NCBI GenBank assembly: GCA_964554655.1 | Contig: CAZKPN010000006.1 | Coordinates: forward strand, 19,909 to 83,908 | Length of the DNA stretch: 64,000 nt | From: an uncultured Aquabacterium sp. | GTDB lineage: Bacteria > Pseudomonadota > Gammaproteobacteria > Burkholderiales > Burkholderiaceae_C | Direction: 5' to 3' | Shown: piece after piece, positions 1 to 64,000 of the stretch | Position numbering within the stretch: the stretch's first letter is position 1 | How the letters are laid out: the number at the start of each line of letters is the position of its first letter | The notes under the pieces: model-generated | The model's database searches: none | What the model was told of the DNA's origin: nothing | The model's input: the letters and a program-made list of their open reading frames with translations, nothing else | Program-made: the position numbers and the translations under genes

Positions 1-1
1 C

Positions 2-2543
<2,542 letters not shown>

Positions 2544-2568
2544 GGGCTTGGGGCAGGTGCGATTTTCG

Positions 2569-2612
2569 TGGCTCCATCATTTTGCATGAATGTGGATCTT
2601 TTCATGGGGCCA
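2569..2612. promoter_or_regulatory. Probable MocR-regulator binding repeats
   Basis: TGGCTCCA (2569-2576), TGGATCTT (2593-2600) and TGGGGCCA (2605-2612) lie in the short divergent intergenic region. Clustered short repeats are typical of MocR operators; the assignment is inferred. Confidence 0.4.
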
Positions 2613-2661
2613 TGTTTTACCTATGGTTGAGGCTCACTCACGAACCAGGGATCACCACACC

Positions 2662-3318
2662 ATGACCACGACCTTTGCCCCGCCTCCCACCGAACGCAGC
2701 CGGGTCCGCCGCGCCGAAGACCGGGGGCACTACGACCACGCCACCATCCATGCCATCGTCGACGCCGCCTACCTGTGCCACGTGTCCTTCGTGGACGAAC
2801 GCGGCCCGCTGTGCCTGCCGACCGCAGTGTGGCGCGTGGACGACCACGTGCTGATCCACGGCTCCAACGGCAGCAAGATGATGAAGTCGCTGGCCCAAGG
2901 CACGCCCGCTTGCCTGGCCATCACGCACCTGGACGGCTTGGTCATGGCGCGGTCGGCGTTTTCGCACTCCATGAATTTCAGGTCGGTGGTCATCCACGGC
3001 ACGTTTGAGACGGTGCCCGATGAGGACAAGACCGAGGTGATGCACCGCTTGATGGACCACCTGGCACCCGGTCGCCGCCACGAAGCGCGCGCGCCCGACC
3101 GCAACGAGCTGGCCGCCACCACCGTGCTGCGCATGCCCTTGTTCGAAGCCGCCGCCAAGATCCGCGCCTGGGGTCCGAAGGACAAGGAGGAGGACTTGAC
3201 TCGGGCCGTGTGGGCTGGGGTGCTGCCCCTCCATCAAACCCGGCTCACGCCCTTGTCAGAGCCCCGCTGCCCCGCAGAGACACCGGCCTATGTGCAGCAG
3301 TGGGCCACGGGCACCTGA
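2662..3318 (+). CDS. Pyridoxamine 5'-phosphate oxidase-like FMN-binding protein (NimA/Pyridox_ox_2 type)
   Basis: RVRRAEDRGHYD, IHGSNGS, DGLVMARSAFSHSMNFRSVVIHG and WAGVLPL; divergent from a MocR regulator, a common pairing. Confidence 0.85.
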   Translation: MTTTFAPPPTERSRVRRAEDRGHYDHATIHAIVDAAYLCHVSFVDERGPLCLPTAVWRVDDHVLIHGSNGSKMMKSLAQGTPACLAITHLDGLVMARSAFSHSMNFRSVVIHGTFETVPDEDKTEVMHRLMDHLAPGRRHEARAPDRNELAATTVLRMPLFEAAAKIRAWGPKDKEEDLTRAVWAGVLPLHQTRLTPLSEPRCPAETPAYVQQWATGT

Positions 3319-3322
3319 GGCA

Positions 3323-4624
3323 TCACGCGCTCAAGGTGAGCATGGCCGCCGCCGCACCCACGCCGACCGCCATGCCCACCGCATAGCCTTTGACCACGGG
3401 CCCACCCATGGCCTTGCCGCCCGTGATCCAGGCCATCGCGCCCTTGGACACCATGTTGGCCAAGGTGGCCAGGCAGATCGCGGCAATCGTCGTGACCAGG
3501 GGCAAGCCACCGTCACCATGCAAGCGGGCCAGGGAGATCACGATGGCATCGACATCAGCCAGGCCGGACAGCGACGCCAGCGCATAGACGCCGCCGCTGC
3601 CCAGCCACTGCCTGGCGGCAGGCGCGAGGACCGCCATGACGGCCAGGTAAGCGCCAAAGCCCAAGGCCGCCCCCAGGTCAAACGTGGGCACCATGGGCTC
3701 GATGGCCTGGTCACCCGAAGCCTGGGACAAGCGGCGCCAGTGCCACAAGCCCAGCACCAGCAAGGTCACGCCCGACAAGATCAGCGGCACGCCCATGGCG
3801 GGCAGCAGCGCAGGCTGGACCAGGGCCACCAGCACAGCCATGCGCAGGAACATCACCCCGCACGCCGCCAAGGCACCGGACACCGCCACCCCCGACACCG
3901 CCGGATTGAGCCGCGCGTAGCGTGACAAGGCCAAGGTGGTGGCCGTGGACGACGCCAGTCCGCCCAGGATGCCGGTCCACAACATGCCTCGCCGCGGACC
4001 CGTGACCCGCATGGCGAGGTGCCCGGCGAGCGACAGACCCGCGATCAGCACCACCGCCCACCAAAGCTTGTAGGGGTTCAAGGCCTGGTAAGGACCAAAG
4101 CCGGCATCGGGCAGATTGGGCAGGATGACCACCGACAGCACCATCAACTGCAGGGCCGCCGTCAACTCGCGGTGCTCGATCAGGCGCAGCCAGCGGTGCA
4201 AGGTGGGCTTGAGGTTCAGCAACACCGCCACGATGACGGCACACGCCAAGGCCAGGGCCACGGCACCCCGCGCAGCGATGGCCCCCAGCACGATCGTCAG
4301 CAGCAGGGTCAGCGCGGTCGTGATGCTCAGGTTGCCCGACGAGGCCGAGGCCTGGCGGTAAGACACGGCCAACAGAATCGACACCCCAATGATCCCGGCC
4401 AGAATGGGCCACGCGCCGAACTCGGGCAACAAGCTGGCCAGCAAGCCCCCGAACAGGCCCGCCAGGGCAAAGGTTCGCAGGCCGGCCACTCGCCCGCCGT
4501 CGTTCAGCTCGCGGTCACGCCACCCCCGCTCCAGGCCGATCACCAGACCTGCGGCCAGGGACCCGACCAGATTCAGTGCTGTCGGCAGGCTCTCCAGGGC
4601 AATCGACGACGATGCGGTGGTCAT
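3323..4624 (-). CDS. MgtC/SapB-family membrane protein with C-terminal DUF4010
   Basis: GLVIGLERGW...AGLRTFALAG (MgtC motif), LNPYKLWWAVVLIAGLS, GGLASSTATT and SGLADVDAI; many TM segments. ATG 4624 overlaps the bioD stop (ATGA). Confidence 0.88.
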   Translation of the reverse strand: MTTASSSIALESLPTALNLVGSLAAGLVIGLERGWRDRELNDGGRVAGLRTFALAGLFGGLLASLLPEFGAWPILAGIIGVSILLAVSYRQASASSGNLSITTALTLLLTIVLGAIAARGAVALALACAVIVAVLLNLKPTLHRWLRLIEHRELTAALQLMVLSVVILPNLPDAGFGPYQALNPYKLWWAVVLIAGLSLAGHLAMRVTGPRRGMLWTGILGGLASSTATTLALSRYARLNPAVSGVAVSGALAACGVMFLRMAVLVALVQPALLPAMGVPLILSGVTLLVLGLWHWRRLSQASGDQAIEPMVPTFDLGAALGFGAYLAVMAVLAPAARQWLGSGGVYALASLSGLADVDAIVISLARLHGDGGLPLVTTIAAICLATLANMVSKGAMAWITGGKAMGGPVVKGYAVGMAVGVGAAAAMLTLSA

Positions 4625-5292
4625 GGCAGTTTGATCGTCAATCCGCAGGCCTCGACCTGAGGCGCCCACGCCCAATCGGCCAACATCGGCGCCTGCAGGC
4701 GCGAACGCAGGGTGTCCACATTGGCATCCGGCGCGATCATGCTGGGGTCAATGCGGTTGGCCACCCAGCCCGCCAGCGTGAGCCCACGCGACAAAATCGC
4801 TTCCTGCGTCAGCAAGGCATGGTTCAGGCAACCCAGGCGCACGCCCACCACCAGGATCACGGGCAGGCGCAACAGCACCGCCAGATCAGCGCTGGTGGCC
4901 GACTGGCCCTGGGCCTCCTGCAAGGGCACGATGAACCCCCCGGCCCCTTCCACCACCACCGCATCGGCCTGCTGCCGCAAGGCATGGAAACAGGCCGCGA
5001 TGTGCTCGATGTCGATGTCCACGCCTTCTTCGCGCGCCGCGATGTGGGGCGAGGCGGGCTGGCGCAGCAGATAAGGGTTGTCGTACAGCGCAGGCACTTG
5101 CACGGTCGATGCGGCGCGCAGCGCCAGCACGTCTTCGTTGGCCCACTCGCCATCGATCAGCTCGGTGCCGGCGGCCACGGGCTTCATCCCGATGACGCGC
5201 GCATGCCGGTGCTGCAAGGCATGCAGCAAGGCGCAAGACACGCGCGTTTTGCCCACGCCCGTGTCGGTGCCGGTGATGAACAACGCCGTCAT
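4621..5292 (-). CDS. bioD: Dethiobiotin synthetase
   Basis: FITGTDTGVGKT P-loop, MKPVAAG, VVEGAGG and LGCLNHALLT. Confidence 0.96.
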   Translation of the reverse strand: MTALFITGTDTGVGKTRVSCALLHALQHRHARVIGMKPVAAGTELIDGEWANEDVLALRAASTVQVPALYDNPYLLRQPASPHIAAREEGVDIDIEHIAACFHALRQQADAVVVEGAGGFIVPLQEAQGQSATSADLAVLLRLPVILVVGVRLGCLNHALLTQEAILSRGLTLAGWVANRIDPSMIAPDANVDTLRSRLQAPMLADWAWAPQVEACGLTIKLP

Positions 5293-6707
5293 GCCAGACG
5301 CTCGCCGGGGGCTGAAGACAAGACGGTCTCTTGGGCCAGCACCTGGTCCAGCGTGCGCAAGGTGCCCTCCACCAGGTGGACCATGTCGGCCTCGGTCAGC
5401 ACATAGGGCGGCATGAAATACAGCGAGTTGCCAATGGGGCGCAGCAGCAAGCCAGCGTCCAGGGCCGCGCGGTGAAAGCGCGCGGCAAAGGTGGCGTCGG
5501 TGGTGTCGATGTCCCAGGCCCAGATCATGCCAATGTGGCGGTGCGCTTTCACGCGGGGATGGCGAGTGAGTGGCTCGGCCAGCGTTGACAAGCGCAAGGC
5601 CGCCGCGCGGTTGCGGGCCAGCACGTCATCGTTCTCAAAGGTGTCCAGCACCGCCAGGGCCGCGCGGCACGCCAGCGCGTTGCCCGTGTAGGAATGCGAA
5701 TGCAAAAAACCATGCGCTGTGCGGTCATCCCAGAAGGCGGCGTAAACCTCGTCCGTGGTCAGCACCGCTGACAAGGGCAGCACGCCACCCGTCAGGCCTT
5801 TGCTCAGGCAGATGAAGTCCGGACGAATGGGCTGGCCATTCGCGTCCAGCGCCTGCTGGTGCGCGAACATCGTGCCGGTGCGCCCAAAGCCCACGGCGAT
5901 CTCATCGCAGATCAAATGCACCTGGTGCTGATCACACAGGGCACGCGCCGCGCTCAGGTAGCTGGGCGAATAGATGCCCATGCCCGCAGCGCCTTGCACC
6001 AAAGGCTCCAGGATCAAGGCAGCGGTCGATGCGTGGTGCTCGGCCAGGTGATCGGCCAGGGCTTGCACGCAAGCGGCGGTGTGCTGCTCAAGGCTGACGC
6101 CCTCCAACGCATGACGCGGATCGGGCGAAGGCAAGGTCGCGCTTAAGCGCAGCAGCGGCGCGTAGGCCTCGCGGAACAGGGGGATGTCGGTGACGGACAA
6201 GGCCCCGGCGGTCTCACCGTGGTAGCCGCCTTGCAGGCCGATGAAGCGGTGCTTGCCCGGCAGCCCCCGATTGCGCCAACTGTGCGCGCTCATCTTGAGG
6301 GCGATCTCGGTGGCACTGGCACCATCGCTGGCATAGAAAGCATGGCCCAGGCCGGTCAGCGCGCCCAGCCGCTCGGACAGCGCGACCACGGGTTCATGGG
6401 TCAGGCCGGCCAGCATGGTGTGGTCCAGCTTGCCCAACTGATCGGTGATCGCCTCGGTGATCGGCGCAAACCCATGGCCGAACAGATTGACCCACCACGA
6501 ACTGACCGCATCCAGGATGCGGTGCCCTTGCTCATCGATCAACCAGGGCCCCTCGCCACGCACGATGGCGCGCGGCGGGAAGTCGTCCAGCGCCTTCATC
6601 TGCGTGCAGGGGTGCCACACGGCGCGGCGGCTGCGTTCGGCCAGGCTGGCGGTCAGCACGGGGGGCGTGGCCACCTCAGTCTTGGGGCCGGTAAACACAG
6701 CGGTCAC
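5289..6707 (-). CDS. bioA: Adenosylmethionine-8-amino-7-oxononanoate aminotransferase
   Basis: VWHPCTQMK, DAVSSWWVNLFGH, GYHGET, DEIAVGFGRTG and SKGLTGG (PLP Lys). The start may instead be GTG 6674. Confidence 0.95.
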   Translation of the reverse strand: MTAVFTGPKTEVATPPVLTASLAERSRRAVWHPCTQMKALDDFPPRAIVRGEGPWLIDEQGHRILDAVSSWWVNLFGHGFAPITEAITDQLGKLDHTMLAGLTHEPVVALSERLGALTGLGHAFYASDGASATEIALKMSAHSWRNRGLPGKHRFIGLQGGYHGETAGALSVTDIPLFREAYAPLLRLSATLPSPDPRHALEGVSLEQHTAACVQALADHLAEHHASTAALILEPLVQGAAGMGIYSPSYLSAARALCDQHQVHLICDEIAVGFGRTGTMFAHQQALDANGQPIRPDFICLSKGLTGGVLPLSAVLTTDEVYAAFWDDRTAHGFLHSHSYTGNALACRAALAVLDTFENDDVLARNRAAALRLSTLAEPLTRHPRVKAHRHIGMIWAWDIDTTDATFAARFHRAALDAGLLLRPIGNSLYFMPPYVLTEADMVHLVEGTLRTLDQVLAQETVLSSAPGERLA

Positions 6708-7047
6708 CGGCCGCGCGCGACACGCTCACCATGCTCACTTGCGCGATGCGCGCACTCACCTGGCCAAAGATGAACACGCACAGGTTCTCCAGCGTGGGCG
6801 TCCCCAGGCCCGCCACCTCGTCCAGAAAGTGGTGGTCAAGCTGGCTGCGCACCTCGGCCAGCGCCGCGCGCAGCACGGCCAGGTCCACCACCATGCCAGT
6901 GTCCGGGAGGCGGGGCCCGCACACCGCCACTTCAGCGGTGTAGGTGTGCCCGTGGATGCGGCGACTGCTCGCGGCCTCTTCAGGCGACACATGCCGCTTG
7001 AGCGTGTGGGCCGCGTCAAAGGTGAAAGTCTGGCTCAGTTCAAACAT
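6676..7047 (-). CDS. queD: 6-carboxy-5,6,7,8-tetrahydropterin synthase (PTPS/QueD family), Ser in place of the usual Cys
   Basis: FDAAHTL, SRRIHGHTY, GMVVDL, LDHHFLDEV and PTLENL; directly downstream of queE. Confidence 0.85.
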   Translation of the reverse strand: MFELSQTFTFDAAHTLKRHVSPEEAASSRRIHGHTYTAEVAVCGPRLPDTGMVVDLAVLRAALAEVRSQLDHHFLDEVAGLGTPTLENLCVFIFGQVSARIAQVSMVSVSRAAGDRCVYRPQD

Positions 7048-7061
7048 GAAATCTTCTTCTC

Positions 7062-7724
7062 TCAGCGGATGCCCAAGGTCTTGTGGGTCTGCACGCTGAG
7101 CATCCAGCGCGGGTTGTCCAGGCACCATTGCACCGCCCATTCCATGGCCGAGCGGCGTGCCATGGGCTGTGCACTGTCCATGGCCTGCACGCGCCTTTGC
7201 TCAAAGTCCAGGGCTTCCATGGCTTTCAGGTCCGCCGTGCTGAACCCGCTTTGGGGCACGACCACTTTAAGCTCGTGGCCGCTTTTTTGCACCAAGGTTG
7301 ACCCGGCCTTGGGGCTCACGCAGATCCAGTCCAGGCCAGCAGGCGCAGCGATCGTGCCATTGGTCTCGACCGCGATCATGAAGCCTTGCGCGTGCAGGGC
7401 GTCGATCAATTCGGCATCGACCTGCAGCAAAGGCTCGCCTCCGGTGAGTACCACAAAGCGTCTGTCATCGGCCGACTCGGAGCCCGATGGCCAAAAAGTC
7501 GCGATGCGCTCGGCCAACTGTGCGGCCGTGGCAAATTTGCCGCCACCCAAACCATCGGTGCCCACGAACTCGGTGTCGCAAAACTGGCAAACGGCCTGCG
7601 CCCGGTCGGCCTCGCGGCCCGTCCACAAATTGCAACCCGCAAACCGGCAAAACACCGCCGGGCGTCCTGCATGGGTGCCCTCGCCCTGCAGGGTGTAGAA
7701 CATTTCCTTGATGCTGTAGCTCAT
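7062..7724 (-). CDS. queE: 7-carboxy-7-deazaguanine synthase (short Burkholderia-type radical SAM)
   Basis: YSIKEMFYTLQGEG, Cx14Cx2C cluster motif (CNLWTGREADRAQAVCQFC), TGGEPLLQ and LSVQTHK. Confidence 0.95.
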   Translation of the reverse strand: MSYSIKEMFYTLQGEGTHAGRPAVFCRFAGCNLWTGREADRAQAVCQFCDTEFVGTDGLGGGKFATAAQLAERIATFWPSGSESADDRRFVVLTGGEPLLQVDAELIDALHAQGFMIAVETNGTIAAPAGLDWICVSPKAGSTLVQKSGHELKVVVPQSGFSTADLKAMEALDFEQRRVQAMDSAQPMARRSAMEWAVQWCLDNPRWMLSVQTHKTLGIR

Positions 7725-7728
7725 GGTC

Positions 7729-7998
7729 TCAACGCAATCCTGTCCACCAGACGGTCAAGCTCGACGCCAGCACCAAGGCAGCGTACGTGGCCATGGCGCC
7801 GTCGCGCCCCAACACAATCAGTCCGGCCATCAGCACCAGGGCATTGACCCCGGCCACCCAGGTCACCTGGCGTGCAAAACCCGCCGGTTTGAGCGCACGC
7901 CACCACACCAGGCGAGCCAAAGCGGGTAAAAGCAGTGCCATGCCCAAGGCTGGCAGGAAAAAATTCACCATGTGGATCAAAGCATCCAGCAAGCTCAT
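7729..7998 (-). CDS. Small hydrophobic membrane protein (89 aa, about 3 TM), unknown function
   Basis: MSLLDALIHMVNFFLPALG...WWTGLR. It ends 4 nt before the queE start and is divergent from hemA. Confidence 0.7.
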   Translation of the reverse strand: MSLLDALIHMVNFFLPALGMALLLPALARLVWWRALKPAGFARQVTWVAGVNALVLMAGLIVLGRDGAMATYAALVLASSLTVWWTGLR

Positions 7999-8047
7999 TG
8001 AACGCCTTCGCAACATCAAAAAACCCTCGATTTTATAATCCCCGGAT

Positions 8048-9373
8048 ATGACCGTCCTGACCCTGGGTTTGAACCACACCACCGCCGCCGTCGATTTGCG
8101 AGGTCGGTTCGCGTTTGCCGTCGACCAATTGGCCCCGGCGCTCAAGGTTTTGCACACCCGTTTATCCGGCGTGCCGCAGTCGTCCGCCCAGCCAGAAGTG
8201 GCCCTGCTGTCCACCTGCAACCGCACCGAACTGTATTGCGCCCTGGGCGGCAGTTGGGGCGGGGGCCGCGCCGGCAACCTGCAGCACGCCGCCGTCGATT
8301 GGCTGGCCAACACAGGTGGGGTGGGCCACGATGAACTGCTGCGCCACACCTACGTGCTGGAAGGGGGCGCCGCAGCCCGACACGCCTTCCGCGTCGCCAG
8401 CGGGCTCGATTCCATGGTGCTGGGCGAACCCCAGATCCTCGGCCAGATGAAGCAGGCCGTGCGCGAGGCCGACGCCGCCGGCACCCTGGGCACCACCCTG
8501 CACCAATTGTTCCAGCGCTCCTTCGCCGTGGCCAAGGAAGTGCGCACGTCCACAGAAATCGGAGCCCACTCCATCAGCATGGCCGCCGCCGCCGTGCGCC
8601 TGGCCAGCCAGTTGTTCGAAGACCTGGGCAAGACCAAGATCCTGTTCGTGGGCGCTGGCGAGATGATCGAACTCACCGCCACGCACTTTGCGGGCCGCGC
8701 CCCGCGTGGCATGGCCGTGGCCAACCGCACCCTGGAGCGCGGTGAAAAACTCGCCAACCACCTGGGCGCCCAAGCCCTGCGCCTGGCCGACCTGCCCGAT
8801 CGCTTGCACGAGTTCGACATCGTCGTCTCCTGCACCGCCAGCTCCCTGCCCATCATCGGCCTGGGCGCCGTCGAACGTGCCCTCAAGGCCCGCAAACGCC
8901 GCCCCATCTTCATGGTGGACCTGGCCGTGCCGCGCGACATCGAACCCGAAGTGGCCGAGCTGGACGACGTCTACCTGTACACCGTCGACGACCTGAGCGC
9001 CCTGGTGCAAACCGCCAGCGAGAAGCGCCTGGCCGCCGTCACCCAGGCCGAGGCCATCATCGAAACCGGCGTGCAGGGCTTCGTCCATTGGCTGGACCAG
9101 CGCACCACCGTGCCCCTGATCCAGGCCCTCAACTCACAGGCCGATGCGTGGCGCGCGGCTGAAATCGCCCGCGCCCGCAAAATGCTCGCCAAAGGCGAGG
9201 ACATCGAAGCCGTGCTCGACACACTTTCAAGAGGATTGACCCAGAAAATGCTGCATGGCGCCATGGCCGAACTGCACAGTGCCGACACCCAGCAGCGGCC
9301 CCAAGTGGCGGCCTCGCTGGCGCGCCTCTTCTTGCGCGGCGACGTGAGCCCCCTCAAGAAAGACACACCGTGA
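8048..9373 (+). CDS. hemA: Glutamyl-tRNA reductase
   Basis: GLNHTTA, STCNRTE (catalytic Cys), [21 protein letters not shown] and DLAVPRDI. Confidence 0.98.
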
Positions 9374-10482
9374 GCGGCGGCCTCGCTCCCTCGCTGGCCT
9401 CCTCCCTCGAACGCCTGGCCCTGCGCCTCCGAGAGCTGGACGCCGCCCTGTCCGACCCTTTGGTGGCCGCCGACAACAAACGCTACCGTGAGCTGTCCCG
9501 CGAGCATTCGGAAGTCAGCAGCGTGTGCGACATGGCCCAGCGCCACGCCCAGCGCAGCGACGACCTGGCCACCGCCCGCCAGATGCTGATGGATTCCGCC
9601 AACGACGCCGACATGCGCGCCATGGCGCAAGAAGAAATCACCCAGGCCGAAGCCGACATCGCCCGCGTCGAAGCCGAGCTGCAAACTGCCCTGCTGCCCA
9701 AGGACCCCGACGACGCCCGCAACGCCTTCGTCGAAATCCGCGCGGGCACCGGCGGTGACGAATCGGCCCTCTTCGCGGGCGACCTGACCCGCATGTACAC
9801 CCGCCATGCCGAACGCCAAGGCTGGCGCTGTGAAGTCATGTCCGCCAACGAATCCGACCTGGGCGGCTACAAGGAAATCGTCCTGCGCTTCGAAGGCGCT
9901 GGTGTCTACGGCCAGCTCAAGTTCGAATCCGGCGGCCACCGCGTGCAGCGCGTGCCCGCCACTGAAACCCAAGGCCGCATCCACACCAGCGCCTGCACCG
10001 TGGCCGTGCTGCCTGAGCCCGACGAAGCCGAAGAGATCACCATCAACCCGGCCGACCTGCGCATCGACACCTACCGCGCCAGCGGCGCCGGCGGCCAGCA
10101 CATCAACAAGACCGACTCGGCCGTGCGCGTCACCCACCTGCCCACCGGCATCGTCGCCGAGTGCCAGGACGACCGCAGCCAGCACCGCAACAAGGCCAAG
10201 GCCCTGGCCGTGCTCAGCGCCCGCATCAACGACCGCGAACGCAGCGAGCGCCAGGCCAAGGAAGCCGCCACCCGCAAAGGCCTGGTCGGCACCGGCGACC
10301 GCTCCGACCGCATCCGCACCTACAACTTCCCGCAGGGCCGCTTCACCGACCACCGCATCAACCTGACGCTCTACAAGCTGCTGGCCATCATGGAAGGCGA
10401 CCTGGACGACGTCATCGCCGCCCTGATCACCGCCCAGGCCGCCGAGCAACTGGCCGAGCTGGAAGCCGCCACCGGTGTCTGA
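9370..10482 (+). CDS. prfA: Peptide chain release factor 1
   Basis: VPATETQGR (PxT), [13 protein letters not shown] (GGQ) and RIRTYNFPQ. Confidence 0.98.
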
Positions 10483-11305
10483 GCCCCAGCCCACCCTCAC
10501 CGTGGCGGCCGCCTTGCAGCAAGCCCGCCAACTGGGCGTGGACCGCCTGGACGCCCAGATTTTGCTGAGCACCGCCTTGCAGCGCCCGCGCAGTTGGCTC
10601 CTGGCCCACGACCAGGACGCCTTGCCACCCGAACAAGCCGATCAGTTCATGGCCTGGACCCAGCGCCGCGCCCAGGGCGAGCCCCTGGCCTACCTGCTGG
10701 GCGACAAAGAGTTCTACGGCCTGACCTTGCGCGTCAGCCCCGATGTGCTGATTCCCCGGCCCGACACCGAAACCCTGGTCGACTGGGCCCTGGCACTCAT
10801 CCCCGCACAGCCGGGCTTCAGTGTGCTGGACTTGGGCACCGGCAGTGGCGCCATCGCCCTGGCCTTGCAGCACCAACGCCCCCATGCCCAGATCACCGCC
10901 GTGGACGCCAGCCCGGCCGCCCTGGCCATCGCGCAGGCCAACGCCCAGCAATTGGCCCTGCCCGTGGAAAACCTGCAAGGATCATGGTTCGAACCCGTGG
11001 CCACACGCCAGTTCGACCTCATCGTCAGCAACCCACCCTACATCGCCGAAAACGACGAACATCTGCAAGCCCTGGCCTTTGAGCCAAAGCGAGCGCTCAC
11101 ATCGGGCGTGGATGGCCTCGACGATCTGCGCCTGATCATTTCAAAGGCCCCGCTGCATCTCAACGCTGGCGGCTGGCTGCTGCTGGAACATGGCCACGAC
11201 CAGGCCGTCGCCGTGGCCAGCCTGCTGGAAGCCCAAGGATTCAGCCAAATCAGCACCCGGCTCGACCTGGGCGGTAACCCGCGGTGCACCGGCGGGAAGG
11301 CTTAG
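10475..11305 (+). CDS. prmC: Release factor glutamine methyltransferase
   Basis: [16 protein letters not shown] and VSNPPY; follows prfA. Confidence 0.97.
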
Positions 11306-11405
11306 CAAATTCACGTCACCTTGTAAATTGGTGGTACGAACGCTAACAACTCTATTCCCCAAAACGAGCCGGGCGGCGTAGCATCAAATCGTTCTTCAGG
11401 AGCTT

Positions 11406-12107
11406 TTGATGTTCCGCCTAACCGCCCCGCCCCACCTTTTCCGCTGCCTCTTCACCGCCTGCGCCTTGGCAGCTTCGGGTACGCACGCGCAAATGGTGCC
11501 GCAGCCGCAGCATTTGCTGCGCTCGGCTACAGCGGTGGATCACGGCAAGGGCCTCAGCCTGAACGGACAGCAATTCTGGCCCCACTGGGAAGGCCGCATC
11601 GGCGTCGTCATGGACCGCGCCTACGACCCCCTCAAAGACTCTTTTGTGCTCGCGCAGCCCGTGCCTTCCAGCGGCCTGAGCATGCGCAGCGCCCATGTGC
11701 TGTCCGACTATTACTTTTCGGGTGGTTTTCGCGCCACGGTCGGCCTGGTGCGGGGCTCAGTCACCCAGGCCTCCTGGTCCGACGGCACCGACGACACCAT
11801 TGGCAGCGGCCTGAACCTGAGCCTCCAGCGCATCGACAACCTGAACCTGGGCGACACCAGAGGCCAGTCTTTTGATGGCGAAAACCGCACCCTGCCCTAT
11901 GTGGGCGCCGGTTACGCCGCCAGCCTGGGAGCCCCTGGCAGCGAAAGCATGTGGCGCTTCAATGCCGACCTGGGCATCATTTCGGTCAATTCCAACAACA
12001 TTGGCCGCATTTCCCGCGCGCTGCAAGGCGAAGCAGGGCTGGACGAAATCGTGCGCGACCTGCGCCTTCGCCCCGTGATCAAGGTCTCTGTGCGCTACGC
12101 CTTCTGA
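11406..12107 (+). CDS. Predicted exported outer-membrane beta-barrel protein, unknown function
   Basis: Signal-peptide-like N-terminus (LFTACALAASGTHA), amphipathic strands (DYYFSGGFRATVG, PYVGAGY, RFNADLG) and a C-terminal BAM-type signature (VSVRYAF). Confidence 0.65.
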   Translation: MMFRLTAPPHLFRCLFTACALAASGTHAQMVPQPQHLLRSATAVDHGKGLSLNGQQFWPHWEGRIGVVMDRAYDPLKDSFVLAQPVPSSGLSMRSAHVLSDYYFSGGFRATVGLVRGSVTQASWSDGTDDTIGSGLNLSLQRIDNLNLGDTRGQSFDGENRTLPYVGAGYAASLGAPGSESMWRFNADLGIISVNSNNIGRISRALQGEAGLDEIVRDLRLRPVIKVSVRYAF

Positions 12108-12167
12108 ATTTGCCAAGGCCTGATATAAACAGGCTCTTGTTCCCAATTCAGCCAAGCGCAAATTCCC

Positions 12168-12485
12168 ATGAGTGACGTTCAACAACGCATTGACTCCCTG
12201 GTCAAAGGCCACCGTGTGGTGCTGTTCATGAAGGGCACCGCCCAGTTCCCACAGTGTGGGTTTTCGGGGCGCGCCATCCAGATCCTCAAAGCCTGCGGGG
12301 TCACCGACCTGCAAACCGTCAACGTCCTGGAAGACGAAGGCATCCGCCAAGGCATCAAGGACTACGCCAACTGGCCCACCATTCCCCAGCTGTACGTGGG
12401 TGGCGAGTTCATTGGTGGCTCGGACATCATGACGGAGATGTACCAGGCCGGCGAGCTTCAGCAGGTCTTGACCCCAGGCCAGTGA
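12168..12485 (+). CDS. grxD: Monothiol glutaredoxin Grx4
   Basis: LFMKGT, CGFS active site, WPTIPQLY and GGSDI. Confidence 0.97.
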   Translation: MSDVQQRIDSLVKGHRVVLFMKGTAQFPQCGFSGRAIQILKACGVTDLQTVNVLEDEGIRQGIKDYANWPTIPQLYVGGEFIGGSDIMTEMYQAGELQQVLTPGQ

Positions 12486-13060
12486 GTCCAGCCAGCACAC
12501 CTCGCCGGTTGATCATTGGCATCACCGGCGCCAGTGGTGCCGTCTACGGCGTGCGCTTGCTGCAGCGTGCCCGCGCCCTCGGTGTCCAAACCCACCTGGT
12601 CGCTACCCCAGCCGGCATCCTGAACGTGCACCACGAATTGGGGCTGAACCGGTCCACGCTGGAAGCCCTGGCCGACCAGGCACATGCCCCTGGCGACATC
12701 GGTGCCTGCATTGCCAGCGGCAGCTTCAGCACCGATGCCATGGTCGTGGCCCCCTGCTCCATGAAGACACTGGCCGCCGTGGCCCATGGCCTGGGCGACA
12801 ACCTGCTGACCCGCGCCGCCGACGTCACCTTGAAAGAGCGCCGCCGCCTGATCCTCATGGTGCGCGAAACGCCCTTCAACCTGGCCCACTTGCGCAACAT
12901 GACTGCGGTGACCGAGATGGGCGGCATCATTTTCCCGCCCTTGCCAGCGTTCTACCATCGCCCGCAAAGCATCGACGAACTGGTCAATGACACGGTTGAG
13001 CGCGTCTTGAGCACCGCCGGCATCGCCTCAGCGCAACCCCAGGAGTGGCGAGGCCTGTAG
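12482..13060 (+). CDS. ubiX: Flavin prenyltransferase
   Basis: IIGITGASG, IASGSF, APCSMKTLA and RETP; GTG start overlaps the grxD stop. Confidence 0.95.
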   Translation: MSPASTPRRLIIGITGASGAVYGVRLLQRARALGVQTHLVATPAGILNVHHELGLNRSTLEALADQAHAPGDIGACIASGSFSTDAMVVAPCSMKTLAAVAHGLGDNLLTRAADVTLKERRRLILMVRETPFNLAHLRNMTAVTEMGGIIFPPLPAFYHRPQSIDELVNDTVERVLSTAGIASAQPQEWRGL

Positions 13061-13073
13061 CGCATTGGCGGTA

Positions 13074-13123
13074 TTGACGCTCCCACGTTTTTCCGCATGA
13101 TGGAGTCCATTCACACAAGGAGG
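13074..13123 (+). promoter_or_regulatory. Sigma70-type promoter and RBS of the SOD gene
   Basis: TTGACG (13074-13079), 16 nt, CATGAT (13096-13101); AAGGAGG RBS just upstream of ATG 13131. Confidence 0.55.
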
Positions 13124-13130
13124 ACTTCAA

Positions 13131-13844
13131 ATGACCGCAGACCTGTCACGCCGGCACCTGCTCGCCGCCGCAGCCACCACCGTCCTGGCCAGTAGCCCGC
13201 TCTGGGCCCATGCCGCCGACAAAACCACAGCCCCCCGCTTCACCTTGCCCGCCCTGCCCTGGGATGCCGCCTCGCTCGATCCGGTGATCTCGGCCAGTAC
13301 CATCGCGCAGCACCATGGCAAACACCACGCCGCTTACGTCGACAACCTCAACCGCCTGCTGCCCAACTCCACGCTGATGGATGCCGACAGCTTGGTGGAG
13401 ATCATCCAGCGCAGCGCCGGCAACGAAGCCTCGCGGAGCATCTTCAACAACGCCGCCCAGGTCTGGAATCACACCTTTTATTGGCAAAGCCTGCGCCCCA
13501 AAGGCGGCGGCACGCCGCCCTCTGAGCTGGCCAAACGCATCGACGCCGACTTCGGCTCTCTGGCAGGGCTGCGAGAAGCCACCCTGACCGCAGCCACCGG
13601 CCAATTCGGTGCAGGCTGGGTCTGGCTGGTGCTGGACAAGCGCCAAAAGAAGCTGACCGTCGTCAAAACCGGCAATGCCGACTCGCCCTTGACGCAAGAC
13701 AGCCTGGTGCCCCTGGCCACCATCGACGTGTGGGAACACGCCTACTACCTGGACTACCAGTCACGCCGCAAGGACTACGCTGCAGCGGTGTTCGACAAAT
13801 TGCTGAATTGGGAATTTGTGGCGGCCAACCTGGCGAAAGCCTGA
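13131..13844 (+). CDS. sodB: Fe-type superoxide dismutase with twin-arginine signal peptide
   Basis: SRRHLL Tat motif and AHA cleavage site; HHGKHHAAYVDNLN, FNNAAQVWNH (Fe-type) and DVWEHAYY. Confidence 0.9.
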   Translation: MTADLSRRHLLAAAATTVLASSPLWAHAADKTTAPRFTLPALPWDAASLDPVISASTIAQHHGKHHAAYVDNLNRLLPNSTLMDADSLVEIIQRSAGNEASRSIFNNAAQVWNHTFYWQSLRPKGGGTPPSELAKRIDADFGSLAGLREATLTAATGQFGAGWVWLVLDKRQKKLTVVKTGNADSPLTQDSLVPLATIDVWEHAYYLDYQSRRKDYAAAVFDKLLNWEFVAANLAKA

Positions 13845-13878
13845 ACCCACCCGCTTGATCAATTGACCAGTTGATCGC

Positions 13879-14532
13879 TCAGGGGCGGAAGGCCACGATC
13901 TGTGGCTGCACGTCAGGCAGCTTCCACTGGCGCACGGCCGCGAAAACCGCACTGGGGTATTCCGGCCGGCCCCGGCTGCCGTTGTAGCGGCCCAGCGCCA
14001 GGTACAGGTCTCCCCGCTCACGGTCCAGGTAGTGGCGCAGGATGATGCAGCCAAACCGCAGATTGGTCTGCATGTGGAACAGGCTGGCCGGATCACCCGT
14101 GCCGATCAGGCGTGACCAGAAAGGCATGATCTGCATGTAGCCCCGCGCGCCCACCGACGAGATCGCGTATTTGCGGAAACCGCTTTCCACCTGGATCAGG
14201 CCGAGCACCAGCGAAGGGTCCAGGCCCGCGCGCTTGGACTCGTACCAGACCGTTTGCAAGAACTCGCGGCGCAACTGCTCGTCGGGCTTGCGCTTCTTCA
14301 GGCGCAGGCCCGCCGCATCGGCCCAGCGGTCGAACTCGTATTTTTGCGTTTGATCGGCGAACACCAGCATGGGCGGCGCCGATTGGGCGGCAGCTGCCGA
14401 CAGGGCCGTGCGCACAGCATCGGCCAGCGGCTCTTCGGCTTGGGCACCGGCCCAGGCGGCATGGGCCAACATCAGCGATGCCACGCTTGCCCAACCCCAC
14501 CGCATCAGCACCGAACAGCCGCCTGCCTTCAT
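13879..14532 (-). CDS. Lytic transglycosylase (SLT domain)
   Basis: LIQVESGF (catalytic Glu), GARGYMQIMP and ALGRYNG. Confidence 0.9.
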   Translation of the reverse strand: MKAGGCSVLMRWGWASVASLMLAHAAWAGAQAEEPLADAVRTALSAAAAQSAPPMLVFADQTQKYEFDRWADAAGLRLKKRKPDEQLRREFLQTVWYESKRAGLDPSLVLGLIQVESGFRKYAISSVGARGYMQIMPFWSRLIGTGDPASLFHMQTNLRFGCIILRHYLDRERGDLYLALGRYNGSRGRPEYPSAVFAAVRQWKLPDVQPQIVAFRP

Positions 14533-14536
14533 CCCA

Positions 14537-16309
14537 TCACACCTTCACTCGCGCCTTGACCCAGGCCGCCACTTCGGCCACCGCCACCTTGGTCGCTTCC
14601 TTATCCTGGCGCCCCTGGTACTCAGCGATGCCATCCTTGAGGCCCTTGTCGCCCAGCACCACGCGGTGCGGCACGCCAATCAACTCCCAGTCCGCGAACA
14701 TCGCGCCAGGGCGCTCACCACGGTCGTCCAGGATCACGTCGATGCCGGCAGCGGCCAGGTCATCGTGCAACTGGTCAGCGGCGGCCTTGACGTCGGCTGA
14801 GCGGTCATAGCCGATCGGGCAGATCACCACGGTGAACGGTGCGATCGAATCGGGCCAGATGATGCCGCGCTCGTCGTGCTTTTGCTCGATGGCCGCGCCC
14901 AGGATGCGGGTCACGCCAATGCCGTAGCAACCCATCTCGAAATGCTTGGGGCGGCCGTCTTCATCGAGGAAGGTCGCGTTCATGGCCTTGGAGTACTTGG
15001 TGCCCAGGTAGAACACGTGGCCCACCTCGATGCCGCGCTGGATGGCCAGCACGCCTTGGCCGTCCGGGCTGGGGTCGCCTTCAACCACGTTGCGCAGGTC
15101 GGTCACCAGGTCAGGCTCGGGCAGGTCACGGCCCCAGTTCACGCCCTTCAGGTGGAAGCCCTCTTCATTCGCGCCGCACACGAAGTCGGCCATGTTGGCC
15201 ACGGTGCGGTCAGCGACCACCTTGACAGGTTTGGCCAGCTTGACCGGGCCCAGGTAACCGGGCTTGCAGCCGAAGTGCTCGATGATTTCTTTCTCGGTGG
15301 CGAAGCGGTGACCGGCCTTCAAGCCCGTCACCAGCCCAGTCGCATCGGCCAACTCGATCTTGCCCGCTTTGACTTCGTTCAGCTCGTGGTCGCCACGCAC
15401 CAGCAGCAGCCAGACGGTCGACTTGACGATCTCGCCCGCTTCATTCGTTTCGTCGGTGGCCAACACCAGAGACTTCACGGTCTGGCTCAGCGGCAAGCCC
15501 AGCAAGGCGGCCACATCGGGGCAAGTGCTTTTACCGGGCGTGGCGATCTTTTCAAGCGCCACCGACGCTGCAGCGCGCGATGCGATCAGCGGCACACCTT
15601 CAGCCAGCTCGATGTTGGCCGCGTAGTCACTGGTTGGGCAATAGACGATGGCGTCCTCGCCCGTGTCGGCGATGACCTGGAACTCGTGCGAACGATCGCC
15701 CCCAATGGCGCCGGTGTCGGCGGCCACGGCGCGGTATTGAAGACCGAGTCGGTCGAAGATGCGGCTGTAGGCGGCAAACATGATGTCGTAGCTTTTACCA
15801 GCGCAGGCCGCATCCCGATCGAAGGAATAAGCGTCCTTCATCGTGAATTCGCGGCCGCGCATCACGCCAAAGCGCGGACGGCGCTCATCGCGGAACTTGG
15901 TCTGCACATGGTAGAAGTTCTTGGGCAGCTGGCGGTAGCTGCGCAACTCTTGCCGGGCGATGTCCGTGACAACTTCCTCAGATGTCGGCTGGATGATGAA
16001 GTCGCGGCCATGCCGGTCCTTCACGCGCAACAGCTCGGGGCCCATGGTGTTGAAGCGGCCGGTCTCTTGCCAAAGCTCGGCGGGTTGCACCACCGGCATC
16101 AACAGCTCGATGGCACCAGCGCGGGCCATCTCTTCACGGATGATGCCCTCGACCTTGCGGATGGTGCGCAGGCCCATGGGCATGTAGTTGTACAGGCCGG
16201 CGCCCAGTTTCTTGATGAACCCGCCGCGCATCATCAGCTTGTGGCTGACGATCTCTGCATCGGCCGGGGCTTCTTTGAGTGTGGAAATGAAGAACTGGGA
16301 AGCTTGCAT
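14537..16309 (-). CDS. proS: Proline--tRNA ligase
   Basis: [35 protein letters not shown] editing domain and GIEVGHVF. Confidence 0.98.
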
Positions 16310-16403
16310 GGGTATGAAAAATGCACCGTTGTGTGAGGACTCGCGCTTGCGTTTCAACCGAGCGATGCAATAATGAAATCAGTTGAAAAATTCGGAGTTG
16401 ATT

Positions 16404-17033
16404 ATGCTCGACCGTGAAGGCTTTCGCCCCAACGTCGGCATCATCCTGCTCAATCATCGGAACCAGGTTTTTTGGGGCAAACGCATCCGCACCCATTCCT
16501 GGCAGTTTCCGCAAGGCGGCATCAAGCATGGCGAGTCGCCTGAGCAGGCGATGTTTCGCGAGCTCCACGAAGAAGTGGGCTTGCTGCCCGACCATGTGCG
16601 CATTGTTGCCCGCACCCGCGATTGGCTGCGCTATGAGGTGCCCAATCACTTCATCCGCAAGGATGCGCGCGGCCATTACAAAGGCCAAAAGCAGATCTGG
16701 TTTTTGTTGCAGCTCATGGGCCGCGACACGGACATGAACCTGCGCGCCTCAAACCACCCTGAGTTTGACGCCTGGCGTTGGCACGACTACTGGATCCCGC
16801 TGGAAACCGTGATTGAGTTCAAGCGTGATGTCTACCAATTGGCTTTGTCCGAATTGGCGCGCTTTCTGCCAAAACCACAAGGGCAGCAACCCAACCGTTA
16901 CTTGCGGGCCAACATGCGTGGCGCGCATCGGCTCGATGACATGCATGCAGACCTGGAAGGGTCAGAGGGCTCCGATCCGGCGGCCGGGCCCGATGATGAG
17001 ACCATCATCATCGTCAACGGCTCTCACCGCTGA
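16404..17033 (+). CDS. rppH: RNA pyrophosphohydrolase
   Basis: [14 protein letters not shown], Nudix box [22 protein letters not shown] and GQKQIWFL. Confidence 0.97.
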
Positions 17034-17093
17034 CCCTGTACGCCAAATCGGTGCTTGAGCCAAGGCAAGCTCAAGCACCCTGGCTCAAACAAC

Positions 17094-18137
17094 TCAGTCG
17101 ACTTCAGTCTTGCTGGCGCACTCGGCGTCAGAAGGGTTCACATCGCAACGGGCACGCTTGACGATGTTCAGGCCGCGCTTGTTGTAGATGCCCTGGTTGG
17201 CAATTTCAATGCGGGCTTCGCGGAACATCTGCACGTACTTGGGGATGTTTTCCGGAGGAAGGTCAACCCACATGTTGGCTGGCACGCCCTTCTCGGCCAC
17301 GTCAATGAAGTGCAAGGCACGGTCGAACTGTGTCACCCAGTATTGACGCGACTTCTCGCCAAAACCCTCGGGGAACTTCGACTTGTTCAGCACGATCTGC
17401 ACGGTCGGGATCAGAATCGGCAGGCGGCCAATGCCACCGGTGGTACCAATGCCCTTGTAAAGTTCAAAGGGCTTGAAGGCCACGGCCGGCAGGGTCACCA
17501 TGTCGACCGAGCCATTGTTGAACTTGGGGCCGATGTTGGTCACGTCGGCGGACACGGGCTGGGCGCCGATGCGCTGGATCATCACGCCCTGGGCCTTGTC
17601 GTAGTCAAACGCAGCGATCTTCTTGCCAGACAGGGCTTCGACCGAGTTGATCTTGCGGTCGCGAACGATGGGATAGGCCGCGCCCAGGGGGAACATGCCG
17701 CCGACCTCGTAGTTGCCTTCCACCATCAGCTTGGCAGCCTGAGGCAGACTGAACACCTGGATGACCTTGCGCACCACTTCGTAGCTGGCCTTGATGTCGA
17801 TCTTGCCGTTGCGCACGATGGTGGTGGCGCCAATGCTGTCAAGGGCACCGGAGATGGCGTTGAAAGGACGGGTCCGCAAAGTGGTGGCAATCACGGCATC
17901 ACATTGGCCCGAACGGAACTCTTCAATCGCCACGCGCTCGTCGACGTAGTTCTTGACTTCCATTTCGACGCCGTGCTTTTGCATCGCCACGAGATAGTCC
18001 ACCGCTGATGACGTCACGTCACCCGACTTGCCCGCCACGTCCCACACGCAGATCTGGGATTTGGCCATCACGGGGGTGGCCACACAACCTGCCACTGCCA
18101 ACACCGCGGCAGCCTTTGACCATGATTTCATTTTCAT
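17094..18137 (-). CDS. Periplasmic putative solute-binding protein (DctP-like; DUF6091/AdeT-like)
   Basis: Signal peptide (KSWSKAAAVLAVAGCVATPVMA), ICVWDVAGKSG, FRSGQCDA, YEVGGMFPLGAAY and GKKIAAFDYDKAQ; family recalled from Acinetobacter AdeT-like proteins. Confidence 0.65.
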   Translation of the reverse strand: MKMKSWSKAAAVLAVAGCVATPVMAKSQICVWDVAGKSGDVTSSAVDYLVAMQKHGVEMEVKNYVDERVAIEEFRSGQCDAVIATTLRTRPFNAISGALDSIGATTIVRNGKIDIKASYEVVRKVIQVFSLPQAAKLMVEGNYEVGGMFPLGAAYPIVRDRKINSVEALSGKKIAAFDYDKAQGVMIQRIGAQPVSADVTNIGPKFNNGSVDMVTLPAVAFKPFELYKGIGTTGGIGRLPILIPTVQIVLNKSKFPEGFGEKSRQYWVTQFDRALHFIDVAEKGVPANMWVDLPPENIPKYVQMFREARIEIANQGIYNKRGLNIVKRARCDVNPSDAECASKTEVD

Positions 18138-18308
18138 CTGAGTCCTTTGATTCACTGACATTGATGTCTCCACGTTTTGTGGACATCCGCACCGCCAAAT
18201 GGTTCCAACTTTGTTCAACAACAAGGGGGACCCCGATTCAACGCGGAATTGGCGCCCAACACGGACAGGGTGAACCCCTAACCAACCACCAACTTAATGG
18301 GGAAGTGA

Positions 18309-19427
18309 TCAGACAAGGACCAGGTTGTCTCGGTGGATCATTTCGGGCTCACCGGTGAAACCCAGCAAGGCCTCGAATTCGCTGGAAGGCTTGCGCGCGA
18401 TGCGACGGGCCTCGCTGCTCGCGTAGTTGGCCAGGCCACGCGCCACGTCTTGCCCTTGGGCAGTGCGAACAGCGATGACGTCGCCACGGTGAAACTCACC
18501 CACCACTTCGGTCATGCCGATGGGCAGCAGGCTTTTGCCTTCATCGCGCAGCTTGGCCACCGCGCCATCGTCAATGACCACCGCGCCGCGAAGTTGCAGG
18601 TGGTCGGCCATCCACTGCTTGCGGGCAGCCACCTTGGCCGTGGTGGCCACGAACAGCGTGCCGATCGACTCGCCTTGAGACAGGCGCACCAGCACATCGG
18701 TCTCGCGCCCCCAGGCCACCACCGTGTTGGCGCCACTGCCAGCCGCACGCTTGGCGGCCAGCACCTTGGTGATCATGCCGCCACGGCCAATGCTGGAGCC
18801 CGCACCACCGGCCATCTGCTCCAAAGCCGGGTCGCCCGCGGTGGCCACGTCGATGAAGCGCGCGTTGGCGTCCTTGCGCGGGTCAGCGCTGTACAGGCCT
18901 TTCTGGTCGGTCAGGATGATCAGGGCATCGGCCTCGACCAGGTTGGCCACCAACGCGCCCAGGGTATCGTTGTCACCGAACTTGATTTCGTCGGTGACCA
19001 CGGTGTCGTTCTCGTTGATGACAGGCACGACCTTGTGCGACAGCAAGGTCAGCAAGGTGGAGCGGGCATTGAGGTAGCGCTCGCGGTCCGCCAGGTCGGC
19101 GTGCGTGAGCAGCACTTGCGCACTGCCCAGGCCATGCTCGCTGAGCTTGGTCTCGTACATCTGGGCCAGGCCCATCTGGCCGACGGCAGCAGCAGCCTGA
19201 AGCTCGTGCAGTTCCTTGGGGCGGGTAGCCCAACCCAGGCGCTTCATGCCCTCGGCGATGGCACCGCTGGACACCATGATGACCTCGCGCCCGTCTTGCG
19301 CCAGGGCCGCCAACTGGCGGCACCAGGTGCCGATGGCTTCGGCATCAATGCCCCGGCCTTCGTTGGTGACCAGGCTGGAGCCCACTTTGACCACGATGCG
19401 GCGGGCGTTTTTCAGGACGTCATTCAT
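18309..19427 (-). CDS. proB: Glutamate 5-kinase
   Basis: [32 protein letters not shown] and a C-terminal PUA domain. Confidence 0.98.
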
Positions 19428-19455
19428 GGTTCAAGGCGCGATGAGATGAGCTGGA

Positions 19456-20880
<1,425 letters not shown>

Positions 20881-20926
20881 TTATCGACATGAAAGCCGGC
20901 TGCTTTGGCCGCCGGCGAAAAAACGC

Positions 20927-20957
20927 AAAAGCCCCGGCGAGCCGGGGCCTTTTTTTT
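20927..20957. terminator. Bidirectional intrinsic terminator between rpmA and obgE
   Basis: AAAA-GCCCCGGC-GA-GCCGGGGC-CTTTTTTTT hairpin with A and T tracts on both flanks. Confidence 0.8.
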
Positions 20958-21007
20958 GAAAGCCAATCAGCAGCAGGCCCTGAAGGACCCAACCGCTGAA
21001 GTGACGA

Positions 21008-21265
21008 TCAGACCGGAGTCACGACCACCGTCTTGCGGTTCAAAGAACCCTTGACGGTGAAGGACACGGTGCCGTCGACCAGTGCGAACAGGGTGTGATC
21101 GCGGCCCATGCCGACGTTGGTACCTGCATGGAAGCGGGTGCCACGTTGGCGGACAATGATCGAACCTGCCGACACGAGCTGGCTACCGAAAGCCTTGACG
21201 CCGAGCATCTTTGGTTGGGAGTCGCGGCCGTTCCGCGTGGAACCGCCGCCTTTTTTCTGTGCCAT
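21008..21265 (-). CDS. rpmA: 50S ribosomal protein L27
   Basis: [24 protein letters not shown]. Confidence 0.99.
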
Positions 21266-21283
21266 GGATCTGCTCCTTGGTGG

Positions 21284-21595
21284 TTAGGCGTTCACTGAGC
21301 TGATTTGCAGCTCGGTGTAGTTCTGACGATGGCCTTGGCGCTTTTGATAGTGCTTACGGCGGCGCATCTTGAAGATGCGCACTTTGTCGTGACGACCTTG
21401 CGACAGAACGATTGCTTTGACGGTTGCGCCAGCCACCAAGGGCGTGCCGACTTTCAATTCAGCGCCGAATCCGACAGCCAAAATTTGGTCGATCACGATC
21501 TCTTGGCCAACGTCCGCAGTAATCTGTTCTACTTTGATCTTTTCGCCAGCAGCAACTTTGTATTGCTTGCCGCCGGTTTTTATGACCGCGTACAT
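21284..21595 (-). CDS. rplU: 50S ribosomal protein L21
   Basis: [14 protein letters not shown]...GHRQNYTE. Confidence 0.99.
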
Positions 21596-21741
21596 AGGGA
21601 GACCTTTCAAATATCTGATGCCCGCTTGTCAAACAGCATCTCAAACAGGGTCGCGGCGATCAGATCAGGAAAAATCCCGAGTCTTCTACACACGTCTGCA
21701 TTGAGGCCGCATTGAAAAGAAGGCGACGAATCTCCGCACAC

Positions 21742-23097
21742 TCAAAGTGCGAAGCTCTCGATACTACCACGGGGTCTGCCGTGTTTGCAAGCATCAACCC
21801 CTGACGCCCTGCTTTCCATGGCCTGGGCGGCATGGATGATGGGGCTGCCGCCCTCTCCCATGCTCTGGCTGAAGGGGTCTTGGCCCTCGCCGGGTGCCGA
21901 GCCGTCCTTCGGGGCGCCCCAGCCGAAAAAGGCCGTCACTTCGTCGCGTTTGGCCAGGGCATCGGTGAAGCCCAAGTGGATCAGCTCGCGGGTGAACGAC
22001 GACTCGAACAACAAATAGCTGGCCAGCGCCGAGCCTCGGGCGGTCTTGCCACGACCATACACACCGACCGCGCGCAACATGCCGCGCACAGCGGGTGGCA
22101 AGGCCCACAGGTGGCGGGCGGCGATGTCGTCGATGCGCTGGCTGGGTGCGATCACCAGCACGTCCACCGGACGCAGCTTGGAGCGCTCGCGCGCCTCGTC
22201 CGACATCAGGCTGAGGGTGCTGTTGACGCGCTGCATGCGCTCGATGTCCACCGCCAGGGCGTCCAGGAAGATGCTAGACATGGCGTGGCCAGCGATCTGC
22301 GCCAGGTTGGGATATTCGAGGATGGTGTCGCGTGGCGCGGGGGGTTCGTGCAGGCGGCCGGCACCGATCACCAGGATGCGGTCGGCGCCCAAGTGGATGG
22401 CCGGCGACATGGGCGCGGCCTGGCGCATGGAGCCATCGCCAAAATAATGCGGACGACCATTGACCGTCAACTGCACGGCCGGGAAGACGAAGGGGATGGC
22501 GCTGGAGGCCATCAGGTGCTCGATCGACAGGCTGTCGCGGACGCTGATGCGCTGGGAACGGTCCCAGGAGGCCACCGGCTCGGCGCAATCGTAGAAGGTG
22601 ACGTGCTCGCCGGTGGTGTAGCTGGACGCGGAGATCGCCACGGCGTGGAGGTGCCCCTCCTCCATCAGCTTGGGCAGGCGATCGATCTTGAACAGGTCGG
22701 GCAACAGTTCGCGCAAGGGCTCGTTGTCGAGCAGGGAGCGTGGGCGCGCCCGACGCCAGCGGGCCAAAGCCCAACCGAGCGAGAACAGGGTTAGCCACTG
22801 GGCGCCACTGCGGATGATGCCCAGTGAGTCGGAGTGGTAGACCTGCTCGGATTTGAAATCGCGCCAAACCTCGACCATGGCGCGCACGGCCAGCTCGAAG
22901 TGGTCAGCCCGGCAGGCCAGCCCCAAACCATTGAGGGCGCCGGCCGAGGTGCCGCAGATGATTTGGAAAGGATTGCCGCGCTGCTTTTCGCCGCTGTCGC
23001 GCCGGATCAGCATCATGGCTTGAAGCACGCCGACCTGGTAGGCGGCGCGGGCGCCACCGCCAGTGAGGACCAAAGCTGTTTTTCCGGGCAGGCTCAT
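21742..23097 (-). CDS. Patatin-like phospholipase
   Basis: [18 protein letters not shown] nucleophile elbow and DGS catalytic Asp. Confidence 0.92.
21761..21790 (-). promoter_or_regulatory. Probable sigma70 promoter of rplU-rpmA, inside the 3' end of the patatin gene
   Basis: Minus strand TTGCAA (21790-21785), 18 nt, TAGTAT (21766-21761). Confidence 0.4.
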
Positions 23098-23148
23098 AAG
23101 GCTCTTATCGGCACAAAGCCGTCAGATCTGAGTCGGAAGATACCCTCA

Positions 23149-24081
23149 TCAGGGGCGAAGACGCATCAAGGTGGACTTGCCGAACAGGCTTTCGACCAAG
23201 TCGACCACCAGTTCGGCGGTTCTGTTTTGCAAGTCCCGGGCCGGGTTCAGCTCCATGATGTCCAGGGACGACAGGCGGCCGGTGTCGGCGATCATTTCCA
23301 TGCACAGCTGGGCTTCGCGGTAGGTGGGGCCGCCGCGCACGGCCGTGCCCACGCCAGGCGCGATGTCGGGGTCCAGAAAATCAACGTCGAAGCTGACGTG
23401 CAGGTGGGTGCGTTCGTCCACCCCCATCAAGGCCTGCTGCATGACGGCGCGCATGCCGTGCTCGTCCAGGTGGCGCATGTCGAAGACTTCCAGGCCCTGG
23501 GCGTGCACGAATTGGCGCTCATGTTCGTCCACGCTGCGCACGCCGATCAGGCGCAGTTCGTCGCGCGACAGGGCCGGCTGCGGCAAGCCGGCGGCCGCCA
23601 GGTGCACCAGGTCATCCGGGCCCAGGCCGAACAGCACGGCCACGGGCATGCCATGCAGGTTGCCGCTGGGGGTGATGTCGCTGGTGTTGAAATCGGCGTG
23701 GGCGTCCAGCCAGATGACGCGCAGGTTCTGGCCGGTGGCGCGGCAATGAGCGGCGACGGCGCCGATCGAACCCATGGCGAGGCAATGGTCGCCGCCCAGC
23801 AGCATGGGCATCTCACCGGTCGCCAAGGCGGCGGACACGGCCTGGAAAACCTGCTGGTTCCAGGCGAGTACTTCCTTCAGGTGGCGGTGCCCATTCACGG
23901 GTGGCTGCCAGGGGTTGGTGGGCCCAATCAGGTTGCCGCCATCGTTGACCGTCAGGCCCAGCCGAGCCAAAGCCTCCGGCAGACCGGCCACTCGCAAGGC
24001 CTCGGGCCCCAGGCCAGCCCCGCGCATGCTGGCCCCCACGTCGGTGGGCGCGCCGATGAGTCTGACGATGCTGTCGTTCAT
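23149..24081 (-). CDS. rocF: Arginase
   Basis: LGGDHC, WLDAHADFN, SGNLHGMP, SFDVDFLDP and ELNP. Confidence 0.92.
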   Translation of the reverse strand: MNDSIVRLIGAPTDVGASMRGAGLGPEALRVAGLPEALARLGLTVNDGGNLIGPTNPWQPPVNGHRHLKEVLAWNQQVFQAVSAALATGEMPMLLGGDHCLAMGSIGAVAAHCRATGQNLRVIWLDAHADFNTSDITPSGNLHGMPVAVLFGLGPDDLVHLAAAGLPQPALSRDELRLIGVRSVDEHERQFVHAQGLEVFDMRHLDEHGMRAVMQQALMGVDERTHLHVSFDVDFLDPDIAPGVGTAVRGGPTYREAQLCMEMIADTGRLSSLDIMELNPARDLQNRTAELVVDLVESLFGKSTLMRLRP

Positions 24082-24110
24082 GCGGGCCCCTTTTCCATGT
24101 GAGGCCTGCC

Positions 24111-25016
24111 TTACCAGCCGCAGGCCGAGTCTTCGTCCGGCCGCCCCAGGCCGTAGACCTGCTGCAGCGTTTCCCAGGCCTCGTCGGCGGTTTCAACGTA
24201 GCGGAACAGGTGCACATCGCCCGGGCTGATCATGCCGGTGTCCACCAGGTGGTCGATGTTGATGAGCTTGGTCCAGAATTCGCGCCCGACCAGCAACACG
24301 GGGCGTTTGCGGCATTTGCCGGTCTGCATCAGGGTGAGCGCTTCGAACAGTTCGTCCAGCGTGCCAAACCCGCCCGGGAAGCACACCAGGGCCACCGAGC
24401 GCATCAGAAAATGCATCTTGCGCAGCGCAAAGTAGTGGAACTGGAAGCACAGCCGGGGCGTGATGTAGGGATTGGGCTCCTGCTCGTGGGGCAACACGAT
24501 GTTCAGGCCGATGCTCTTGCCACCCACCTCGAAAGCACCACGGTTGCCCGCCTCCATGATGCCGGGGCCGCCCCCGGTGACCACGTAGATGGGCGTTTGC
24601 AGTTGGGCCGAATGGGTGGTGACCAGGGTGGCGAACTTGCGCGCCTCTTCATAGTAATGCGACATCTCCTGGTGCCGGCGGGCCTGGCGCACAGCCACTT
24701 CGCGCTCGGACCCTTCGGGCAGGGCCTCCGCTTCGGTGAGGCGAGCCTGGGCCTCATCGGCGGGCAGGATGCGGGCGCTGCCGAACATCACGATGGTGGA
24801 TTTGATGCCTTCTTCGCGCTGAACCATCTCAGGCTTGAGCAACTCCAGCTGCATGCGCACCGGGCGCAGGTCTGGGTTGAGCAGGAACTCCGGGTCGGCA
24901 AATGCCAGGTCATAGCTGCTGTCGGCGCCCGCGTACAGCGAGGGCTTGGCCGCGTTACGCGCGTCCTGAACCGCTGTGGGGAAGTTACGTTCAAGCAGTT
25001 CTTTGGGGTTGTTCAT
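24111..25016 (-). CDS. LOG-family (Rossmann-fold, TIGR00730-like) nucleotide phosphoribohydrolase
   Basis: FGSAR, TGGGPGIMEAGNRGA, FHYFALRKMHF and PGGFGTLDE. Confidence 0.88.
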   Translation of the reverse strand: MNNPKELLERNFPTAVQDARNAAKPSLYAGADSSYDLAFADPEFLLNPDLRPVRMQLELLKPEMVQREEGIKSTIVMFGSARILPADEAQARLTEAEALPEGSEREVAVRQARRHQEMSHYYEEARKFATLVTTHSAQLQTPIYVVTGGGPGIMEAGNRGAFEVGGKSIGLNIVLPHEQEPNPYITPRLCFQFHYFALRKMHFLMRSVALVCFPGGFGTLDELFEALTLMQTGKCRKRPVLLVGREFWTKLINIDHLVDTGMISPGDVHLFRYVETADEAWETLQQVYGLGRPDEDSACGW

Positions 25017-25791
25017 GGTGTTCAGTGCCTTGTGATCCACACACTGAGCACGCCGGCTCGCGGCGCGCCCTCAATTCAGTCCAACGCCAGCTACGGCCAT
25101 CCAGCATCAGCAGGCGTCCTGCCAATGAGATGTGTGCCGCGTTGTCATTCAGCCCTGCCAGCAGTTTGAGCGCTTCGCCGGCCTGCATCACGCCCAGCAT
25201 GCCCACCACCGGGGCGAAAATCCCCAGGGTGGCGCAGCGGGTTTCAGGCGGAGCCTGATCCGGCGGGAACAGGCAGGCGTAGCAGGGAGATTCAGGCCGC
25301 CGGGGGTCAAAGACGCTGATCTGGCCGTCAAAGCGCACGGCGGCGGCCGACACCAGAGGCACGCTCGCCTCCACACAGGCCCGGTTGATCAGTTGACGGA
25401 TGGCGAAATGGTCGGTGCAATCCAGCACCACATCCGCCTGAGGCACCCAGTGGGCCAGCAGTGCAGCATCGGCCGCCTGGGGCACCGTGTGCACGTGCAC
25501 TTCGGGGTTGATCTGCGCCAAACCCTGCGCGGCCGAAGCCACTTTGGTCTGGCCGACTCGCTCGGTCGTGTGCACGATCTGGCGCTGCAGGTTGGTCAAG
25601 TCGACCGTGTCCGGGTCGATCAACGTGATGCGCCCAACACCGGCGCTGGCCAGGTACATCAGGGCCGGGGCCCCAAGACCGCCCGCCCCGATGACCAGGG
25701 CGTGGGCGTTCAAGAGATGCGTCTGTGCCTCTTCCGACCACTCATCCAGCAAAAGATGGCGGCTGTAGCGCAGGCGTTGGTCGTCGTTCAC
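24991..25791 (-). CDS. moeB: MoeB/ThiF-family adenylyltransferase
   Basis: RYSRHLLL, IGAGGLG, SNL-like TNLQRQ, CYACLFP and CSVC Zn motifs; GTG overlaps the ctpA stop. Confidence 0.75.
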   Translation of the reverse strand: MNDDQRLRYSRHLLLDEWSEEAQTHLLNAHALVIGAGGLGAPALMYLASAGVGRITLIDPDTVDLTNLQRQIVHTTERVGQTKVASAAQGLAQINPEVHVHTVPQAADAALLAHWVPQADVVLDCTDHFAIRQLINRACVEASVPLVSAAAVRFDGQISVFDPRRPESPCYACLFPPDQAPPETRCATLGIFAPVVGMLGVMQAGEALKLLAGLNDNAAHISLAGRLLMLDGRSWRWTELRARREPACSVCGSQGTEHHEQPQRTA

Positions 25792-27230
25792 TGCGCCTTG
25801 GTGTCCTCGGGCTTGCGCTCGGTCATGGTTTTGGAGATGACGACCGGCTTGCCCTTGAGCTGGGCCACGGCCTGCTGCAGCTGGAAGTCTTCCGCGCTGC
25901 CGAATTCAGGCAGCGGCTTGGGTGGCTCGTTCTTCTTGGCGGAGGCCTCTTCCAGCTTCTTCATGGCTTCCTCGCGGGCCTTTTCACGGGCGGCGTCCTT
26001 GACCTCGCTGCCCTGGCCGCTGCCAATGTGCTTTTCCAGATCGGCTTCACGGGTGCGCAAGGCGCTGAACAGGTTGCCTTCGGCGGTTTCGTCCAGCATC
26101 ACGTCGGGCACGATGCCCTTGGCCTGGATGGAGCGCCCGCTCGGCGTGTAGTAACGCGCCGTGGTGATCTTGAGCGCGGTGTCGGCCGTCAGCTGGCGCA
26201 CCGTCTGGACCGAGCCCTTGCCGAAGGTTTGCGCGCCCATGATGGTGGCCCGCTTGTGGTCTTGCAGCGCGCCAGAGACGATCTCGCTGGCCGAGGCAGA
26301 GCCTTCGTTGACCAGCACGACCAACGGCACATTCTTGATGGCAGCGGGCAGTTTGGCCAGCGGATCGGCGCCCAGGCGGCGGGTGTAATCCTCGGGGCGG
26401 GCCTTGAAGATGGCCTTGGATTCAGGGATCTGGCCGTTGGTGGACACCACCGTCACGTCCTTGGGCAGGAAAGCAGCCGACACGGCGATGGCGCCTTCCA
26501 GCAAGCCACCCGGGTCGTTGCGCAGATCCAGCACCAGGCCCTTCATCTTGGGGTCGTCCTTGAAAAGCTTGTCGGCCTTGGCGACGAAGTCTTCAACCGT
26601 GCGGTCCTGGAACTGGGTGACGCGGATCCAGCCGTAGCCCGGCTCCAACATCTTGGCACGCACACTTTGCACGCGGATTTCTTCGCGGGTGATGGTGACC
26701 GGGAAACTGCGGTTTTCAAGCTTGCGGAAAATGGTCAGGACCACTTTGGTCTGGGGCTCGCCGCGCATGCGCTTGACGGCCTGGTCCATGGTCAGACCCT
26801 TGACGAAGGTGTCGTCGATCTTGGTGATCAGATCGCCGCTTTTCAGGCCGGCGCGGAAAGCGGGCGATCCTTCGATGGGCGAGACCACCTTGACCAGGCC
26901 ATCTTCCATGCCGATTTCAATGCCGACGCCCACGAACTTGCCCGTGGTGCCTTCGCGGAACTCCTTGAAGGTGGTCTTGTCGAAATAGGTGGAGTGCGGG
27001 TCGAGGCCCGACACCATTCCGCCGATGGCATCGCTGATGAGCTTTTTCTCGTCCACCGTCTCAACATAATCGGTCTTGATCATGCCGAAGACCGCGGCCA
27101 ACTGCTGCATCTCCTCCAGCGGCAAGGGGGCCACTGTGTTGCGGGCGGTGGCCTGGAACTGCATGGTGGTCAAACCGCCGGCCAGCACACCCAGTGCCAC
27201 CCAGCCCGCAATCTTGAATTTGGAAGTCAT
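25788..27230 (-). CDS. ctpA: Carboxyl-terminal processing protease (S41, PDZ)
   Basis: LDPHS, GVGIEI PDZ domain, LDLRNDPGG, SASASEIV and TFGKGSVQ. Confidence 0.93.
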   Translation of the reverse strand: MTSKFKIAGWVALGVLAGGLTTMQFQATARNTVAPLPLEEMQQLAAVFGMIKTDYVETVDEKKLISDAIGGMVSGLDPHSTYFDKTTFKEFREGTTGKFVGVGIEIGMEDGLVKVVSPIEGSPAFRAGLKSGDLITKIDDTFVKGLTMDQAVKRMRGEPQTKVVLTIFRKLENRSFPVTITREEIRVQSVRAKMLEPGYGWIRVTQFQDRTVEDFVAKADKLFKDDPKMKGLVLDLRNDPGGLLEGAIAVSAAFLPKDVTVVSTNGQIPESKAIFKARPEDYTRRLGADPLAKLPAAIKNVPLVVLVNEGSASASEIVSGALQDHKRATIMGAQTFGKGSVQTVRQLTADTALKITTARYYTPSGRSIQAKGIVPDVMLDETAEGNLFSALRTREADLEKHIGSGQGSEVKDAAREKAREEAMKKLEEASAKKNEPPKPLPEFGSAEDFQLQQAVAQLKGKPVVISKTMTERKPEDTKAQ

Positions 27231-27481
27231 GGCCAATGGTGCCTTTTCGAACCCAGCGATGCCACCTGAAACCCTCAGATGGCGAAATGTTTTTCCAGTA
27301 TAGGACCGCCCAACGCGGGACAAAGTTCAATAAGGCCAGAACTTGGCCTCTGTATGGGGCTTTGCACCGTTTAGTCGCAAGAAGCTGACGATCACCCCCG
27401 GATCTCCCCCTTCACGCCTGAGGGGCAATGGGTGATAAGGTGCGCAAAAAAATCCACTCACCGAGACTCGGAAGGACGTCC

Positions 27482-30265
27482 ATGCGCCAGGCTTCAGCCC
27501 TCACCTCGCCGTGGACCAGGGGTTTCATCACCTGGTTGGTCTACACCGGGGCGGGGGTGCTGGCCTTGGGCTTGGCATCGCCACAGGACCATGTCGAGCC
27601 GCTGTACCTGTCGGCCGGCTTCGGTTTGGCCTGCGTTTTGGGGTGGGGCAAGTCCATGGTGCTCCCGGTGGGGCTGGGCTCGGCCAGTGTGCTCACCATC
27701 GCGCATTGGCATGCCCCAGATCCCGTCGATTTTTGGCCGTTCGCGGCGCTGGCGCTGGTCACCGGCCTGGGCGGGGCTCTGCAAGCCTGGGTGGCCGCAC
27801 GCTGGTCCATGCGCGGGGGCGACCAGGACCTCCCCCTGGAGCACCCCTTCGACATTGGTCGATTCCTGCTGGTGGCCGGCCCCGTGTCGTGCCTGATCAA
27901 CGCTGGCATGTCGGTGCCCGCCATGGTCGCCCTGGGCGCTTTACCTGCTTCGCAGGCCACCCAGGCCGCCTTGTCATGGTGGGCCGGAGACACCTTGGGG
28001 GTGCTGATCGGCACGCCCATGATGCTGACCCTGGTGGGTCGGCCGGGCGATCTTTGGCGGGCCCGCCGTCTGATTGTGGGGGTGCCTCTGCTGGTGACCA
28101 CCTTGCTGCTGGGGCTGACCATCCGCCAGGTGCAGTTGTGGGAGGAGGAACGCGCCCAGGCGGTGTTCGACCACGACGTGGAAGCCGTGGCCAATGCCGT
28201 GAATTTGCGGCTCAACGGCTACCTGAACGCCCTGGAGGCCCTGCATGGGCTGTACATCGCGTCGTCCGAGGTCAGCCGGCAGGAATTCAGACTGGCCAGC
28301 ACCTACTGGCTGAACACGCTGAGTGGCATCCAGGCCATGGGCTGGACCGAACGGCTGACCCTGGACCAGATCCCCAGCTTTGAGGGCCGCCAGCACGCCG
28401 AGGGCCTGCGTCAATACCAGATTCACGACACGCGCGCACGCCTGGTCCCGAAGGGGCCCGAAGTGGCCGCCGTCCGGTTTCTGGAGCCCATGAGGGGCAA
28501 TGAAAAAGCGCTGGGCTACAACTCCCTGTCAAGCCCAGCCGCCAGGGATGCCTTTGAGCAGTCGCGGCGCGAAGACCGGCCGGCTGTCACCAAGGGGCTT
28601 GAACTGGCGCAGGAGTCCGGTCATCAAACGGGCGTGGTGATTTACAGGGCGGTCTACCAGGGGCAGCCCTACACCCCGCAGGCCCGCGTGCAGAGCACCC
28701 TGGGCGCGGTGTTTCTGGCGCTGCGCATGGACGACATGATCAAGGCCATGACCCAAGGGCTGCCCTCCTACCTGAGCGCCTGCCTGATGGATGCCAGCCA
28801 AGGCGCCCCGGCCTTTCTGGGTGGGGCCACCCGCTGTTCAAAGGGCGTTCCGGATCAAAAACAAGCCTACCAAAGCGTGACCCCCATCGAGTTCGCGGGC
28901 CGCCAATGGCGCCTGGTGACCTGGGCCCATGCCCCGGTGCCCGTGGTGGCAGGCCTGGCCTGGTCCTGGCTGCTGGCGATTGGCGGCGTGGTGCTGGCCG
29001 CCGCACTGGGCGCTTTGCTGCTGGTCATCACCGGGCACACGCGGCGCGTGGAAGCCGCGATGGATGTGGCCCGGCGGCAAAAGGCAGCGGCGGAAACCGC
29101 CAATCGCTCGAAAAGCGAGTTCTTGTCGCGCATGAGCCATGAGCTGCGCACGCCGTTGAACGCCGTGCTGGGTTTTGCGCAGGTGATGGACCTGGACAAG
29201 CAGTCGCCCCTGACACCCACGCAGTCCCAGCGGCTGCAGCAAATCCAACAGGCCGGCTGGCATTTGCTGGACATGATCGACGATGTGCTGGACCTGTCCC
29301 GCATCGACACCGGCACGCTCAAGCTGAACACCGAAGTCGTGCCCATCAACGAAGCCGCCATGGCGGCGATGGACATGGTCCGGGAGCTGGCGCAGAAACA
29401 GAAAGTGCAGTTGCTGGACCCCGAGCCCGCACCGGCAGGCTGGGGTGTGAAGGCCGATGCGATCCGCCTGCGCCAGATCCTGATCAACCTGCTCAGCAAT
29501 GCCATCAAGTACAACCGCCCCGGCGGCACCGTCAAGGTGTCGATGGGGATGGCGTCGCTGCCCGGACAGGACGACTGCATTCGTCTGGCCGTGGAGGACA
29601 CCGGGCTGGGCATGAACCCCGAACAGTTGGCGCAGCTGTTTCAGCCCTTCAACCGCCTGGGCCGCGAACGGGTGGCGCCCGATGGTGCCGGCATCGGTCT
29701 GGTGATCAGCCAGCACCTGGCCCAACTGATGGACGGCCAACTGGACGTGCAAAGCACGGAAGACAAGGGCTCCACCTTCACCTTGACCTTGCCCGCAGCC
29801 AAGCTGCTCATGCCCAAACCCATTGCGCCACCACCGGCGCCCGCACCCACCAGCGTCATCACCAAAGTCAACCAGCCCGTGCGCCATGTGCTGTACGTGG
29901 AAGACAACCACGTGAACAGCGAAGTCGTGCGCGGTGCGTTGGCCTCGCGCGCGTGGATTCGGTTGACTGTGGCGCCCACCATTGAAGAAGGCCTGGCCGT
30001 GCTGCACGACCGGCTCACCGGGCCCGCACCCGACCTGGTCTTGCTGGACGTGCACCTGCCCGATGCCTCAGGGCTGGAGTTCCTCACGCTGATGAAGGCC
30101 AACCCTCAGACGGCGGCCACCCCAGTGATCATGATCTCGGCCGATGCCATGCCCGAACAGGTGGACGCCGCCTTGTCGGCCGGCGCCTATTGCTACCTGA
30201 CCAAGCCGGTGCAACTGCCCGCCTTGCTGGTGCACGTGGACGACCTGCTGGCCACCCACACCTGA
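27482..30265 (+). CDS. Hybrid sensor histidine kinase (MASE1-CHASE-HisKA-HATPase-REC)
   Basis: Multi-TM N-terminus (WWAGDTLG), CHASE-like region, SHELRTPLN, NLLSNAIKY, DTGLGM and receiver LLDVHLPD. Confidence 0.9.
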   Translation: MRQASALTSPWTRGFITWLVYTGAGVLALGLASPQDHVEPLYLSAGFGLACVLGWGKSMVLPVGLGSASVLTIAHWHAPDPVDFWPFAALALVTGLGGALQAWVAARWSMRGGDQDLPLEHPFDIGRFLLVAGPVSCLINAGMSVPAMVALGALPASQATQAALSWWAGDTLGVLIGTPMMLTLVGRPGDLWRARRLIVGVPLLVTTLLLGLTIRQVQLWEEERAQAVFDHDVEAVANAVNLRLNGYLNALEALHGLYIASSEVSRQEFRLASTYWLNTLSGIQAMGWTERLTLDQIPSFEGRQHAEGLRQYQIHDTRARLVPKGPEVAAVRFLEPMRGNEKALGYNSLSSPAARDAFEQSRREDRPAVTKGLELAQESGHQTGVVIYRAVYQGQPYTPQARVQSTLGAVFLALRMDDMIKAMTQGLPSYLSACLMDASQGAPAFLGGATRCSKGVPDQKQAYQSVTPIEFAGRQWRLVTWAHAPVPVVAGLAWSWLLAIGGVVLAAALGALLLVITGHTRRVEAAMDVARRQKAAAETANRSKSEFLSRMSHELRTPLNAVLGFAQVMDLDKQSPLTPTQSQRLQQIQQAGWHLLDMIDDVLDLSRIDTGTLKLNTEVVPINEAAMAAMDMVRELAQKQKVQLLDPEPAPAGWGVKADAIRLRQILINLLSNAIKYNRPGGTVKVSMGMASLPGQDDCIRLAVEDTGLGMNPEQLAQLFQPFNRLGRERVAPDGAGIGLVISQHLAQLMDGQLDVQSTEDKGSTFTLTLPAAKLLMPKPIAPPPAPAPTSVITKVNQPVRHVLYVEDNHVNSEVVRGALASRAWIRLTVAPTIEEGLAVLHDRLTGPAPDLVLLDVHLPDASGLEFLTLMKANPQTAATPVIMISADAMPEQVDAALSAGAYCYLTKPVQLPALLVHVDDLLATHT

Positions 30266-30269
30266 GGCA

Positions 30270-32132
<1,863 letters not shown>

Positions 32133-32160
32133 GGTGGGCAAGGCAAGGGGCCACGATGGG

Positions 32161-33405
32161 CTAACCCTCCATTGTGCGCTGGGTTGGCGCGTCCTCCCAG
32201 TCGAACAGCGGCAGGGTGTATTCGAGCGGACGCTCGTTGACGCCGGGCGCCGCCTCCAGCGCTGGCAGATCCTCCAGCTTGCACAAGGCACCTGCCCGCA
32301 CGCCCAGCAAACGCAGGCGCTGGTCCAAAGGTACTTTCTTCAGGCAGCGCCCGGCCCACAGGCGGATGTCGTGGGGATCGGCCGTGTGGGCCGCCAAGGT
32401 GATCTCGCGCGTGGCGATCTTGAAGTCGGTGTAGCGCAGCTTGACGCCAATGGTCTTGGCGACATAGCCCTTGCGGACCAGGTCACCGGCCAGTTTCTCG
32501 CACAGGCGCGTGAAGATCTCGCTAAGGGCGCCACGGTCGTCGCGCGCATGCAGGTCGCGCTCAAAGGTGGTCTCGCGGCTGATGGACTTGGGCTCGCGCC
32601 AGGTGACCACGGCGCGCTCATCGCGGCCATGCGCGGCCTCGTGCAGCCAGGCGCCGTAGTTGCCCCCAAACTGCTCGATCAGCCAGGCGGGCTGCGCAGC
32701 GGCCAGGTCGCCAATGGTGTGGATGCCCAAGGCTTCCAGGCGCGCGGTGGATTTGGGGCCAATGCCATTGATGCGTTTGGCGGGCAAGGGCCAGATGCGC
32801 GCCGGGATGTCCTCTTCGGTCAGCACGGTCAGGCCATTGGGCTTTTCCAGGTCCGAACACAGCTTGGACAAAAGCTTGTTGGGCGTCACCCCCACTGAAC
32901 AACTCAGGCCCGTGGCCTCGCGCACCCGGTCCTTGATGCGCTGAGCCAAGGCGCGCGCACCGCCATGGGGATCGTCGCCCACGGCATCGTGCACGCCGGG
33001 CAGGTCGTTCAGGTCGATGTAGATCTCATCAATGCCCCGGTCTTCGATGACCGGAGCGATCTCGGCCACGGCGGCCTTGAAACGGCGCGAATACTGTTTG
33101 TACTGTTCAAAATCCACCGGCAGCAACACGGCCTGCGGTGCCAGCACCGCCGCCTTCATCATGCCCATGGCCGAATGCACGCCCAAGGCACGCGCCTCAT
33201 ACGTGGCGGTGGTGACCACACCCCGCCCGGCGTAGTCGCGCAGCACCGAGAAGCTGCGCGTGCCGTCGTCCTGCATGACAGGTTGATGACGCTGACCACC
33301 GCCAATCACCACGGGCTGCCCCCGCAACTCGGGGTAGCGCAGCAGCTCCACGGAGGCGTAAAACGCGTCCATGTCAAGGTGGGCGACCCAAGAGCGTGCC
33401 ATCAT
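32161..33405 (-). CDS. dinB: DNA polymerase IV
   Basis: AHLDMDAFYASVE, TATYEAR, GIDEIYID, SKLCSD and KSISRETTF. Confidence 0.96.
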   Translation of the reverse strand: MMARSWVAHLDMDAFYASVELLRYPELRGQPVVIGGGQRHQPVMQDDGTRSFSVLRDYAGRGVVTTATYEARALGVHSAMGMMKAAVLAPQAVLLPVDFEQYKQYSRRFKAAVAEIAPVIEDRGIDEIYIDLNDLPGVHDAVGDDPHGGARALAQRIKDRVREATGLSCSVGVTPNKLLSKLCSDLEKPNGLTVLTEEDIPARIWPLPAKRINGIGPKSTARLEALGIHTIGDLAAAQPAWLIEQFGGNYGAWLHEAAHGRDERAVVTWREPKSISRETTFERDLHARDDRGALSEIFTRLCEKLAGDLVRKGYVAKTIGVKLRYTDFKIATREITLAAHTADPHDIRLWAGRCLKKVPLDQRLRLLGVRAGALCKLEDLPALEAAPGVNERPLEYTLPLFDWEDAPTQRTMEG

Positions 33406-33434
33406 CAACGTCACACCAAACAAGGCTTGTTGTC

Positions 33435-34049
33435 ATGTACCACGGAGAACGATTCAACAGTGTCACCCACTTGCTGGGGCTGGCGTTGGCCGTGGTGGGC
33501 TCGGCCGTGTTGATCGCGCAGGCGCTGCAAGCCGGTGATGCCCTGAAGATCGTCAGCTTCAGCATTTTTGGCCTGTCGATGGTTCTGCTGTACGCGGCGT
33601 CCACGATGTACCACAGCATCCGGGGCGCCAGCAAAGAGCGCTGGGCCAAGGTCGACCACTGCGCCATCTACCTGCTGATCGCGGGCACCTACACGCCCTT
33701 CACCCTGGTCACCTTGCAGGGTACCTTGGGCTGGTCGCTGTTCGCCTTTGTGTGGACGCTGGCCGCCATCGGCATCTGCAAGGAGTTGTGGTGGGGACGT
33801 GACACCGTGCCCTCGGTGCCGCTGTACGTGCTGATGGGCTGGTGCGGCGTGGCGGCGGCCGTGCCCCTGATGAATGGTCTGCAAGATGATGGCTGGCGTT
33901 GGCTGGTGGCGGGCGGGCTGCTCTACACCGTGGGCATCATTTTCTACGTGATCGACACCCGCATGCGGCACGCCCATGGCATCTGGCATTTGTTCGTGCT
34001 GGGCGGCACCGCCAGCCACTATTTCACTGTGCTGAAATTCGTGGCGTGA
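33435..34049 (+). CDS. Hemolysin III / PAQR-family membrane protein
   Basis: MYHGERFNSVTH, STMYHS, DHCAIYLLIAGTYTP and HGIWHLFV (conserved His residues). Confidence 0.93.
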   Translation: MYHGERFNSVTHLLGLALAVVGSAVLIAQALQAGDALKIVSFSIFGLSMVLLYAASTMYHSIRGASKERWAKVDHCAIYLLIAGTYTPFTLVTLQGTLGWSLFAFVWTLAAIGICKELWWGRDTVPSVPLYVLMGWCGVAAAVPLMNGLQDDGWRWLVAGGLLYTVGIIFYVIDTRMRHAHGIWHLFVLGGTASHYFTVLKFVA

Positions 34050-34079
34050 CATTTTGGTGCAATGCAGGTACATTAAGCC

Positions 34080-34269
34080 CACAGACATGCACAAGACCGT
34101 TTCCTCAAGGTCTTCGTTTTCTACCGCCAAGCACGCTGAACTTGTTCAACGCTGCTGACACGGTCCAGGTTTCAACTCCCGGTTTGACGTTTCTTGAGTG
34201 TTTCTGCCACACGGGTGCAAGCTTGTGTGGATTCTTAATTTTTCAATCACTCTACAAGGAACAACATCC
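34080..34269 (+). promoter_or_regulatory. Long 5' leader of the cold-shock gene (possible cspA thermoregulator)
   Basis: About 200-nt AT-richer region with an AGACC/GGTCT stem near 34094-34113 and CGGTTTGACGT (34180-34190), resembling the E. coli cspA cold-box region as recalled. Confidence 0.4.
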
Positions 34270-34485
34270 ATGAGTACGACACAAACTGGCACCGTGAAAT
34301 GGTTTGACGACGGCAAGGGCTTTGGCTTCATCGCTCCTGAAGATGGCAGCAAGGACCTGTTCGCTCACTTCAGCGAAATCCGCAGCGAAGGCGGCTTCCG
34401 CAGCCTGCAAGAAAACCAACGCGTGGAATTCGAAGTCAAGCAAGGCCAAAAGGGCCCCCAAGCTTCGAACATCCGCCCGCTGTAA
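34270..34485 (+). CDS. cspA: Cold-shock protein
   Basis: [15 protein letters not shown] (RNP1) and DLFAHFSEI (RNP2). Confidence 0.96.
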
Positions 34486-34509
34486 TTCCAGCGCGCGTTT
34501 GAACGCACC

Positions 34510-34534
34510 AAAAAGCGGCTTAGGCCGCTTTTTT
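34510..34534. terminator. Bidirectional intrinsic terminator
   Basis: AAAAAGCGGC-TTAG-GCCGCTTTTTT between the convergent cspA and DUF4325 genes. Confidence 0.88.
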
Positions 34535-35559
34535 CATGCCTGACCGGAAATCGTGGCGTGGACCAGGTTGGCCACTTTGGGCGACATGTTCTCGGCCACC
34601 AGCTCCAGCTCGGGGTGTTGCCCCGCGAACACGCGGAACAATTCGTCGGCAAAGCTGTGGCCAATGTCGGACACGCCACTGAAGTCGATCCGGGCATGGC
34701 TGAACTGCTGCAACCTGGATGCCGCACGGCGGGCTTGCGAGCGCGAGTCCAAGGCGGTGTTGGTCGACAGCAGCAAACGCAGTGGCACGCGGGTGCGGTC
34801 AAACGCGATGCCCTGGCGGTCGGTGCTCCACACGTTCAGGACCGAATCCAGCGTGCGTTCGGTGTCCAGCGCGATCGAGGCGTAGACCGAGGTGCCCTGG
34901 CGGGCCAAGGGCTTGCCGCAATGCCAGCCCCCGCCATCCCAGCCACGGCGCTGGAAGTTCGAGCCATTGGCATGCACCTCGAACACATCGGCCAACTGGG
35001 CCGAGAAGAACAAGCCCCGACCGGTGTGCCGATCAGGCAGGCTCGTGAGCTTGCCTTTGCTCAGCTCCAGCATGGCGTGCTGGGCATCGTCGATGGCGAA
35101 TGACTCGCGGATGCGGTCGAACAGGCCTCGGCCATCGTCGGACACCAGCAGCTGCACGTGGTTGGGCGTCTGGCGCAAGGACACGGTGACGGTGGTGCCG
35201 CCGCTGTGGTCAATCGCGTTGTTCAGGATCTCGTTGAAGACGTGCTGGGCCATGCGCTGCACCGAGGGCGGCAGCACGAAGTTGGGCATGAAGTCGCGCT
35301 CCCAGGGCACGTCTTCCACCAAGCCTTGCAATGGGTAGCTGGCCACCACCTGCCGAAACAAGCCGGGGCGGTACACGGGACGAGATTGGCTGCCCTCTTT
35401 GACCAACCAGCCGGCCTCCACCAGGCGCGCCACGGCTTTGCGGGCCGCAGGCTTGCTGGCGTGCACACGATCGGCCACGTGCGCGATCAGGTCATCGGGG
35501 TGGCGCACCGCAGCGGCAGTGATCCAGCCCATCATGTGGTGAGGGTTGAGGCGTGACAT
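34534..35559 (-). CDS. wHTH + HATPase_c + STAS-like DUF4325 protein
   Basis: N-terminal wHTH-like segment; NEILNNAIDHS (N box), SDDGRG (G1), HTGRGLFF (G2) and GTSV; C-terminal SRSQAR...DFSGVSDIGHSFADELF. Confidence 0.8.
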   Translation of the reverse strand: MSRLNPHHMMGWITAAAVRHPDDLIAHVADRVHASKPAARKAVARLVEAGWLVKEGSQSRPVYRPGLFRQVVASYPLQGLVEDVPWERDFMPNFVLPPSVQRMAQHVFNEILNNAIDHSGGTTVTVSLRQTPNHVQLLVSDDGRGLFDRIRESFAIDDAQHAMLELSKGKLTSLPDRHTGRGLFFSAQLADVFEVHANGSNFQRRGWDGGGWHCGKPLARQGTSVYASIALDTERTLDSVLNVWSTDRQGIAFDRTRVPLRLLLSTNTALDSRSQARRAASRLQQFSHARIDFSGVSDIGHSFADELFRVFAGQHPELELVAENMSPKVANLVHATISGQA

Positions 35560-35649
35560 GGTCGGCATCCTTTTCAGCTGAGCTCAGTATCTGGCGCTGC
35601 CCCAAAAACTTAAACGCTGAATTGACCCGTGCAAAGCCCCGCTTTTTGA

Positions 35650-35913
35650 TCAATGCAGGGCGCCTTCGTGGCCAGCATCGACCCATTCAAAACGGGGTTG
35701 ATCAAGCCCATCGATGGTGATGCGGCCAGTGAACATGGCGTAGGGGCGCACCCACAAAGCACCTTCGCCATACAGCGGTCGGTAGACCACCAGGGCCTCC
35801 AGCGTTTCGCTGTGGCGGGCCACGCCATAGACCTGGTAGCGCTCGCCTTTGTAGTGGCGGTAGACGCCCAGCTTGAGGGTGGGCAATGGCAGCACGGGAC
35901 GTTCTTCGCTCAT
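35650..35913 (-). CDS. DUF1653 family protein
   Basis: GVYRHYKG.RYQV..VARHSETLE.LVVYRPLYG...LWVRPYAMF. Confidence 0.9.
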   Translation of the reverse strand: MSEERPVLPLPTLKLGVYRHYKGERYQVYGVARHSETLEALVVYRPLYGEGALWVRPYAMFTGRITIDGLDQPRFEWVDAGHEGALH

Positions 35914-36060
35914 GAATCAGCTCCTTGAATGACGCGGGCGATGAGGCCCCCTAATGTGAACCAGCCTCATCCCTAAGGTATGGGGAAGCGCTGAGCAGAC
36001 CACAGCCCTAGAGTCGCGACAAGCCTTGACACAAGGTGCATCAACTCAGGAGCGCAGACC

Positions 36061-46043: not shown

Positions 46044-47179
46044 GCCTCCATTGTGGACGACAGGGCAGGCACGACATCCACCCAGATCACGGTGCGGTTG
46101 CGACCACCCTGCTTCGCGCTGTAGAGCGCCTTGTCGGCTCGCTCGATGCAGGCCGACAGGTTTTCGCCGGGTTGATACGCACTCAAGCCTGCAGAGAACG
46201 AAGGACGCAAGGCCAGGTGGTCTTGGGCCATGGTCACGTTCTTCAAGGAGTCGCGCAGCCGCTGGATGCCACGCTCCGCGTCCTGGGCGGTGGTGCCCAC
46301 CAGCACCAGCATGAACTCTTCGCCTCCCCAGCGCGCCAGCACATCGGTTTCGCGGGTCATGGCAGCCGCGTGGCTGGCAAAGTTGCGCAGCACCTCATCG
46401 CCCACGTTGTGGCCATGCGTGTCGTTGATCTGCTTGAAGAAGTCCAGGTCCAGGATGGCCAGGCAGAAGTCGTGCCCCGACGACCGTGACAGGCGCCGCT
46501 GGTGCTCGTCCAGCACCGACATCATGTGACGGCGGTTGTACAGGCCGGTCAGCTCGTCGCGCGTGGCCAGCACCTGGATGCGGTCCAGGGCTTGCGTCAG
46601 CTCTTCTTGCTTGGTGCGCAGCCGGGTGCGCAAGTTGCTCAGTTGCGCGGTCAACACCGAAATGGTGGGCACCGAAGACACCACCAGCGCAAAGTGCACC
46701 GACTCCAGCGCCACCGGGTAGCCCACCGCATCGGTCATGGTCTTGTAGACCATGACGACGCCGGTCAGGACCACGGCATAGGCCCCCGCGATCTTGGCGT
46801 CGCGGGCTTTGAGGTTGAAGATGCCAAAGACCAGCACCAGCGTGAGCAGCATCATCGTGGCGCCATGGAAGACGCCGGTGATGGCATAAGCGGCCACGAT
46901 CCAGGTCAGGGCGGCCAGGATTTGCGGCAAAGTCAGGGAGGGCTCGGCAAAACGCTGGTTCAGGCCGCTGCGCAGGAGCGCATACCAGACCACCACGTTC
47001 AAAGTGATCAGACCGGACAGCAACCCTGCTTCGTCGGCGCGCATCAGGCCTTGCTGCGAGGCGAAGCCCATGATGCCGATGCACAGCACGTACACATTGG
47101 CGGCCATCAGCGAACGGATGATGCGCAACCGTTGTTTGGAATCGGTGCTCAGCAGCACCGCAAGGAGTCGTTGCATCAA
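46040..47179 (-). CDS. Membrane diguanylate cyclase (SadC-like architecture)
   Basis: TM region with RFAEPSLTLPQ; DELTGLYNRR, RETD I-site and GGEEF. Confidence 0.92.
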   Translation of the reverse strand: MMQRLLAVLLSTDSKQRLRIIRSLMAANVYVLCIGIMGFASQQGLMRADEAGLLSGLITLNVVVWYALLRSGLNQRFAEPSLTLPQILAALTWIVAAYAITGVFHGATMMLLTLVLVFGIFNLKARDAKIAGAYAVVLTGVVMVYKTMTDAVGYPVALESVHFALVVSSVPTISVLTAQLSNLRTRLRTKQEELTQALDRIQVLATRDELTGLYNRRHMMSVLDEHQRRLSRSSGHDFCLAILDLDFFKQINDTHGHNVGDEVLRNFASHAAAMTRETDVLARWGGEEFMLVLVGTTAQDAERGIQRLRDSLKNVTMAQDHLALRPSFSAGLSAYQPGENLSACIERADKALYSAKQGGRNRTVIWVDVVPALSSTMEA

Positions 47180-47180
47180 G

Positions 47181-50100
47181 TCAGGCTTCTCCCCTGGCCT
47201 GCAGCGTCAACTGGGCCCACCGGGCCTGTGCTTTGTCCATGCTCGCTTTCTTGATGTGGCCATAGCCTCGGATGTCTTCGGGAACGCGGGCCAGTGCGAG
47301 CGCTGGCTCGACATTGTTCGTGCTCAAGGCACCGAGCAGGGCTCCGATGCCTTGGCGATACCGTGCAATCCAACCGCGCTCCTCCAGGCGCTCCTGGGTG
47401 CGGCCAAACGGATCGAACACCGTGCCCCTCAGCACCTTGAATGGCGCCAAGGCCTTGAAGGCCAGGCCCATCCAGGGGCCGAAGCGCTGCTTGATGGCCA
47501 AGCCTTTGACATCGGTCTTGCCCATGAACGGCGGCGCCAGGTGGTAGGACAACTTGTAGTCTCCCTCGAACTCCTGGGCCACTTTGTCGTGAAAGCGACG
47601 ATCAATCAGCAAACGTGCGACTTCGTACTCATCTTTGTACGCCATGAGTTTGAACAACTGGCGGGCCACGACATCGGTCAGCTTGGTCGACCCCAGCTTT
47701 TGCTCGGCCGCGCGCACCTGGTTGACAAAGGCCAGGTACTCACCGGCATAGGCAGCACTTTGGTAATCGGTCAAAAATTCAACGCGGGATTGAATCAGGG
47801 CATCCAGGTTGGTGGCGGTCTTGCGGATGATGTGGACAGGCTGGGCGGGCAAGGCCAATGACTGCACGGCAGCCAGGTCGTGCGCGGCGCGGCAGCCCCA
47901 TTCAAAGGCCGCCTTGTTGTTCTCCACCTGCACGGCATTCAGCTCGATGGCGCGCAGCAACGCGGCTCGGCTCAAGGGCACCCAGCCTTTCTGCCAGGCG
48001 TAGCCCAGCATCAAGGGGTTGGCGTAAATGGTGTCGCCCAGCAGCTGGGTGGCCAACTGGTTGGCGTCCAGCCTTGCGACCTGGCCCGGCATCGCGGCCT
48101 GGCCAATGACGTCGTCGCAATGCCCCGCCGGGAACTGCCAGTTCGTGTCGCGAACAAAAGCCGCCGTGGGCGTGCCGTGGGTGTTGAGCGCCACGCGCGT
48201 GCGTTGGGCGTTCATGGTGGCCAGGGTGCTGGCGTTGGCCGTGACGATGGGGTCGCAGCCAATGACCAGATCGGCGGCGGCCGTAGGCACGCGCGTGGTG
48301 TGGATGGCGTCCATGCTGTCGGCGATCTGGATGTGGCTCCAGGTGGCACCGCCCTTTTGCGCCAGGCCCGCCGAGTCCTGCGTGACGATGCCCTTGCCTT
48401 CAATGTGCGCGGCCACGCCGAGGAGTTGCCCAATGGTGATGACGCCCGTGCCGCCGATGCCCGCGACGATGATGCCGTAGGCCTCGTGGGCCAAGGGGAT
48501 CTCGGGTTCGGGCAAGGCAGGCAAGGTGAAGGGATCGACGCGTTGCGTGCTTTGGCGAGGTGACTTGAGCTGGCCACCGCTCACGGTCACGAAGCTGGGG
48601 CAAAAACCCTTGACGCAGGACATGTCGTGGTTGCAAGTGCTCTGGTTGATGTGGCGCTTGCGGCCGAACTGGGTGTCCACCGGCTCCACGCTCAGGCAGT
48701 TGGATTGGGTGGAGCAATCACCGCAGCCTTCGCACACCAGTTCGTTGATGACCACGCGCTCGGTCACCGCCGGCATGGTGCCGCGCTTGCGGCGGCGGCG
48801 CTTCTCGGTGGCGCAGGTCTGGTCGTAAATGATGACGCTGCAGCCGGGCACTTCGCGCATCAGGCGCTGCACCGCGTCCAGGTCATCGCGGTGGTGCACC
48901 GTCGTGTCGGGGGCCAGGTTGGAGACGGCCAGGTACTTCTCGGGCTCGTCGGTGACGATGGCGATGCGCGAGACGCCTTCGGCTTCCAGCTCGCGGCTCA
49001 TCTCGGGCACGCGCAAGGTGCCGTCCACCGGCTGGCCGCCGGTCATGGCCACGGCATCGTTGAACAGGATCTTGTAGGTGATGTTGACCTTGGCCGCGAT
49101 GCTTTGGCGCACGGCCAGCAGGCCCGAGTGGAAATAAGTGCCATCGCCCAGGTTGGCAAACACGTGCTTCTCGTCGGTGAAGGGCGCCTGGCCCACCCAG
49201 GTCACGCCCTCGCCGCCCATCTGCGTGAAGGTGGTGGTGCTGCGGTCCATCCACACCACCATGTAGTGGCAGCCGATGCCGGCCATGGCGCGCGAGCCTT
49301 CGGGCACCTTGGTGGACGTGTTGTGGGGGCAGCCGCTGCAGAACCAGGGTGCGCGGTCGGCGTTGGCCTGGGGCACCACGACGGGGGCCTGCTCCTTGGC
49401 CTCGATCAAGGCCAATCTTTGAGTGATGCGCTCACGCAGGTCACGGCCCATGGCATCCAGCATGCCCAGCTTGTCCAGGCGTTGGGCGATGGCCTTGGCA
49501 ATCAGCGACGGGTTCAGGTCGGCTTTGGCGCGCAATAACCAGTTGGAGGCCGGGTTGGACATCGACCATTCGCCACCACTGTGGTCACCCTGGGTTTCAT
49601 TGAACTTGCCCAGCACATGGGGGCGCACGTCTTCGCGCCAGTTGTAGAGCTCTTCCTTGAGTTGGTATTCGATGACCTGGCGCTTTTCTTCGATCACCAG
49701 GATCTCTTGCAGGCCGGTGGCGAACTCGCGCGTGGCGCTGGCCTCCAAAGGCCAGACCACGGCCACCTTGTGGACGCGGATGCCGATCTGGGCGCAGGTC
49801 ACCTCGTCCAGCCCCAGGTCATGCAGTGCCTGGCGCATGTCGTTGTAGGCCTTGCCGCTGGCGATCAGGCCCAGGCGCGCGTGCTTCGAATCGATCACGG
49901 TGCGGTTCAAGCGGTTGGCGCGCACATAGGCCAGCGCGGCGTACCACTTGTAGTCCATCAGCCGGGCTTCCTGCTCCAAGGGCGAGTCGGGCCAACGGAT
50001 GTGCAGGCCGCCCGGCGGCATGGCGAAATCTTCGGGCAAGAGGATCTGCACGCGGTCAGGCTCGACCGACACGCTGCTGGACGATTCAACCACTTCCTGG

Positions 50101-50738
50101 ATGACTTTCATGCCGGCCCACAAGCCCGAAAAACGGCTCATGGCGTAGGCGTGCAAGCCCAGGTCGAGGATTTCTTGAGCGCTGCTCGGAAAAAACACCG
50201 GCAGGCCGCAGGCCTTGAAGATGTGGTCGCTTTGATGGGCCACGGACGAGCTTTTGGCCACGTGGTCGTCACCCGCCACCGCGATCACGCCGCCATGCTT
50301 GGCCGTGCCCGCCATGTTGGCATGTTTGAAGACATCGGAGCAGCGGTCCACACCCGGCCCCTTGCCATACCAAAGGCCGAAAACGCCATCGAATTTCCGA
50401 TGTTCCGGGTACAGGTCAAGCTGCTGTGTGCCCCAGACGGCGGTGGCGCCCAGTTCTTCATTGACGCCAGGCTGGAAGACCACGTGGTGCGCCTTCAGGT
50501 GCTCTTTGGCATTCCACAAAGCCTGGTCGTAGCCACCCAGTGGCGAGCCACGGTAACCGCTGATGAAACCTGCGGTGTTCAGGCCTGCCGCCACATCTCT
50601 GGTGCGCTGCAGCATGGGCAAGCGCACCAGGGCCTGCACGCCGCTCATGAAGGCGGTCCCGTGTTCGATGGCGTACTTGTCATCCAGCGTGAGGGACGCC
50701 AGGGCCTTGAGAACCGAATCGGGTAGCGGAGCGTTCAT
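47181..50738 (-). CDS. ior: Fused indolepyruvate/2-oxoacid:ferredoxin oxidoreductase (IorAB family)
   Basis: SGYRGSPLGG, FCSGCPHN, MAGIGCH, LGDGTYFHSG (TPP), CEGCGDCSTQSNC and CNHDMSCVKGFCP (Fe-S), GIGGTGV and YKDEYEVARL. Confidence 0.9.
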   Translation of the reverse strand: MNAPLPDSVLKALASLTLDDKYAIEHGTAFMSGVQALVRLPMLQRTRDVAAGLNTAGFISGYRGSPLGGYDQALWNAKEHLKAHHVVFQPGVNEELGATAVWGTQQLDLYPEHRKFDGVFGLWYGKGPGVDRCSDVFKHANMAGTAKHGGVIAVAGDDHVAKSSSVAHQSDHIFKACGLPVFFPSSAQEILDLGLHAYAMSRFSGLWAGMKVIQEVVESSSSVSVEPDRVQILLPEDFAMPPGGLHIRWPDSPLEQEARLMDYKWYAALAYVRANRLNRTVIDSKHARLGLIASGKAYNDMRQALHDLGLDEVTCAQIGIRVHKVAVVWPLEASATREFATGLQEILVIEEKRQVIEYQLKEELYNWREDVRPHVLGKFNETQGDHSGGEWSMSNPASNWLLRAKADLNPSLIAKAIAQRLDKLGMLDAMGRDLRERITQRLALIEAKEQAPVVVPQANADRAPWFCSGCPHNTSTKVPEGSRAMAGIGCHYMVVWMDRSTTTFTQMGGEGVTWVGQAPFTDEKHVFANLGDGTYFHSGLLAVRQSIAAKVNITYKILFNDAVAMTGGQPVDGTLRVPEMSRELEAEGVSRIAIVTDEPEKYLAVSNLAPDTTVHHRDDLDAVQRLMREVPGCSVIIYDQTCATEKRRRRKRGTMPAVTERVVINELVCEGCGDCSTQSNCLSVEPVDTQFGRKRHINQSTCNHDMSCVKGFCPSFVTVSGGQLKSPRQSTQRVDPFTLPALPEPEIPLAHEAYGIIVAGIGGTGVITIGQLLGVAAHIEGKGIVTQDSAGLAQKGGATWSHIQIADSMDAIHTTRVPTAAADLVIGCDPIVTANASTLATMNAQRTRVALNTHGTPTAAFVRDTNWQFPAGHCDDVIGQAAMPGQVARLDANQLATQLLGDTIYANPLMLGYAWQKGWVPLSRAALLRAIELNAVQVENNKAAFEWGCRAAHDLAAVQSLALPAQPVHIIRKTATNLDALIQSRVEFLTDYQSAAYAGEYLAFVNQVRAAEQKLGSTKLTDVVARQLFKLMAYKDEYEVARLLIDRRFHDKVAQEFEGDYKLSYHLAPPFMGKTDVKGLAIKQRFGPWMGLAFKALAPFKVLRGTVFDPFGRTQERLEERGWIARYRQGIGALLGALSTNNVEPALALARVPEDIRGYGHIKKASMDKAQARWAQLTLQARGEA

Positions 50739-50932
50739 GGACGAACTCCAAGCAGCCACATGCTGCAGAACCAGTGTAGGGATCTTGGCGCGGGCCGTCA
50801 CCTCTTGATGTGCCGAATAGTCCGCACCACAGGCCGCATTCTTTGGCTTTCAAACCAATCTGGGGACGTTCCACGGCACGCACCACCCGGGATTACCCGC
50901 CTGATTTTCACGCAGGGCGCATTTCGCCACAG

Positions 50933-50947
50933 TTGATTTTGAATCAA
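50933..50947. promoter_or_regulatory. Second palindromic operator (TTGATT-N3-AATCAA)
   Basis: Perfect 6-3-6 palindrome with the same geometry as the site at 51004-51026. Confidence 0.55.
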
Positions 50948-51003
50948 GACCCGGACGCACTTTTTGTCTTGAAATAGCGCGCACATCGCCTTCAGATCGG
51001 TCA

Positions 51004-51026
51004 ATAATTGAGTCGCACTCAATTAT
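51004..51026. promoter_or_regulatory. TetR (LiuQ-type) operator
   Basis: Perfect palindrome ATAATTGAGT-CGC-ACTCAATTAT, ending 6 nt before the TetR start codon. Confidence 0.85.
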
Positions 51027-51032
51027 CAGATC

Positions 51033-51749
51033 ATGTCAGCACTGCAACGCGTGGCCCCCCGTCGTGTGAAGTCCCAACTCCGGGTCACGGAGTTGCTGGC
51101 GGCTGCACGCCGGGTTTTCTCGGAACAGGGCTTTCACCGCGCCACCACCGCCCAGATCGCCGAGGCCGCAGGCGTGTCCGAGGCCACCGTTTTCACCTAC
51201 TTCCCGGGCAAGCGCGAGCTGTGCATCCAGGTCATCAAGGACTGGTACGACGAGATCAGCACCGAGCTGGAACGCGAAGTGCCGCGCCTGCAAGGCGTGC
51301 ACGCCAAGCTCAGCCACGTGGTCAGGCAGCACCTGTTCACCCTGCTGGCCGATGGCTCCGGCATGTGCGCCCTGGTGCTGGGCGAGGGCCGCACCAGCGC
51401 CCCCGAGCTGGCCGAGGTCATCACCGATTGCAAGCGCCGCTACACCGCGCCCCTGATGGATTGCCTGGCCGTGGCCGTGGCCGAGGGCGAGGTGCGGCAA
51501 GACATGCCCTTGCGCCTGATGCGCGACCTGGTTTATGGCTCGATGGAACACGTGCTGTGGGACTCAATCACCTCGCACAAGAGCCCACCCATCGACGAAA
51601 CGGCCGAGCAACTGACGGGTCTGATCTGGAGCGCGCTGATGCCCCGCGATGCCTCGCTCGATACTTTGGCGCGCTTTCGCGATGAAGTCGGCGCGGCCTT
51701 GAAACAACTGGACAGCCAACGCGCCCCCAAGAAGCGCGCAAGGAAATGA
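51033..51749 (+). CDS. TetR-family regulator of the liu operon (LiuQ-like)
   Basis: HTH QGFHRATTAQIAEAAGVSEATVFTYFPGKREL; heads the liu cluster. Confidence 0.9.
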   Translation: MSALQRVAPRRVKSQLRVTELLAAARRVFSEQGFHRATTAQIAEAAGVSEATVFTYFPGKRELCIQVIKDWYDEISTELEREVPRLQGVHAKLSHVVRQHLFTLLADGSGMCALVLGEGRTSAPELAEVITDCKRRYTAPLMDCLAVAVAEGEVRQDMPLRLMRDLVYGSMEHVLWDSITSHKSPPIDETAEQLTGLIWSALMPRDASLDTLARFRDEVGAALKQLDSQRAPKKRARK

Positions 51750-51752
51750 ACC

Positions 51753-53357
51753 ATGCCTTTTGAATCCCTCATCAGCCCCAGATCAGACGAGTTCAAGGCC
51801 AATGCGCAGGCCATGCAGGCCTTGATCGACGACCTGGACGCGCAGCTGGCGCGCATCGCGCTGGGCGGCGGCGAAGGCCCGCGCGCCAAGCACGTGGCCC
51901 GTGGCAAGCTGCTGCCCCGCGACCGCGTCGATCTCTTGCTGGACCCGGGCACGCCCTTTCTGGAAATCGCGCCGCTGGCCGGATTGAACATGCACGACAA
52001 CGACGCGCCCTGCGCTGGCGTGATCGCCGGCATTGGCCGGGTATCCGGTGTGGAGTGCGTGATCGTGTGCAACGACGCCACCGTGAAAGGCGGTACCTAC
52101 TACCCCATCTCGGTCAAGAAGCACCTGCGCGCGCAAGAGATCGCGCAGCAGAACCGCCTGCCTTGCATCTACCTGGTGGATTCCGGCGGTGCCAATCTGC
52201 CCAACCAGGACGAGGTCTTTCCCGACCGAGACCACTTCGGCCGCATCTTCTTCAACCAGGCGAACATGAGTGCGCAGGGCATCCCGCAGATCGCCGTGGT
52301 GATGGGATCGTGCACCGCAGGCGGTGCTTATGTGCCTGCCATGAGCGATGAGGCCATCATCGTCAAGAACCAGGGCACGATCTTCTTGGGCGGCCCACCG
52401 TTGGTGAAGGCCGCCACCGGCGAGGTGGTCAGCGTGGAAGACCTGGGCGGTGGCGATGTGCACACGCGTTTGTCAGGTGTGGCCGACCAGCTGGCCCATG
52501 ACGACGCCCACGCGCTGGCCCTGGCCCGCCGCAGCGTGGCGCAGATCAACTGGCGCAAGACGCCTTCGATGGCCTGCATTGAAGCGCGGCCACCACGCCT
52601 TGCCGCCGACGAGCTCAACGGCATCATTCCCACGGATACCCGCAAGCCTTTCGATGTGCGCGAAGTCATCGCCCGCATCGTGGACGATTCCGAGTTCGAC
52701 GAATTCAAGCCGCGCTACGGCAGCACCCTGGTCACCGGCTTTGCCCACATCGACGGCATGCCGGTGGGCATCGTGGCCAACAACGGCATCCTGTTTTCGG
52801 AGAGCGCCAACAAGGGCGCGCACTTCATCGAGCTGTGCTGCCAGCGCAAGATCCCCCTGGTGTTCCTGCAGAACATCACCGGCTTCATGGTCGGGCGCAA
52901 GTACGAAAACGAAGGCATTGCCCGCGCTGGCGCCAAGATGGTGACCGCCGTGGCTTGCGCTGCCGTGCCGAAGTTCACCGTGATCATTGGTGGCTCGTTC
53001 GGCGCAGGCAACTACGGCATGTGTGGCCGCGCCTACAGCCCGCGCTTTTTATGGATGTGGCCCAACGCGCGCATCAGCGTGATGGGCGGCGAACAAGCTG
53101 CCAGCGTGCTGGCCACGGTCAAGCGCGACGGCATCGAGGGCAAAGGCGGCCAGTGGAGTGCGGATGAAGAAGCCGCCTTCAAAGCCCCCATCCGCGAGCA
53201 ATACGAGCAACAAGGTCATCCCTATTACGCCTCGGCCCGCCTGTGGGACGATGGCGTGATCCGCCCGGCGGATACACGGCGCGTGCTGTCCCTGGGCCTG
53301 AGTGCCAGCCTGAACGCGCCGATTGGCGACACGCGCTTTGGCGTGTTCCGCATGTGA
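51753..53357 (+). CDS. liuB: 3-methylcrotonyl-CoA carboxylase, carboxyltransferase subunit
   Basis: [36 protein letters not shown] and TRFGVFRM. Confidence 0.93.
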
Positions 53358-53373
53358 GCCCAAGGAGCACCCC

Positions 53374-54168
53374 ATGAACCTGCCCACCCTCGACATCCAA
53401 CGCCACGGCCACGTGGCCCAGGTCTGGCTCAATCGGCCAGACATCCGCAACGCCTTCAACGACGAAACCATCCAGGAGCTGACCCACGCCTTTCAATCGA
53501 TCGGCCAGGATCCAGAGGTGCGCGCCATCGTGCTGGGCGCGCATGGCAAGGCCTTCAGCGCCGGTGGCGACCTGAACTGGATGCGCGCGATGGCCGACTA
53601 CTCCTGGGCCGAGAACCACGCCGATGCCTCGCACCTGGCCGGCATGCTCTGGGCCATCGCCAACTGCCCGGTGCCGGTGATCGCGCGCGTGCAGGGCGAT
53701 TGCTACGGCGGCGGTGTGGGCCTGGTCGCGGCCTGCGACATGGCCGTGGCGGTGGACAGCGCGGGCTTTTGCCTGTCCGAGGTCAAGCTGGGATTGATCC
53801 CGGCCACCATTGCCCCCTATGTGATCCGGTCCATCGGCGAGCGCGCCGCGCGCCGCTACTTTGTGACCGCCGAGCGCATGAACGCGCAACGTGCCCAGGC
53901 CTTGGGCCTGGTGCAGGAGGTCTGCGCCGTCGATGCGCTGGATGCGGTGGTCGATGGCTTGGTGCACGCCATCGTGGCCAACGGGCCGCACGCCGTCCGG
54001 GCCAGCAAGCGCCTCATCCGGGACACTGCGGGCGTGCCGCTCACGGCAGGCCTGCGCGACCAGACCGCGCGCAACATCGCCGACATCCGGGCCAGTGACG
54101 AAGGCAAGGCCGGGGTGAACGCCTTCCTGCACAAAACCACCCCACCGTGGCAAGGCAAGGTCAACTGA
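53374..54168 (+). CDS. liuC: Methylglutaconyl-CoA hydratase (crotonase family)
   Basis: LNRPDIRNAF, FSAGGDLNWM, GGGVGL and LSEVKLGLIPATI; cluster context. Confidence 0.88.
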   Translation: MNLPTLDIQRHGHVAQVWLNRPDIRNAFNDETIQELTHAFQSIGQDPEVRAIVLGAHGKAFSAGGDLNWMRAMADYSWAENHADASHLAGMLWAIANCPVPVIARVQGDCYGGGVGLVAACDMAVAVDSAGFCLSEVKLGLIPATIAPYVIRSIGERAARRYFVTAERMNAQRAQALGLVQEVCAVDALDAVVDGLVHAIVANGPHAVRASKRLIRDTAGVPLTAGLRDQTARNIADIRASDEGKAGVNAFLHKTTPPWQGKVN

Positions 54169-56213
54169 TGTTCAAGAAAATACTCATCGCCAACCGGGGC
54201 GAGATCGCCTGCCGCATCGCTGCCACCGCGCGGCGCCTGGGCGTGCGCACCGTGGCGGTTTACTCCGACGCGGATGTTGACGCGGCCCATGTGCACGCCT
54301 GCGATGAAGCGGTGCGCATCGGCCCGGCCTCACCCCGCGAGAGCTACCTGCTCGGCGACCGCATCCTGGCCGCGGCAAAAACCACTGGCGCACAAGCGAT
54401 TCACCCAGGCTACGGATTCCTGAGCGAGAACGCGGGCTTCGCGCAAGCGTGCGTCGATGCCGGCTTCGTGTTCATCGGCCCGCCCGCGTCCAGCATCGCC
54501 GCCATGGGCAGCAAGTCCGCTGCCAAGGCCTTGATGGAGAGCGCTGGCGTGCCCCTGGTGCCCGGTTACCACGGCGATTGCCAAGAGAGCGTCTTCCTTC
54601 AGGCCGAGGCCGACCTCATCGGCTACCCGGTGCTGATCAAGGCCAGCGCAGGCGGCGGTGGCAAAGGCATGCGCGCCGTGCAGCGCAGCGAAGATTTCGC
54701 GGCGGCCCTGGCCTCTTGCCAACGCGAAGCCACGGCCAGCTTTGGCGACGACCGCGTGTTGGTCGAACGTTACGTCACGCGGCCGCGCCACATCGAGATC
54801 CAGGTGTTCGGCGACAGCCATGGCAACTACGTCCACCTGTTCGAGCGCGATTGCTCGGTGCAGCGCCGCCACCAGAAAGTGCTGGAAGAGGCCCCCGCCC
54901 CCGGCATGAGCGCCGAACGCCGCGCCGAAATGGGCGCGGCCGCCATCGCTGCAGCGCGCAGCGTGGGCTATGTGGGCGCGGGCACGGTGGAGTTCATCGT
55001 TGAGCAGGATGGGCCCGACCCCGCCGGGCCGCCCCAAGGGATCGGCTCCCCCACGGGGGGCACGGGGGTCAAGAACTTCTATTTCATGGAGATGAACACG
55101 CGCCTGCAGGTTGAGCACCCAGTGACCGAGGCCATCACCGGCCTGGACCTGGTGGAATGGCAGTTGCGCGTGGCCGCGGGCGAACCCCTGCCACTCACGC
55201 AAGATCAACTGGCCATCCAGGGCCACGCCATCGAAGCCCGCATCTGCGCCGAGAACCCCTTGCAGCAGTTCCTGCCCGCCACCGGCACCTTGAGAACCTA
55301 CCGCCCGCCGGCCTCATCGCATTTCAGCATCAGCCCAGTGCGCGTGGACAGCGGCGTGCGCGAAGGCGATGAGATCTCGCCCCATTACGATTCGATGATC
55401 GCCAAGCTCATTGTGTGGGCCCCAACCCGCGAACAGGCCTTGGACCGCCTGGATACCGCCTTGGGCGATTTGCACATCACGGGTCTGCACACCAACGTGG
55501 CGTTTGTGAGGCGCATCATCCGCACGGCCTCTTTTCAGCAGGCCGACCTGGACACGGCCCTGATCGAGCGCGAATACGACGCGCTGTTCTCGCCAGCGCC
55601 GTTGGAGCCGCTGCTGGCCGTGGCCGGTGTCGCGGCCCGACTGCTGCAAGAGGAGTTGGCGTCCACCACCCCCGACCCCTGGTCCCAACGCGATGGATGG
55701 CGCCTGCATGGGCCTGCCCGCCGCCGCTTCGCCTTGACCATCGATGGCGCCGCCGTCCAAGCCTCGTTGGTCTATCAACACGGTCGACACCACCTGCTGC
55801 AATGTGGCGAACTGCAAGCGTCGTTTGAAGCCAAAGCATTGGCCCCAGACCGCTTCGACCTCACCCTGGCCGGACAACGCCTGACCATGGCGGTCTACCG
55901 CGACCGCGACCACTTCGAGGTCTTTGCCCCGTCTGGCCACGCCAAAGTCGGCCTCATCGACCCCTTGGCCCAGGCCAGCACCGCCCATGCGGGTGGGCGC
56001 CTCACGGCCCTCATGCCCGGCCGCGTCGTGGCCCTGCTGGTCAAGGTGGGCGACACCGTCAAGACAGGCGATGCACTGGCCGTGACCGAAGCCATGAAAA
56101 TGGAACACACCATGACCGCGCCGCGCGACGGCGTGGTCTCCGAACTGCTGTGCGCGGCGGGCGACCAGCTGCCCGAAGGCGCCGAGTTGCTGCGCCTGGC
56201 CGAAGAACCTTGA
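54168..56213 (+). CDS. liuD: 3-methylcrotonyl-CoA carboxylase, biotin carboxylase/biotin carrier subunit
   Basis: ILIANRGEIA, HPGYGFLSEN, GGGGKGM, MEMNTRLQVEHP and EAMKME (biotinyl Lys). Confidence 0.93.
   Translation: MFKKILIANRGEIACRIAATARRLGVRTVAVYSDADVDAAHVHACDEAVRIGPASPRESYLLGDRILAAAKTTGAQAIHPGYGFLSENAGFAQACVDAGFVFIGPPASSIAAMGSKSAAKALMESAGVPLVPGYHGDCQESVFLQAEADLIGYPVLIKASAGGGGKGMRAVQRSEDFAAALASCQREATASFGDDRVLVERYVTRPRHIEIQVFGDSHGNYVHLFERDCSVQRRHQKVLEEAPAPGMSAERRAEMGAAAIAAARSVGYVGAGTVEFIVEQDGPDPAGPPQGIGSPTGGTGVKNFYFMEMNTRLQVEHPVTEAITGLDLVEWQLRVAAGEPLPLTQDQLAIQGHAIEARICAENPLQQFLPATGTLRTYRPPASSHFSISPVRVDSGVREGDEISPHYDSMIAKLIVWAPTREQALDRLDTALGDLHITGLHTNVAFVRRIIRTASFQQADLDTALIEREYDALFSPAPLEPLLAVAGVAARLLQEELASTTPDPWSQRDGWRLHGPARRRFALTIDGAAVQASLVYQHGRHHLLQCGELQASFEAKALAPDRFDLTLAGQRLTMAVYRDRDHFEVFAPSGHAKVGLIDPLAQASTAHAGGRLTALMPGRVVALLVKVGDTVKTGDALAVTEAMKMEHTMTAPRDGVVSELLCAAGDQLPEGAELLRLAEEP
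55017..55070. repeat. 54-bp GC-rich palindromic element inserted in frame in liuD
   Basis: GACCCC...GGGGTC terminal inverted repeat with internal GCCCC/GGGGC and CCCCC-AC-GGGGG stems; encodes exactly 18 codons (DPAGPPQGIGSPTGGTGV) between TVEFIVEQDGP and KNFYFMEMN. Confidence 0.65.
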
Positions 56214-56227
56214 GAAGAACCCCCGCC

Positions 56228-57160
56228 ATGCTCCCTCAACACGTCACCCTCGTCGAAGTCGGCCCACGCGATGGCCTGCAGAACGAAGCCCAAACCGTCA
56301 GCGCTGTCGACAAGATCGAACTTGTGCACCGCTTGCAGCAAGCGGGCCTGAAGCAAATCGAAGTCACCAGCTTTGTCAGCCCCAAGTGGGTGCCGCAGAT
56401 GGGCGACAACGCCCAGGTCATGGCCGGCCTCCAGCGCCAGCCCGGCGTGCGCTACTCGGTGCTCACGCCCAACCTGAAGGGCTTTGAAGGCGCCTTGGCC
56501 GCCAAGGCCGACGAGGTCGTGATCTTCGCGGCCGCCAGCGAAGCCTTCAGCCAGCGCAACATCAACTGCTCGATTGCGGAATCCATTGAACGCTTCAGGC
56601 CTGTGGTGGCGGCCGCCCACGCGAACGGCATGAAGGTGCGCTCGGCCGTGTCTTGCGCACTGGGCTGCCCCTACCAGGGCGAGGTCAGCCTCGACCAAGT
56701 CGACGAGGTGGTGCAACGCCTGCTGGACATCGGCGCCGACCACATCGGCATCGCCGACACCATTGGCGTGGGCACGGCGGGCCGGGTCACTGACGTGATG
56801 GCGCGGGCCCTCAAGCGGGTGCCCATTGCCGAGCTGAGCGGCCACTTCCACGACACCTACGGCCAGGCCCTGACCAACATCCACGCCTGCCTGCAATTGG
56901 GCATCCACACCTTTGACAGCAGCATCGCTGGTTTGGGCGGCTGCCCTTATGCCAAGGGCGCCACCGGCAATGTGGCCACCGAAGACGTGGTCTACCTGCT
57001 GCACGGCCTGGGCATCCACACCGGCCTGGACCTGGCCCTGCTGGTCGACGCTGGCGCTTTCATTTCCAACGTGCTGGGCCGCAAGCCGGTCTCGCGCGTG
57101 AGCAACGCCTTGCTGGCCAAAAGATCAGCGCCAACCCAAGCGGCACAGACCGCGGCCTGA
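56228..57160 (+). CDS. liuE: Hydroxymethylglutaryl-CoA lyase
   Basis: [20 protein letters not shown] and [14 protein letters not shown]. Confidence 0.95.
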
Positions 57161-57195
57161 GCAAGCCCCCACCATCCCCACCGAGGAGACACCTC

Positions 57196-58377
57196 ATGCA
57201 CGACCTGCCCGGACTCAACCACCAACTCGGCGACGACATCAACGCCCTGCGCGATGCCGTGCGCCATTTTGCGCAAACCGAGATCGCCCCGCGCGCCGCC
57301 AGCATCGACCGCGAAGACCAGTTCCCCATGGACCTGTGGCGCAAGCTGGGCGACCTGGGCGTGCTGGGCATCACCGCGCCTGAAGAATATGGTGGCGCCA
57401 ACATGGGCTACCTGGCCCACATGGTCGCCATGGAAGAGATCAGCCGGGCCTCGGCCTCGGTGGCTTTGAGCTACGGCGCGCACTCCAACCTGTGCGTCAA
57501 CCAGATCCACCGCACCGGCACCGACTTGCAAAAGCGCAAATACCTGCCCAAGCTGATCACGGGCGAGCACATTGGCGCACTGGCCATGAGCGAGCCGGGC
57601 GCGGGCTCCGACGTGGTCAGCATGAAGCTGCGCGCCGAACTCAAGGGCGACCACTACCTGCTCAACGGCACCAAGATGTGGATCACCAACGGCCCCGATG
57701 CCGACACCCTGGTGGTCTATGCCAAGACCGAGCCCGAGCGCAAGGCGCAGGGCATCACCGCCTTCATCATCGAAAAAGGCATGGCCGGCTTCAGCATCGC
57801 GCAGAAGCTGGACAAGCTGGGCATGCGCGGCTCGAACACCGGCGAGCTGGTGTTCAACAACGTGCGCGTGCCGGTCGAGAACGTGCTGGGCCAGGTCAAT
57901 GGCGGCGTGAAGGTGTTGATGAGCGGGCTGGACTACGAGCGCGCGGTGCTGTCAGGCGGGCCTTTGGGCATCATGCAGGCCGTGATGGACAACGTGGTGC
58001 CCTACATCCACGAGCGCCAGCAGTTCGGCCAAGCCATTGGCGAGTTCCAGTTGATCCAGGGCAAGGTGGCCGATCTTTACACCACCTTGCAGGCCGGGCG
58101 ATCGTTTGCCTACACCGTGGCCAAGAACCTGGATGCCCTGGGGCCGGACCATGCCCGCCAAGTGCGCAAAGACTGCGCCTCCCTGATCCTGTGGTGCGCC
58201 GAGAAAGCCACCTGGATGGCGGGCGAAGGCATCCAGATTTTTGGTGGCAATGGCTACATCAACGACTACCCCTTGGGCAGGTTGTGGCGCGATGCCAAGC
58301 TGTACGAGATCGGTGCGGGCACGTCGGAGATCCGGCGCATGCTGATCGGGCGCGAGCTGTTCAATGAGACCGCTTGA
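57196..58377 (+). CDS. liuA: Isovaleryl-CoA dehydrogenase
   Basis: [37 protein letters not shown] and [12 protein letters not shown]. Confidence 0.94.
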
Positions 58378-58392
58378 GGCGCGGGTGAATGG

Positions 58393-59544
58393 TCAGGTGC
58401 TCGCCACCACGGTCTGATTGCGCCCCGAGGCCTTGGCCTGGTAAAGCGCCTTGTCCGCGCGTTCAATCGTTTCGTCCATCGTCTCGCCCAAGCGATGAAC
58501 GGCGATGCCCGCTGAAAACGTCATGCGCAACGCCGGTGCGCTCGCACTGAGCCGCATCCCGGCCAGAACCGAACGCATGCGCTCGACGGCGATGATCGGG
58601 CTGCCCGGCGGCAGGTCGGGCAGCAGCACCAGGAACTCTTCGCCACCCCAGCGCGCCATCACGTCGGTTTCGCGCAGCAAGCACTGGGCCTCGTCGGCAA
58701 AACCCCGCAGCACCTCGTCACCCACGCGGTGGCCCCAGCTGTCATTCACCTGCTTGAAGTGGTCCAGATCGATGTAGGCCAGCGAGAAGGCCAGCATCTC
58801 ACGCTGGCTCAAGGCCGCATGCTGCGCCAGGACATCGAGCATCTTGCGGCGATTGATCAACCCAGTCAGCGGATCACGCGCCGCCATGTCTTGAATGCGC
58901 GCCAGCGCCGAAACCAGATCGGCCGTTTGCCCTCGGAGGTGTTGGCGCATCTTGTGCAGGTGCGCCGCCAGAACCGCCACGGTCGGCACCATCGTCACCA
59001 GGATGATGAAGTACGCCCACTCGACGCGAGGCTGGTAACGCAAGGGGTCATGCAAGCTCTTGGTGGCCATCACCAGCCCCATCACCAGGACGGCATACAG
59101 GCTGGTGATGCGCGCACGCCTTGGGGACAGGTTGAAGGCGCCAAACACCAGCACCAAGGCCACGAACATGAGCAGGCCTCCATGCGCTTCGCTGGTGGCG
59201 CCATAGCAACCGGCAATCCAGGTCAAGGCCGCCAGAACCTGGGGCAAGGTCAATGCCGGATCGGCAAACCGCAGGTTGAAACCAGTGCGCAAGGCCACAT
59301 AAAAGGCCAGGTTCGAGGCGATCATGACGCACGACAAGGCCCACCCCTCAACGGGGTCCATCAGCTCGGTGTGGATCGCATAGGCGATCAGGGCCACACA
59401 CATGACCACCACCAAGGCTGACCAGAGCGAACGCACGATGCGGGTTCGCTGCTCAGGCGCCGAGGTCAGGAAGAAGGTGGCGATCTTGTGCCAGAGCAGA
59501 GGCTCTTTGGGCCCAAGCTGCTGAGCCATGGCATGGGACTGCAC
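58393..59544 (-). CDS. Membrane diguanylate cyclase, paralog of 46040-47179
   Basis: RFADPALTLPQ TM domain; DPLTGLINRR, RETD I-site and GGEEF. Confidence 0.92.
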   Translation of the reverse strand: MQSHAMAQQLGPKEPLLWHKIATFFLTSAPEQRTRIVRSLWSALVVVMCVALIAYAIHTELMDPVEGWALSCVMIASNLAFYVALRTGFNLRFADPALTLPQVLAALTWIAGCYGATSEAHGGLLMFVALVLVFGAFNLSPRRARITSLYAVLVMGLVMATKSLHDPLRYQPRVEWAYFIILVTMVPTVAVLAAHLHKMRQHLRGQTADLVSALARIQDMAARDPLTGLINRRKMLDVLAQHAALSQREMLAFSLAYIDLDHFKQVNDSWGHRVGDEVLRGFADEAQCLLRETDVMARWGGEEFLVLLPDLPPGSPIIAVERMRSVLAGMRLSASAPALRMTFSAGIAVHRLGETMDETIERADKALYQAKASGRNQTVVAST

Positions 59545-59683
59545 GCTCAAGCGCCTGTTTCTGCGAGTGTCATTGGGGCAACTGCTTTTCCATGCGTCAA
59601 TCAAACAGGCTGAATGTGCGGTGTTGCATCAAGTTTGAACAGGATTCCTGGTGACAAGAGGGGTTCGTGCGTGACAACCTCAC

Positions 59684-60838
59684 TCACGGCGCGCCCTTCA
59701 GCAAATCATCCATCATCGCCTTCACCGCCTTCATCTGCGGTGCCGACTGCCTGGCAAAGTTCGGCGCCCCCGGGTTCAAGGCCGCGTACTTCTCGGTGTA
59801 GCCCCAGAAATCCCAGCACCCTTTCGGGTTGAACTGGTACGGGCTGAAGAAGTTGCCCTTGGTGCTGGGCTTGACCTGCGGGTACAGCACCACGATGCGC
59901 CCCGCTTCGGCCCAGCGGTTGTAGCCCGCTTCTTTCACGAACTGCAGGCCAAACTTCTGGCCATCCTGCACAAAGCTCTGCCCTTGCTCGCACCCATGGA
60001 AAGCCACGTGCAAGCGGCACCGGGCACCCGGCTGTTCGCAGGCCTTGGGCACATACACCCAACCGGTGCTGTCCAGACTGCTGAACACGGTGGGGTCATC
60101 GTAGGTGGTCTGCTTGAACTGCTTCAAGGCACCCGCATCGGCCGTGCCGGCTTGCATCGCGGGCGTGCTGGGGTACAGCCATTTCAGCAACTCACCCGCC
60201 GCGTCCACATTGCATTGCGTCAGGAAAGGGGTGTGGGTCAGGCTGCAAGCCTGGGTGGCCAGCGGGCTGGGAAAGCCATGCCCCGCCTCGGGGTTGGCCT
60301 CGTGGTGCACCTGCGCTGCAGGCACGCCCAAACGCTGGTAGAACTTTTCGGCCGCCTTCACCAGTTGGGCGTCCACCACGTGGTCCTGGCCGCCCGAGAA
60401 CAACCAGATGCGGTGGTTCTTCAAGTGGAAGGTGCCATCAATGGCCTGGGCGCTGGTGTTGCCCTTCACCGCCTTCTCGCTGAACGCCAGGTACACATCG
60501 GGGTTGAACACCTGGCAACCCGCGCCCATGGCCTTCATCGCACTCAGCAAGAAGTTCTGCTCGGCCGGGCACGAGCAGTTGAACATGGCGGCCGACACGC
60601 TGCCGCGTGAACAACCATAGGGCCCACCAGCCAACACCGCCGCGCCCGACAAGGACGCCGAGTACGCCACCTGGAACTGCCCGGCCATGTAGGCACCAGA
60701 AGACAGGCCCGACACGGTCACCGCGTCGCGCTGCAAACCCAGCGCGGGCAGGCGGGACAAGGCCTGGGACTGAACAGCCGCGCTCAAGGACAAGCCCATG
60801 AGCACCGCACCAAACCTCAACACTGCTGGGGTGAACAT
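59684..60838 (-). CDS. phaZ: Exported PHB depolymerase, type II catalytic domain, no substrate-binding domain
   Basis: Signal peptide; VTVSGLSSGAYMA lipase box, AGGPYGC, SGGQD (Asp), AGHGFP (His), LHVAFHGC oxyanion His and NPKGCWDFWG. Confidence 0.82.
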   Translation of the reverse strand: MFTPAVLRFGAVLMGLSLSAAVQSQALSRLPALGLQRDAVTVSGLSSGAYMAGQFQVAYSASLSGAAVLAGGPYGCSRGSVSAAMFNCSCPAEQNFLLSAMKAMGAGCQVFNPDVYLAFSEKAVKGNTSAQAIDGTFHLKNHRIWLFSGGQDHVVDAQLVKAAEKFYQRLGVPAAQVHHEANPEAGHGFPSPLATQACSLTHTPFLTQCNVDAAGELLKWLYPSTPAMQAGTADAGALKQFKQTTYDDPTVFSSLDSTGWVYVPKACEQPGARCRLHVAFHGCEQGQSFVQDGQKFGLQFVKEAGYNRWAEAGRIVVLYPQVKPSTKGNFFSPYQFNPKGCWDFWGYTEKYAALNPGAPNFARQSAPQMKAVKAMMDDLLKGAP

Positions 60839-60865
60839 GGGCAAGCTCCGCTGATAAACATTGAT

Positions 60866-60880
60866 TGCTGCATTGCAGCA
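60866..60880. promoter_or_regulatory. PhaR-like operator upstream of phaZ
   Basis: Perfect inverted repeat TGCTGCA-T-TGCAGCA containing CTGC-N3-GCAG, 27 nt upstream of ATG 60838. Confidence 0.65.
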
Positions 60881-60948
60881 TTTTTAAGCAGCTTACCGCC
60901 GACCCACCCCAGGTGTAAAGCCCTGCTGCCCTGCCCGTTCAGTTCAGT

Positions 60949-61428
60949 TCAGAGAAACCGCTCCAGCAAACGCCGCGAAGGCGCGTCCAGCGCCAGCCGG
61001 TCGCGCACTGAAAACTGCACGCCATGGCTGCTGGTGATCAGCAAAGCACCACCCGCCAACCGGCGGATGTCGTCCTCGCTTTTGAGCACGAAGATGGCGG
61101 GGCCACGGTCGGTCGCCACCGCCCAGGTGCTGGGCGTGCCGAAGGTGGACACCGCCTCCAACCGCTCGATCACCGGGGTGAACTCGCGCAGGGCCAGCTC
61201 CTCTTGCAGCATGTGGCGCGGTGCCTCGGGCAGCGCGCTCAGGCGCGTGATCCAGGCCAACTCGTGGCCATGGGTGTCCACCAGCGAGACACCCTCGTCG
61301 GGCGCGGCGATCGGGAAGGCCCGCACCGGCGTCACGCCCTCGTGGTGCACGCCTTGGGCATCGGTGAGCACCAGGCGGCCAAAGGCGTCGCGGGCCAGCG
61401 TGAACATCATCATTACGTCGCCGCTCAT
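60949..61428 (-). CDS. DUF1854 family protein (cyanophycin-cluster associated)
   Basis: VTPVRAFPIAAPDEGVSL, ELALREFTPVI, STFGTPSTW.V.TDRG and F.LKSEDDIRRL; ATGA overlap with the ABC gene. Confidence 0.85.
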   Translation of the reverse strand: MSGDVMMMFTLARDAFGRLVLTDAQGVHHEGVTPVRAFPIAAPDEGVSLVDTHGHELAWITRLSALPEAPRHMLQEELALREFTPVIERLEAVSTFGTPSTWAVATDRGPAIFVLKSEDDIRRLAGGALLITSSHGVQFSVRDRLALDAPSRRLLERFL

Positions 61429-63692
61429 GCCAGAAACTCCTTCTCGGCCTGTTGTTCCTTGCGCGCCTGGGCATCGTACAAGCGCCAGTAGGCGCCCCGT
61501 TGGGCCATCAGCTCGTCGTGCGGTCCCACTTCAACCACGCGGCCCCGGTCCATCACCACCAGGCGATCGGCCTTGCGCAGCGTGGACAGGCGGTGGGCGA
61601 TGGCGATGGTGGTGCGGCCTTGCACCAGGTTGTCCAGCGCCTTCTGAATTTCCTTCTCCGTCTCGGTGTCCACGGAAGAGGTGGCCTCGTCCAGGATCAG
61701 GATGCGCGGATCGATCAGCAGTGCCCGCGCGATCGAGATGCGCTGGCGTTCACCGCCCGACAGGCCCTGGCCGCGCTCGCCCACCAGCGAGTCGTAGCCT
61801 TGCGGCAGGCGCAAGATGAACTCGTGCGCATGTGCGGCGCGAGCCGCCGCCACGATCTCGGCGCGTGTGGCCTCGGGCTTGCCATAGGCGATGTTCTCGG
61901 CGATGGTGCCAAAGAAGAGGAATGGCTCTTGCAGCACCAGCCCGATGTGGCGCCTGAAATCGGCCACGCCCACGCGGCGGATGTCCGTGCCATCGATGCG
62001 GATGGCGCCTTCGCTCACGTCGTAGAAGCGGCAGATCAGGTTGACCAAGGTGCTCTTGCCCGAACCGCTGTGGCCCACCAGGCCGATCATCTCGCCCGGC
62101 TGGATGTCCAGGCTCAGGTCGCGGATCACGGCGCGGCTGCCGTAGCGAAAGCCGATGCCTTCCATCTGCAATCGGCCCTGCACCGTGGGCAGTGCCACCG
62201 GGTGCGTGGGCTCGGGCACGTTCGAGACGTGGTCCAGGATGTCGAAGATGCGCTTGGCGCCGGCCGCCGCTTTTTGCGTGACCGACACGATGCGGCTCAT
62301 CGAATCCAGCCGGCCGTAAAAGCGCCCGATGTAGGCGATGAAAGCGGTGAGCACGCCCACCGTGATCTGCTGGTGCGACACCAGCCAGATGCCAAAGGCC
62401 CACACCACCAGCAGCCCGATCTCGGTCATCAAGGACACCGTGGGAGAGAACAGCGACCAGGTCTTGTTGAGCTTGTCGTTGATCTCCAGGTTGTGCCAGT
62501 TGGCATCCTTGAAGCGCTTGGCCTCGCGCTGCTCTTGCGCAAAGGCCTTGACCACGCGGATGCCGGGGATGGTGTCGGCCAGCACATTGGTGACCTCGCC
62601 CCAGACGCGGTCGATCTTTTCAAAGCCGGTGCGCAGGCGGTCGCGCACCAGATGGATCAGCCAGGCGATGAAGGGCAGCGGCAGCAAAGTCACCAGGGCC
62701 AGCCAGGGGTTGATCGAGAACAGGATGATCGCTGTCATGGTGATCATGAGCACATCGGTGGCGAAATCGAGCGCGTGCAGGGACAGGAAGACGCTGATGC
62801 GGTCCGTCTCGGAGCCGATGCGCGACATCAGATCCCCCGTGCGCTTGGTGCCGAAATACTCCAGCGACAGGTTCAGCAGGTGCTCGAAGGTGGAGGTGCG
62901 CAGGTCCGCGCTGATGCGCTCGGACACCAGGGCCAGCACGTAGGTGCGCGCCCAGCCCAGGCTCCAGGCCAGCAGGGCCGAAATCAGCAAGCCACCCAGC
63001 AAGGCGGCCACATACCAGGTGTCGATGGTCTGGCCACTCTGGAAGGGGATCAGCACCTTGTCCATCAGCGGGATGCTGAGGTAGGGCGGCACCAGGGTGG
63101 CGGCGGTCGAGGCCAGGGTCAGGCCGAATCCCAGCGCCAGTTTGCCCTGGTAGGGCCTGGCAAAGCGCCACAGCCGCAGCAGCACCCAGGTTGAGGGCGG
63201 CTCGTCGACACTGCGGTCGCAGGCGGGGCATTCATCGGTGTCGGGCGGCAGTGGGGCGTGGCAGCTGGGGCACAGCGGCAAGCCGTCGTCATCCAAGGTT
63301 GGCGGGGCGCCGGCTTTCAGCAGTGCCTGCTGGCGGTCGAAAAATGTCTGAAAACCTTGGGCGGCTGGACCCAGGGCCATGGTGAAGTGCCAATGCGCCA
63401 ACCGCTGGTGCACATCGTGCAATTCCAGGGTGCCGACCCCGGCATGGTCAACATGCCGCAAGACCAAGCCGTCGGCCAGGGGCCAGGACCGCCAGGCGCC
63501 GTCTGGGGCGTCCTGGGAGAGAACACGGCGGTCAGTCAGCACCAAAACCCCCTGGGAAAACCGCAAGCGCGGGTCCAGGTCAACCATCAGGGTGGCTAAA
63601 ACGTTCTCTTCTTTTGCAAGCTGGGCCTGCAGGCCTGCCTGAGCGTGTTTGGCCAGGGCCCCGCGAGCGTCAACAGGATGATGATGTTGCAT
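61425..63692 (-). CDS. ABC transporter (TMD+NBD fusion) with extra N-terminal domain and Zn-ribbon, cyanophycin-cluster associated
   Basis: GHSGSGKST, LSGGERQR and ILILDEA; exporter-type TMD; CPSC-x10-CPAC at 63219-63272. Confidence 0.9.
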   Translation of the reverse strand: MQHHHPVDARGALAKHAQAGLQAQLAKEENVLATLMVDLDPRLRFSQGVLVLTDRRVLSQDAPDGAWRSWPLADGLVLRHVDHAGVGTLELHDVHQRLAHWHFTMALGPAAQGFQTFFDRQQALLKAGAPPTLDDDGLPLCPSCHAPLPPDTDECPACDRSVDEPPSTWVLLRLWRFARPYQGKLALGFGLTLASTAATLVPPYLSIPLMDKVLIPFQSGQTIDTWYVAALLGGLLISALLAWSLGWARTYVLALVSERISADLRTSTFEHLLNLSLEYFGTKRTGDLMSRIGSETDRISVFLSLHALDFATDVLMITMTAIILFSINPWLALVTLLPLPFIAWLIHLVRDRLRTGFEKIDRVWGEVTNVLADTIPGIRVVKAFAQEQREAKRFKDANWHNLEINDKLNKTWSLFSPTVSLMTEIGLLVVWAFGIWLVSHQQITVGVLTAFIAYIGRFYGRLDSMSRIVSVTQKAAAGAKRIFDILDHVSNVPEPTHPVALPTVQGRLQMEGIGFRYGSRAVIRDLSLDIQPGEMIGLVGHSGSGKSTLVNLICRFYDVSEGAIRIDGTDIRRVGVADFRRHIGLVLQEPFLFFGTIAENIAYGKPEATRAEIVAAARAAHAHEFILRLPQGYDSLVGERGQGLSGGERQRISIARALLIDPRILILDEATSSVDTETEKEIQKALDNLVQGRTTIAIAHRLSTLRKADRLVVMDRGRVVEVGPHDELMAQRGAYWRLYDAQARKEQQAEKEFLA

Positions 63693-63830
63693 TTTGATTT
63701 CGTAGCGCAATCGCGGATTCTCGCCGAATCGGTGCCACTTGCGGCCAGGGTGGCTGTGAGCAGCCCCCGTGTCCTCAAGCACAATCCCGGGTCACGCGCC
63801 GCCTGAACGGTCGCCAGAACGCACAAGAAC

Positions 63831-64000
63831 ATGACAAGAATGGACGACATCAAACTGCTGCGCATCAATTATTTGCGCGGCCCCAATGTCTGGACCTACC
63901 GCCCCGTGCTGGAAGTCTGGCTGGATTTGGGTTTGCTGGAAGATTACCCCTCCAACCTCCTGCCGGGCTTCAACGACCGGCTGGTGGCGCAGTTGCCGGC
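63831..64000 (+). CDS. cphA: Cyanophycin synthetase family protein, N-terminus (truncated by window edge)
   Basis: MTRMDDIKLLRINYLRGPNVWTYRPVLEVWLDLGLLEDYPSNLLPGFNDRL matches the CphA N-domain start (LRGPN.W...E...SN..PGF.ERL) as recalled; not in the ORF track because no stop is reached. Confidence 0.78.
   Translation, partial: MTRMDDIKLLRINYLRGPNVWTYRPVLEVWLDLGLLEDYPSNLLPGFNDRLVAQLP

Follow-up and report, generated by a model that had tools for sequence, protein, structure and literature searches.

What system is formed by an ABC transporter gene and a DUF1854 gene that diverge from a gene resembling that of cyanophycin synthetase, and what does the transporter move? The question is raised by the end of a 64-kb stretch of DNA (64,000 nucleotides, hereafter the window) from an uncultured Aquabacterium/Rubrivivax-like bacterium of freshwater or groundwater. 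The ABC/DUF1854 module is already known, because its genes figure in a published cofitness report (Price et al., bioRxiv 10.1101/072470) and NCBIfam holds equivalog models for both proteins, and the locus is an ordinary member of it; by sequence, its two genes are orthologous to the "cyanophycin metabolism-associated" ABC transporter/DUF1854 pair already in the catalogue. Set beside NF052233, NF052234, PF08909, and what Price et al. proposed, it shows no essential difference: the full-length, equivalog-level matches, the operonic pair, the cphA'/cphA adjacency, and the absence of cphB are all the same. A first-pass annotation, made from the nucleotide sequence alone, had stated that the pair has no defined substrate or mechanism, which is only half right in view of the published genetic study and the curated NCBI models. 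Beyond that study and descriptive genome and metagenome reports, we found no literature on the transporter. What is added here is one more orthologue and structural detail, such as the predicted PH-like fold and the predicted lobes and the fusions of DUF1854, and not a new system.

The half-transporter gene lies on the minus strand (61425..63692) and encodes 755 residues plus the stop, arranged as a predicted PH-like domain, a putative zinc ribbon, a six-TM domain, and a nucleotide-binding domain (NBD). Read from its first GTG, the open reading frame spans 61425..63782 of the same strand (785 aa); the ATG at 63692, which yields the 755-aa protein beginning MQHHH, is the start common to homologues. 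Its earlier description as a TMD-NBD fusion with intact motifs was confirmed by Pfam domains and motif positions. ABC_membrane matched residues 186–460 (E 1e-45, profile positions 2–272 of 274), a transmembrane domain that maps to 62313..63137 (minus strand) and is also marked by hydropathy peaks, and ABC_tran matched residues 524–672 (E 1e-34) within an NBD delimited by Pfam and the motifs to about residues 509–755 (61428..62168, minus strand). Walker A (GHSGSGKS at 540), the signature (LSGGE at 644), Walker B (ILILDE at 664), and the H-loop (AHR at 699) are all intact. The protein scored 1406.9 bits against NF052233 (equivalog cut-off 880), residues 6–751 aligning with model positions 8–752 of 766, that is, over the full length. 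Its nearest sequence relatives in the PDB are ABCB1, TM287/288, MsbA, and Sav1866, and the top models other than its own are MsbA, HlyB, HepA, TAP, and NdvA. ABCB/MsbA-type (type IV) half-transporters combine a six-TM domain with a downstream NBD whose motifs are intact; by this architecture the protein belongs among them, presumably working as a homodimer. Core identity is 52–62% across Betaproteobacteria, Planctomycetota, and other lineages. An exact-protein look-up returned no record for the ABC protein and, for the DUF1854 protein, a single 3.5-kb contig that ends before cphA; we found no RNA-seq evidence for the locus, whose sequence occurred in metagenomic DNA runs only.

Two features ahead of the first TM helix, an extra beta-rich domain and a CxxC-x10-CxxC motif, had been noticed from the translation, and both were borne out. 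Residues 1–175 precede TM1 and contain seven predicted strands, followed in the AlphaFold2 model by a long helix (mean pLDDT 87, about 97 over residues 20–120). With probabilities up to 1.00 and E from 3.7e-3, the top Foldseek matches of this model in the PDB are without exception PH, GRAM, PTB, or FERM-F3 domains. A PH-like fold, a seven-stranded beta-sandwich with a C-terminal helix cap, is the high-confidence prediction for about residues 28–127 of the extension (63312..63611, minus strand). No Pfam model matched this domain and no solved structure was found for it by sequence search. Between it and TM1 lies the motif CPSC-x10-CPAC (C141, C144, C155, and C158; residues 141–158, 63219..63272, minus strand), to which the Pfam DZR and Zn_Ribbon_1 models match weakly and below cut-off (E 0.004–0.008), a putative zinc ribbon. 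Of 80 related loci, 63 have the two CxxC knuckles, spaced by x10 or x13; an acidic linker takes their place in the other 17, where the ribbon appears to be dispensable, which we count against an export function. Because the six TM helices separate them from an NBD that is necessarily cytoplasmic, the PH-like domain and the ribbon should both lie in the cytoplasm. The PH-like domain is acidic (net charge −8), as is DUF1854 (−5).

The DUF1854 gene (60949..61428, minus strand) encodes 159 residues, which match PF08909 (E 8.5e-50, 168 bits for a cut-off of 26.8) and NF052234 (227 bits for a cut-off of 150), named "...DUF1854 family protein" by NCBIfam. As previously noted, its start overlaps the stop of the ABC gene by 4 bp in an ATGA (61425..61428, minus strand; "tcat" on the plus strand), allowing the two genes to be translationally coupled. 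In 39 related loci, about half, the reading frames could overlap in the same way, and most others show gaps of at most 41 bp; with these short or negative spacings, and with natural fusions in relatives, DUF1854 is found either in an operon with the ABC gene or joined to it. The protein has no hydrophobic segment (top 19-residue hydropathy 0.9) and would be soluble and cytoplasmic. AlphaFold2, which was run on single chains, predicts two beta-rich lobes with a helix at the end of each (pLDDT 88, pTM 0.57). This model has no structural neighbor in the PDB and hence gives no pointer to a ligand, which counts against export; sequence searches found no solved DUF1854 structure either. Homology of DUF1854 with the PH-like domain, and of its two lobes with each other, was rejected (hhalign probabilities 1–9%). 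Natural fusions from some lineages, such as P0277 and P0311, join DUF1854 straight to the NBD C-terminus, so that it most likely sits at the NBDs.

The NBD C-terminus is the usual site of TOBE- and C2-type regulatory domains, and the position of DUF1854 in these fusions thus also suits a pump that moves a small molecule (beta-Asp-Arg, arginine, aspartate, or a by-product, outward or inward) and balances the pools of precursors or degradation products, with the PH-like domain and DUF1854 as allosteric sensors in the manner of the C-terminal domains of MalK, ModC, and MetN. Such a pump would agree with an ABC core that falls in the broad multidrug, lipid, and peptide exporter class and has no polymer-specific feature, and with an outer-membrane route that is not conserved; we nevertheless hold it to be rather unlikely.

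The identity of the divergent gene matters for what the transporter might carry. Only its 5′ end lies in the window (56 codons, 63831..64000, plus strand), the gene continuing past the edge, and flanks beyond the window were judged from the loci of close relatives. The encoded residues match cyanophycin synthetases at the N-terminus (NF010623, E 6.5e-15; TIGR02068, E 1.9e-9), and the earlier assignment of a cphA-like gene holds at the level of the synthetase family, but not in the sense of a full cphA: the residues agree almost perfectly with the N-terminal end of a 735-aa CphA paralogue in a Rubrivivax MAG (locus L002), which reaches only 723 bits against the TIGR02068 cut-off of 850 and so falls outside CphA1. 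This orthologue lacks Mur_ligase_C and has TGSQGTNT in place of the TGTNGKTT of CphA. By these sequence signs the adjoining gene is a truncated cphA' that has lost the Mur-ligase P-loop, and the M domain of CphA' is predicted to be inactive. Because the neighbor is CphA' rather than a full cphA product, the possible identity of the polymer is affected. The first-pass annotation had raised the possibility of a second cphA-like gene further out, and in relatives a full CphA of 862 aa (968 bits against the same cut-off) does follow CphA'.

The ABC gene, the DUF1854 gene, cphA', and cphA constitute a four-gene module. Among the loci of 80 GTDB species, the order cphA<-cphA'<-|->ABC->DUF1854 is near-universal, and all four genes are colinear in three. 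Clustering of the neighborhoods of about 85 loci recovered the ABC family in 75, CphA/CphA' in 66, and DUF1854 in 60, the next family occurring in 13; because only these three families are kept, there is no conserved catabolic enzyme. The association of the pair with cphA, as named in the first-pass annotation, proved sound, linkage being found in essentially every related locus having enough flank, and it is not confined to Betaproteobacteria: Planctomycetota also carry the module, with a single cphA. In Pirellula this cphA is divergent from ABC-DUF1854 and linkage is still kept at 40% DUF1854 identity, and a fused PH-TMD-NBD-DUF1854 protein is likewise encoded divergently from a single cphA. 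One sampled contig shows no cphA for about 8 kb to the left or to the right of a fused ABC-DUF1854 gene, whose neighbors encode Ser/Thr kinases. This contig counts against export and agrees with a function unrelated to cyanophycin, adjacency then reflecting shared regulation or hitch-hiking; another point in favor of such a function is a profile search that yielded 2060 clusters at 50% identity, of which contexts were read for a minority. Such an unrelated function is nonetheless very improbable, given that linkage is kept across phyla and gene-order variants, that no other neighbor is conserved, and that cofitness of the genes was seen in two species. The distant end of the family was sampled thinly: the diverse DUF1854 alignment contained no conserved stretch usable for a search, single distant DUF1854 queries returned one or two loci each, and two look-ups of distant members gave contigs too short for gene context. 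In the closest relatives, a block of about 4 kb (DUF5666-DUF6502-CHRD-PEP-CTERM) lies 3′ of DUF1854; it is absent here.

The absence of cphB from the window, already remarked upon, extends to related functions. No Peptidase_S51, Asparaginase_2, or AstE_AspA protein was detected among 40 ORFs from 122 to 54165 (Pfam sweep) or among the ORFs of the 54–61 kb region (translations and family matches), and cyanophycinase and isoaspartyl dipeptidase are neither encoded in the 64-kb window nor conserved across the roughly 85 loci. Betaproteobacteria with cphA/cphA' have been reported to lack cyanophycinase. Classical cyanophycin clusters, in which cphA is accompanied by cphB and an isoaspartyl dipeptidase gene or CphZ, share the synthetase family with the module, whereas the latter carries an exporter and an extra synthetase of truncated form in place of the cyanophycinase or dipeptidase. 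Burkholderiales species in their hundreds, and certain Planctomycetota, have synthetase genes that come without cyanophycinase and with a strictly linked exporter instead.

The DUF1854 gene, the ABC gene, cphA, and cphA' were found to be cofit in two Betaproteobacteria, motility phenotypes and pleiotropic stress phenotypes were recorded for their mutants, and the authors proposed efflux of the polymer (Price et al., bioRxiv 10.1101/072470). According to work cited in the same study, the Cupriavidus necator enzymes gave no cyanophycin; what the CphA/CphA' pair of Betaproteobacteria makes is itself uncertain, a point against export. The first-pass annotation had left the choice between export, mobilization, and granule sensing through the accessory domains; export fits best, being supported by family membership, the exporter-type ABCB/MsbA-like core, the cytoplasmic and acidic accessory modules, cofitness, linkage across phyla, the missing cyanophycinase, and the lack of any conserved catabolic gene. 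Nothing specific was found for dipeptide mobilization or granule sensing. We give roughly even weight to the possibility that ABC/DUF1854 exports the CphA/CphA' product. CphA, in which none of the N, G, and M domains is cut short, and CphA', in which N and G are joined by a truncated M domain devoid of the P-loop, would make a polyamide with an Asp backbone in the cytoplasm, which may be cyanophycin, a variant, or an oligomer; the PH-like domain, DUF1854, or both would take up this product or serve as a dock for the synthetase, and ATP hydrolysis would drive the product through the inner membrane to the envelope, where it may play a structural or protective role and not that of a cytoplasmic nitrogen store. 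What the sequences themselves show is the identity and architecture of the genes, their motifs, linkage, and fusions, and the predicted folds; which way the transporter works, what it carries, and what the accessory modules do are inferred. Exporter-fold ABC proteins such as IrtAB and YbtPQ may import, which also counts against export. In addition, no conserved membrane-fusion, outer-membrane, or periplasmic partner was found in the roughly 85 loci, which leaves unexplained what would become of a polymer once exported.

Cofitness is equally expected if the synthetases need a scaffold, and the ABC protein might then be mainly a membrane-bound scaffold or regulator that uses the PH-like domain and DUF1854 to tether or activate CphA/CphA' at the inner membrane, its ATP cycle being a switch for polymerization or granule nucleation, which corresponds to the sensing idea of the first-pass annotation. 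Two protein- or ligand-binding modules on the cytoplasmic face and the strict linkage to synthetase genes, whether divergent-promoter or operonic, would suit such a protein. However, the complete ABC_membrane match, the full set of NBD catalytic motifs, and the identity of the core are typical of an active transporter, and CphA1 from other bacteria polymerizes in vitro without a membrane partner; we consider a scaffold quite improbable.

Several known exporters resemble the ABC protein in part. HlyB-type type I pumps with a C39-like domain and PCAT with its C39 peptidase share the ABCB-type half-transporter core (TIGR01846, E 2.6e-130) and a cytoplasmic domain ahead of TM1, and in both the N-terminal domain binds the polypeptide substrate. 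The protein differs from the type I secretion HlyB family in its score (436 bits against a cut-off of 726), in its PH-like rather than C39-like N-domain, and in having no conserved partner genes, which places it outside that family. In the Wzm/Wzt O-antigen exporter, a carbohydrate-binding module at the NBD C-terminus recognizes the finished polymer, and DUF1854, a beta-rich module at the same place, could likewise select a polymer made in the cytoplasm; however, Wzm/Wzt differs in ABC fold class, its TMD being a subunit of its own, and no similarity to DUF1854 was detected in sequence or structure. The exporters of cyclic beta-glucan (NdvA/ChvA) and of heterocyst envelope polysaccharide (HepA) are also single TMD-NBD polypeptides serving a polymer synthesized in the cytoplasm (E about 1e-120), but they lack the PH-like/zinc-ribbon extension and a DUF1854 partner, and the protein scores below their cut-offs.

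Cyanophycin is usually regarded as an intracellular reserve of nitrogen and carbon. That cyanophycin or a CphA/CphA' variant is instead a secreted envelope polyamide, with ABC/DUF1854 as a dedicated secretion system for a non-ribosomal polyamide and the PH-like domain and DUF1854 as polymer receptor or synthetase dock, is a tentative proposal to which we assign a little less than an even chance. If the polymer is exported, non-cyanobacterial cyanophycin would be an envelope material tied to stress tolerance and motility, and export would have relevance for the recovery or production of cyanophycin from wastewater bacteria. The question has been raised in print before, and tractable strains allow it to be tested.

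The divergent region between the ABC gene and cphA' measures 138 bp (63693..63830), as first described. No sigma-70 consensus promoter was found in it, and no riboswitch or known RNA matched Rfam over 60700–64000. It contains the palindrome GATTC-N5-GAATC (63716–63730) and is 91% identical among four close relatives.

The ABC gene adjoining cphA', which encodes a truncated paralog of cyanophycin synthetase (CphA), runs on the minus strand from 63692 (ATG) to 61425 and, from its ORF and Pfam matches, encodes a half-transporter of 755 aa. In its longest form the ORF would begin with the GTG at 63782 (785 aa); the 755-aa reading is preferred because its MQHHH start is common to homologs in many genera. 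A complete ABC_membrane domain (residues 186–460) precedes an ABC_tran domain (524–672), and the NBD has intact Walker A, signature, and Walker B motifs, as the first-pass annotation had described for this TMD-NBD fusion, as well as an intact H-loop. The nearest solved structures by sequence are the ABCB1/P-glycoprotein halves, TM287/288, MsbA, and Sav1866. Together, these features argue for an ABCB/MsbA-type exporter half-transporter core. The protein scores 1407 bits (cut-off 880) against the NCBIfam equivalog NF052233, "cyanophycin metabolism-associated ABC transporter"; no database record of its exact sequence was found. The DUF1854 gene (61428–60949, minus strand) encodes a full-length protein of 159 aa (PF08909, E 8.5e-50), which scores 227 bits (cut-off 150) against the equivalog NF052234, "cyanophycin metabolism-associated DUF1854 family protein". 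The start codon (ATG) of this gene and the stop codon of the ABC gene overlap within an ATGA, the translational-coupling geometry already read from the sequence; in relatives, a 4-bp overlap is possible at this junction in 39 loci, and the distance is at most 41 bp in most others.

The ABC/DUF1854 module is already known: NCBIfam curates models for it, and a genetic hypothesis has been published. According to Price et al. (bioRxiv 10.1101/072470), DUF1854, the ABC gene, cphA, and cphA' are cofit in two Betaproteobacteria, the genes matter for motility (in Acidovorax) or show pleiotropic stress phenotypes, a few genomes encode the two proteins as a fusion, cyanophycinase is absent from many Betaproteobacteria, and the polymer is proposed to be exported to the cell envelope. 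No other paper in the literature searched names DUF1854. For activated-sludge taxa, one report records cphA in two copies together with an ABC transporter and without cphB, and other descriptive reports state that Betaproteobacteria lack cyanophycinase; association and functional hypothesis are therefore both in print, as is the question of what is exported, and how. The first-pass annotation described the genes correctly throughout and was right to link the pair to cphA; its statement that no substrate or mechanism is defined holds only in part, since a function has been proposed in print, and its interpretation is partly supported.

Residues 1–175 of the ABC protein contain no Pfam domain except weak zinc-ribbon matches. 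An AlphaFold2 model of this extension, built with a 45-sequence alignment (pLDDT 87 overall, about 97 for residues 20–120), predicts seven strands and then a long helix, in keeping with the beta-rich domain of about 150 aa noticed earlier. Its top Foldseek matches in the PDB are all PH, GRAM, PTB, or FERM-F3 domains (probability up to 1.00, E from 3.7e-3), and on this model the domain appears to be PH-like. It diverges more quickly than the remaining sequence (mean identity 50% across 80 loci vs. 70–80% for the whole protein in most), yet is kept in all 80. Between it and TM1 lies the putative zinc ribbon recognized at first reading, CPxC-x10-CPxC, present in 63 of the 80 loci; the Pelomonas/Roseateles group, with a few more loci, has an acidic linker in its place, and the ribbon therefore seems not to be essential to the family's function. 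The linker, found in a clade to which Pelomonas/Roseateles belongs, is strongly acidic, for example EEDDGEESSFDFGE, and the PH-like domain is retained beside it (loci L013, L018, L026, L028, L029, L040–L042, L047, L053, L061, L063, L068, L070, L074, L084, and L016).

The DUF1854 protein has no hydrophobic segment in a hydropathy check, and its predicted structure (pLDDT 88, pTM 0.57) consists of two beta-rich lobes of about six strands each, with a helix at each lobe's end. Neither sequence nor profile searches found a relative in the PDB. Kinship between the two lobes, or between DUF1854 and the PH-like domain, was considered, and profile comparisons gave no relation. Because natural fusions place DUF1854 C-terminal to the NBD, both it and the PH-like domain/ribbon side are predicted to be cytoplasmic.

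The 138-bp spacer (63693–63830) separates the ABC gene from a plus-strand ORF starting at 63831, whose 56 residues, before it runs off the window, match the N-terminus of cyanophycin synthetase, so that the divergent region is indeed shared with a cphA-like gene. Four close relatives share it at 91% identity; no sigma-70 consensus was found in it, and no Rfam family matches 60700–64000. A palindrome, GATTC-N5-GAATC (63716–63730, 24–38 nt upstream of the ABC start codon), is invariant in the window and in relatives L002 (a Rubrivivax MAG), L003, and L006, and may act as an operator or form a 5'-UTR hairpin. Extension through relatives revealed two cphA-like genes: a paralog of 732–735 aa adjoins the ABC gene, followed by one of 862 aa. 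The latter is a complete CphA1: besides the N and ATP-grasp domains it has Mur-ligase M and C domains, its P-loop reads TGTNGKTT, and its TIGR02068 score is 968 bits (cut-off 850). The 735-aa protein aligns only to positions 1–720 of that model, without Mur_ligase_C, has TGSQGTNT at the P-loop position, and scores 723 bits, below the equivalog cut-off; these traits, with the near-identity of the window's 56 residues to its start, identify the divergent neighbor as CphA'. Its G domain, which adds Asp, looks intact, but the M domain, which adds Arg, is predicted to be inactive.

The nearest relatives, whose DUF1854 proteins are 86–92% identical, come from Rubrivivax/Aquabacterium-like genomes and metagenomes, and the window sequence is contained in metagenomic runs from freshwater, groundwater, and sediment. 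A GTDB scan with one genome per species gave at least 578 genomes with a DUF1854 relative; the 80 best loci (58–85% identity) belong to Burkholderiales and allies, including Aquabacterium, Hydrogenophaga, Polaromonas, Pelomonas/Roseateles, Pandoraea, Noviherbaspirillum, and Accumulibacter. The cphA and cphA' genes, in that order, diverge from ABC and DUF1854 in all loci with enough flank, barring four; L019, L064, and L081 have all four genes colinear, and in L032 (Noviherbaspirillum denitrificans) no separate full-length cphA match was seen. Neighbor clustering recovered ABC in 75 loci, CphA/CphA' in 66 (112 members), and DUF1854 in 60, the next family occurring in only 13; in these loci the module has no conserved companion of the cyanophycinase, dipeptidase, membrane-fusion, or outer-membrane factor type.

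A DUF1854 profile search of 1.84 billion representative proteins returned 2060 clusters at E ≤ 1e-3 and 181 at E ≤ 1e-30. Distant members were sampled: in Pirellula (Planctomycetota), one cphA (903 aa) diverges from a 772-aa ABC gene followed by DUF1854, and a natural fusion of 913 aa (PH-like, zinc ribbon, TMD, NBD, DUF1854) is divergent from a single 890-aa cphA, whereas an 866-aa ABC-DUF1854 fusion (L086:8236–10836) shows no cphA in either flank for about 8 kb and may represent a cyanophycin-independent branch. The linkage thus spans phyla among the loci sampled and is probably not absolute, the sample of distant members being small. That the module itself has a function unrelated to cyanophycin, as this one contig might suggest against the linkage elsewhere, is very improbable. 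The L086 fusion has a shorter N-terminal region without zinc ribbon, and Ser/Thr kinase, PP2C, and WD40 genes around it.

An exporter-type core with cytoplasm-facing, binding-type modules, a four-gene unit with the synthetases and no conserved catabolic enzyme, and the reported cofitness, under which DUF1854 counts as a needed component and not as a negative regulator, all point to export. On the reading best supported, that of Price et al., which we consider about as likely as not, the pump would carry the CphA/CphA' product across the inner membrane. Which way the pump works, what it carries, and what the accessory modules do are inferred here; to the published proposal we add that a substrate receptor or synthetase dock is probably provided by the PH-like domain, by DUF1854, or by both. 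HlyB/PCAT pumps have an N-terminal C39-like domain and Wzt a C-terminal polymer-binding module, to which the PH-like domain and DUF1854, respectively, can be likened as a functional analogy only. A small-molecule transporter with allosteric accessory domains is an unlikely alternative, and a membrane scaffold or switch for the synthetases is somewhat less probable still; a small share of the probability is assigned to none of these readings.

Outside the module, the window carries ordinary chromosomal DNA (64% GC), with biotin-synthesis-type genes, hemA, prfA, prmC, sodB, proS, proB, obg, a hybrid CHASE sensor kinase, several GGDEF/EAL proteins, and a leucine-catabolism (liu) cluster at 51–58 kb. 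As first noted, cphB is not visible: no Peptidase_S51 protein, nor any Asparaginase_2 or AstE_AspA, occurs among the window proteins. A type-2 extracellular PHA depolymerase lies directly downstream of DUF1854 (junction at window 60845–60948), whereas the closest relatives have a block of about 4 kb between the two (L002:10487–14395; DUF5666, DUF6502, a 184-aa ORF without Pfam match, CHRD, and PEP-CTERM-like genes), so that an indel separates the two arrangements. In the three closest relatives, L002 (1998–2294, minus strand), L003, and L006, a 99-aa ORF is the second gene downstream of the full-length cphA, the first being a 123-aa ORF without family match. The 99-aa ORF weakly matches the N- and C-terminal motifs of rod/hook proteins of the flagellum (FlgE/FlgC-type, E 4e-9 to 1e-3), although its length falls far below that of a rod protein; Price et al. 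(bioRxiv 10.1101/072470) report a motility phenotype for the cphA module. Four GGDEF proteins occur within the 64 kb (38284–39429, 39393–42260, 46043–47179, and 58393–59604), one being PAS-PAS-GGDEF-EAL and another membrane-bound, two genes from DUF1854. Two coding-like ORFs, 36061–38271 (plus strand, 737 aa, GC3 0.88) and 44538–46043 (minus strand, 502 aa, GC3 0.76), have no Pfam match at E ≤ 1e-5. An arginase-family gene (23152–24081, minus strand, E 3e-71) adjoins a LOG/"lysine decarboxylase"-family gene, a pair that belongs to the catabolism of arginine or guanidino compounds and lies about 37 kb away from the cyanophycin module.
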